Assembly (NCBI GenBank): GCA_009914755.4
Contig: CP068257.2
Location: 2,368,001 to 2,432,000, forward strand
Length of the DNA: 64,000 bases
Origin: the human T2T-CHM13v2.0 reference genome, Homo sapiens
Reading direction: 5' to 3'
Below are positions 1-64,000 of the stretch, piece by piece. A model generated the notes under the pieces. The model did no database searches. It had not been told where the DNA came from and saw only the letters and a program-made list of their open reading frames with translations. Position 1 is the first letter of the stretch. Each line of letters starts with the position of its first letter. A program made the position numbers and the translations under genes.

Positions 1-654
1 AAATCTACAATGAATGCCAGACCCTACAGCAGAAAGCAATTTTCTCACTTTTCCACACACAATGGTTCCTACTAAGTGAAAAAAAAGCCATAAAATTTCA
101 TTCACAAATGTACTACTCTGTCTCAAAACATCTCACGTAATCATGCACTGTACTAAAGCCATCAGATCAGTTCTTCAGTCAGGTTAAAGAAGTATCCCTC
201 TAATAACTGACTTTTATAATGCTATCAATATCCACTCCCAATCAGTCTGCCATTGTTAATGGTGTACAGCATTACTGAATACAACGGAATTGATGACGCC
301 CATATCCACAGACAAACCGTGACTTATGATGGTTTGATTTATGATTTTTCAACGTTATGATGGGTTTATTGGAATATTAGATTCGTTTCTGAGTTACACT
401 GGGTTTATGAGTATGCGACCCTACACTCCAGAAACAGCTGTATAAGGAAAAACAGGTGTACCTAATAAAAATATGCTTAGTGACTTGGGATAAACCAATA
501 GATGTTCACAAGTGATGGAGAGCCGTGAAAGAGAGATAGCGGTAAATAGTTACAATAACACAATTTTCCTGCACCTGTCGAGGATTTCCCCCAAAAAACG
601 CAGAATGTGGGATGCACCTAAGGCATATGAAAGAGAGAGGGCAGAAGGAGTAAG

Positions 655-800
655 AGAGAAACAGGAGGAAGGAAGGAAGGAAGGAAGGAAGGAAGGAAGG
701 AAGGAAGGAAAGAAGGAAGGTAGGACGGAAAGAAGGAAGGAAGGAAGGAAGGAAGGAAGGAAGGAAGGAAGGAAGGAAAGAAGGACTAAAGGAAGGAGAG
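655..800. repeat. (GGAA)n microsatellite, about 35 units with a few AGAA/GGTA variants
   Basis: direct read: aggaaggaaggaagg... run, which produces the mirrored low-complexity ORFs at 506-817. Confidence 0.95.
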
Positions 801-1699
801 AACACCGGTGTTACTAAAACCCCCCAAAAAATGGTTTCCCCCTGTGGGTAAGCCTACAATGTGGATGAATCTTGAAAATATTGTGCTACGTGTTATGTCA
901 GTCATAGCAGCTCACCTATTGTGCAATTCCGTTTATAGGAAATGTCCACAATAGAGACAGAAGGAGGAGTGACTAATGTCTACAGCGTTTTTCTCTGGTC
1001 GGGGGTGATAAGACGTTTTACAATGGATTGCGAATTAAAATTGAATGTGCACAACCACAGGTATACTAAAAGCCACTGAATTCATGACCTTTAATGGGGG
1101 AATGTTATGTGGCGCAGTCTCATGGAGACCACGGCAGACATAGTGAGAGAGAAAAAGGTGAGTAAATATCTGAAACGGAGGCAGAAACAGAGAGAATGAA
1201 AAGCCCTGTGAATGGAAGGGAGAGCGAAAAGGGAAAATGGTCCCATTTACAAATGACAGATGTGAAACTGGGGTTCACATCAACAGTGTCACTGCCAGGG
1301 AGGAGGGTCATGCTAGCCATGTCACCGGTAGTGTGGCCCGCAGGGACGCCGACCTGCTGGAGCGTCGTGCCAGCATGGGCTGTGGCAACCACGTGGGCCA
1401 GCAGGAGGTTCCCGCTGCACAGCTGTGGGGTGAGGATAGACTGGTTGGTGATATCGGCCATTACAGGGGCCTCTTCTGCTGGCAAGAGTGTGACAGTAGC
1501 AAGTAGATGGACAGGCCTGTGTGTGAGGACGGAATGCAGGAGGGGTTCTTGTGCGGCTGGGTGTGGGGCCCTCACGGGAACCGTGGAGAAATGGCCAGGT
1601 AACTGCGTCATGTGGGCTAGTAGATTGGCCAGGGCTTCGAACTGAAGGACGATAACGGGGAGTAGCTGTCAGACCCTGGGAGTGCCTGAGTGTAAGTGG

Positions 1700-3970
1700 A
1701 GATGGGTTTGGGGTCACTGAGGGATGCGTGGGAGCCATTCCTGTATAGGTACAGGTCATAGGGAGATAGTCTCGTGAGGCCTGTGAGTGTCTAGGGTTGT
1801 CCTGGGTGCCTGGGGCTGACTGTGGCAGAAATCTGGGGAAGGCTGGAGAGAAGCTGGGAGACCCAGGAGAGTCCCTGAAGGCAGGGGGTGAAGAGGTGAA
1901 AGAAATGGGGGAGGGTTTCAGTAAGGTCCGTGAGTTTGTAGGTGATTCCTGGGTGCGGGAAGCTGACTCCAGGTGAAATCTGGAGATGGTTGGAGAGTAG
2001 CTGAGAGAGACAGAAGAGTCCCTGAGGGCTGGGGGTGAGAACATGAGGGAGACGGGGGAGTAAGTCAGTGAAATTCGTGAGTTCGGTGGTGTATCGTGGG
2101 TGCCTGGAACTGACTCCAGCTGGAATCTAGAGAAGTTTTGAGAGTAGCTGAAGGAGACACAAGAGTCCCTGTGGGCTGAGGGCAAAGACCTGAGAGAGAC
2201 CAGGGAGGACCTCAGTGAAGACTGTGAGTCTGTAGGTGATTCCGGAGTGTGGGAGGCTGACTCCCGCTGAAATCTGGGCGTGGTGGGAGAGTAGCTGGGA
2301 CAGACAGGAGAGTCCCAGGGGGCTGGGGATGAAGACATGAGAGAGACTGGGGAGTAACTCGGTGAAATTGCTGAGTTGGTTGGTGATACCTGGGTGCCTG
2401 GAACTGACCCCCGCTGAAATCTGGGCATGGTTGGAGAGTAGCTGGGACACACAGGAGAGTCCCTGAGGGCTGGGGGTGAAGACATGAGCGAGACCGGGGA
2501 GTAACTGAGTGAAACTGGTGAGTTTGGTGGTGACTCCGGGGTGCCTGGAACTGACTCCAGCTGAAATGTGGGCGTGGTTGGAGAGTAGCTGGGACAGACA
2601 GGAGAGTCCCTGAGGACTGGTGAAGACATGAGAGAGACTGGAGAGTAATTGAGTGAAATTGGTGAGTTTGGTGGTGATTCCTGGGTGCCTGGAACTGACT
2701 CCCGCTGAAGTGTGGGCGTGGTTGGAGAGTAGCTGGGACACACAGGAGAGTCCCTGAGGGTTGGAGATAAAGACGTGCTAGAGACTGAGGAGTAACTGAG
2801 TGAAATTGGTGAGTTTGGTGGTGATTCCGGGGTGCCTGGAACGGACTCCAGCTGAAATGTGGGCGTGGTTGGAGAGTAGCTGGGACAGACGGGAGAGTCC
2901 CTGAGGGATGGTGAAGACATGAGAGAGACTGGGGAGTAACGCAGTGAAATTGGTGAGTTTGGTGGTGATTTCTGGGTGCCTGCAACGGACTCCCGCTGAA
3001 GTGTGGGCGTGCTTGGAGAGTAGCTGGGACAGACAGGCGAGTCCCTGAGGGTTGGAGATAAAGACGTGCTGGAGACTGGGGAGTAACTCAGTGAAAGTGG
3101 TGGGCTTGGTGGTGATCCCAGGGTTCCTGGAACTGACCCGCGCTGAAATGTGGGCGTGGTTGGAGAGTAGCTGGGACAGACTGGAGGGTCCGTAAGGGCT
3201 GGGGGTGAAGACGTGAGAGAGACTGGCGAGGATCTCACTGAGGTCTGTGAGTTTGTAGGTGTTTCTGGGGTGTGGGGTACAGACTCCCGCTGAAATCTGG
3301 GCGTAGTTGGAGAGTAGCTGGGACAGACAGGAGAGTCATGGGTGGCTGGGGGTGAGCTGCTGGATGATGGCAGTAAGAACATATGGTACATTATTGATGA
3401 ATGAGGTGACTGTGAAGAATCTCCAGAGGAGGTCACGGGAGAACACAATGACATGAGTGACTGTCCTGCTTGGTTAGGAAAGGGAAACGTAAAGTTGTGG
3501 AATTCTGTTGATGATGGATGTGAGAGTGGTGAAGCCCTGCGGGATGATGTAGAGGACTTCCACATCCCTGGTGAGGAGCTGCCCCTTGGGTCTGAGTTTC
3601 TGGGAGGGGAGAGGGAGAAGCTGGGTGAGGCAGGCATGAATCTTGAGGAGTCAGGGCTGGGGGACCGCTCATATTCTCCCGAGACCTGTGAGTCTCTGGG
3701 GGACTCCTGGGTGCATGGGGCTGACTCCCGCAGGAACCTGGGGATGGCTGGAGAGTAACTGGGAGCCACAGGAGGGTCCCTGAGGCCTGGGGGTGAAGAG
3801 ATGCAAGACACAGGGGTGGAGCAGCGTGAGGCTCGTGAGTTTGTAGGTGATTCCTGGGTGTGGGGGGCTGACTCCAGCTGAAATCTGGGGTTGCTTGGAG
3901 AGTAGCTTGGAGACACAGGAGACCCCCCGAGAGCTGGGGGTGAGATGCTGCGTGATGGCAGTAAGAACAT
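1700..3970. repeat. tandem satellite array, alternating 147-bp and 144-bp monomers (291-bp dimer), about 16-18 units; degenerate units extend to about 1120
   Basis: the motif ctgggtgcctggaactgactcc(a/c)gctgaaat(c/g)tgggcgtggttggagagtagctgggacagacaggagagtccctgagg recurs at about 2389, 2536, 2684, 2827, 2975 and 3118; the encoded 49/48-aa peptide repeats alternate in the 882-aa minus ORF. Confidence 0.85.
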
Positions 3971-4989
3971 GTGGTATATTATTGATGAATGTGGGGACTC
4001 TATCTTGTCAATGATTCTAGCTTATATTAATATGCAATGTATACAATATGCTAACATTTACAATATATGTTTATAGTTTAAACATTTCTGTCATATTTTC
4101 AGATTCTTTAAAGATTATATTACACTTCCTGTTTCAGATAGCTGCTTAAAATGAGTAAGGAAAAACGGATGTGTGCATCAGTTGTAACTGTTTATGGACT
4201 AAAACTAGTTGATTTACTGGTTAAGAACAAAAAGTGACAACCTAATTAACTGAAAATTTTAAGTAGGCAATTATAGTTTTAGCTTTAAAGTAAAATATTA
4301 ACTATGCTCCATTCTTGCATTGTTAACATAATACTCAATATAAATCGCCACATGCCATGTTTCAGATCAAGGTTCTACTTGTGATCTCTCATGAGTTTTT
4401 CAAGGTTTTAATTATCTGAGATGTAACAATGTACCCGTAACCTTACTGGCTTAAACCAGGAATTTATTCTTTTTACATGTCAATTTTCTGGGTCAAGACA
4501 CTGGACAGGGCGGTGTGGGTTGGTTGCTTCGTGATGTCCCTGGTCTCATCTGGAAAGACTCTAGTGGCTGGGGACTTGAAGCAGGGACCCAGAAGGACTC
4601 TAGTGGCTGGGGACATGGAGCAGGCACCCAGCCCTCTCTTTGTGGCCAGCACGGACTTCCTCCCAGTCTGGCAGTCAGGTAGTCAGGTTTGTCTGGCTTC
4701 TCCTAGGGCGTGTGTCCAAGAGGCCCAGGCAGAAGCTGTAAGTTCTCTCATGATCATCCCTCAGAAATCCCAGAGCATCTCTCCTGCCACACTGTCCAGT
4801 CATACTCATCACTGAGACAAGCCATGATTCAAGGGCGGAAGGTGATTAGATTCCACCTCTTGATGAGAAGCATAGTAGGAACCTGCAGCAGTCTTTAATA
4901 AACCACAGGTTGTCCTCTGTCCACAAACTATTAACGTTTCTCCCACATGCAAATTATGCTTTGCCCCTCTCAAGAGTCCCAAAATGGTT

Positions 4990-5265
4990 TTCCTTATGGC
5001 ACTGGCTGGTAGCCCAACTGAATCCTGAATCAGGTTGTGGTGGCCTATCATCTGCCCCTGATGCACTCAGCCACAGTGAGGACTGAATCAGGTTGTTGTG
5101 ACCTATCATCTGAGCCCACACACTCAGCCGCAGTGAGGACTGAATCAAGTTGTGGTGGCCTGTCATCTGCCCCTGACGCACTCAGCCACAGTGAGGACTG
5201 AATCAGGTTGTTGTGACCTACCATCTGAGCCCACACAGTCAGCCGCAGTGAGGGGACAGGTGTGA
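4990..5265. repeat. local tandem repeat, about 59-bp unit x4 (118-bp dimer x2), inside an unclassified LTR/MER-like element (4470-5300)
   Basis: ctgaatcaggttgtggtggcctatcatctgcccctgatgcactcagccacagtgaggactg repeated; produces the nested minus ORFs at 4809-5278. Confidence 0.8.
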
Positions 5266-5399
5266 AAACAGTCGGCATTTCCCTTTAGAAGCTGTTGGTG
5301 GGAGGCAGGAGGGAGATGCTGCCCTGCAGGCCCCGTCTAACAGTTGGTCATTCCCATGGGGCGCCTGTTACAGTTCTGTGATTAGTGCCCAGTCCGGGT

Positions 5400-7370
5400 C
5401 CCTGAGAACGGCGCCCAGTCCTTGTCCCTGAGAACAGCGTTTGTGTCCTTTTACTCCTCCCTCTGGGCTTTTGTCATTCTCCATGTTCTTTTTCCTTCAG
5501 TGCCTGGGTTGCCGTTGACCAACTTTCTCTGCGTTTTTCTTATAGTCAATAGGGTATTCAATGGCTTCTTTTTAATTTTTTTCTTTTTTTTTCTTTGGCC
5601 TTTTGAGACAAGAAATTATTTCTTTATATTTTCTGTAAATTTTGTTTGAAAACTGAACTTCCTTCTTTAGATCATGTCCCTCTCCTGTCATATTTATTCA
5701 TTGACAGTTAGGGGAGGCTGGTAGCACTTTCCATGTTCTTCCCAGATGTCTCCTTAGGCAGATCCCTGAGATGGTGCAGTGCCCTTTCAGTTTCCATGTT
5801 GTGGTCGTAGTTTTCCCACAGTCCCTCAGCACGTAACTCTCAGGCCTTTTCTCCAGTTTCCAATGACATTTTCTCACCGTCCTTCAGGCCCTGACCAAGA
5901 TTCTTGATGCCCTTCCAGGTTGCATGAATGGTCTCCTTGAGGCCCAGTTACATATCAGCCTCACAGTCGTGGCAAATATTTTAGCTTCTGATTACCACAG
6001 CGGCTCATTTCCAGCTACCATATTCTGTTCCAGTTATCTATTCTGAAGAAACCATCCCCAAAACTTGGCAGCTTAAAACAACTCATTATTACTTGTTTTT
6101 TGGCTTAGAGAGTCTTGGTGGCCAGCTCATCTCACACACAGTTGCAGCCAAGCTGGATTGTGTGAAAGCACAGCGGGGTGGTGTGCAGGGTGGCTCACTA
6201 GTGGTTCGGAGTGGATGTTGCTGGAGGATCACTAGTGGTTGGGAGTCGGTGTTGCTGGAGGGTCAGTGGGGGATGTCAATGCAATGCGTGTAGCTAGTCA
6301 TGGACTGGCCGTGTGGCTTCCATCATGGGGTCTCAGGGGAGTGGGATTTCCTGCCTGGTGACTGGCTTTCTCCTGGATAAGTGTTCTGTTTTCTCAGCCT
6401 GGCTTCTGAAGTCCCCAAATACCACCTTTGTCACCTTCTGTTGGCCAAACAAATCAGTAGTCTGGGCAAGGTATAAGGGGAATTGGTTCTCACAGAGAGA
6501 GGAGCAGGAAAGAAGTTGTCACCTTTAGTCTACCAGAAATATGATTTTTATAACAAGTTTGTTCCAAATACATTCCAGTTCCCCTTGTGAATACTTTTTT
6601 GACTCACAGGGTATTTCAAAGTTTATTACTTGGTTTTCAGACATTTGAGGCTTTTCTGGATATCAATTTGTTGTTGGTTTCTAATTTAATTTCACGTGTT
6701 CAGACAACATACTTTGTATACTATTTCAGGCTTGAACCTTTTCTCAATTGATCGACATACAGTCTATCTTGGTACTGCCAAGTACCATTTGGGTCAGGAT
6801 TTTGTCATTTAGATCCGTATTTTTCCTATATTTTTATCTGGTTGTTCCATCAGTTATTGAGAGAGCAGTATTAATTCACCAGCTATAATTTTGGATTGTC
6901 AATTCCTGCTTTTGTTCTGTTGTTTTTGATTCACATATTTTGAGGCTCTGTGTGTGTGTGTACTTTGTGTGCACTTTGAGGCACAATTTATAATTGTAAT
7001 ATCATCCTCTCTGATTCTTTTATTTTTATGAAATTACCTTGTTTATTTCTGGTGATATATTTTGTTCTGAAGCCTCTTTCATCTAGTGTTAACATCTCCG
7101 TTGAAGCTTTTTATGATTAGTGTCTGGATAGCATATTTTTATGATTAGTGTCTGCATAGCATATTTTTTCTCATACTTTGTGTCTTTGTATTTAAATTGT
7201 GTCTCTGTGGATGCCATATTGTTGGGTCTTGCTTTCCTCTCAGGTCTGGCAGTCTCTGTCTTAAGTAGAGTATTTGTCCAGTTACATTGTAACTAATCAT
7301 TGCTAAGGTTGGATTTAGGTCTGCCATTTTTCTACTTATTTTCTATTTGTTTGTTTATTTTTTTTTTAAG
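5400..7370 (-). mobile_element. old interspersed-repeat mosaic (L1-like ORF2-5' antisense at about 6540-7370; MER/LTR-like at about 5700-6540)
   Basis: resemblance to the antisense of old L1 5' regions also seen at 19150-19700 and 43390-43700; not resolved by eye. Confidence 0.3.
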
Positions 7371-7646
7371 ACAGGGTCTTGCTCTGTCACCGAGACTGTA
7401 GTGCAATGGTGCAATGTTGGCTCACTGCAACCTCTGCCTCCCAGGCCCAACCTATACTCACTGGAGCCCACTGAGTAGCTGGGACTACAGGCGCATGGAA
7501 ACACACCTGGCTAATTTTTATATTTTTTGTAGAGATAGGGTTTTGCCATGTTGCACAGGCTGGTCTTGAACTCCTGAGCTCAAGCAATCTACCCACATTG
7601 GCCTCCCAAAGTGTTCAGATTACAGGCATGAGCCACCATGTCTGGC
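7357..7646 (-). mobile_element. Alu (SINE)
   Basis: poly-T start, gagacagggtcttgctctgtcacc...gcctcccaaagtg...gagccaccatgtctggcc. Confidence 0.9.
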
Positions 7647-7757
7647 CTTCGTCTGTCTTTTGATCTTCTATATATTCTTTCCTAACTTCTTTTGGGTTAA
7701 ATATTTCTAAATATTCCAGTTTGATTAATCTTTTGGCTTTTTGAAATAATTTTTTAT

Positions 7758-8057
<300 letters not shown>

Positions 8058-8399
8058 TTATAAATAATTTATTATTTAGAATTTTGGTAACAAACACATA
8101 CCTTAAAATTTACCATCATAACCAATTGTAAGTGTACAGTTTTGTAGAGTTAAGAATATTTACAGTGTTGTGTAGCAGATTTCTAGATTTTTTTTATCTT
8201 GGAAAACTCTATACCCATTCAACAACTATTAATTTCCCCCTCCTTCCACCTCCTGGCAAGTACTATTCTACTTTGTGTTTCTAAAAATTTGGCTTATATA
8301 CCTAGGGTTATATAATATTTGTTGTTTTGTAAGTAGGTTCCATGTTATGTGTCAGATGTGTCAGGATTTTCTTCCTTTCTATGGCTGAATAATATTTCT

Positions 8400-8500
8400 T
8401 CATATATATTATATATATATTACATATATATTATATACATATATTATATATTATATATAAAATATATGTATATAGTATATATCATATATATATATGCTTT
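8400..8500. repeat. (TA)n / (TATATAT)n simple repeat within the L1
   Basis: atatatattatatatatattacatatatattatatac... Confidence 0.9.
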
Positions 8501-9959
8501 TGTTTATCCATCTATTCCTGGACGGACGTTTGGTTTCTTCCACCTTGTGGCTGTGTAATGCTGCTGTGAACATAGGGGTGCACATATCTGTTTGAGGTCC
8601 TGCTACTAGTTATTCTGTCTCTGTAGTAGTTGGATGGCTGGATCATATGGTCATTTTATTTTATTTTTTTTGAGGAGCCAGTTCATATTTCCACCAACAG
8701 TGTTCAAAGGTTTCAGTTTCACCTGCGCTTGTTACTTTCTGTTGGGTTTGAAGTGATGTCGCATTGTGGTTTCTTTTTGCATTTCTCTAATGACTAGTGA
8801 TGTTACACATCTTCTCATATATCTCATGTATCTGTTGGCTATTTGTATATCATCTTTGCATCTTTGGATAAATATTGTTTGTCCATTTTTTTAATCACTT
8901 TATTTTGTTGTTGGGTTGTAGTGGGGTTTTTTTGTCATGATCATTCATTTATCTCACAGTTCATTCTCCTTACTTGGGCCAGGGTCATGATCATTCATTA
9001 TCTCTCAGTTCATCCTCATTACGTTGGGCAAACAGTCATGCTGCAGGGTATAGATTATGTTATTCTGTTACTTTCAGGTAGAATTGGGGTCTAGGTTCTA
9101 ATTGTTTCTAAGTTTAGATTCTGAATGAGAATCAGCAGAGGTAGACCACCACTGCTGGGGCCTGGGGATTGCCGGGGAAAAGGCAGGAAACAAATACAGA
9201 CCTGACCATGGAGGGTTTGTGTTTCATGGCTCCCATCTGGGTACCCAAGGAACCTACATGTAGCTCGTGTGTGGAGAGCCTACATTGCCCACTCAAAGCA
9301 ATTGAGGATGGAACAGTCTTGGGGCTGGAGCTCATTTTTTGGAATGATAACCACATCTGCACAGAGAGGACCTGATAAGATGTTGTCCTTCCATGTATAT
9401 CTGGGAATCCTGTGTAGGGTCTCTCTGTAAGGACAGGGGCAGTGTTGGCTCCTTGGCCTCTAGTTAGCCTCACGAGTAGTCTAGTAAAGGCTTTGCCAAC
9501 TTGTCACCATCTGTGGATATTCTGGCCAGCTCTTGTTTTCACCCTACTGACCTCTTCAGACACTAGGCTTTTGCTTTAGACCACTCATGGTTTTTCTTCC
9601 TCTTCAAATCAGTAATCAATAAATCCTCTTCAAATCAATAGATTTCCACTCCTTTAGGAAACTCTGATCTTCTGGTCATGCCAAGGTTTAATTAACTGGT
9701 TTAATTGTTTTTCTGTTTTCTTGGTTTCTTTTTCCTTCTTCCTGGGGGTTTCTAGTAATTTTAGATTCATGTCTCACTTTCTCCATTTTTTAGTTCTTAG
9801 TTTTCTTCTGTGATTATTTTCACTGCAGCTGCAGGGCCTAATCCTGGGTTGGCAGAGAACTAGCACTTACTCTGCCCTAATTGGAATCCGGGAGAGATAG
9901 GAGGTGCCCTAGTGTGAAAATGTGTTTGCTCCTCTTTGCTTCTGGTAGTCTCTCCGTAG

Positions 9960-10230
9960 GAGTACTTTACGTATTCTGAATATTCACTTCTTATGAGATA
10001 CATGATGTGCAACTATAGGTTGAATGTCTCTGATCCAAAAATCTGAAATCCCAAATGCTCCAAATTCTGAAACTTTTTGAGTGCCAACATGACACTCAAA
10101 GGAAATGCTTATTGGAGCATCGCAGACTCAGGTGTTTGAATTCGAGATGCTCAACCAGTAAGAATAATGCAAATATTACAAAATCTGAAACACATCCCAA
10201 GCATTTCAAATAAGGGACACTCAACTGGTA
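9960..10230. mobile_element. palindromic DNA-transposon-like element (MER/Tigger-type MITE) inserted into the L1
   Basis: internal inverted repeat tgctccaaattctgaaactttttgagtgccaacatgacactcaaaggaaatgcttattggagca. Confidence 0.4.
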
Positions 10231-11011
10231 TTTTCTTTTATTCTACAGTTTGCCTTTTACCCTGTTGTTTGTGACCTTTGTGGTACAAAAGTTTTAAGTT
10301 TGATATATTTTTGCTTTTACTGCCTGAGCTTTTAATGTCGTATCCTAAAAATTATTGACAAATTCATCGTCATAAAGCATTTTCCAAATTTGTTTTCCCT
10401 AGGAGTTTGATAGTTCTAGTTTTACATTTAGGTTTATAATTCACTTTGAATTAATTTTAACGTGGTGTAAGGTAAGAGTCCAACTTCATTGTTTTGCATG
10501 TAGATATACAATTTTCCCAACACCATTTGTTGAAGAAACTGTCCTTTGCCATTGAGTGGTCTTGGCATCCTTGTGGAAGATCATCAAACCATATATGCCA
10601 GGGTTGGCTTCTGAGGTCTCTGTTGTGTTGGTCCATAAGTGTGTCAAGTATGTCTTTATGCCATGACCACATTTTTTTTTGGCTTATTGCAGTTTGGTAA
10701 TTGTTTTGAGACCTTTAATTTTGTTCTGTTTCAAGATTGATTTGCCTATTCATGGGCCCTGGAGATTCCATATGAATTTTAATATAGGTTTTTCTGTTTA
10801 TCAAAAATGTCATTGGAATCTTTATAAGGATTGTATTGAATCTAGGTCACTTCGAGTAGTGTTGACATCATTCCAAGATGAAATCATCTAATCTGCAAAC
10901 CCAGCTTTTCTTTTTCATTTATTTGTGTTTAATTTCTTTCAACAGTGTTTTGTAGTTTTCTGTGTTCAAATCTTTTGCCCTTTTTGTTAAGCTTATTTTT
11001 AATTTTTATAA

Positions 11012-11719
<708 letters not shown>

Positions 11720-12754
11720 TCTCTTTTTAAAATTTCATTTGCAGATTGTTCATTGTTAGTTTATGGAAATGCAACTGACTTGTGTGTGTTACTGTATCCT
11801 GAAACTTTGTTGAATTTCATTATTTTACCAGTATTTTGTGGAATTTCAGGATTTTTCCCATTACATCCTGTTGTCTGTGAACAAAATTTTGTACTTTTTC
11901 CTTTCCAATTTGCATGCTTTTTATTACTTTCTCTTGCCTAATTATTCTGAGTAGAAATTCCAGTGCTTTGGTGAATAGAAGTGGCAGGAAGGGATGTTGC
12001 TATCTTATTCCTGATCCTAGAGGAAAAGATTTTAGTTTTTCACCATTGAGTATGATGTTAGCTGTGAGCTTTTCATGTACAATCTTTATTTACTGAGGAG
12101 TTTCCATATATTACTAATTCTTTGAGTCTTTTTATTACAAAAGGTGTTCATCTGGCTCTGGAACCAGATAAATGTTGACCTGATAGAATGGATTGGAATG
12201 TCCCCTTCTGGTTTTTGAACATTTTTGGAATATTTTGCAGAGGATTGGCATTAATTCTTCTTGAAATGTTTGGTAAAATTCTCCAGTGAAGTTATCTGGA
12301 CCTGGAATTTTCTTTTTTGGGGGGTTTTTGATTACTGGTTGAATCTTCTTACTAGTTACAGGTCTCTTTGGATTTTTTATTTCTCCGTGATTCAGTATGG
12401 TGGTTTGTGTTTCTAGGAATTTATAAATTTATTCTAGGTTGCCCAGTTTTGTGGCATACGGTTGCTCACATTAGTCTCTTTTAATCTTTTTCATTTCTGT
12501 GGCATCTGTTGTACTGTCACCTCTTTTATTTACGATTTTAGTATTTGAGATTTCTCTTTTTTTCTTAATATAGCTGTGAGTTTTAAAATTGTTATTGATC
12601 TTTAAAAAAAACTCAGTGTGTTTTTTTTTCCTTTTTTTTCTGGTATTATTCTGCTTATCTCTGCTCTAATCTGTTATTTTCTTCCTTTTGCTTGGTTTGT
12701 CATTAGTTTTTTTTTTCCCCCCCTTCAGGTGTAATGTTAGGTTATTGATTTGAG

Positions 12755-12990
12755 ATCTTTCTTCTTTTTAATTTAAGCACCTGCAGCTATAAGCTTCCCT
12801 TTAGCATGGGTTTGAGATCTTTCTTCTTTTTAATTTAAGCATCTGCAGCTGTAAGCTTCCCTTTAGCATGGGTTTGAGATCTTTCTTCTTTTTAATTTAA
12901 GCATCTGCAGCTGTAAGCTTCCTTTTAGCACGGGTATGAGGTCTTTCTTCTTTTTAATTTAAGCATCTGCAGCTGTAAGCTTCCCTTTAG
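12755..12990. repeat. about 59-bp tandem duplication x4 inside the old L1
   Basis: gagatctttcttctttttaatttaagcatctgcagctgtaagcttccctttagcatgggttt repeated four times. Confidence 0.85.
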
Positions 12991-13179
12991 CACTGCCTTT
13001 GTTGCCTCCTCCTGAGTTTGGGTATGTCATGGTTTTCTTTTCGTTTGCTTAAACATTTTTTGTCCTATTGTAATATAATTGCATTGTTTTTAATAAAGGT
13101 AATTAATGAAACACATAATGAATTTTGCTTCTGTTTTTATAATATTTTAAGTATTCTTAACTCAGAAATGTAAATTTTA

Positions 13180-13525
<346 letters not shown>

Positions 13526-13655
13526 TTATATGTATTTCCATTTAGAAACTATGATCTCCTAAGTGTATTGACACAACAACCTGACATAAAGATAAAGAAT
13601 AATAAGCATATAACAAAACGGAAACTTGCAAATACCTGTTTTTTATTAATTTTTA

Positions 13656-14630
<975 letters not shown>

Positions 14631-14751
14631 ATATACATCTTAATGAGTTTAGTGATAAGTATTCTCCCCAGGACTCATCACAACAAATAATGCCGTAAAC
14701 TTGACCATCACTCCCCATATATTTCTCATTCTCACGCTTTTTAAAAAATGA

Positions 14752-15050
14752 GACCGGGAGCGGTGGCTCACGCCTGTAATCCCAGCACTTTGGGAGGCCG
14801 AGGCAGGTGGATCACGAGGTCAGGAGATCAAGACCATCCTGGCTAACACAGTGAAACCCCCTTTCTACTAAAAATACAGAAAATTAGCTGCGCGTGATGG
14901 CAGGCGCCTGTAGTCTCAGCTACTTGGGAGACTGAGGCAGGATAATGGTGTGAACTCGGGAGGCAGAGCTTGCAGTGAGCCAAGGTAGTGCCACTGCACT
15001 CCAGCCTGGGCAACAGAGCGAGACTCCATGTCAAAAAAAAAAAAAATGAG
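14752..15050 (+). mobile_element. Alu (SINE, AluY-like)
   Basis: gaccgggagcggtggctcacgcctgtaatcccagcactttgggaggccgaggcaggtggatcacgaggtcaggagatcaagaccatcctggctaacacagtgaaaccc. Confidence 0.9.
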
Positions 15051-15329
15051 ATGACCATTTCACCTAAAATATACCCTCTTAAGTTTTTTTTTACGTGTAC
15101 AATACAGGACGGCCATGCATCAGAGATATATGTGGGTTTGGTTCCAGACCACTGCAATAAAGTGAGTTATACAATTTCTTTTGGTTTCCCAGTGCATGTA
15201 AAAGTATGTTTATACTGTGCTGTATAAAGTGTGCAACAGCATATGTCTACAAAGTGTGCATACTTTAATTTACAAATACTTTATTGTTAACAAGTGCTAA
15301 CAGTCATCTGAGCCTTCAGAAAACTGCAA

Positions 15330-15598
15330 TCTTTTTTTGTGTGTGTGACAGGGTTTTACTCTGTGGCTCAGGCTGGAGTAATTGCAGCCTCAACCTCATG
15401 CTCGATCAAACCTCCACCTCAGACTCCTGACTAGCTGGGACTACAGGTGCATGCCACCATGTCCAGCTAATTCTTGTATTTTTTTTTTGTAGAGATGAGG
15501 TTTTGCCATGTTGCCTTGACGTCCTGGGCTCAAGCAATCCACACAACTTGGCCTCCCAAGTTGTTGGGATGACAGGTGTGAGCCACTGCACCTGGCCA
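15330..15598 (-). mobile_element. Alu inserted in Tigger1
   Basis: gggttttactctgtggctcaggctggagtaattgcagcctcaacctc...gtgtgagccactgcacctggcc. Confidence 0.85.
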
Positions 15599-16184
15599 AG
15601 TTTCAGTCTTCTTGCTGATGGAGAGACTTGCCTTAATGTAAGGTGGTGGTTGCTGAGCGTTGGGGTGGCTGTGGCAATTTCTTAAAATAAGACAACATTG
15701 AAGTTTGCTGTGTCAATTGACTCTCTGTTTCACAAAAGAATTATCTGTAGCATACGATGTTGTTTGATAGCTTTTTACCCACAGTAGAACTTTCAAAATT
15801 GGATTCAATCCTGTCAGACCTTCGTACTGCTGTACCAACTAAGTTTATGTATTATTGTAAATCACTGGGTTCAATCCTGTCAAGCCCTCCTTCTGCTGTA
15901 CCAACTAAGTTTATTCTAAATCTGTTGTCATCTCAACAATGTTTACACTGTCTTCACCACGAGTAGATTTCATCTCAAGAAACCACTTTCTTTGCTCATC
16001 CGTGGAAGCAACTCATCCACTCACGTTTTCTCCGGAGGCTGCTGCAGTCTCGCCACATCTTCAGGCTCTGTCTCTGTTTCTAGTGCTCTTGTTATTTCCA
16101 CCATATCTGCAGTTACTTCCTACAGAGAAGTCGTGAACCCCTCAGTGTCATCTGTGAGGGTTGGAATAATCTTCCCAACTTCTC

Positions 16185-16570
<386 letters not shown>

Positions 16571-17335
16571 TAGGTTTTCAATTATTTTGCCCAGATCTAT
16601 CAAAGGAATCACTTTCTAGAGAAGCTATAGCTTTATGAAATATATTTTTAAGTGATAAGACTTGAAAGTTGAAATTATTCTGTGATCCAAGGGCACTAGA
16701 ATGAATGTTGGGTTAGTAGGCATGAAAACAATATTCAGCTCTTTATACATCTCTGTAAATGCCCTTGAGTACCAGGGGCATTGTCAGTGAGCGGTAATAC
16801 TTTGAAAGTAATCTTATTTCTTGAGCAGTAGGTGTCAACAGTGGGCTTAAGATATTCAGTAAACCATATTTGTAAACCGATAGTCTGTCATCCAGGCTTT
16901 GTTCCCATTTGTAGAGTACAGGCAGAGCTGTGTTTTATCATAATTCTTCAGGGCCCTTGGATTTTCAGAATAGTAAATCATCATTGGTTTCAAGTTAACA
17001 TCACCAACTGCATTAGCCCTTAACAAAAGAGTCAGCATGTCCTTTGAAGCCTTAAAGCCAGGCATCAACTCCTCTCTAGCTGGGAACATCCTAGATGGCA
17101 TCTCCTTCTAGTAGAAGGCTGTTTTGTCTCCATTGCAAATCTGTTTAGTGTAGCCATCTTAATCAGTTATCTTCTAGATAGCTTTCTGCAGGTTTTCCAT
17201 CAGTACTCGCTGCTTTATCTTGCGCTTTTATGGAGATGACTTTTTTCCTTAAACCTCAAGAAACAAGCTCTTCTAGCTTCAGACTTTTCTTCTGCAGCTG
17301 CCTCACCTCTCTGAGTCTTCATAGAATTGAAGAGA

Positions 17336-17640
<305 letters not shown>

Positions 17641-18804
17641 AAAAAGAGAGGCTTAGGCTTAATGGAATTTTTTTTTCATCTTCTATCTAGACCAATTAAA
17701 CTTTCTTCATAACAGCAGCAAGACTGTTTAGCTTTTTATCATTCATGTGTTCACTGGAGTAGTACTTTAAATTTCTTTCCAGAACACTTCGTTTGCATTC
17801 ACAACTTGGCTAAGTGTTTGTTGCATGAGGTCTAGCTACTGGCCTGTCTTGCTTACAGCATGCCTTCCTCACTAAGCTTAATTATTTCTTCCTTTTGGTT
17901 TAAAGTGACAGACATGCAACTCTTCTTTCACTTGAACATATAGAGGCTATTGTAGGGTTATTAATTGGCCACATTTTAATATTAATAAAAAGAAGCCTGA
18001 GAAAAAGAGAGAGAAAGAGAAATGGCCCGTTGGTGGGGCAGTCAGAACAAACGCATTTGTCAATTGTTTGCGGTCTTATCCGGGTGTGATTTGTGGTTCC
18101 CAAAACAATGACAACAGTACCATTAAAGATCACTGATTACAGATCACCATAACAGATTCAATAATAAAAAGCTTAAAATACTGTGAGAATGCCGAAATGT
18201 GACACAGAGACGTGAAGTGAGCACATGCTCTAGGAACAATGGTGCCAGTGAGACCTGCTTATTGCAGGGTGGCCACAAACTTTCAATATGTAAAAAACAT
18301 GGTCACAAAACACAATAAAGCAAAGTGCAGTGAAACAAGATGTGTCTGTCTTTTGATAGGCTCTGACAATCTCTATCTTTGAATTGGTACATTCATACTA
18401 TTAACATTCAAAGTGATTATTGATATCATTGGATTAATATCTACTATATTTGTTACTGTTTTCTATTCATTCTCCTCAGTCTTCATTCTTTTGTCTACCA
18501 CTCTTTTTCTGCCTTTTGCAGTTTTCATTGATGATTTTAGATGACTACATTTTCCGTCTTTTTTAGCATGTACTTCTCTTTTTAAAATTTTTTTTAACTA
18601 TTTGCCACAGAATTTGCAATATACATTTACAACAAATTCAAGTCCACTTTCAAATAACACTATCCCACTATCCCACAAATAGGACTACCTGCTTAACAAA
18701 CAAAACACCTAATTCCTCAATATACATTTACAACCAATTCAAGTCCACTTTCAGATAACACTATCCCACTTCACGGGTGACTACCTGCTTAACAAAGAAA
18801 ACAC

Positions 18805-19125
18805 CTGATTCCTCCCTCCCATCCTTCCATTCCATTCCTTGTATTATTGTTCCTTATTTCCCTTGTGTATAAGCATACATAATCTATCTGTGTGTATTTA
18901 TTGTTATCTACAAACTTATTGGTCAGATCAATTATGAATAAATACATGTTTTTATTTTACCACAATTCCTCCCTCCCATCCTTCCATTGCATTCCTTGTA
19001 TTAGTGTTACTCATTTCACTTGTGTATAAGCATACATAATCTATCTGTGTGTATTTGTTATTGTCTGTGAACTTCTTGGTCAGATCAATTAAGAATAAAT
19101 ATATAGGTTTTTATTGTACCGCAAT
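18805..19125. repeat. about 160-bp tandem duplication x2 (plus partial copies at 18612-18805)
   Basis: cctccctcccatccttccattccattccttgtatta...gtgtataagcatacataatctatctgtgtgtattt...ggtcagatcaatta repeated. Confidence 0.8.
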
Positions 19126-19149
19126 TCTTTCTTTAATGATCTTTTTAAA

Positions 19150-20100
19150 AAATTGTTGATCCAAGTTTCAGTTAAATATCTTTTGTTTCCCTCTAAAGAA
19201 TTTCATTTAACATTTCTTGCAAGACAGGTCTCCTGGCAACAAGTTTCTTGAATTTTTATTTTTCTGAGGAAGGCCTTAATTCTCCTTCACTTTTGAAGGG
19301 TGGTTTCAGTGTGTACAGAAACTTAGGTTGGTGGGGTTTTTTCTGTCAATATTTTCAATTTTTCATTTCACTGTCTTCTTGCTTTCACAATTTCTGCAAT
19401 GTTGAATGCCGTTCTTATCTTTGTGTCTCTGTAGGTAAGGTGTTTTCTGCCCCACCTCTGGTTTCTTTCAGAGTTTTCCTTTATCTTTTACTTCATATAG
19501 TTTGAAAATTATATGTCCAAGTGTAGGTTGTTGGCATTTATTCTGCATGGTGTTCTCGGAGCTTCCTGGATTTTTGGTTTGGTGTCTGACATTAATACTG
19601 GAAGTTCTCAGACATGGTAGTTGCAGAACTTTCTTCTATTTCTTCTCCTCCTGGTATTCTCACTACTCTGTTTCACCTTTTGTAGTTGTCCCACAGTCTT
19701 GGATATCATCTTCTGTTCTTTTCAGTGTTTCTTTTCTTTAGTTTTTGAAGTTTCTGATGATAAATCCTCAAGCTCAGAGACTCTTTACTCAGCTGAGTCC
19801 AGTCTACTAATAAGCCATCAGAGGTATTCTTCAGTTATTTACCACATTTTTTATCACTACATTATGTTGAAGGTTCTTACGATGTCTGTCTTTCTGATTA
19901 CATTACCCATCTACACTTGAATGCTGTCTACTTCATTCATTAGAGCCCTTAACATATTCTCCAGAGGTTTAAAAAAAATCCAAAATCATATTTTTGTCTG
20001 CTTCTGAAGCTTGCTCTGTTGACACAAATTGTATTTTTTTCTTTTTTTGGACTTTAGTATGCCTTGCAATTTGTTCCCTTTATTCTCATGCATGAAGTAC
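19150..20100 (-). mobile_element. old L1 5' portion (ORF2 start / ORF1 / proximal 5' region antisense), paralog-A copy
   Basis: antisense L1 ORF1-region likeness (cccacagtcttggatatcatcttctgttcttttcagtgtttc...); about 80% identical to 43390-44100. Confidence 0.6.
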
Positions 20101-20159
20101 CCACGAAAAGTGACTGCTGTTAGTATAGCTTCAGTAATGTGGTGATGAGGTGACAGGGC

Positions 20160-20300
20160 AGCTGATGCTCTCTTAGTCTCTTTAGGCTACTATAACAAAA
20201 TACTTTAGACTGAGTAATTCATAAACAACAGAGATTATTGCTCACAGATCTGGAGGCTGGAAAGTCCAAGACTAAAGGGCCAGGATATTTGGTGTTTGGT
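20160..20300 (-). mobile_element. MaLR/ERVL-type LTR fragment (3' part only), paralog-A copy; its terminus is replaced by the satellite array
   Basis: ctcttagtctctttaggctactataacaaaatactttagactgagtaattcataaacaacagagattattgctcacagatctggaggctggaaagtccaagactaaaggg is the reverse complement of the common LTR end ...tccagaactgtgagaaataaatttctgttgtttataagccacccagtctatggtattttgttatagcag...gactaagaca. Confidence 0.6.
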
Positions 20301-23300
20301 GAAGGTCAAACATTCAGACACTTGCAACGACTATAGTGACAGCAGCAGTCTTCAGAAATCCTATGTGAGGGACAAACACTCAGAAGCCAGCTGGAGTGTT
20401 CTAGAATCCTATGTGAGGGAAAAACATTCAGACCCCAGCAGTAGTGTTGTGGAATCCTATGTGAGGGAAGAACATTCAAACCCTCGTAGCAGTGTTCTGG
20501 AATCCTATGTGAGGGAAAAAAATTCAGAACCTCGTAGCAGTGTTCTGGAATCCTATGTGAGGGAAAAAAATTCAGAACCTCGTAGCAGTGTTCTGGAATC
20601 CTATGTGAGGAACAATCAGACCACATCAGGAATGTTCTGGAATCCTATGTGAGGGACAAACATTCAGAGTACAGCAGGAGTGTTCTGGAATCCTATGTGT
20701 GGGACAAACATTCAGACCACAGCAGGAGTGCTCTGCAATCCTATGTGAGGGACAAACATTTCAAAACCTCGTAGCAGTGTGCTGGAATGTTATGTCAGGG
20801 ACAGACATTTAGACCCTCACAGCAGTGTTCTGGAATCCCATCTGCGGGACAAACATTCAGACACTCGCAGCAGTGTTCTGGAATTCTATGTGAGGGACAG
20901 ACATTCAAACCCCAACAGCAGTGTTCTGGAATCCTATGTGAGGGACAAACTTTCAGACCCTCGTAGCAGTGTTCTGGAATCCTATCTGAGGGACAAACAT
21001 TCAGACCCTCATAGCACTGTACTGGAATACTATGTGAGGGACAAACATTCAGACCATGGCAGTTCCGAAATGCTATGTGAAGGACAAACATTCAGACCTT
21101 CGTAGCAGTGTTCTGGAATCCTATGTGAGGGACAAGCATTCAGAACCTCGTAGCAGTGTCCTGGAATCTTATGTGAGGGAGAGACATTTAGACCCTCGCA
21201 GCTGTGTTCTGGTATCCCATGTGAGAGACAAACATTCAGACCCTCCCAGCCGTGTTCTGGAATTCTATGTGAGGGAAAGACATTCAAACCCCAGCAGCAG
21301 TGTTCTGGAATCCGATTTGAGGGGCAGACATTCAGACCACAGCAGCAGTGTTCTGGAATCCTATGTGAGGGACAAACATTCAGACCCCAGCAGCAGTGTT
21401 CTGGAATCCTATGTGAAGGAAAAATATTAAGATCCTCGTAGCAGTGTCCTGGAATCATATGGAAGGGACAACCATTCAGACACCAGCAGAAGTCTTCTGG
21501 AATCCTAGGTGTGGGAAAAACATTCAGAACCTAGTAGCAGTGTTCTGGAATCCTATGTGAGGGACATACATTCAGACCACGGCAGCAGTGTTCTGGAATG
21601 GTATGTGAAGGACAAACATTCAGACCCTTGTAGCAGTGTTCCGGAATCCTATGTGAGGGACAAACATTCAGACCACGGCAGCAGTGTTCCGGAATCCTGT
21701 ATGACGGACCAACATTCAGACCCTTGCAACAGTGTTCTGGAATACTAGGTGAGGGAGAATTATTTATACCCTCGTAGCAGTGTTCTGTAATCCTATGTGA
21801 GGGACAAACATTCAGACCCCAGGAGCAGTGCTCTGACATCCTAAGTTAAGGGAAACATTGAGACCCCAGCACGAATGTTCTGGAATCCTATGTGAGGGAC
21901 AAACATTCAGACCACGGCAGGAGTGTTCTGGAATCCTATGTAAGGAACAAACATTCAGACCTCAGCAGGAGTGTTCTGGTATCCTATATGAGGGATAAGC
22001 ATTTAGACCCTCGTAGCAGTGTTCTGGAATCCTATGTGAGGGAGAAGCATTCAGAGCACAGCAGGAGTGCTCTGGAATCCCATGTTAGGGACAAACATTC
22101 AGAACCTGGTACCATTGTGCTGGAAACCTATGTGAGGGACAGACATTTAGACCCTCGCAGCAGTGTTCTGGAATCCCATGTGAGGGACAAACATTCAGAT
22201 CCTCGCAGCAGTGTTCTGGAATACTATGTGAGTGACAAACATTCAGACTCCAGCAGCAGTGCTCTGTATTCCTATGTGAAGGACAAACATTCAGAACCCA
22301 GGAGCAGTGTTTTGAAATCATATGTTAAGGGCAAACATACAGACCCTAGCATCAATGTTCTAGAATCCTATGTGAGGGACATACATTCAGACCCTTGCAG
22401 CAGTGTTCTGGAATCCCAGATGGGGGACAAACATTCAGACAATGGCAGCAGTGTTCTGGAATCCTATGTGAGGCACAAACACTCAGAGCCTCGTAGTGGT
22501 GTTCTGGAATCCTATGTGAGGAACAAACAATCAGACCACAGCAAGAGTGTTCTGGAATCCTTTGTTAGGGACAAACATTCAGATCACAGCAGCAGAGTTC
22601 TGGAATCCTATGTGAAGGACAAACATTCAGACCCTCGTAGCAATGTTCTGGAATCCTAAGTGAGGGACAAACTTTCAGACAACAGCAAGAGTGTTCTGGA
22701 ATCCAATGTGAGGGACAAACATTCAGACCCTCATAGTAATTTTCTGGAACCCTAAGTGAGGGACAAACATTCAGAATTTCATAGCAGTGTTCTGGAATCC
22801 TACATGAGGGATAAACATTCAGACCACAGCAGGAGTGTTCTGGAATCCTATGTGAGGGACAAAAATTCAGATGCCAGCATAAGTCTTCTGGAATCCTATG
22901 TGAGGGACAAACATTCAGACCCTCATAGCAGTGTTCTGGAATCCTGTGTGAGGGACAAACATTCAGACCACAGCAGGAGTGTTCTGGAATCCTGCGTGAG
23001 GGACAAACATTCAGACCCTTGTGGCAGTGTTCTGGAATCCTATGTGAGAGACAAACATTCAGACCCTCATAACAGTTTTCTGAAATCCTACTTGAGAGAC
23101 AAACATTCCCACCACAGCAGGAGTGTTCTCGAATCCTATGTGAGGGCAAACATTCAAACCACAGCAGGAGTGTTCTGGAATGCTATGTGAGGGACAAACA
23201 TTCAGACACTCGCAGCAGGCTTCTGGAATCCTACGTGAGGGACAAATATTTAGACAATGGCAGCAGTGTTCTGGAATCCTATGTGGGGGACAAACATTCA

Positions 23301-26300
23301 GAGCCTTGTAGTGTTGTGGAATCCTATGTGAGGGACAGACATTTAGACCACAGCAGCAGTGTTCTGGAATCCCATGTGAGAGACAAACATTCAGACCCCG
23401 AACAGAAGTGTTCTGGAATCCTATGTGAGGGACAAACATTTAGACCCTCTTTGCAGTGTTCTGGAATCCTATGTGAGGGACAAACATTCAGACGCCAGCA
23501 GCAGTGTTTTGGAGTCGTATGTGATGGACAAACATTCAGACCCTTGTAGCTTCTTCTGGAATCCTACGTGAGACACAAACACTCAGAACCCAGCAACAGT
23601 GTTCTGGAATCCTATGTGAAGGACAAGCATTCAGACCCTCGTAGCAGTGTACTGTAATCCTATGTGAGGGACAAACATTCAGACCATAGCAAGATTGTTC
23701 TGGAATCCTATGTGAGGAACAAATATTCAGACCAGGACAGCAGTGTTTTGTAATCCTGTCTGAAGGACAAACATTGAGACCCTTGTAGCTGTTTTCTGGA
23801 ATCTTATGTGAGGAACAAACACTCAGACCATAGCAGGAGTGTTCTGGAATCCTGTGTGAGGGAGAAATATTCAGACCACTGCATGAGTGTTCTGGAATTC
23901 AATTTGAGGGACAAACATGCAGACCCTCGTAGGAGTGTTCTGAAATCCTATGTGATGAACAAACATTCAGACCACAGCAAGAGTGTTCTGGAATCCTATG
24001 CGAGGTACAAACATTCAGACCACAACAGGAGTGTCCTGGAATCCCATGTGAGGTGCAAACATTCAGACCCTCATAGCAGTGTTCTTGAATGCTATGTGAG
24101 GGACAAAATTTCACAGCACAGCAGGAGTGTTCTGGAGTCCTATGTGATGGACAAACATTCAGAACACAGCAGGAGTGTTCTGAAATACTATGTGAGGGAC
24201 AAATATTCAGACCACAGAAGGAGTGTTCTGGAATCCTTTGTGAAGGACAAACGTTCAGACCCTTGTAGCAGTGTTCAGGAATCCTATGTGAGGGACAAAC
24301 ATTGAGACCCCAGTAGGAGTGTTCTGGAGTCCCATGTGAGGGACAAAGATTCAGACTTTCGTAGCAGTGTTTTGAAATCCTATGTGAGGGACAAACGTTC
24401 AGACCACAGCAAGGGGGCTCTGGAATCCTATGTGAGGGACAAACATTCAGAACTTCATAGCCGTGTGCTGGAATTTTATGTGAGGGAGAGATATTTAGAC
24501 CCTTGGAGCAGTGTTCTGGAATCCCATAGGAGAGACATACATTCAGACCCTCCCAGCAGTGTTCTGGAATTCTATGTGAGGGACAGACATTCAAACCCCA
24601 GCAGCAGTGTTCTGGAATGTGATGTGAGGTACAAACATTCAGACACCAGCAGAAGTGTGCTGGAATACTATGTGAGGGAGAAACACTCAGACCCTCGTAG
24701 CAGTGTTGTGGAATCCTATGTGAAGGACAAGCATTCATACCCTCGTAGCAGTGTCCTGGAATCATATGTGAGGGATAAACTTTGAGAATCCAGCAGAGGT
24801 GTTCTGGAATCCTAGATGTGGGACAAACATTCAGACCCTCATAGCAGTGTTCTGGAATCCTATGCGAGGGAGAAACTTTCAGACCACGGCATGGAAGCAG
24901 AGGTGTTCTGGAATCCTAGGTGTGGGACAAACATTCAGACCCTCATAGCAGTGTTCTGGAATGCTATGTGAGGGAGAAACTTTCAGACCACGGCAGCAGT
25001 GTTCTGGAATGCTACATGAAGGACAAACATCCTGACCCTCCTAACAGTGTTATGCAATCCTATGTGAGGGACAGACATTTAGACCCTCGCAGCTGTGTTC
25101 TGGAGTCCTATGGGAGGGACAAACATTCAGACCCTTGCAGCAGTTTTCTGGAATCCTTTGTGAGGGAGAGACATTCAGACCCTCATAGTGGTGTTCTGGA
25201 ATCCTGTGTGACAGACAAACATTCAGAACCTGGTATCAGCGTTCTTCCATCCTATATCAGGGACATACATACCCCAGCCACAGTGTTCTGGAATCCTATG
25301 TGACAGACAAACATACAAACAACAGCAGGAGTGTTCTGGAATCCTATGTGAGGAACAAACATTTAGACCCTCGTAGCAGTGTTCTGGAATCCTATGTCAG
25401 GGACCAACATTCAGACCCTAGAAGCAGTGTTCTGGAGTGTTATGAGACAGAAAAGCATTCAGACCCTCATAGCAGTGTTCTGGAATTCTATGTCAGGGAT
25501 ATTCAGACCACAGCAGAAATGTTCTGGAATCCTATGTGAGGCACAAACCTTCAGACCACAGCAGGCGTTTTCTGGAATCATATGTGAGGGACATTCAGAC
25601 CATCACAAGAGTGTTCTGGAATCCTATGTGAAGGGCAAACATTCAGACTCCAGCAGCATTGTTCTTCAATGCTATCTGAGGGAGAAACTTTCAGACAACA
25701 GCAGGAGTGTTCTGGAGTCCTATGTGAGGGACAAACTTTCAGAACACAGCAGGAGTGTTCTGAAATCCTATGTGAGGGACAAACATTCAGACCACAGCAG
25801 GAGTGTTCTGGAATCCGTTGTGAAGGAGAAATATTCAGACCCTTGTAGCAGTTCTCTGGAATCCTATTTGAGGGACAAATATTCAGAACACAGTAGAAGT
25901 ATTCTGAAATCCTATGTGAGGGACAAACATTCAAACGACAGCAGGAGTGCTCTGGAGTCCTATGTGAGTGTCAAACATTCAGACAACAGCAGGAGTGTTC
26001 TGGAATCCTATGTGAAGAACAAGCATTCAGACCCCAGCAGCAGTGTTCTGGAACCCTATGTGAGGGAAAAGCATCCGTATCCTCGTAGGGGTGTTCTAGA
26101 ATCCTATGTGAGGGAAAAAAAACTCAGAATCCAGGAGCAGTGCTCTGGAATCCTATGTGAGGGACAAACATTCAGTCCACAGCAGCAGTGTTCTGGACTG
26201 CTATGTGAGGGGCCAACATTCAGACCATAGCAGGAGAGTTCTGGAGTCCTATGTGAGGGATAAACATTTAGACCACAGCAGGAGTGTAACAGAACCCTAC

Positions 26301-28005
26301 ATGAGGGACAAACATTCAGACCACGGCAAGATTGTTCTGGAATGCTCTCTGAGGGCCAAACATTGAGACCTCAGCAGCAGTGTTCTGGAATCCTATGTGA
26401 TGGACAAACATTCAGCTCACAGCAGGATTGTTCTGAAATCCTATGTGAGGGACAGACATTTGGACCCCATCAGCAGTGTTCTGGAATCCTATTTGAGGGA
26501 CAAACACTCAGAACCCAGCAGCAGTATTCTGGAATCCTAAGTGAGGGACAAATATTCAGACCCTCTTAGCAGTGTTCTGGAATCCTATGTGAATGACAAA
26601 CGCTCAGAATCCAGCACCACTGTTCTGAAATCATATGTGAAGGACAAACCTTCAGACCAGAGCAGTAGTGCTGTGGAATTTTATGTTAGAGACAAACATT
26701 CAGACTCCAGCAGCAGTGTTCTTGAATGCTATCTGAGGGACAAACATTCTAACCACAGCAGGAGTGCTATGGAGACGTATGTGAGGGACAAAAATTCAGA
26801 ACACAGCAGGAGTGTTCTGGAATCCTATTTGAGGGAAAATCTTTCATACCCTCATAGCAGTGTTCTGGAATCCTATTTGAGGGAAAAAAAACTCAGAATC
26901 TAGGAGCAGTGTTCTGGAATCCTATGTGAGGGAAAAACATTCAGTCCGCAGCAGCAGTCTTCTGGAATGCTATGTGAGGGACAAACATTCAGATCATAGC
27001 AGAATTGTTCTGGAATCCTATGGGAGGGACAAATATTCACTCCACAGCAGGAGTGTTCTGGAGTCCTATGTGAGGGACAAACATTCAGACCCTTGTAACC
27101 GTGTTCTGGAATTCTATGTGAGGGACATTCAGACCCCAGCAGCAGTGTTCTTGAATGCCATGTGAGGGACAAACACTCAGACTCGAGCAGCAGTTTTCTG
27201 GAATCTTATTTCAGGATCAAATATTCGGACCCTCCTAGCAGTGTTCTGGAATCCTATGTGAGGGACAAACCCTCAGAACCCAGCAGCAGTGTTCTGGAAT
27301 CCTATGTGAGGGAGAAACATTCAGACAACAGCAGGAGTGTTGTGGAATCGTATGTGAGGAACAAGCATTTAGACCACAGTAGGAGTGTTCAGGAATCCTG
27401 TGTGAGGGACAAACATTCAGACCCTCATAACAGTGTTCTAGAAGCCCATGTGAGGGACAGACACTCAACCTAGCAGCAGTGTTCTGGAATCCTATGTGAG
27501 GGACAAACATTCAGACCACAGCAGGAGTGTTCTGGAAACCTGTGTGAGGGACAAACATTCAGACCACAGCAGGAGTGTTCTCCAATCCTATTTGATGGAC
27601 ATTCACACCCCAGCAGCAGTGTTCTGGAATCCTATGTGAGGGACAAACCTTCAGACCCCAACAGCAGTGTTCTGAAATCCTATGTGAGGGACAAACATTC
27701 AGAGCATTGTAGCCATGTTCTGGAACCCTATGTGAGGGACCAACACTGAGATCCCAACAGCAGTGTTCTGGAATCCTATGTGAGGGGCAAGCATTCAGAC
27801 CACAGCAGGAGTGTTGTGTTATCCTATGTGAGGGACAAACATTCAGACCACAGCAGGAGTGTTCTGGAATCCTTTGTGTAGGACGAACATTCAGACCCTT
27901 GTAGCAGTGTTCTGTAATCCTATGTGAGGGACAAACATTCAGACCCTCGTAGCAGTGTTCTGGAATCCTATGTGAGGGACAAGGATTCAGACAAGGACAA
28001 GGATT
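20300..28005. repeat. 48-bp tandem satellite, block 1 (about 160 monomers)
   Basis: monomer gttctggaatcctatgtgagggacaaacattcagacc(ac/ct)(ag/cg)(c/t)agcag(g/c)agt counted as 48 nt; peptide period of 16 aa in the ORF track (SSVLESYVRDKHSDPR); recurrent 44-bp variants lack aaac (gggacattcagacc) at about 25497, 25590, 27121 and 27598. Confidence 0.95.
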
Positions 28006-28492
28006 CTCTTGATTGGAATAGTTTCAGAAGGAATAGTACCAGCTCATCCTTGTACCTTTGGTAGAATTCGGCTGTGGATTACGTCTTGTCCTGGACTTTT
28101 TATGGTTAGTATGCTATTATTGTCTCAATTTCAGAGCCTGTTATTTGTCTATTAAGAGATTCAACTTCTTCCTGGTTTAGTCTTGGGAGGGCTTATGTGT
28201 TGAGGAATTTATCCATTTCTTCTAGATTTTCTAGTTTATTTGCATAGAGGTGTTTACAGTATTCTCTGATGGTAGTTTGTATTTCTGTGGGATCAGTGGT
28301 GTTATCCCCTTTATCATTTTTTATTGCATCTATTTGATTCTTCTCTCTTTTCTTCTTTATTAGTCTTGCTAGCGGTCTGTCAATTTTGTTGATCTTTTTA
28401 AAAAACCAGCCCCTGAATTCATTGATTTTTTGAAGGGATTTTTGTGTCTCTATCTCCTTCAATTGTGCTCTGATCTTAGTTATTTCTTGGAA
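28006..28492 (-). mobile_element. L1 (L1PA-like) inverted 5' segment from twin priming; ORF2 roughly aa 180-330 in antisense
   Basis: minus ORF 28193-28462 [89 protein letters not shown] matches L1 ORF2 between the EN and RT domains. Confidence 0.9.
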
Positions 28493-30472
28493 GTCAAATT
28501 GTCCCTGTTTGCAGATGACATGTTTGTGTATCTAGAAAACGCCATCATCTCAGCCCAAAATCTCCTTAAGCTGGTAAGCAACTTCAGTGAGGTCTCAGGA
28601 TACAAAATCCATGTGCAAATATCACAAGCATTCTTATACAGCAATAACAGGCAAACAGAGAGCCAAATCATGAGTGAATTCCCATTCACAATTGTTTCAA
28701 AGAGAATAAATTACCTAGGAATCCAACTTACAAGGGATGTGAAGGACCTCTTCAAGGAGAACTATGAACCACTGCTCAACAAAATAAAAGAGGACACAAA
28801 TCAATGGAAGAACATTCCATGCTCATGGGTAGGAAGAATCAATATCGTGAAAATGGCCATTCTGCCCAAGGTAATTTATAGATTCAATACCATCCCCATC
28901 AAGCTAACAATGATTTTCTTCACAGAATTGGAAAAAACTAAAGTTCATATGGAACCAAAAAAGAGCCCACATGGCCAAGTCAATCCTAAGCTAAAAGAAC
29001 AAAGCTGGAGGCATCACGCTACCTGACTTCAAACTGTACTACAAGGCTACAATAACCAAAGCAGCATGGTACTGGTGCCAAAGCAGATATATAGATCAAT
29101 GGAACAGAACAGAGCCCTCAGAAATAATACCACACATCTACAACTATCTGATCTTTGACAAACCTGACAAAAGAAATCGGGAAAGGATTCCCTATTTAAC
29201 AAATTGTGCTGGGAAAACTGGCTGGCCATATGTAGAAAGCTGAAACTGGATCCCTTCCTTTCAACTTATACAAAAATTAATTCAAGACGTATTAAAGATT
29301 TAAATGTTAGACCTAAAACCATGAAAACCCTAGAAGAAAACGTAGGCAATACCATTCAGGACATAGGCATGGGCAAAGACTTCATGTCTTAAACATCAAA
29401 AGCAATGCCAACAAAAGCCAAAATTGACAAATGGGATATAATTAAACTAAAGAGCTTCTGTGAAGCAAAAGACATACCAGTGAACAGGCAACCTACAGAA
29501 TGGGAGAAAATTTTTGCAGTCATCTGACAAAGGGATAATATCCAAAATCTACAATTAACTCAAACAAATGTACAAGAAAAAACCCCATCAACAAGTGGGC
29601 GAAGGATATGAACAGACACTTCTCAAAAGAAGACATTTATGCAGCCAACAGACACATGAAAAATGGTCATCGTCACTCGCCATCAGAAAAATGCAAATCA
29701 AAATCACAATGAGATATCATCTCACACTAGTTAGAATGGCGATCATTTAAAAGTCAGGAAACAACAGATGCTAGAGAGTATATGGAGAAACAGGAACACT
29801 TTTACACTGTTAGTGGGATTGTAAAGTAGTTCAACGATTGTGGAAGACAGTGTGGTGATTCCTCAGGGATCTAGAACTAGAAATACCATTTGACCCAGGC
29901 TTCCAATTACTGGATATATACCCAATGGAATATAAGTCATGCTGCTATAAAGACACATGCACACGTATGTTTATTGCGACGCTACTCACAATAGCAAAGA
30001 CTTGGAACCAACCGAAATGTCCAAATGTCCAACAACGATAGACTGGATTAAGAAAATGTGGCACATATACGCCATGGAATACTATGCAACCATAAAAAAT
30101 GATGAGTTCATGTCCTTTGTAGGGACATGGATGAAGCTGGAAATCATCATTCTCAGCAAACTATCACGAGGACAAAAAAACCAAACACCACATGTTCTCA
30201 CTCATAGGTGGGAATTGAACAATGAGAACACGTAGACACAGGAAGGGGAACATCACACACCATGGCCTGTTGTGGGGTGGGGGGAGGGGGGATAGCATTA
30301 GGAGATATACCTTATGTAAATGACGAGTTACTGAGTGCAGCACACCAACATGGCACATGTATGCAAACATAACAAACCTGCACGTTGTGCACATGTATCC
30401 AAGAACTTAAAGTATAATAAAAAATATGTATATAAATAATTCAATACAGAAATATAATTAAAAAAGAAAGAA
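28493..30472 (+). mobile_element. L1 (L1PA-like) direct segment: ORF2 from about aa 690 to the end, plus 3' UTR and A-rich tail
   Basis: plus ORFs [49 protein letters not shown]...[25 protein letters not shown] and ...DWIKKMWHIYAMEYYATIKNDEFMSFVGTWMKLEIIILSKLSRGQKNQTPHVLTHRWELNNENT; 3' UTR ...cacgttgtgcacatgtatccaagaacttaaagtataataaaaaat. Confidence 0.9.
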
Positions 30473-31062
30473 AATGTGGTATACTATTTGGCAGTAAAAA
30501 AAGAAAACCCTGTCATTTGTAAACAACATGGATGAACCTGGAGGACAATAGGTTAAGTGAAATAGGTCAGGCACAAAAAGACAAATATATCATGACATGT
30601 CTCCTACTGGTATGTTAAAAAGTTGATCTCATAGAATTACAAAGTACAATGGTGGGTATCAGAGCTAGGGGTAAAGGGGAGTTGCCGTGATGTTAATCAG
30701 AGGATATATACTTAGAGCTAGACAGAAGGAATACATTTCAGGAGATGTGCTGTAGAGCAAGGTGATTGTAATTGATGATGACATATTGTATTCTTGAGAA
30801 ATAGAAAGTTAATGTTATGTGTATTCACCACAAAGATGATAACTATGTGAGTTGATGTATTTGTTAATTAGCTAGATTTGACCTTTTCACAATGTATGCA
30901 TACTTTGTCCCTCACATAGGATTCCAGAACGCTACTGCATTGGTCTGAATGTTTGTCCATCACATTTTACATTACAAAAAACTTGCAATGTCATATGTCA
31001 ATTAAAAATAAATATTAATAAAGTAATTTTAAAAAGACAAAAAGTAAAAGAAAAAAAACACA
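30473..31062 (+). mobile_element. older L1 (L1PB/L1M-like) 3' end (ORF2 C-terminus, 3' UTR, poly-A) with a 54-61 nt inverted satellite filler at 30904-30963
   Basis: aatgtggtatactatttggcagtaaaaaaagaaaaccctgtcatttgtaaacaacatggatgaacctggaggacaataggttaagtgaaataggtcaggcacaaaaagacaaata...gtgagttgatgtatttgttaattagctagatttgaccttttcacaatgtatgcatac...tttgtcaattaaaaataaa then an A-rich tail. Confidence 0.75.
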
Positions 31063-32430
31063 CCACAGCAGCAGTGTTCTGGAATCCTGTGTGAGGGACA
31101 AACATTCAGATGCCAGCAGCAGTGTTCTGGGATCCCATGTGATGGGCAAACATTCAGACATTCCCAGCAGTGTTCTGGAATCCTATGTGTGGGACAAACA
31201 CTCAGACCCCAGCAGCAGTGTTCTGGAATCCTATGTGAGGTACAAACATTCAGACCCTGGAATCAGTGTTCTGGAATCCTATGTGAGGGACAAATATTCA
31301 GATCATTGCATTAGTGTTCTGGAATCCTATGTGAGGGAAAAACTTTCAGACCACAGCAGCCATGTTCTGGAGTCCTATGTGACAGACATTCAGACCCTCG
31401 TAGCAGTGTTCTGGAATCTTATGTGAGGGACACGCATTCAGACCACAGCAGGAGGGTTCTGGAATCCTATGTGAGGGACAAATATTCAGACCCTCATAGC
31501 AGTGTTCTGGAGTCTTATGTGAGGGACAAACATTCAGACCCCGGCAGCAGTGTTCTGGAATCCTATGTGAGGGACAAACATTCAGACCCCAGCAGCAGTG
31601 TTCTAGAATCCTATGTAATGGACAAACATTCAGAACCTCGTAGCAGTGTTCTGGAATCCTATGTGAAGGACAGACATTTAGACCCTCGCAGCAATGTTCT
31701 GGAATCCTATGTGAGGGAGAAACATTCAGACCCTCGCAGCAGTGTTCTGGAATCCTATGTGAGGGACAAACATTCAGACCCCAGCAGCAGTGTTCTGGAA
31801 TCCTATGTGAGGGACAAACATTCAGACCACGGCAGCAGTGTTCTGGAGTCCTATGTAATGGACAAATATTCAGAACCTCGTAGCAGTGATCTGGAATCCT
31901 ATGTGAGGGACAAACTTTCTGACCCCAGCAGCAGTGTTCTGGAATCCTATGTGAGGGACAAACTTTCTGACCCTCGTATGTGTTCTAGTATTCTATGTGA
32001 GGGACAGACATTCAGATCCCAGCATCAGTGTTCTGGAATCCTGTGTGAGGGACAAACATTCAGACCCCAGGAGCAGCGTTCTGAAATCCTAAGTTAAGGG
32101 TAAACATTCAGACCCCAGCATCAATGTTCTGGAATCCTTTGTGAGGGACAAACATTCAGACCCTCGTAGCAGTGTTCTGGAATACTGTGTAAGGGACAAA
32201 CATTCAGACCCCAGGAGCAGCGTTCTGAAATCCTAAGTTAAGGGTAAACATTCAGACCCCAGCATCAATGTTCTGGAATCCTTTGTGAGGGACAAACATT
32301 CAGACCCTCGTAGCAGTGTTCTGGAATACTGTGTAAGGGACAAACATTCAGACCTCAGGAGCAGCGTTTTGGTATCGTATGTGAGGGACAAACACGCAGA
32401 CCCCAGCTGCCATGTTCTGGAATGCTATGA
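31062..32430. repeat. 48-bp tandem satellite, block 2 (about 28 monomers)
   Basis: same monomer as block 1; the array ends at ...gttctggaatgctatga|ttgggtttatactg, which aligns to ...gttctggactcttacgattgggcctcattg in paralog B. Confidence 0.95.
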
Positions 32431-35090
32431 TTGGGTTTATACTGTGAACCTCAGAAGTGTTCCTCTGTTTAATTAATTTTCTGCCTTAGGTGGAACATGA
32501 CTAGAATGGGCTACAGTGGAAGGGGTAATTCCCTTCCCCTAGGTTATTTAGTCTCTGATTATACTAGAGCAGATTAGGCTGAAGTTAAGTAGTTTCTCCT
32601 GTGGACAAGCCTTGTTAAGAACCAGGTACTCTGGCACATTTCAAACTGGTTTTCCTTTTTCCTTCCCAAAGGTAGAAGCAGGAGGGGAGTTTTCTCAGGT
32701 ATTTGTCACAGGAGCCTGGTGAAGCCCCATGAGACAATTTTACAGTATTGTTCCCCCTCCCCCCACAATAACTCTATCTCTTTGTAGTTTTTACCACTTA
32801 GAGTTGTCCACGCGGATCCTCCAGCCGTTCACCAGTTACGGTTTGAGTTTTTCTACTCCAGCACTGGTTCCAAGGTTGGTTTCAGTAGTGAGTCCATGTT
32901 CCTGTAAGCCATTAAGTCCTATATTCATTTCTCTGTCTCTGCAATCCTGGGGGAAGTGGTTTGCCCTGTGTCCTCCCCTGAGATTCAAATCTAGAAACAA
33001 TTGTGGATTTTTTAGTCTCTTCAGCTTTTTATTTGTTGTTAAGATTAATTGTGTCATATTAATTTGTTGTTAAGCTTGTTATAAAAATTAATTATTGTAA
33101 AGTAATTATTGATTACCTCCAAGCTTCTTACATGCAGAAATAGGAACCTGGAATGTGTTTCTAAAACTATCTTCTCAATGCCTATGTGCACAGTTAAAGG
33201 ATTTTTTTCCACAGGAATATGGTCATGATGAATTATATTAGACTTCTTAATATTGAACTTTTCTTTATTCGTGGAATAAACTCAGAAAGTTCCTTCTTGG
33301 TCTTCACAGTCTATTTCTCTTCCTCTGTAAATGTTAGTGTTTCTGTAGATTCTGTACTTGTTTCTTTTATTCTTTCCTTCTCTTATTTTCATTTGGTCTC
33401 ATGGATTCAGGTACCATTGAAATTCTGGTAATTTCCAAATCTTTATCTTTAGTTTTGATCTCTCTTCTGAACCACTGGAGCCATATTCCCAATTGCCAGT
33501 TGAACATTCCCACATATGGAACCTCAGATGCTTCACACATGATATGTCCAGGTTTGTGTCACTTCTGGTTATCATATTCTTTTATTTCTTTGCAAATTTC
33601 ACTTCACAACACAAGTACCAAACTAGCTGGATCAGGGCAGATAACTTGGAAACAAAACTCCCCTTTTTACCCACTGCACAGCAAATTGGACCAAATCCTG
33701 TTTCTACATTTTTTTCCTTTTAAGAACTGCTTCCCTATTGTGTATTCTTACACTCCGTGTCCTGATGTACTGATGTAGGTGGTCATCTGTCTTCCTCTTT
33801 ACTCCCTTCTGGCTTTCCCTTAAGCCCTTTCCCATTCTCTTTCTCAGGGATGGCTGTTAAAATGCCAATATGGTCATGTAACTTTTCTGTCCTTACTGGA
33901 CCTCCTTATTTACACCTGCTTGTGAAGTGGCTGTGTTCACCCTGGGTGGATACAGCAATTTTTTGTCCTGTAGGAAGGAAATTTTGAAATGCCAGTGTAT
34001 ATGATTTTAATTAAGTATACTCACCCTTTTGTATCCATGGGTTTTGCATCTGCGGATTCAGCCAACTTCAGATTGAAAATATTCCCACAAAAATAGATGG
34101 TTGTCTCTGTGCAGAGCATCTACAGAAATTTTTCTTGTCATTATTTCCTAAACAGTGAAATATAACACCCATTTATGTAGCATTACATTGTCTTCAGTAT
34201 TATATGTAATCTAAAGATTTAAAGTTCAGTCGTGCATGGCTTACTGATGGGATTACTTTCTGAGAAATGCATCTTTAGGTAATTTCATTGTTTTGTGAAC
34301 ATCATAGTGTTACAAAAACCTACATGGTATGTATATTTTTATTTATATGTTTTTGGAATATGGGTAACCAGATGGCTCAGAGCCATTATTGAATATCATT
34401 TTCTGCACTTCATCTGCAATGCCAATATCAGGTTTCTGTGTATGTTTCATCATCATCTTATGGGACTATTTTGATATACATGTTTCATCATTGGCTGAAA
34501 TGTTATTATGCAGCTCATGACTGTATACAGGATGATGTACATAAGTTATATGTAAATATGAGACTTGTTTATATAAGAGAGTTATCCAATCTGTGGATTT
34601 TGGTATCTGGGTCTATCTTGGAATCAGTCCCCTTGGATACTGAGGAAGTAATGTAATGTAAAAATGATAGGTGCATAAAAATTTTTGAAATTAGGTCAAA
34701 TATTTAAATGCAGAATCACTGCATAATCAATTCCTTAAATATTGCATTTAGCTTTCATCACTGACCAGGATCATTCATCTAGGCATGGTGCTGTCCAGAG
34801 TTCCATTAAAGTAGTGTGTGTTCTCTTTGCCTTTGTCAGTAGACTTCTGATACTTTCTCATAGTCATGAGAATTCATGGTTCATGTGGAAGAGCCAAACA
34901 CCTGATTTTTCAGTAAAGTGGAACCTCATGATGCAAAAGAAACAAAATTTATTTTCTCCTTCTCTCTTATCTTAGTCTGCATTGAACTTGTGTCTCAATG
35001 AGTTCACCTAAACATTATTCCCAGTATGTGTTTATACTTATATATTCATAACCAAATCATGAGCTCCTTTGAGGAGTAGAATTTTATTCC
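32430..35090. other. low-copy flank of duplicated segment A (homologous to 44530-50040)
   Basis: alignable blocks include gaagcaggaggggagttttctcaggtatttgtcacaggagcctggtgaagcc ~ gaagcaggaagccagttttctcaggtatttgccacaggagcctggtgaagct, and ttctactccagcactggttccaaggttggtttcagtagtgagtcc ~ ttctactccagcactggttcctaaggtggtttcagtagtgagtct. Confidence 0.8.
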
Positions 35091-35300
35091 TCTTTTTTTT
35101 TTTTGAGAGATAGGCTCTCTGTTGGCCAGGCTGGAGTGCAGTGGTGTGATCATCACTCACTGCACTGTCAAACTCCTGGGCTTGAGCAATCCTTCAGCCT
35201 CAGCTTACAGAGTAGCCAGGACTACAGGCATCCAGCATTATGCCTATTTTTTTTTCTTACTTTTGAAGAGAGAGGGTCTTGCATTTTGTTTATACTTTTA
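35090..35300 (-). mobile_element. Alu, truncated
   Basis: poly-T then gagagataggctctctgttggccaggctggagtgcagtggtgtgatcatcactcactgcac... Confidence 0.8.
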
Positions 35301-35521
35301 TCCCTAGCAACAAGGGTGGTTCTAGATCTATAAGGTGAACTTTGTAATACAATTTTATTAATTCATAAGTTATTACAGTGGAAGCATATTTCTACTGTGA
35401 TTACTCCTTCTCCCACCATAAACAGTACAAAACAAACTACGTCTTATCTAAAATACATATAAGACACATGGACACACAAAAGAGTGAATTCCCAGATTCT
35501 TGTTTTTTGACCCTGGGCTGA

Positions 35522-35671
<150 letters not shown>

Positions 35672-35913
35672 TGAGTGAAACTTCCCAGTAACTCCCAGGA
35701 ATGTGTTTTGTTGTTGGTAAATATAGAAACCCTTTTAAGGTATAATAATATTTACTTGTAGGATTCTGGTTGATGAAAAATGTGTCATTACTCTGTAATG
35801 AAATGTTCAAATTGGCTCCTTCATTACACAGTCCCTGAAGCCCAGCTCTTGTCATTCTGAAAAGGATTTGACTTAGTGATTTGACAAAGTATTCCATTGT
35901 TTCTCATTACCAG

Positions 35914-36006
35914 GGCATTGCATTACCAAACCTGAGATGATCTTCAAGCTAGAACAAGGAGCAGAGCCATGGATAGTAGAAGAAACCCCAAACCTGAGAC
36001 TTTCAG
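35914..36006 (+). CDS. KRAB-B box exon (93 bp) of the zinc-finger gene
   Basis: acceptor ttctcattaccag|GG, donor TTTCAG|gtcagt; encodes (G)HCITKPEMIFKLEQGAEPWIVEETPNLRLS. Confidence 0.65.
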
Positions 36007-36454
36007 GTCAGTCAGTGAATACTGGGGAGGGAGGCCTGGAGGAGTAATGCCCAGCAGATTTTGGTAGTGTTATCTTGTTTTCACCACTTTTTTCCCTAGG
36101 TCTTCGACCTGAAGACTGTTGGTCTGTATTAAATATCCATTATATAGTCCCCAGGGGTAACTCTCATGCATATATCCCAGTCTCTTATTTTTCTGAGTAT
36201 CTTCTTCTATTTACCTCAAATCCAATCCCTGCCATCCTCTCTTTAGGCCTTTTTCTTTGCTATTTATTTTCTCTATTTCCCCCTTTTCCTCTATTCTGAT
36301 GTAGTGTCTTAAAAAATTTTTTAGACATTCATGCATTTATTTATCCTTTGAATGTATCTTAGGCGATTTTTGAGAATCAGTCATTATAACAATGATGATG
36401 AAAATAGTGTTTCTTTTTAAGCTGTAGCTTTATTCTTCTTGTTTTATTTTTTAT

Positions 36455-36690
36455 TAAACAGATGGTTCTCACTCTGTTTCTCAGACTCAAGTGCAGTGGC
36501 ATGATTATAGTTCACTGTAACGATGAACTCCTGGGAGCAAGTGTTCCTCACAGCCTAGCCTCCCAAGTAGGTAGGACTACAGGTGTGTGCCACCACACCT
36601 GGCTAATTTTTTATTGTTTGTGGAGATGAGGTCTTGTTCTATTGCCCAGGCTGGTCTCAAACTTCTGGCCTTAAATGATCCTTGTAGACT
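36455..36690 (-). mobile_element. old Alu (AluJ/FLAM-like), intronic
   Basis: ggttctcactctgtttctcagactcaagtgcagtggcatgattatagttcactgtaac...ggtgtgtgccaccacacctggctaat. Confidence 0.75.
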
Positions 36691-36719
36691 CCCACCCACA
36701 CACACAAAAAAAATAGTAG

Positions 36720-36885
36720 GTGAGTATGGTGACATGGGTTTGTAATCCCAGTTTTTATACTTGGGAGGTTGAGGTGGAAGGATTGCTTGAGCTCAGGAGT
36801 TTGAAGCTTCAGTGAGCTATGATAGCAACACTGCACTCCAGCCTGGGTAACAGAGTAAGATCCTGTCTCAGAAAGAAATTATGAA
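36720..36885 (+). mobile_element. Alu right-arm fragment, intronic
   Basis: gggaggttgaggtggaaggattgcttgagctcaggagtttgaagcttcagtgagctatgatagcaacactgcactccagcctgggtaacagagtaagatcctgtctc. Confidence 0.75.
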
Positions 36886-37943
36886 ACTGAGGAGAACCCA
36901 TCATAGGGGCCTGGATAGGGGTGGTGCTGGACTTGGGAGGATAACCAGAAGATTCTCGGTCTCAAGTCCAAAGAAACCAATGATTTCCTGTTGAAGGGCT
37001 CAGATTTCTGTTTGAGAGTGGAGTTTGTAGTTATCATTTGAAGATGAGAAATGTACAGGAAACTTCATTTTTATATATAACTGTGTGACATCTGAAACTC
37101 CAAAACACAAAATAAAACCCTTCAAAAATGGTGAATTATCAAGCAGGGGTGTGTGAGTGGAGAGGGACAGAGCTGTTGATCTCAGAAGGAACCAGAAATA
37201 CACTTTTCAAAGATGACGAGCACAGCCTGAGTTGCAGAACCAATCCTTCAGATCACCAGTATGGTTTTTTGACTGGAGGTTCTTTGCCTATTATGGTTCT
37301 GGGAAGCAGGAGATGTCATGTTTAAGTAGGAATTTGCCAGGATCTGTTTTTGTTTAACATGGGGAATAAGAGATTTTCTGCTTGGAAAACCTCCAGACAC
37401 ATTTAACCATTCTCAGGGAGGAGTGAAAAGTTAACATATAGGCAAAATCCTGTCTACAAGCTACTTCCATGCTTAGGAGACAGAAAAATGGCCATCTCCT
37501 GTACCTGCCAGTTGCTGACCCAAGAAAAACTGGCTATTTTCAAGGAATAATGATGAAAAAATAGCAACTACTAAAACAGCCACTATTGTTATATGAATAA
37601 ATAGAAAAAAAAGAGAGAAAACAAATGACGGATAATGAGCACTTATTAAAACCTATGAGTAGGAAGTAGATGCATATTATTACCAAATAATTCTTTGTGA
37701 AATAAAAAAGAAAAGGAAAACTTCAAAATGCAAAGAAAAACTCAATTGAACATTAGAAAATATACTGATTTATTACATGATGTCAGAAGGAACAGGAACC
37801 ATATGCATATAAAACCAATACCCATTATTAATTTTTATCAAATCTTACTCCACTGGGATAGGAAGTAATTTTTTTCACCTTTACACAAGCATTCTTTAAG
37901 ACATGCTCCTGTGTGGTTCATGGATACGTTTTTCTCATTTCAG

Positions 37944-39945
<2,002 letters not shown>

Positions 39946-39999
39946 TCTCCATGCTCAGTCTAGGAGAATATGGACACAAATGGTGACCATTACCTCCTG

Positions 40000-40932
40000 A
40001 CCTACCAACAAGAAGGTTATAACCATGCTGTAACAGAAGTGCTATCATGCAGGCTTTCTTGTTCCCATTTTTACAGCACACTTCACACTTTAATGTCACA
40101 GATATGGCTGTTTTCCTAGAAGCTCATGTACCAACCTCTGCCAGCTTCAAACATTTCTTCTGCAACTTTCTCACCTCTCTTCTCCTCCATAGAATTGAAG
40201 AGAGTTAGGGCCTTTCTCAGGATTAGGCTTTGTCTCAAGGGAATTTTGGGGCTGGTTTGATCTTCTATGCAGACCACTCAGACTTTCTCTGTGTCAGTAA
40301 AAAATCTGGTTTTTTTTTAAATCATTCATGTGTTCACTGGAGTAGCACCTATAACTTCCTTCAAGAACTTTTTGTTTCCATTCACAACTTGGGTAGCTCA
40401 TGCAAAAAGCTTATCTTTGGCCTGTCTTAGCTTCTAACATGCTTTCTTCACTAAGCTTGATGATTTCTACCTCTTGATTTGAAGTGACAGATGTGAACAC
40501 TTCTTTTCACTTGAATACATAGTGGCCACTGCAGACTGGAGGGGCCTAATTTCATTGTTGTATCTTGGGGAACGGGGGGCTGGAAGAGAGAAATGGAGAT
40601 AGGGAAATGACTAGCCAATGAAACAGTCAAACACAACACTTTTCCATCGTTTTTACTGTCTTCCATAGATTTCCACCACTCTGAGACAATTCCAATAGTA
40701 ACATCAGAAATCACTGATCACAGATCATCATAACAGATGTGATAACTAAAATCTTTGAAAGATTGTGGGGATTGCCAAAACATGTGACACAGATGTGAAG
40801 TGAGCACACGGTGTGGAAAAATGGTGCTGATCAGACTTACTGAGAACTTTGTGGCCACAAATCTTTAATTTGTTAAAAAGGTGATGTTTCCAAGCTAAAT
40901 AAAGTGAAGCTCGATAAAGTGAGGTGTGCCTC
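40000..40932 (-). mobile_element. Tigger1 3' portion, paralog-B copy (orthologous to 17150-18347)
   Basis: ctcacctctcttctcctccatagaattgaagagagttagggcc...ttcactggagtagcacctataacttccttcaagaac...tgtggccacaaatctttaatttgttaaaaagg. Confidence 0.85.
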
Positions 40933-41144
40933 TATTTTGATGAGCTCTAGCAATTTGTCTTTTCACTGGTGCATTTAGACCATGACATTCAAAGTGATTA
41001 TACAGTTGGGTTAATTTTGCCATATCATTTTCCATTCACTCCTATTGTTCTTTGTTCTTGGTTTGTCCTCCACTCTTTTTCTGCCTTTTATGGAGTTGAT
41101 GATTTTATATGATTTTTGTTTCCTCTCATTGCTTTTTATTTTTT

Positions 41145-41530
41145 AATTGAGACAGCAGTCACCCAGGCTGGAGTGCAGTGGTGTGATCATGGCTCCCTGC
41201 AGCCTCAACCTCGTGGGTTCAAGTGATATTTCCACCTCAGCCTCCCAACTAGCTAGGACTACAAGTAAGTCATTAGCTAGGACTACAAGTATGCAATTAG
41301 CTAGAACTACAAGTATGCAATTAGCTAGGACTACAAGTATGCAATTAGCTAGGACTACCAGTACGCAATTAGCTAGGACTACAAGTATGCAATTAGCTAG
41401 GACTACAAGTATGCACCACAATACCTGGCCTTTTCTTTTTTGTAGGGACGGGGTCTCACTGTGTTGCTCAGGATAGTCTCTAACTCCTGGACTCAAGCCA
41501 TCTTTCTACCTTGGCATGAGCCACTATACC
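41145..41530 (-). mobile_element. Alu carrying an internal 24-bp minisatellite (7 units at 41262-41420)
   Basis: ctaggactacaagtatgcaattag repeated inside ...cagcctcccaactagctaggactacaagta...gcaccacaatacctggcc; seen as the ARTTSMQL x7 peptide in ORF 41147-41476. Confidence 0.9.
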
Positions 41531-41782
41531 TGGCCTGTTTTCTCTTTTTAGTATTTTTATACTTTGGTTTTTCCTAGTTGCCCTGGAGTTTGCAGTATAG
41601 ACTTGCAACAAATCCAAGTCCACCTTCAAATAACACTATACCAGTTCAGTTACTTTGACTGCCTTCTAAAAGAAATGTAATAGCTGTTTCTCTCATATTC
41701 CCATCTCTTGTGTTATTGTTGCCATTTGTTTCACTTATATGTAAGCATACATAGCCTTGTATATATTAAAGCATGTAATTGG

Positions 41783-42115
<333 letters not shown>

Positions 42116-42151
42116 TTATATGTTAGGTGAATTAAGAATAAAAAGTAAGCA

Positions 42152-42467
<316 letters not shown>

Positions 42468-42517
42468 TTACCACCACTTATTCCTTCTCTAATGTTCTTT
42501 TTAAAATGTAGATTCAG

Positions 42518-42825
42518 GTGGGTGTAGTGGCTCACACCTGTAATCCCAGCACTTTGGGATGTTGAGATGGGTGGATCACGAGCTTAGGAGTTCAAGACCA
42601 GCCTGGCAAAGATGGTGAAACACTGTCTCTAATAAAAATACAAAAAAATTAGCCAGGCATGGGGGAGGGCTCCTGTAATCCCAGCTACTTAGGAGGCTGA
42701 GGCAGAGAATTGCTTGAACCTCGGAGGCAGAGATTTCAGTGAGCCGAGATTGTGCCACTGTGCTCCAGCCTGGACAACACAGTGAAACTCAGTCTCAAAA
42801 TAAATAAATAAAAGTAAATAAAGTG
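42518..42825 (+). mobile_element. Alu (SINE)
   Basis: ggtgggtgtagtggctcacacctgtaatcccagcactttgggatgttgagatgggtggatcacgag... Confidence 0.9.
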
Positions 42826-42859
42826 TAGATTCAGTTTTCAGATGCGTATCTTTTTTTTG

Positions 42860-44100
<1,241 letters not shown>

Positions 44101-44154
44101 GGTAAAAGGAACTACTGTAACAGTGCATCCTGTAATGATGGGAAGCTCTGGAGG

Positions 44155-44505
44155 GGAGGGGAAGCTGTCTTAGTCCATCCACCAGCATAACTTAGAGCAA
44201 GTAATTTGTAAACAACAGAAATTTGTTGTTCAGTTTGGAGGCTATAAAGTCCAAAGTCAAGGTTCCAAGAGATTCAGTGTTTGATGAGACCCATTCCTCA
44301 TAGATGGTGCAAGCTATATGTCCTCTCATGTTGGAATGGACAAAGAAGCTTCCTTTGGCCTCTTTCATAATTGCACTAATCCCAATCAGGATGACTTTGC
44401 CATTACCTTTCAAAGGCCCCACCCCTTAATTCTAGTGCATTGGAGACTTGGTTTCAACAGGCACATTTTGCAGGGTGTCGAGCAGGGAACAAATGTTCAG
44501 ACCAT
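44155..44505 (-). mobile_element. MaLR/ERVL-type solo LTR (MLT/MST-like), complete through its terminus
   Basis: tgtcttagtccatccaccagcataacttagagcaagtaatttgtaaacaacagaaatttgttgttcagtttggaggctataaagtccaaagtcaagg...ccaaaggccccaccccttaattctagtgcattggagacttggtttcaacag...gggaacaaatgttcagaccatagca is the reverse complement of TGCTATGGTCTGAATGTTTGTGTCCCC...GGACTAAGACA. Confidence 0.7.
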
Positions 44506-44530
44506 AGCAGAAGTGTTCTGGACTCTTACG
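44476..44530. other. single-copy progenitor-like unit of the 48-bp satellite (LTR terminus plus about 22 nt of flank)
   Basis: gagcagggaacaaatgttcagaccatagcagaagtgttctggactcttacga compared with monomer gagggacaaacattcagaccacagcaggagtgttctggaatcctatgtga. Confidence 0.75.
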
Positions 44531-45115
44531 ATTGGGCCTCATTGTTTAAGTGAGTCTCTGCTTTTGGACTATGAACTTCACATGTCTTTCTCTGTTTTTG
44601 TCTTCCCCTTTAGGGATGACTGGAGTAGGCTGGAGTTGGGTACTTCCCTTCCAGAAGGTCATTTAGGATCTGATTATATGAGAGCAAGTTAGGCTGAGGT
44701 TCAGTAATTTCTCCTGAGGACAAGTCTTGTTAAGAACAGGGTGCTCTGGCATATTTTAAGATGGTTTTCCTTTTTCCTTCCCAAAGTTGGAAGCAGGAAG
44801 CCAGTTTTCTCAGGTATTTGCCACAGGAGCCTGGTGAAGCTCCAGGAGGTAAATTTTACAATATTATGCTCCTTCATAACTGGATATCCCTGGCGTTTTT
44901 ACCTCCTTGAGTTCTCCATAATGGAACCTTCAGCAATTCACCAGTTATAGTTCAAGATTTTCTACTCCAGCACTGGTTCCTAAGGTGGTTTCAGTAGTGA
45001 GTCTCTGTTCATGTAAGCCATAAATTCCTATATTCACTTCTCTATCTCTCCAATCTTGGGGGCAGTGGCTTGCCCTATGTCCTCTCTTCACATTCAAATC
45101 CAAAAAGGATTGTAG

Positions 45116-45290
<175 letters not shown>

Positions 45291-45317
45291 TTTTCATGTG
45301 TTGTTAAGATGGACTGA

Positions 45318-45536
<219 letters not shown>

Positions 45537-45955
45537 TGAGGCAGAGCTCACTCTGTCATCCAGGCTGTAGTGCAGTGGCTTGATCTTGGCTCACTGCAAC
45601 CTCCAACTCCCAGGTTCAAGAAATTCTTCTGCCTCAGCCTCCCAAGTAGCTGGTACTACTGGCAAACACAACCACACTTTTCTAATTTTTGTATTTATAG
45701 TAGAGATGGGGTTTTGCTATGTTGGCCAGGTGGGTCTCAAACTCCTGACTTCAGGTGATCCACCCAACTCAAGCTTCCAAAGTGCTGGGGTTACAGGTGT
45801 GAGCCTCCATGCCCAGCCTAATTTTTTTATTTTTAGTAGAGATGGGGGTTTGCCATGTTGACCAGGCTGGTCTTGAACTTCTGACTTCAGGTTATCTGCC
45901 CACCTTGGTCTCCCAAAGTGCTGGGATTACAGGCATGAGCCACTGCACCTGGCCA
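45537..45955 (-). mobile_element. about 1.5 Alu copies (absent from paralog A)
   Basis: gaggcagagctcactctgtcatccaggctgtagtgcagtggcttgatcttggctcactgcaacc...gtgagcctccatgcccagcc...ggcatgagccactgcacctggcc. Confidence 0.85.
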
Positions 45956-47266
45956 CTTCTAAGCTTCTTACATGCAGAAATCAGAACCTGGAATCTGTTT
46001 CTATGACTTTTCTTCTTAATGCCTATGTGGACAATTAAAGGATTTTTCTTCTCAGGACTCTGAATATGATGAATTGTATTAGTAGACTTTCTAATATTGA
46101 GCTGTTCTTAATTTGTGAAATAAACTCAGAAAGTTCCTTCTTGGTCTTAACAGTTTATTTCTCTTTGTAAATATTAGGGATTCTGTGGATTCTGTACTTG
46201 TTCTTTTTTATCCTTTCATTCTCTTAGGTTCATTTGGTCTGATGGATTCAGGTACCATTGAAATTCTGATAGTTTCAAAATCTTTATCTCCAGCTTTGAT
46301 ATCTCTTGTGAACTCTGGAATTGTATTCCCAATTGCCAGTTGGACATCCCTACATATGGGACCTCAGATATTTCAAACATGATGTGTCCAAGTCTGTATC
46401 ACTTCTGGCCATCCTATTGTTCTTTTATTTTTCCAAATTTCACATCACCAGTAACAAACTCACTGTGATCATGGCAGATAGCCTGGAAATAAAACTCCCC
46501 TTTTTACCCTCTGCACAGCAAACTGACATCAAATCCTGTTTCTACTTTTTTTCCTTTTAACTATTGCTTCCCTATTCTGTATTCTCACTGCTCCATCTTC
46601 TGATGTAGGAGGTCATCTGTCTTCCTCTTTTCCTCTCCTCTGACTCTTAAGCCCTTTCCTATTCTCTTTCTCATGAATGGCTGTTAAAATGCCAATATGG
46701 TCATGTAACTTTCTTGTACTTAGTGAACCTCCTTATTTACACCATGTTTGTGAAGTGGCTGTATTCACCCTGGGTAGACACAGAATGTTTTTGGCATGTA
46801 CAAAGAGAATTTTATGCTGCCTGTGTAGAGCTATTAATTTGTAAGTACACTCAGCTTTTTGTATCTGTACTTTTAATATCTGTGTATGTAAACAAACTTG
46901 GATGCAAAATATTTGAAATAAAATCAGACGCTTGCATCTGTAGTGAACATATTCAGACTTTTTCTTGTCATTACTTCCTAAACAACACAACTATTTACAT
47001 CCACATTGTATTTGGTCTTCTAAGTGTGAAAGGAAAATAAAGATTGGGACTCCAAACTCATTAAGCTAAAGGGAAAAATCAAGCTGGGAACTCACTCATG
47101 AAAACCTGCCTCCTCCTTTTGGTTCCTAAATAAGATGGCTACAAGATAAAAAGCTTTTTATCTTGTAGCCCCCCACTCATATTTTTCCCACAAGGAAATT
47201 TCTGGTGTACTTTAAGATCTTTAAAGTGTTTCTGTTAAAATTCATCATGGCAATGTAAATTCATAG

Positions 47267-47573
<307 letters not shown>

Positions 47574-47699
47574 GATAGCTCATCTTTACAGTGCATAGGA
47601 CAGAACTCAGAGTCATCCCTCTGCCCACCTGACACAAATGCATATCTGATTGTTCCCCTCCCTGTTTGTCTATGTTATGTATAAATGCAGATTCACTGA

Positions 47700-48065
47700 G
47701 ACAAAGGCATGAATGACTGTATCAGTCTGTTCTCATACTGCTCTGAAGAAATACTCAAGACTGGGTCACTTATAAAGGAAAGAGGTTTAATTGACTCACA
47801 GCTCTGCATGACTGGGGAGGCCTCAGGAAACTTACAATAATGACAGAGAGCAGCTCTTCACGGGGGGGCAGGAGAGACTTTGAGTGCAAGCAGGGGAAAG
47901 GCCAGACACTTACAAAACCATCAGATCTCATGTGACTCATTATCATGAGAACAGCATAGAGGAAACTGCTTTGATGATCCAATTACTTCCACCTGGCCCC
48001 ACCCTTGACACATGGGGATTATTACAATTTATGGTGAAATTTGGGTGGGGACACAGAGCCAAACC
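47700..48065 (-). mobile_element. THE1/MST-type MaLR solo LTR (absent from paralog A)
   Basis: ...ttatggtgaaatttgggtggggacacagagccaaaccatatca is the reverse complement of the TGATATGGTTTGGCTGTGTCCCCACCCAAATCTCA... start, and ctgtatcagtctgttctcatactgctctgaagaaatactcaagactgggtcacttataaaggaaagaggtttaattgactcacag is the reverse complement of the LTR end. Confidence 0.75.
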
Positions 48066-50049
48066 ATATCAATGAATGTTTTCCCCCTACCCCAGTCTTA
48101 CATGAAAACTGTATTTCTCAGTGTTTCACCCTTTCCCCTTTAAATTTGGAGCCCTCATAATCATTTTTAAAGAAAGGCATAGACTTGTCTCCTGGGTGTG
48201 CATCCTTAATGTTGGCAAATAAACCTCTTAAAATGATTGAGATTTGTCTCGGTCATGTTTCCTGATTGACCGAAGTGTTCCAGAGATGATATAAAGTACA
48301 CTCATGCATGGCTTAATGACATGTGTATGTTCTGAGACATGCATTACTAAGCAACATTTTTGTTTTGTGAACATCATAAAGTGTGCTTACATAATCCTAG
48401 ATGGTATATATGTTTATATTTTTTCTTATGAGAAATCATATGTTCTAACACCATCATTGAATATCAGTCACTTTCCCTACTTGATCTGCAGTGCTAGTAT
48501 CAAGTCCCACATATCAGGTTTTATCAGGGGAACCAGCCCCCAATATTTCAACGTAGGTTCTTTCTATTTTCCTTAAGTGTTGGCTGGTCTGAGAAATAAA
48601 GGGTAAAAAGAAAGAAATTTTACAGCTTGGCCTCTGGGGGTGCCATCACATTGGACCATGATGGCGACCTTGAGCTGCAAAACCAGCCAGTTTTTATTAG
48701 GGATTTTGAAAGGGGAAGGGGTGTATGAACAGGGAGTAGGTCATAAGGATCACATGCTTCAAAGGGCCATAAAGATCACAAGGTGAAGGCAAAATTAGAA
48801 CCACTGATGAGGGTCTGTGTCCCACTGTGCACACATTGTCTTGATAAACATCTTAACAGAAAACAAGGTTCAAGAGCAGAGACCAGTCTGACTAGAATTC
48901 ACCAGGCTGGAATTTCCCAATCCTAGCAAGCCTGAGGGTACTGCAGGAGACCAGGGTGTATTTCAGTCCTTATTTCAACTGCATAAGACAGACACTCCCA
49001 GAGCAGCCGTCTATAGACCTAACCCTGGGAATGCATTCCTTTCCCAGGGTATTAATTATTAATATTCCTTGCTGGGAAAAGAATTCAGTGATATTCTCTT
49101 ACTCACACGTCCATCTATAGGCTCTGTGCAAGAAGAAAAATATGGCTGTATTCTGTCTGACCCCGCAGGCAGTCAGACCTTATGGTTATCTTCCCTCATT
49201 CCCTGAAAATTGCTGTTATTTTGTTCTTTTTCAGGGTGCACTGATTTCATATTGTTCAAACAACCATGTTTTACAATCAGATTTGATATTGTTTGAACAC
49301 ACATTTTACAAACAATTTGTACAGTTAATGCAATCATCACACGGTCTTGAGGTGACATACATCCTCAGCTTACGAAGGTGATGGGATTAGATTAAAGTAA
49401 GACAGGGATAAGAAATCATAAAAGTATTAATTATAAAAGTATTAATAAATGTCCATGAAATATTCCCAATTTATATTCTTCTGCCATGGTTCCCGCCAGT
49501 CCCTCCATTCGGGGTCTCTGACTTCCTGCAAGAAGGTTTCTATATGTGTTTATAATCTTAGGGGGCCATGGTAATATACATGGTTCATTATTGATTAAAA
49601 GGTCATTATGAGGCACATGACTGCATGTGGAAGGATAAGCATGGGTTATATGCAAATATACCATTGTATATAAGAATTGAGCTTCAGTGGTTTTTGGTAT
49701 CTGTGGGTGTATTTTGGAGCTGATTTCCCATGGATACTGAGGAACAACTGTACTTTGAAAATGAAAGGTGCATACATTTTTGTCATTAAAATTAGGTCAA
49801 ATATTTAAATGCAGAATCATTGTATAATCAGTTCCTTCAAGACTGCATCTGTCTGTCTCATCAAGGTCCAGGATGGTTTATCTAGATACATTGCAGTATG
49901 TCATTCCATTAACATGGTGTGTCTTCTTTGTGTCCTTGGGACTGGACTTCTGCTACACGTCATAGTTGTGAGATGGTGTGGTTCACATGGAAGTGCTAAA
50001 CAACTTTGGTTTTTCAGTGAAGTGCAACCTCATAATACTGTTCATCACC

Positions 50050-50195
50050 AAGCCTGGCTAGTTTTTCTATTTTTTGTAAAGACAGGGTTTCACCATGTTG
50101 CTCAGTCTGGTCTTGAACTCATGAGCCCAAGTGATCCACCTGCCTCAACCTCCCAAAGTGCTGTAATTACAGGCATGAGCCACTGTTCCTGTCCT
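50050..50195 (-). mobile_element. Alu left-monomer fragment at the right edge of paralog B
   Basis: gacagggtttcaccatgttgctcagtctggtcttgaactcatgagcccaagtgatccacctgcctcaacctcccaaagtgctgtaattacaggcatgagccactg. Confidence 0.8.
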
Positions 50196-50655
50196 AACAA
50201 ACCATTTGAACTACAGGTGAAGCGAAGTCTCTCTCTCTGATATTTGGTCTTCTATTTACAGCTCCTAAAATATCTAAATGTGCCCTCCCTCTCAGGGCAC
50301 ACAGCCCAATCCTATTTTCTCCCATATGATAGGAAAGAAAGAATCACATAACAAATGCCTAGTGATCTTCATTGTGAAGAGCACACGGTCAAAACATTTT
50401 TTAAAATCCTATTTCGAAGTCCAATTATGCAAAGAATTAATAAATAATGACACAAATTGATGAAAGAGTAGCTATCTTACTGAGTCCAGTGTAAGAACAC
50501 AAATGGAATTCATAATGAGCCACAAAGGCATCTGAGTCCAGATCAAAATGTCAAAGTCTTGAGAAAAGGCCCAACTGGGAGCAAATTATGAAATCTGCAT
50601 GAGTCTCTTAAGGACGATTTAGGGAAGGCTTGGCCTTTGGTCGTTATTATGAGAC

Positions 50656-50998
50656 TGATATGGTTTGGCTGTGTCCTCATCCAAATCTCGAATTGTTGTT
50701 CCCATAATTCCCACGTATTGTGGGAAGGACCTAGTGAGAAGTAATTGAATCATGAGGACTGTTCTGTTCTTATGATAGTGAATAAGTCTCATGAGATCTG
50801 ATGGTTGTATGGAGGGAAGTTCCCCTGCCCATGCTCTCTCTTGTCTGCTGCTGTGTATGACCTGACCTTTGCCTTCTGCCATGATTGTGAGGTCTCCCCA
50901 GCAACGTGGCACTGTGAGTCCATTAAACTTATTTTTCTTTATAAATCACCCAGGCTTGGGCATGTCCATATTAGCAGCATGAGAACAGACTAATACGG
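50656..50998 (+). mobile_element. THE1-type MaLR solo LTR
   Basis: tgatatggtttggctgtgtcctcatccaaatctcgaattgttgttcccataattcccacgtattgtgggaaggacc...ccattaaacttatttttctttataaatcacccaggcttgggcatgtccatattagcagcatgagaacagactaatac. Confidence 0.8.
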
Positions 50999-51865
50999 AG
51001 ACTTATTATGAGTTTGACAGGAAGGTGCAGAAACAGAGTTCTGGAGTCAGATTATGGGTGACAGCCACATAATCTTTTTTATTCAAGAAAATTGAAAGAT
51101 TTTATATATGAGTGGAACTTAGCTTCTGTTCAGTGTTGATGTGGGAAAAAGTGAGGTTAGATTTGTGAGCAGGAGCTGAATCATTAAAAGTCTTCAAGTC
51201 CTTGCTAAAGAGTGAGAACCTAAGTTTTAAGCTGTTGTTAAGTGCTTTTAAGTCCTTGAGGAATACAGTTACCTGTCTAGAGATGTTAGTCTGGAAGTGA
51301 ACAAGATAACGGGAAGTAAGAGGAGTGCAGGCTGATGGAAACATGATGGAAAATGGAAATATTTCAGGTGAGAGAGAGTGAGGGTTTCACTGAGTCATAA
51401 AGTTGTGGAGAGGAAGCAGTGAGTAGAAGAATACTTGAGAAGTAGAATTAATAAAACTTTGTGACAGAACAGGTGATGGGTCTGGGAGAGAACTATATCT
51501 GGAACAGTGGATCTCAGAGTGCTCCATGAAAATAAGACTCTTTCTATCATAATACAGCTATGTTACTTGTCTTTTTCGCTTGTTTTTGTTCTCTGCTTTG
51601 GTGCAAATGCAGTAGTAAGTAAAACCGTAGCACAAAACAAGACAGTGGCTCCAAACAATAGTAGCAGTTCTAGTATTTACAGTCACGTGGTTGCCTCAAT
51701 AAGTAAACATGCCAATTTTATTTTCATGTTACTTAAGAATATCATTGATGAAGCAGTAAAAAATAAAATTTTCATTCAATCTAGATCCCCAAGTATGTCT
51801 TTTCAGTATTCTATTTGATAAAATGGTAAGAACTCATAGAGCACTTATTACTTAAAAATGAACTA

Positions 51866-52008
51866 AGTGTGACGGGGTGCAGTGGCTCACGCCTGTAATC
51901 CCAGCACTTTTGGAGCTCAAGAGTTTGCGACCATTTGGAGCAACATGGTGAAACCAAATCTCTACAAAAAAAATTAGCCAGGGGTGATGATGTAAGCCTG
52001 TAGTCTAC
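51866..52008 (+). mobile_element. Alu, 5' part; the same Alu continues at 52955-53085 and is split by the LTR insertion
   Basis: ggggtgcagtggctcacgcctgtaatcccagcactttt...agcctgtagtctac | LTR | gtctactactggagaggctgaggagggaggatcatttggccctgggaggcagaggttgcagtgagct... Confidence 0.85.
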
Positions 52009-52013
52009 TGTAG

Positions 52014-52948
52014 GGATGAGCCCTACAGGGTCTGTGGGTTTTCTTCACCGTGTGCAGAGATGAGAGATCGTAGAAATAAAGACACAAGACAAAGAGATAG
52101 AAGAAAAGACAGTTGGGCCCGGGAGACCACTACCACCAAGATGTGGAGACTGGTAGTGGCCCCGAATGCCTGGCCGCACTGTTGTTTATTGGATACAAGG
52201 CAAGGGGGCAGGGTAAGGAGTGTGAGCCATCTCCAATGATAGGTAAGGTTACGTGAGTCTCGTGTCCACCAGTCGGGGGACCTTCCTTGTTTGGCAGCCG
52301 AGGCGGAGAGAGAGAGAGGACAGCTTACATCATTATTTCTACTATGCATTTCAAAGACTTTTAGTACTTTCACTAATTCCGCTACTGCTATCTAGAAGGC
52401 CGAGCCAGGTGCAGAGGGCGGAATATGAAAGCAGACCAGGAGCCTGACCGCTGAAGCACAGCATCACAGGGAGACAGGCCCCCGGGTAGCTGCGGGCGAG
52501 CTTGACTGATGTCGCCTTCCACAAGAGGTGGTGGAGCAGTCTTCTCTAACTACCCCGGGGAAAGGGAGACTCGCTTTCCCGGTCTGCTAAGTAACCGGTG
52601 ACTTCCCAGGCGCTGGAGTTACCGCTAGACCAGGGAGCCCTCTGGTGGCCGTGTCTGGTCGCGACAGAGGGCTCGTACTCTTGTCTTCTGGTCACTTCTC
52701 ACAATGTCCCTTCAGCTCCTATCTCTGTATGGCCTGGTTTTTCCTAGGTTATAGTAGTAGAACAGAGATTATTATAATATTGGAATAAAGAGTAATACTG
52801 CAAACTAATGATTATTAATATTCACATATCATCATCTATATTCTATTTCTAGTACAAGTATTCTTCTATATATTTTCTTTATTACACTGGAACAGCTCAT
52901 GCCTTCAGTCTCTTGCCTTGGCACCTGGGTGGCTTGCTGCCCACAGTC
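52014..52948 (-). mobile_element. solo LTR (TG...CA, about 935 bp; HERV-K/class-II-like by its 6-bp TSD) inserted into an Alu; TSD GTCTAC
   Basis: the minus-strand read starts tgtgggcagcaagccacccaggtgcc... and ends ...ccacagaccctgtagggctcatccctaca; the flanking 6-mers gtctac are identical. Confidence 0.7.
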
Positions 52949-52954
52949 TACTAC

Positions 52955-53085
52955 TGGAGAGGCTGAGGAGGGAGGATCATTTGGCCCTGGGAGGCAGAGG
53001 TTGCAGTGAGCTATGATTGCACCACTGCTCTCCAGCCTGGGTAACAGAGCAAGACCTTCTCTGAAAAAAAAAAAAAAAGTGATAT
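52955..53085 (+). mobile_element. Alu, 3' part (continuation of 51866-52008)
   Basis: gtctactactggagaggctgaggagggaggatcatttggccctgggaggcagaggttgcagtgagctatgattgcaccactgctctccagcctgggtaacagagcaagacc...poly-A. Confidence 0.85.
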
Positions 53086-53444
53086 TGTCTTAAAAAAAAA
53101 ACTGAGCTGTTACTGAAAATGTAAAAAGTTTTCAAGTGAAAATTAAAATTTGGAAAACGTATCTGCATTCTGGAACATGATAATTTTTCAAAACTTATGG
53201 ATTTTTCTAAGGAGATCAAGGGTAATATTACTGAATTTCAAAATATTTTATAATAAAGTGTATCAATATTTGGAACATCTGCATTATTTGATGAACCAAT
53301 ATTTTCCCAATGGCCATGCCAATATGATAAAAATCATGATTTGTAAAAGACCCATTAACATTGAAAATAGACCTATAGGTTTTAATGTGATATAGAAGAA
53401 AAAGCATATGATGTGGTGTCATGCCTCCCATTGCAATAACCTGA

Positions 53445-53790
<346 letters not shown>

Positions 53791-54059
53791 CAAAAATTAT
53801 TTTAAATTATTCTTCCTTTCTACAACTTCATGTCTGTGTGGGGCACTATTTTCTTCACACACTTAGCCAAAACAACATATTGGAACAGATTGAATTGAGA
53901 AGCAGATATGAGTATCAATCTGTCTTCAGTTAAGCCAGACATTTTGCAAAAATGTAAAAACATTGCAACTCTTCAAACTATTTGAGGACTTGTTTTATTT
54001 TAAAATACTATTTTGTTAGCATGAACTGAATTTATTATTTTTAAGCATATTACGAATTT

Positions 54060-54358
54060 TTTTTTGAAGTGGAATCTTGCTCTGTCTCCAGGCTGGAGTG
54101 CAGTGGCGCGATCTTGCCTCACACAACCTCCACCTCATGGTTTCAAGCGATTCTCCGGCCTCAGCCTCCCGAGTAGCTGGGACTACAGGGGCCCACCACC
54201 ATGCCCACCTGTTTTTTTTTTTTTTTTTTTTGCATTTTTAGTGCAGATGGGGTTTCACCCTGTTGGCCAGGATGGTCTTGATCTCTTGACCTTGTGATCC
54301 ACCTGCCTCGGCCTCCCCAAGTGCTGAGATTACAGATGTGAGCCACTGCACCCGGCCA
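54060..54358 (-). mobile_element. Alu
   Basis: poly-T then gaagtggaatcttgctctgtctccaggctggagtgcagtggcgcgatcttgcctcac...gtgagccactgcacccggcc. Confidence 0.9.
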
Positions 54359-54716
54359 ATATTTACTAATTTAGAAGTCCTAATTTATGATAATCATTAA
54401 TAGAAATAATACATAGGAATAAAGTTGGGTGAGAGAGAAAGGTTTGGAAGTTGTCAATTTTTTTTCTTTTAACTTATTTAAAATTCAAGTGTCATGTCTA
54501 CAAAGTGGCTGCAAAACTCATAGAGACCTTATTCCTCCACACTCCTTTAGTTTCATTTTTTCCTTCTATCATAGGGTTTATCACTATTATTTTTAATCTT
54601 GTCATCCCAACTAAATTATGAGGTCCTGCAGGAAAGAAAGTTATGTGCTTTATTTTTGACTTATTTGTACTTAGCACCATGAATTGCTTAGGGATTTTTC
54701 TTTAAAATAAAAATTA

Positions 54717-55040
<324 letters not shown>

Positions 55041-55469
55041 TTAGCAATGTTGTCATTTAGACATATTTAGGCATTAATTCTATCACTTACCAGACCTTAA
55101 TATTTTAAATTGTTGATCATGGAATTTGTTGATTTGAACCTGAAAAACCTTAATTATTTTCAAGTAGTTTTTCCTTCAATTAAATTATATTAACTTTATA
55201 TTTATTTGAAATAATTTATTTTCATGTTTTTATTAAACTTTCATCAATGTTTTGTGCTTTTATAACCATGTGAAATATTTATTTGTTTTTGAAATATTGA
55301 TTTTAAAAACAATGCAATTAGTTGATATTTATTATTGAAAAGTACTAGAATTTCACAATCTTAATAAATATTGATAATTGTTGTCATTTAGAAAAATAAT
55401 ACTGGTGTAGGAATGAAGAGAGAAGAAGGAGTAAGAAAGGCGATTGCTCTTTATTTTGAGTATTTTCTT

Positions 55470-55595
55470 TTCTTTTTTTTCTTTTTAGTAAAAATGGGGT
55501 CTTGCTATGTTGACTACGCTGGCCTCGAACTCCTGGCCTCAAGCCTTTGCTTCTCAAAGCACTGGTTTTACAGATATGAGCCACTGTGCCCAACC
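55470..55595 (-). mobile_element. Alu monomer fragment
   Basis: aaaaatggggtcttgctatgttgactacgctggcctcgaactcctggcctcaagcctttgcttctcaaagcactggttttacagatatgagccactgtgcccaacc. Confidence 0.75.
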
Positions 55596-55644
55596 TGATA
55601 ATTATTTTTATGTCATGTTGACAGGATTTAGACTAATAAAACAT

Positions 55645-56676
<1,032 letters not shown>

Positions 56677-56974
56677 TAGGGCACACACTGAGGCGGATGG
56701 CATCTCACTGTTAATCAAGAATAAAAAGCCTTAAATTATGCCAGAAACCACTATAGCAATGTCTGTGTCAAGAGGCTGTCTGAATATCTAAATGTACATT
56801 TCACAGTACAGCAAACACTTTTTTTGAACTACATTATCTGTCAGATTGCCTAAGGCACTGAAATAGAAAACTCCTAGTGCTTGCTGTATTTTGCTAGCTT
56901 ATACATTAGTTTCTTTTGTTGATTTTTGCTATGACAGGACCAAAAAGATAGAAACCACAGTATCTGTTTTAATA

Positions 56975-57258
56975 TTTTTTTTTGAGACAGGGTGACACTC
57001 TATCACCCAGGCTGGTGCAATCACAACTCACTGCAGCCTCAACTTCCTGTGCTGAAGTGATCCTCCCACCTTAACCTCCTAAGTACCTGAGACCACAGGC
57101 ATGTGACACCACACCTGGTGTATTTTAGTATTTTCTTGTACACAGAGGGTTTTTCCATGTTTCCCAGGGTGATCTCAAACTCCTGGGCTCAAAGGATCCT
57201 CCTGCCTCAGCTTCCCAATGTGCAGTGATTACAGGAATGAACCACCATGCCTGGCCTT
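56975..57258 (-). mobile_element. old Alu (AluJ-like)
   Basis: gagacagggtgacactctatcacccaggctggtgcaatcacaactcactgcagcctcaacttcctgtgctgaagtgatcctcccacc... Confidence 0.8.
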
Positions 57259-57379
57259 AATATTCTTTTCTATTTGTAAATGGAAAGCTTCAGAAAAGAC
57301 CCTCAAACAGGACTATAAATGTTTTCACAATACTGTTTTGTACAGCCAGATATTAACAGTATATTTAATGTAACTCAGG

Positions 57380-57640
57380 GGTCCCCACCCCTGGGCCATG
57401 GACAGGTATGTGTCCGTGGCCTCTGAGGAACCGGGCTGCACATCAGGAGGTGAGTGGTGGCTGAGCAAGCATTATGACCTGAGCTCCGTCTCCTATCAGA
57501 TCAGCTGCAGCATTCGATTCTCATAGGAGTATGAGCCCCAATGTGGACTCCACATGTGAGAGATCTAGGTTGCATGCACTTATGAGAATCTAATGCCTGA
57601 TGATTGGAAGTGGAAGAATTTCATCCTGAAACTATCCTCC
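57380..57640. mobile_element. MER-type palindromic nonautonomous DNA transposon fragment
   Basis: ggtccccacccctgggccatggacaggtatgtgtccgtggcctctgaggaaccgggctgcacatcaggaggtgagtgg...ctcataggagtatgagccccaatgtggactccacatgtgagagatctaggttgcatgcacttatgagaatctaatgcctgatga; a frequently seen MER-family motif. Confidence 0.5.
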
Positions 57641-60235
57641 CTGCCATCTGTGGAAAAATTGTCTTCCATGAAACCCATTTCTGGTGCCAAAAAAGGCTAG
57701 GGACCACTGATGTAACATATACCAGTATATCACATTTATTCTTACCTGTTGACATATATCCTGAAATTAGCTGTGGACAAGCTGTGGGAGTTATGTGTGA
57801 AAATAGCTTAGCAATTTAGACTCCCAGGACAATTCCACACTTCACTAAGCAAATGATGGCTATTCTTAACTGACAACATCATCACCAGCTGTCTCTTACT
57901 AACCCTAACAGTATAATAGAATACACGGTAGGAGCCCAGCCGAATGTCTTCCTCCAGCCCCACATCCAATGGCTGGCATGTGCACCCTCTTACCTAAGGT
58001 TGTGTATCCCCTTCTCTGCAGCTACAGCCCACTTGGCCTGGGTTCCATTCCCCACCGCAGAAAAGCCTTCTACTACTGACTGGACTGGAGAATACATGCC
58101 TCAGTTCCGTTGTCCCCTGGCTGTGTAACTCTGAGGTCCATGTTCGACGTGGCTCCCCAGAGTTCTGTCATGGGAGTAAGCACCAGTCATCTGCAGTGTA
58201 ACTCACTTGGCAACACATCCTTATTTTGTCTTCTTCCTGTTCCCTGTCCCATTCTGTCCCTCCTTGACCAATGCTTCCAGTCTTCTTGGGATCATGTCCC
58301 AAATAAACCATGTGCACTGAAATCTTTGTCTTAAATTCTGCTCCTGGGGGAACCCACACTAAGACATGGTGAATCTTCCATATTAAGGAGGAACTGGTGC
58401 CTGTTGAAAATGAATTGTTGTGTTTGTTGGAGAAAAATTCATCTGTTACGCTGGAAGCAAACAAATCCCACAAGAATACTGTATTGCCAATATTGTCCGT
58501 GTCTCCAGCTGAGCAGTTAAGGAGAGCTGCACTGATGCTGGAAGTTGCCAACACCTGTGAATGGCTCTGGAGGCTTCTTGTGGACCTCCATCTTGGAGGA
58601 GGTGGCAAATGCTTAGTAGTCTCCCAGGAGTCAACATGCCGGCACTCACACTGATCTCCATATCATTGTGGAGAGTCAATGTCAAGACCTTCTGCCCTTC
58701 AAAGCTATCACATTGTATGTGCCTTAGACGCCACTTGCCAGAAGCAAGCCAGGTTTACCTTTGGACACCAACAGCATTCTTTCCATTCATTCATCCTCCT
58801 GACTTATCAGACCCTGCTATGAATGACTTGATTGTTCTTCAACTTCCAATTTACCCTCAAAATTTGAAGATTTTCTACCCGCTCAAAATAATTGATTTTG
58901 CCTTTTTGGAAAGCAGCCCACAAAGAGATTTTTTGAATAAATAAAAATTGATCCATGTTTACGAAGCGTGTATTTGGATATGTCCGTTGGACATATCTAT
59001 CATTTGTTGACATACCTATCACACTGTCTGGAATGACACCTCAGTTTTTTCCCTTTTCTTTCAAAGTTGGCCTTTGGGAATCACATTTACTTTTATATAG
59101 AAACATGATTTTTTCCTCTCAAGAGCTTGTCTTTTGTATTTAGCAAAAAAAAAAAGCCTTCTCCGTTCTGTAGAGAAAATCCCCAAATTGTGCAACACCT
59201 CTGGAGAAAGCACTGAGCCCAAGAAATCAGCATTCCAAGAAAAAGACTCTGCACACAGCATCTGCATTTTTGTGCTGAACTGTTAAATGCAGATGTAGTG
59301 AAATTCATAGCTTTTTCAAAATGTACAATATAGTGAGTGGGTGTTGCCAATACATTATAATTACCCTGGACTTGTGTGAGGTGGATCCTTTGGATGAGAA
59401 TTGGCTTTCTCAGATGAAGGGAATCTTGTCTGTGAATGAAGAAGACAAGGAGGAACAGAGTATTCTTGGGAGAGGCTGCCCTGGTTTTCATGATATCAGT
59501 GATCCTTTAACCCAAAAGCCCACAGATGTTCTCCCTAATTAACCACAGAAAGTATAATTATTTACCACCCCCCAAGAATCTGAGTTCTTCTTCAGAAACC
59601 AAGATTGAGAGGAATTACTCCCAGAACCAGTGTGCAGTATACACCTTTGAACCCTTTGAGCTCTTTGCTTTCTTTTGCAGCTTGTTTTTTCCTGCCTGTT
59701 TTTCCTGTCTTCTTTCAGGCTAAGCCTCCCTCCTTTTGGTAGAGGTTTTTTTATACCATTTGGAAACTGGTTTGGATAAGCTACCTTAATGAAGGACCAC
59801 AAGTCTCTCCAGAGATGATAAAAGACTTTTTGTCTTTTCTGGTAAGTCCTTTCTGGAATAAAGATCAGTGTCTTTCTGGATTACTCTTGGTTTCTACAGA
59901 TTTTACATTCTGTCTGTGAGGCATATATTCTAGTGAATTTACTTTCAAATTGGTCTGAATGCCTAGTTTAATATTTTGATCTACATGTCTAGGTTAAAAT
60001 TTTTGTGAACAATCTTATCTTGGTTTCTTTTGATTTTGTTTGACTCTTTATCCTTGTTTCTGAAATTCTCCCAAATGCAAAAGTAAACATTCTAAATGGT
60101 GGGTCAGGATGGCTAACTAAAAGCTGCCAGGGCAGTTGTCACCCTTTAAAACACTGGCCTAAACCCCGGAAATTCCATGACAGGATTTATAGGATTTTCT
60201 CTACTCTTGAAAGATTAATGAAAAACAGAATGGTT

Positions 60236-60545
<310 letters not shown>

Positions 60546-61866
60546 ATCGCATTCTCAAACATTAAGGCATGCTAGGTTTTCTGGGACTCCAGCTGGTTAT
60601 ATATTATGGCTCATATTTTTACCTTGCTGGGAAAATTACATCAAGGAAAATTCAGATCTCCAATAGTCATTATTTGAAAAACCTGCAATTATAGAGTTAA
60701 CATGTCGAGTTTTCTAAGTTCTCTGTATACCTCTCTCGGTTCTTCTTCTGCCCATTCACTGTTTATGGAATTCTGGCCTGTGCCCCAAATCTTAAAGAGT
60801 ATTCAACTTAATGGTTTTATAAATTACAACAGCTTCATGATATCAACAAGTGAAATAATCTTTGAAATATAAATTTAATTCCAAAATACCGTGGGTTAAG
60901 AAAAAATAAGAAATATAAATTTAGGTTTACCTGACTTACAATTGTGTGCAACGACAGAATACTTAATTAGAAGTTAATGTAAGAGAAAAATAACTAGATA
61001 AATATTTATGAAATTAGGCTCTCAGATCAAGCAGGTCAAAATCTTGACCGTACAGCAATAACCCAAGGTATGTCTAGCACAAAAATTTTGCTGTTTCTGC
61101 ACACAAAAGCAAAAAATAAAAACTATAAATAATTTAAAACCGCTAAAAATCTTTCTTGTCCACACTTGCTAGTCAAGCAAATCACAATGGCAAAGAGAAA
61201 ATAGATTTGCTTCTAATTCAAGGTTACATGGATATTTTATTTTTCTTATACAATTTATCCAGTCCCAGCTTAAATGTAAATATTGAAAATATAACCCTAA
61301 ACTCATTTGAAACTTAAGAAAAGGTGAAAAAAGTTTTTTAAAAAATCAAACTGCCATGGAAACTGCTTTACCCAAACTGTGGTTCACAACACTTATTAGA
61401 TTATCTTTTGCGGCAAATAAATTTTAGCCATGTTTTACATTTTGCCAAAAAAATATAATTTGGGTCCAACTGTCTTTTATAAACTGGTGGATTAGTATTA
61501 CTATCTCATGACTAAAAGCCTAAAATAAAAAAAACATAAGATCTGTTATTTGTGTGTGTATATGTGGTCAGATGTGTTTATGTATATACACATGTATTTT
61601 GTTATATGTTTTGCCTACATGGTAAAATCTGGTGTAGTGAGCCAGAAATCCCTTAAGAAAGTCTATTTAGATAAATGACCTTATGAAATATACAAAAATT
61701 AACCTAAATGCTTTTTAATTCATGTGACTTAATTAAATCTGTGATAAACAAACTATTCTAAAATTAGTGGTAAAATAAAAATAGAAATATCTTCAAAATG
61801 GTCAGTGTACATTTTACCAGGGTTTACTGGTCAGATGGTTTTATATTTTTTTCTTCTGGAAATCTG

Positions 61867-62880
61867 TTATTATGTGGGCAGCAAGCCACCCAGGTGCGAG
61901 GCAAGAGACCGAGGGCAAGAGCTGTTCCAGTGCAATAAAGAAAATATATAAAATAAGAATAGTTATACTAGATATAAATCATAGATATGATTATATATGA
62001 ATATCATTAATCATTAGTTTGTAGCAATTACTCTTTATTCCAATATTATAATAATCCTTGCTCTACAATAAAAACCTAGGAAAATCCAGACAATACGGAG
62101 ATGGGAGCTGAGGGGACATAGTGAGAAGTGACCAGAAGACAACAGTGTGAGCCTTCTGTTATGCCCGGACAGGGCCACCAGAGGGCTCCTTGGTCTAGCG
62201 GTAACACCAGCATCTGGGAAGATGCCCATGACCTAAAGGGACCATGGTCTAGCAGTAGCATCAGTGCCAAGGAAAAGCACCCCTACTTAGCCGACTGGGA
62301 AATGGAGTCTCCCTTTCCCCGGGGGAGTTTAGAGAAGACTCTGTTCCTCCACCTCCTGTGGAAGGCATGACGTCAGTCATTCCCACCTGCAGTTATCTGG
62401 AGGCCTGACCATCTCCCTGTGACACTGTGTTTCAGTGGTCACACTCCTAGTCCACTTTCATGTTCCCTCCCATACACCTGGCTTGCCTTTTAGATAGCAG
62501 TAGCAAAATTAGTGAAAGTACTAAAAGTCTCTGATATGCAGAAATAATGGCATAAGCTGTCTCCTCTCTGTCTCTCTCTCCCCACCTCAGCTGCCAAACA
62601 GGGAAGGGCCCCCGTCCAGTGGACACATGGCCCACATGACCTTACCTATCATTGGAGATGGCTCGCAATCCTTACCCTGCCCCCTTGTCTTGTATCCAAT
62701 AAATAACAGCACAGCCTGGCATTCGGGGTCACTACTGGTCTCTGTGTCTAGGTGGTAGTTGTTCCCTGGGCCCAGCTGTCTTTTCTTCTATCTCTTTGTC
62801 TTGTGTCTTTATTTCTATGATCTCTCATCTCCACACATGGGGAGAAAAACCCCACAGACCCTGTGGGGCTGGTCCCTACA
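61867..62880 (+). mobile_element. solo LTR of the same family as 52014-52948, inverted relative to it, about 1013 bp; TSD TTATTA; carries an internal 55-bp tandem duplication
   Basis: tgtgggcagcaagccacccaggtgcgaggcaagagaccgagggcaagagctgttccagtgcaataaag...gggagaaaaaccccacagaccctgtggggctggtccctaca; flanks ctgttatta | LTR | ttattagtc. Confidence 0.7.
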
Positions 62881-63090
62881 TTATTAGTCATAATTTTGGT
62901 TGCTATGTTAACTTTTTCCTAGAGTTATATTTATGTGGATATGTTATATGGATTTTTATACCCATATAACTTTCTATGTTGCTATAAAATTGCACTCACT
63001 CATAAAATACTGATAATACTGATATGTGAGAGATTTCTTGCTCCCTAGGTTTTCACTGTAATTTAAGGTTACTACGAGTTTAAAATTCTA

Positions 63091-63604
<514 letters not shown>

Positions 63605-64000
63605 TAAAAGTGTGCCTTAAAAAGTAGGATGAGTTTTTAATAAGAAAAAATGTATAAGAAATGCATAAAAACATGTTCTTTATTGAGAAAGAAATAATAA
63701 TTTTATATAATTTGAAGGTTATTTAAAGGTTGTTTCAAAATATTGATTCAGGAAAGACAGTGAAATGTTAAAGAAGAACCAGTAAGTAGAAGAGAGAGAT
63801 GTGAAGAAAGTTATTGATAGGGAGATGGAGATAGGAGAAGGTTGAAAAGAAAAGAAATATTTCACATGACAAAGAATCTTGTGTGGTAAATTTTCATCCT
63901 AAACTAAAATGGCTAGTTATTTAAGAGGGAAAGTACAGGATAAAGTGGAAAGCCCAAGCATGTCAACAATGGTCTGAGTAACTCATTTGTGAAAAGAGAA

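What the first reader, a model, noticed from the sequence alone, without database searches (positions are those of the whole stretch)
28006..31062. Composite L1 insertion in the satellite: twin-primed young L1 with a 1.1-kb internal gap, next to an older L1 3' end that carries an inverted satellite filler
Segment 28006-28492 is L1 ORF2 (roughly aa 180-330) in antisense. It joins head-to-head at about 28492/28493 to a direct segment running from ORF2 about aa 690 through the 3' UTR and A-tail (to 30472). Inversion of the 5' part is the signature of twin priming, but here about 1.1 kb of L1 between the two pieces is missing, which is atypical. Immediately 3' is an older L1PB/L1M-like 3' end (30473-31062) ending in its own A-tail, after which the satellite resumes. 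Inside that older 3' UTR, at 30904-30963, there are 54-61 nt of the 48-bp satellite in inverted orientation (tttgtccctcacataggattccagaacgctactgcattggtctgaatgtttgtcc). It replaces L1 sequence with microhomology (ccatcaca / catcacatt). This indicates template switching during reverse transcription, or filler-DNA repair using the surrounding satellite.
Basis: partly seen in the sequence, partly recalled or inferred. Interest (0 to 1): 0.6.

Follow-up and report, generated by a model that had tools for sequence, protein, structure and literature searches.

The report
Scrambled old L1 insertion in satellite
A 3-kb block that interrupts a human 48-bp (CER) satellite array is an old, messy LINE-1 insertion: its front end is flipped, an even older L1 tail rides behind it, and a piece of the satellite is copied backwards into that tail. 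It is a clear example of known L1 integration errors, not a new kind of element.

Summary
Several details are wrong.

- **Inverted piece.** 28004-28489 is L1 ORF2 nt 1012-1500 (aa 338-500), not aa 180-330.
- **Direct piece.** It starts at ORF2 nt 2079 (aa 693). The internal gap is therefore 578 nt, not 1.1 kb.
- **Age.** The L1PA is 7-8% diverged from a consensus of young L1PA copies, so it is not young. Both pieces are equally diverged.
- **Older L1.** 30465-31058 is an ancient L1M-type 3' end.
- **Inverted satellite.** In that 3' UTR, 8 nt (ATCAAAAC) are replaced by 55 nt of CER satellite in reverse orientation (30904-30958). Homology (TCACAT) is present only at the right junction. This is the only reverse-oriented CER copy in the window.
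- **Flanks.** There is no canonical target-site duplication (5 nt at most). A 14-nt copy of the flank sits at the 5' junction.

Best reading: one aberrant retrotransposition into the array. It combined twin priming with a long gap, an L1M tail carried by 3' transduction or RNA switching, and patches copied from the local satellite. The segment was later duplicated. One related contig carries 151 nt of inverted satellite, so the 55-nt patch is probably a contraction. All parts are of known kinds, so interest is modest.

The parts
20340..27992 (+). Left part of the 48-bp CER satellite array (target DNA). It ends at phase 46 of the unit (..TTCAGAC).
   Evidence: TRF: period 48, 160 copies, 77% matches. 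Phase. The name CER is from PMC3847771.
27993..28006 (+). 14 extra nt, AAGGACAAGGATTC, at the 5' junction. They are a direct copy of the flank 16-18 nt upstream. The last 3 nt (TTC, 28004-28006) are microhomology with L1 ORF2 nt 1498-1500.
   Evidence: GGACAAGGATTC occurs exactly only at 27977 and 27995 in the whole window. Junction alignment to six L1 references.
28004..28489 (-). Inverted 5' piece of the L1PA element: ORF2 nt 1012-1500 (ORF2p aa 338-500).
   Evidence: phmmer to PDB ORF2p 8uw3/8sxt, aa 338-501, E = 2e-76. blastn to L046 ORF2 nt 1500->1012, 90.8%. 92.0% to a young-L1PA consensus.
28489..30424 (+). Direct piece of the same L1PA element: ORF2 nt 2079 (aa 693) through the ORF2 end and the 3' UTR to AATAAA (30416-30421). 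G at 28489 is shared with the inverted piece. ORF2 nt 1501-2078 (578 nt) is absent.
   Evidence: phmmer to ORF2p aa 694-845, E = 2e-82. A single colinear blastn match at 90.9%. 93.05% to the consensus. Junction.
30419..30464 (+). Decayed A/T-rich tail of the L1PA part (A6, a TA-rich stretch, A6). The boundary with the L1M is ambiguous within this interval.
   Evidence: Sequence. The (TA)n length varies among related contigs L084 and L086.
30465..30903 (+). Ancient L1M-type element: decayed ORF2 C-terminus (from the ..KKMWY codons) and most of the 3' UTR, ending ..TTCACAATGTATGCATAC.
   Evidence: DNA homology to L1 3' ends L003, L013, L020, L029 and L030. Several of these loci carry ORF2p C-terminal homology upstream. 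About 71% identity to a crude consensus.
30904..30958 (-). 55 nt (1.15 units) of CER satellite in reverse orientation. It replaces 8 nt (ATCAAAAC) of the L1M 3' UTR.
   Evidence: all matches to the array are in opposite orientation. The L1M consensus at this site is TTCACAATGTAT-ACATAT-ATCAAAAC-ATCACATTGTA in most of the 34 loci. The same patch is in 7 independent contigs.
30959..31030 (+). Terminal part of the same L1M 3' UTR. It begins ATCACAT (30959-30965), which is homologous to the satellite's CTCACAT (TCACAT shared). It contains AATAAA at 31007-31012 and 31017-31022.
   Evidence: Alignment to the L1M consensus. B-type related contigs read GTCCCTCACAT here.
31031..31058 (+). A-rich tail (AAAAAGACAAAAAGTAAAAGAAAAAAAA) that ends the inserted block.
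   Evidence: Sequence. The tail is identical in contigs L077 and L079-L087.
31059..32429 (+). Right part of the CER array. It resumes at phase 42-45 (CACAC|CACAGCAG), which overlaps the left flank by at most 5 nt (CAGAC versus CACAC).
   Evidence: TRF. Phase and target-site duplication search.

Best explanation
One aberrant L1 retrotransposition into a pre-existing CER satellite array produced the whole block 27993-31058.

- **Template (inferred).** The RNA was a middle-aged L1PA followed by about 0.6 kb of an ancient L1M 3' end, polyadenylated at the L1M's own AATAAA. This could be a 3' transduction from a source L1PA sitting inside an L1M. It could also be a switch of the reverse transcriptase from an L1M-tailed RNA onto the poly(A) of an L1PA RNA, at the A-rich site AAAGAAAA.
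- **First strand (inferred).** cDNA synthesis started from the right-hand side. After about 100 nt, the growing strand ended ..AATGTGAT. It paired with the similar satellite motif (ATGTGAG/TGG) and copied satellite sequence in the opposite orientation to the flanking array. It was then rejoined to the L1M copy 8 nt further on, without homology.
- **Where the first strand stopped (shown).** The direct piece ends at ORF2 nt 2079.
- **Twin priming (structure shown, process inferred).** The left-hand DNA end had been extended by a 14-nt copy of its own flank. It primed on the same RNA at ORF2 nt 1498-1500 (TTC/GAA) and copied back to nt 1012. This gives the inverted piece.
- **Joining (shown).** The two cDNA ends share one base, and 578 nt of L1 were left uncopied.
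- **Target site (shown).** The site shows at most 5 nt of duplication and no T-rich endonuclease motif. This suggests entry at a break or an atypical nick (inferred).
- **After insertion (inferred from contigs).** The satellite block carrying the insertion was duplicated. In the lineage of this copy, the inverted patch shrank from about 151 nt to 55 nt by loss of two 48-nt units.
For: - **L1 coordinates and colinearity.**
- **Equal divergence of the two L1PA pieces.** 8.0% versus 7.0% from a young-L1PA consensus, and 90.8% versus 90.9% to L046.
- **Microhomology.** 3 nt at the 5' junction and 1 nt at the inversion junction. Kojima reports 2-5 nt in about 70% of 5'-inverted L1s (PMC2912911).
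- **Piece lengths fit twin priming.** The lengths (about 2.6 kb forward, 0.49 kb inverted) match the published scale of 1.5 and 0.54 kb. Internal deletions are an accepted outcome when the first cDNA does not reach the internal primer (bioRxiv 10.1101/2024.08.27.596794).
- **One block in the array.** No L1M or other non-satellite sequence lies on the left side, and the array phase is continuous across the whole block.
- **Age mismatch.** The L1M part is about 29% from a crude consensus, against 7-8% for the L1PA.
- **L1M boundary.** The L1M fragment begins at an A-rich site and ends at its own AATAAA plus A-tail.
- **Two satellite-derived patches in one block.** One is direct at the 5' junction and uses a flank variant unique to that spot. 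The other is inverted and is the only reverse CER in the window.
- **Precedent.** Copying of non-L1 templates under 250 bp from near the insertion site into L1 insertions is documented.
- **Shared structure.** All related contigs share the same L1M/patch/tail/CER junctions, so the structure arose once.
- **Patch length.** L087 has 151 nt whose three units are only 71-76% alike, so they are not a recent triplication.
Against: - No source locus was found or could be searched for, so the 3' transduction is inferred only.
- 5'-inverted L1s normally carry 10-17-bp target-site duplications and rarely carry extra nucleotides at the 5' junction. Here the duplication is 5 nt at most and there are 14 extra nt.
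- The 578-nt gap is far above the published median of 14.5 bp.
- The left junction of the patch has no microhomology, which is awkward for a polymerase returning to an internal site of the same RNA.
- No satellite unit in the window matches the patch better than 85-90%, so the template is unidentified.
- Phase continuity is only weak statistical evidence, because any offset of 0-20 nt could be read as a duplication.
- The 151-nt version rests on a single metagenome contig, which may itself be a mosaic of related copies.
Confidence: 0.55

Rival explanations
1. The insertion was a single event as in the best explanation, but the inverted satellite patch was added later. A double-strand break in the L1M 3' UTR was repaired by copying nearby satellite, through snap-back or strand-invasion synthesis (polymerase-theta or SDSA-type filler DNA). 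The repair lost 8 nt.
For: - Deletion plus templated insertion with homology at one junction is the usual signature of such repair (established knowledge).
- Right-flank CER lies only about 100 nt away on the same strand. A folded-back 3' end would therefore give exactly an inverted copy (inverted-repeat pairs I2-I4).
- The patch length differs between related copies (55 versus 151 nt), so this spot has continued to change after insertion.
Against: - All copies seen carry a patch with identical outer junctions. Any repair event must therefore predate their duplication.
- 151 nt is long for polymerase-theta filler.
- A second satellite-derived patch sits at the 5' junction of the same block, which favours one disorderly integration.
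- The homology lies on the side expected if the strand growing from the poly(A) end made the jump (logic).
Confidence: 0.2
2. There were two separate insertions at this site. An L1M 3' fragment was already embedded in the CER array. Later an L1PA integrated at the A-rich site AAAGAAAA inside it, by target-primed reverse transcription with twin priming. Its 5' end joined upstream in the satellite, deleting the rest of the L1M and some satellite. The inverted patch is a third, independent event.
For: - The L1PA tail abuts a good endonuclease-like target in the L1M (GGATAAAGAAAATG in L020).
- L1-mediated target deletions are known (reference list).
- The absence of a target-site duplication is expected under this model.
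Against: - It needs an element about 29% diverged from a crude consensus to have inserted directly into a CER array, with its A-tail touching satellite. The array would have to be as old as the L1M. CER is documented only in human and chimpanzee in the papers read.
- It needs the deletion to restore the satellite phase to within 5 nt, roughly a 1-in-8 coincidence.
- It needs three or four independent rare events at one spot.
Confidence: 0.2
3. The inverted L1 piece and the 578-nt gap arose after insertion. A longer, ordinary 5'-truncated L1PA (from ORF2 nt 1012) later suffered an inversion with deletion, for example by break repair, rather than twin priming.
For: - The gap is about 40 times the typical twin-priming deletion.
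- The surrounding region is recombinogenic and duplicated.
Against: - The inverted piece is exactly the 5'-terminal part and abuts the flank with microhomology. That is the topology twin priming predicts.
- An inversion whose one breakpoint coincides with the element's end, plus a simultaneous adjacent deletion, is less parsimonious.
- The one apparent uninverted version (L077) is a chimeric assembly. It is 9% different from the window up to 29023 and 99.9% identical after that.
Confidence: 0.05

Closest known systems
Twin-primed (5'-inverted) L1 insertions (Ostertag and Kazazian 2001, cited from memory; Kojima 2010, PMC2912911; bioRxiv 10.1101/2024.08.27.596794)
   Same: - An inverted 5' piece taken from L1 sequence upstream of the direct piece.
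- Microhomology at the 5' junction (3 nt) and at the inversion junction (1 nt).
- An internal deletion at the inversion point.
- Piece lengths on the usual scale.
   Different: - The internal deletion is 578 nt, against a reported median of 14.5 bp.
- There is no 10-17-bp target-site duplication.
- There are 14 extra templated nucleotides at the 5' junction, which is rare for this class.
L1 3' transduction (Moran 1999, Goodier 2000, Pickeral 2000: own knowledge), or chimeric retrocopies made by RT template switching (Buzdin: own knowledge; PMC13174262)
   Same: - Non-L1PA sequence follows the L1PA's own AATAAA and tail.
- That sequence ends at a second AATAAA and A-tail.
- It has the same orientation as the L1.
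   Different: - The carried sequence is itself an old L1 3' end.
- The source locus is unknown.
- No flanking duplication brackets the unit.
- Known template-switch chimeras place the extra RNA 5' of the L1, whereas here it is 3'.
Templated insertions or filler DNA copied from near the target during L1 integration (Gilbert et al. 2002/2005, as cited in bioRxiv 10.1101/2024.08.27.596794, where 22 cases had templates under 250 bp)
   Same: - A short non-L1 patch (55 nt here, 151 nt in a related copy) derives from the local sequence.
- It is embedded within the inserted element.
- Homology is present at one junction.
   Different: - The patch is inverted and lies internally, about 100 nt from the 3' end, with return to the same template 8 nt away.
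- The template is a tandem satellite, so the exact donor cannot be identified.
- This is an ancient germline, fixed and duplicated case rather than a tumour or cell-culture event.
Endonuclease-independent L1 insertion at DNA breaks (Morrish 2002: own knowledge; Sen 2007, PMC1920257)
   Same: - No canonical target-site duplication.
- No T-rich cleavage motif at the target.
- Junction microhomology and extra nucleotides.
   Different: - A normal A-tail is present at the 3' end, and the element is not 3'-truncated.
- A target deletion cannot be assessed in a tandem array.

Membership tests
LINE-1 (L1PA lineage) | Sequence encodes ORF2p (reverse transcriptase region) and is colinear with L1 | tested here: met
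   phmmer to solved human ORF2p: aa 338-501 (E = 2e-76) and aa 694-845 (E = 2e-82). 90-93% DNA identity to full-length human L1 copies.
LINE-1 (L1PA lineage) | 3' UTR ending in AATAAA and a poly(A) tail | tested here: met
   The alignment runs to the L1 3' end. AATAAA is at 30416-30421, followed by an A/T-rich tail.
LINE-1 (L1PA lineage) | Flanking target-site duplication of about 7-20 bp at a TTTT/AA-like site | tested here: not met
   The longest junction-adjacent repeat is CAGAC/CACAC (5 nt, one mismatch). No T-rich motif is present (sequence).
Twin-primed 5'-inverted L1 | The inverted piece lies at the 5' end and derives from L1 positions upstream of, and not overlapping much with, the direct piece | tested here: met
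   Inverted piece is ORF2 nt 1012-1500. Direct piece runs from nt 2079.
Twin-primed 5'-inverted L1 | Both pieces come from one RNA (same subfamily and same age) | tested here: inconclusive
   Divergence is equal within error (8.0% versus 7.0%). Subfamily-diagnostic sites could not be scored without Dfam or Repbase consensuses.
Twin-primed 5'-inverted L1 | Microhomology at the 5' junction and often at the inversion junction | tested here: met
   TTC (3 nt) and G (1 nt).
Twin-primed 5'-inverted L1 | Only a small deletion or duplication at the inversion point, and a normal-length target-site duplication (typical features, not strictly defining) | tested here: not met
   578-nt deletion against a median of 14.5 bp. 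Target-site duplication is 5 nt at most.
L1 3' transduction | Unrelated downstream sequence between the L1's own poly(A) signal and a second poly(A) signal plus tail | tested here: met
   L1M 3' end at 30465-31030, with AATAAA at 31007 and 31017 and a tail at 31031-31058.
L1 3' transduction | A source locus where the same L1 is followed by the same sequence | not testable with these tools
   No human or primate genome collection is searchable here.
Integration-coupled templated insertion | The patch matches sequence at or near the target site | tested here: met
   It matches the surrounding CER array at 85-90% identity, in reverse orientation.
Integration-coupled templated insertion | The patch was formed during, not after, integration | not testable with these tools
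   All copies recovered already carry it. This needs orthologues or related copies from complete assemblies.
Ancient L1M-type 3' end | Homology to the L1 ORF2 C-terminus and 3' UTR of old mammalian L1 families | tested here: met
   DNA homology to loci L003, L013, L020, L029 and L030, several of which encode ORF2p C-terminal homology upstream. The fragment's own translation is too decayed to hit ORF2p.

The most novel reading that the evidence does not exclude
The block is a fossil of a single germline L1 integration at a break in an acrocentric satellite. During it, the nascent cDNA left its RNA template, copied about 150 nt of satellite (DNA, or possibly CER transcripts) in reverse orientation, and returned to the same RNA only 8 nt from where it left. 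The other DNA end also copied its own flank before twin priming. That would be a rare natural record of how L1 reverse transcription and break repair interleave inside satellite DNA.
Probability: 0.35. Interest if true: 0.45.

Novelty: new member of a known kind. Interest (0 to 1): 0.3.

Why it matters
This locus combines four known L1 integration anomalies in one place: a long-gap twin priming, a carried-along downstream sequence, locally templated patches, and no target-site duplication. It lies in a satellite array of the kind found on acrocentric short arms. That makes it a compact natural example for studying how L1 enters satellite DNA.

It is also a useful marker. The insertion and the variable length of its inverted patch (55 versus 151 nt) could help trace duplication and exchange among CER blocks. 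It does not reveal a new mechanism or a new element.

Tried and rejected
- **Apparent uninverted version of the L1 (L077).** Rejected. The contig is 9% different from the window up to 29023 and 99.9% identical after that. Its first 1.4 kb is a younger L1 with its own inversion, so it is a chimeric metagenome assembly.
- **Finding the donor unit of the inverted patch.** No unit in the window is better than 90% (55/62-nt patch) or 85% (151-nt version). The adjacent units are not the best matches.
- **Searching for a canonical target-site duplication.** I compared the left flank with both candidate 3' ends (after 30464 and after 31058). Only satellite periodicity and 5-6-mers turned up.
- **Protein-level identification of the L1M fragment against solved ORF2p.** No hit, because the fragment is too decayed. 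I used DNA homology to reference loci instead.
- **Exact-protein look-ups of ORFs spanning the junctions.** These failed. One reason is that the JGI record found (L078) stores a TTG start literally as L.
- **Ostertag and Kazazian 2001** is not held in the library.
- **Extending the L1M upstream of 30465 into the A/T-rich tail.** The similarity to L020 and L005 there is too weak and low-complexity to call.
- **Assembly artefact.** Rejected on the basis of the independent contigs.
Full report
**Setting**

A 48-bp tandem repeat runs from 20340 to 27992 and from 31062 to 32429, in the same orientation on both sides. Its unit is the 48-bp satellite called CER. [quoted passage not shown] The finding concerns the 3-kb non-satellite block between the two parts of the array.

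**The L1PA part**

- Translating the minus strand of 28006-28492 and searching solved structures gives human L1 ORF2p residues 338-501 (E = 2e-76).
- The plus strand from about 28490 gives ORF2p from residue 694 (E = 2e-82).
- For DNA references I pulled human L1 copies that contaminate bacterial genome assemblies. Several are full length with an intact 1275-aa ORF2.
- Against one of them (L046), window 28004-28489 aligns in reverse to ORF2 nt 1500->1012 at 90.8% identity. Window 28489-30439 aligns forward, as one colinear match, from ORF2 nt 2079 to the end of the 3' UTR at 90.9%.
- The missing L1 is therefore ORF2 nt 1501-2078, which is 578 nt, not 1.1 kb.
- Against a majority consensus of 11 young L1PA copies, the inverted piece is 8.0% diverged and the direct piece 7.0%. 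The reference copies themselves are only 1-2% from that consensus.
- So the two pieces are the same age within error, and the element is middle-aged, not young. I could not name the subfamily without curated consensuses.

**Junctions of the L1PA part**

- *Inversion point.* The plus strand reads ..TTATTTCTTG|GAAGTCAAATTG... The G at 28489 can belong to either piece, which is 1 nt of microhomology.
- *5' junction.* The flank ..GGACAAGGATTC overlaps L1 by TTC (ORF2 nt 1498-1500).
- *Extra nucleotides.* Just left of the L1 there are 14 extra nt, AAGGACAAGGATTC. They repeat the flank 16-18 nt upstream. The variant GGACAAGGATTC occurs exactly only at these two adjacent places in the whole window, so it is a local copy made at the junction.

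An inverted 5'-terminal piece taken from upstream L1 sequence, with microhomology at both joins, is the twin-priming layout (PMC2912911; PMC2837659). [quoted passage not shown] In a large long-read tumour set its median is 14.5 bp, and the forward and inverted parts have medians of 1.51 and 0.54 kb (bioRxiv 10.1101/2024.08.27.596794). The 578-nt gap here is therefore unusual in size but not in kind.

**The older L1**

I scanned metagenome contigs for a pattern built from the sequence on either side of the satellite patch. This returned 34 loci. Most read TTCACAATGTAT ACATAT ATCAAAAC ATCA[C/T][A/G]TTGTA. Several of them carry ORF2p C-terminal homology (aa about 950-1272, 35-50% identity to human ORF2p) just upstream, so they are genuine old L1 3' ends.

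Window 30465-31030 is homologous to them, from the ..KKMWY codons to the terminal AATAAA. Identity to a crude consensus is about 71%. This is a much older L1M-type element than the L1PA. Its own translation is too decayed to hit ORF2p. It ends in AATAAA (31007 and 31017) and a 28-nt A-rich tail (31031-31058), which directly touches the satellite.

**The inverted satellite patch**

- Compared with the L1M loci, the window keeps TTCACAATGTATGCATAC and lacks the next 8 nt (ATCAAAAC).
- In their place it has 55 nt: TTTGTCCCTCACATAGGATTCCAGAACGCTACTGCATTGGTCTGAATGTTTGTCC (30904-30958). It then continues ATCACATTTTACATT.
- The 55 nt are 1.15 CER units in reverse orientation. All listed hits of the 30473-31062 query to the array are in minus orientation, with a best hit of 90% over 62 nt (E = 5e-19). 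An ungapped scan finds 47 near matches, all on the plus strand, and no other reverse copy in the window.
- At the right junction the satellite would continue CTCACAT and the L1M continues ATCACAT, so TCACAT is shared. At the left junction there is no shared base.
The homology is one-sided.

**Independent copies**

Exact-protein look-ups of window ORFs recovered human-contaminant contigs from many metagenomes.

- L078 matches 27515-30641 at 99.9%. It confirms the left junction, the inversion junction and the L1PA/L1M boundary.
- Seven contigs carry the 55-nt patch and its flanks exactly, and six of them also carry the right junction exactly. The structure is not an assembly error.
- L077 at first looked like an uninverted version. 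It is a chimera of another L1 with this locus.
- Three contigs (L083, L084, L086) are 2-3% different from the window overall and up to about 7% in places, and read GTCCCTCACAT at the right junction. They look like diverged duplicate copies, though the contigs may be mosaics.
- One contig (L087) has the same outer junctions but 151 nt of inverted CER, which is 3.15 units. Its three units are only 71-76% alike. That is far more diverged than the copies are from each other, so they cannot be a recent triplication of one unit.
- The likely history is an original patch of at least 151 nt that lost exactly two units (96 nt) in the lineage of the window's copy. This rests on one contig and needs confirmation.

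**Target site**

The left array ends at unit phase 46 (27992), or at phase 42 if the 14-nt copy is counted. The right array resumes at phase 42-45 (31059-31062). The only possible duplication is CAGAC/CACAC. There is no T-rich endonuclease motif. No repeat links the left flank to the sequence after the L1PA tail either. Kojima found that 5'-inverted L1s are not associated with short duplications and rarely have extra nucleotides at the 5' junction. This integration was therefore atypical, possibly at a pre-existing break. That is inference.

**One event or several**

I favour one event, for four reasons.

1. Nothing but satellite lies to the left of the L1PA, and nothing but the L1M lies between the L1PA tail and the right array.
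2. An element about 29% diverged from a crude consensus is unlikely to have inserted by itself into this array with its tail touching satellite.
3. The L1M fragment starts at an A-rich site and ends at its own poly(A) signal. This is what read-through transcription (3' transduction) or a jump of the reverse transcriptase onto an L1PA poly(A) would give.
4. Two satellite-derived patches occur in the same block.

Copying of nearby non-L1 templates under 250 bp into L1 insertions during integration is documented.

The weaknesses are real. No source locus is known. The phase argument is statistically weak. The patch's left junction lacks homology. The patch could equally be a later break-repair filler that predates the duplications.

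The two-insertion model with a target deletion remains possible, at about 0.2. A post-insertion inversion is unlikely, at about 0.05.

**Verdict**

It is an old, duplicated L1 insertion that stacks several known integration anomalies. It is a good textbook-style example and a potential marker for the history of CER blocks. It is a new instance of known kinds, not a new kind.

Noticed in passing
L087 (human gut metagenome contig), positions 303-453; corresponds to window 30904-30958: A related copy has 151 nt (3.15 units) of inverted CER between the same L1M junctions, instead of 55 nt. Its L1M left part is 6.6% different from the window, but its right part is 99.7% identical, so the contig may be a mosaic of related copies.
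   Followed up: partly
L083, L084, L086 versus window 29793-31598: Diverged duplicate copies of the same composite (2-3% different overall, up to about 7% in places). They carry C instead of A at 30959 (reading GTCCCTCACAT) and a variable (TA)n length at 30421 in the L1PA tail. The locus therefore exists in several copies in human DNA.
   Followed up: partly
L077, positions 1-1905: This metagenome contig is a chimera of a younger L1 copy, which has its own 5' inversion near position 428, with this locus. It mimics an 'uninverted' allele and is a warning about using such contigs for repeat structure.
   Followed up: yes
L035-L076 (genome-contig hits): 42 contigs filed under bacterial species representatives (Mycobacterium, Streptomyces, Psychrobacter and others) are human L1 sequence. 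Several are full length with an intact ORF2. This is human contamination in public bacterial assemblies.
   Followed up: partly
window 1800-3355: A 147-bp tandem repeat with 10.6 copies, also scored by TRF at periods of 291 and 438 bp. GC is about 55% with strong G-over-C skew. It is probably the ACRO1-type acrocentric satellite (from memory, not tested).
   Followed up: no
window 38642-39817: An 84-bp periodic array whose consensus encodes the C2H2 zinc-finger linker ..[14 protein letters not shown]... This is a KRAB-type zinc-finger gene or pseudogene a few kb from the satellite.
   Followed up: no
window 12749-12992; 5025-5253; 41246-41415; 18808-19127; 666-797: Other short tandem arrays: 62 bp x3.9 at 96% identity, 58/115 bp x4, 24 bp x7, 157 bp x2, and (AGGA)33.
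   Followed up: no
window 30050-30061 and 30468-30479: The same 12-mer, AAGAAAATGTGG, occurs in the L1PA ORF2 and at the start of the L1M fragment. These are the homologous ..KKMW.. codons of the two L1 generations. The L1M fragment therefore begins at the position homologous to one about 420 nt earlier in the L1PA.
   Followed up: no
window 20280-20340 and 32400-32430: Both outer edges of the CER block pass abruptly into unique sequence. The block is only about 12 kb (9 kb of satellite plus the insertion), smaller than the roughly 40-60-kb CER blocks described at the distal junction.
   Followed up: no
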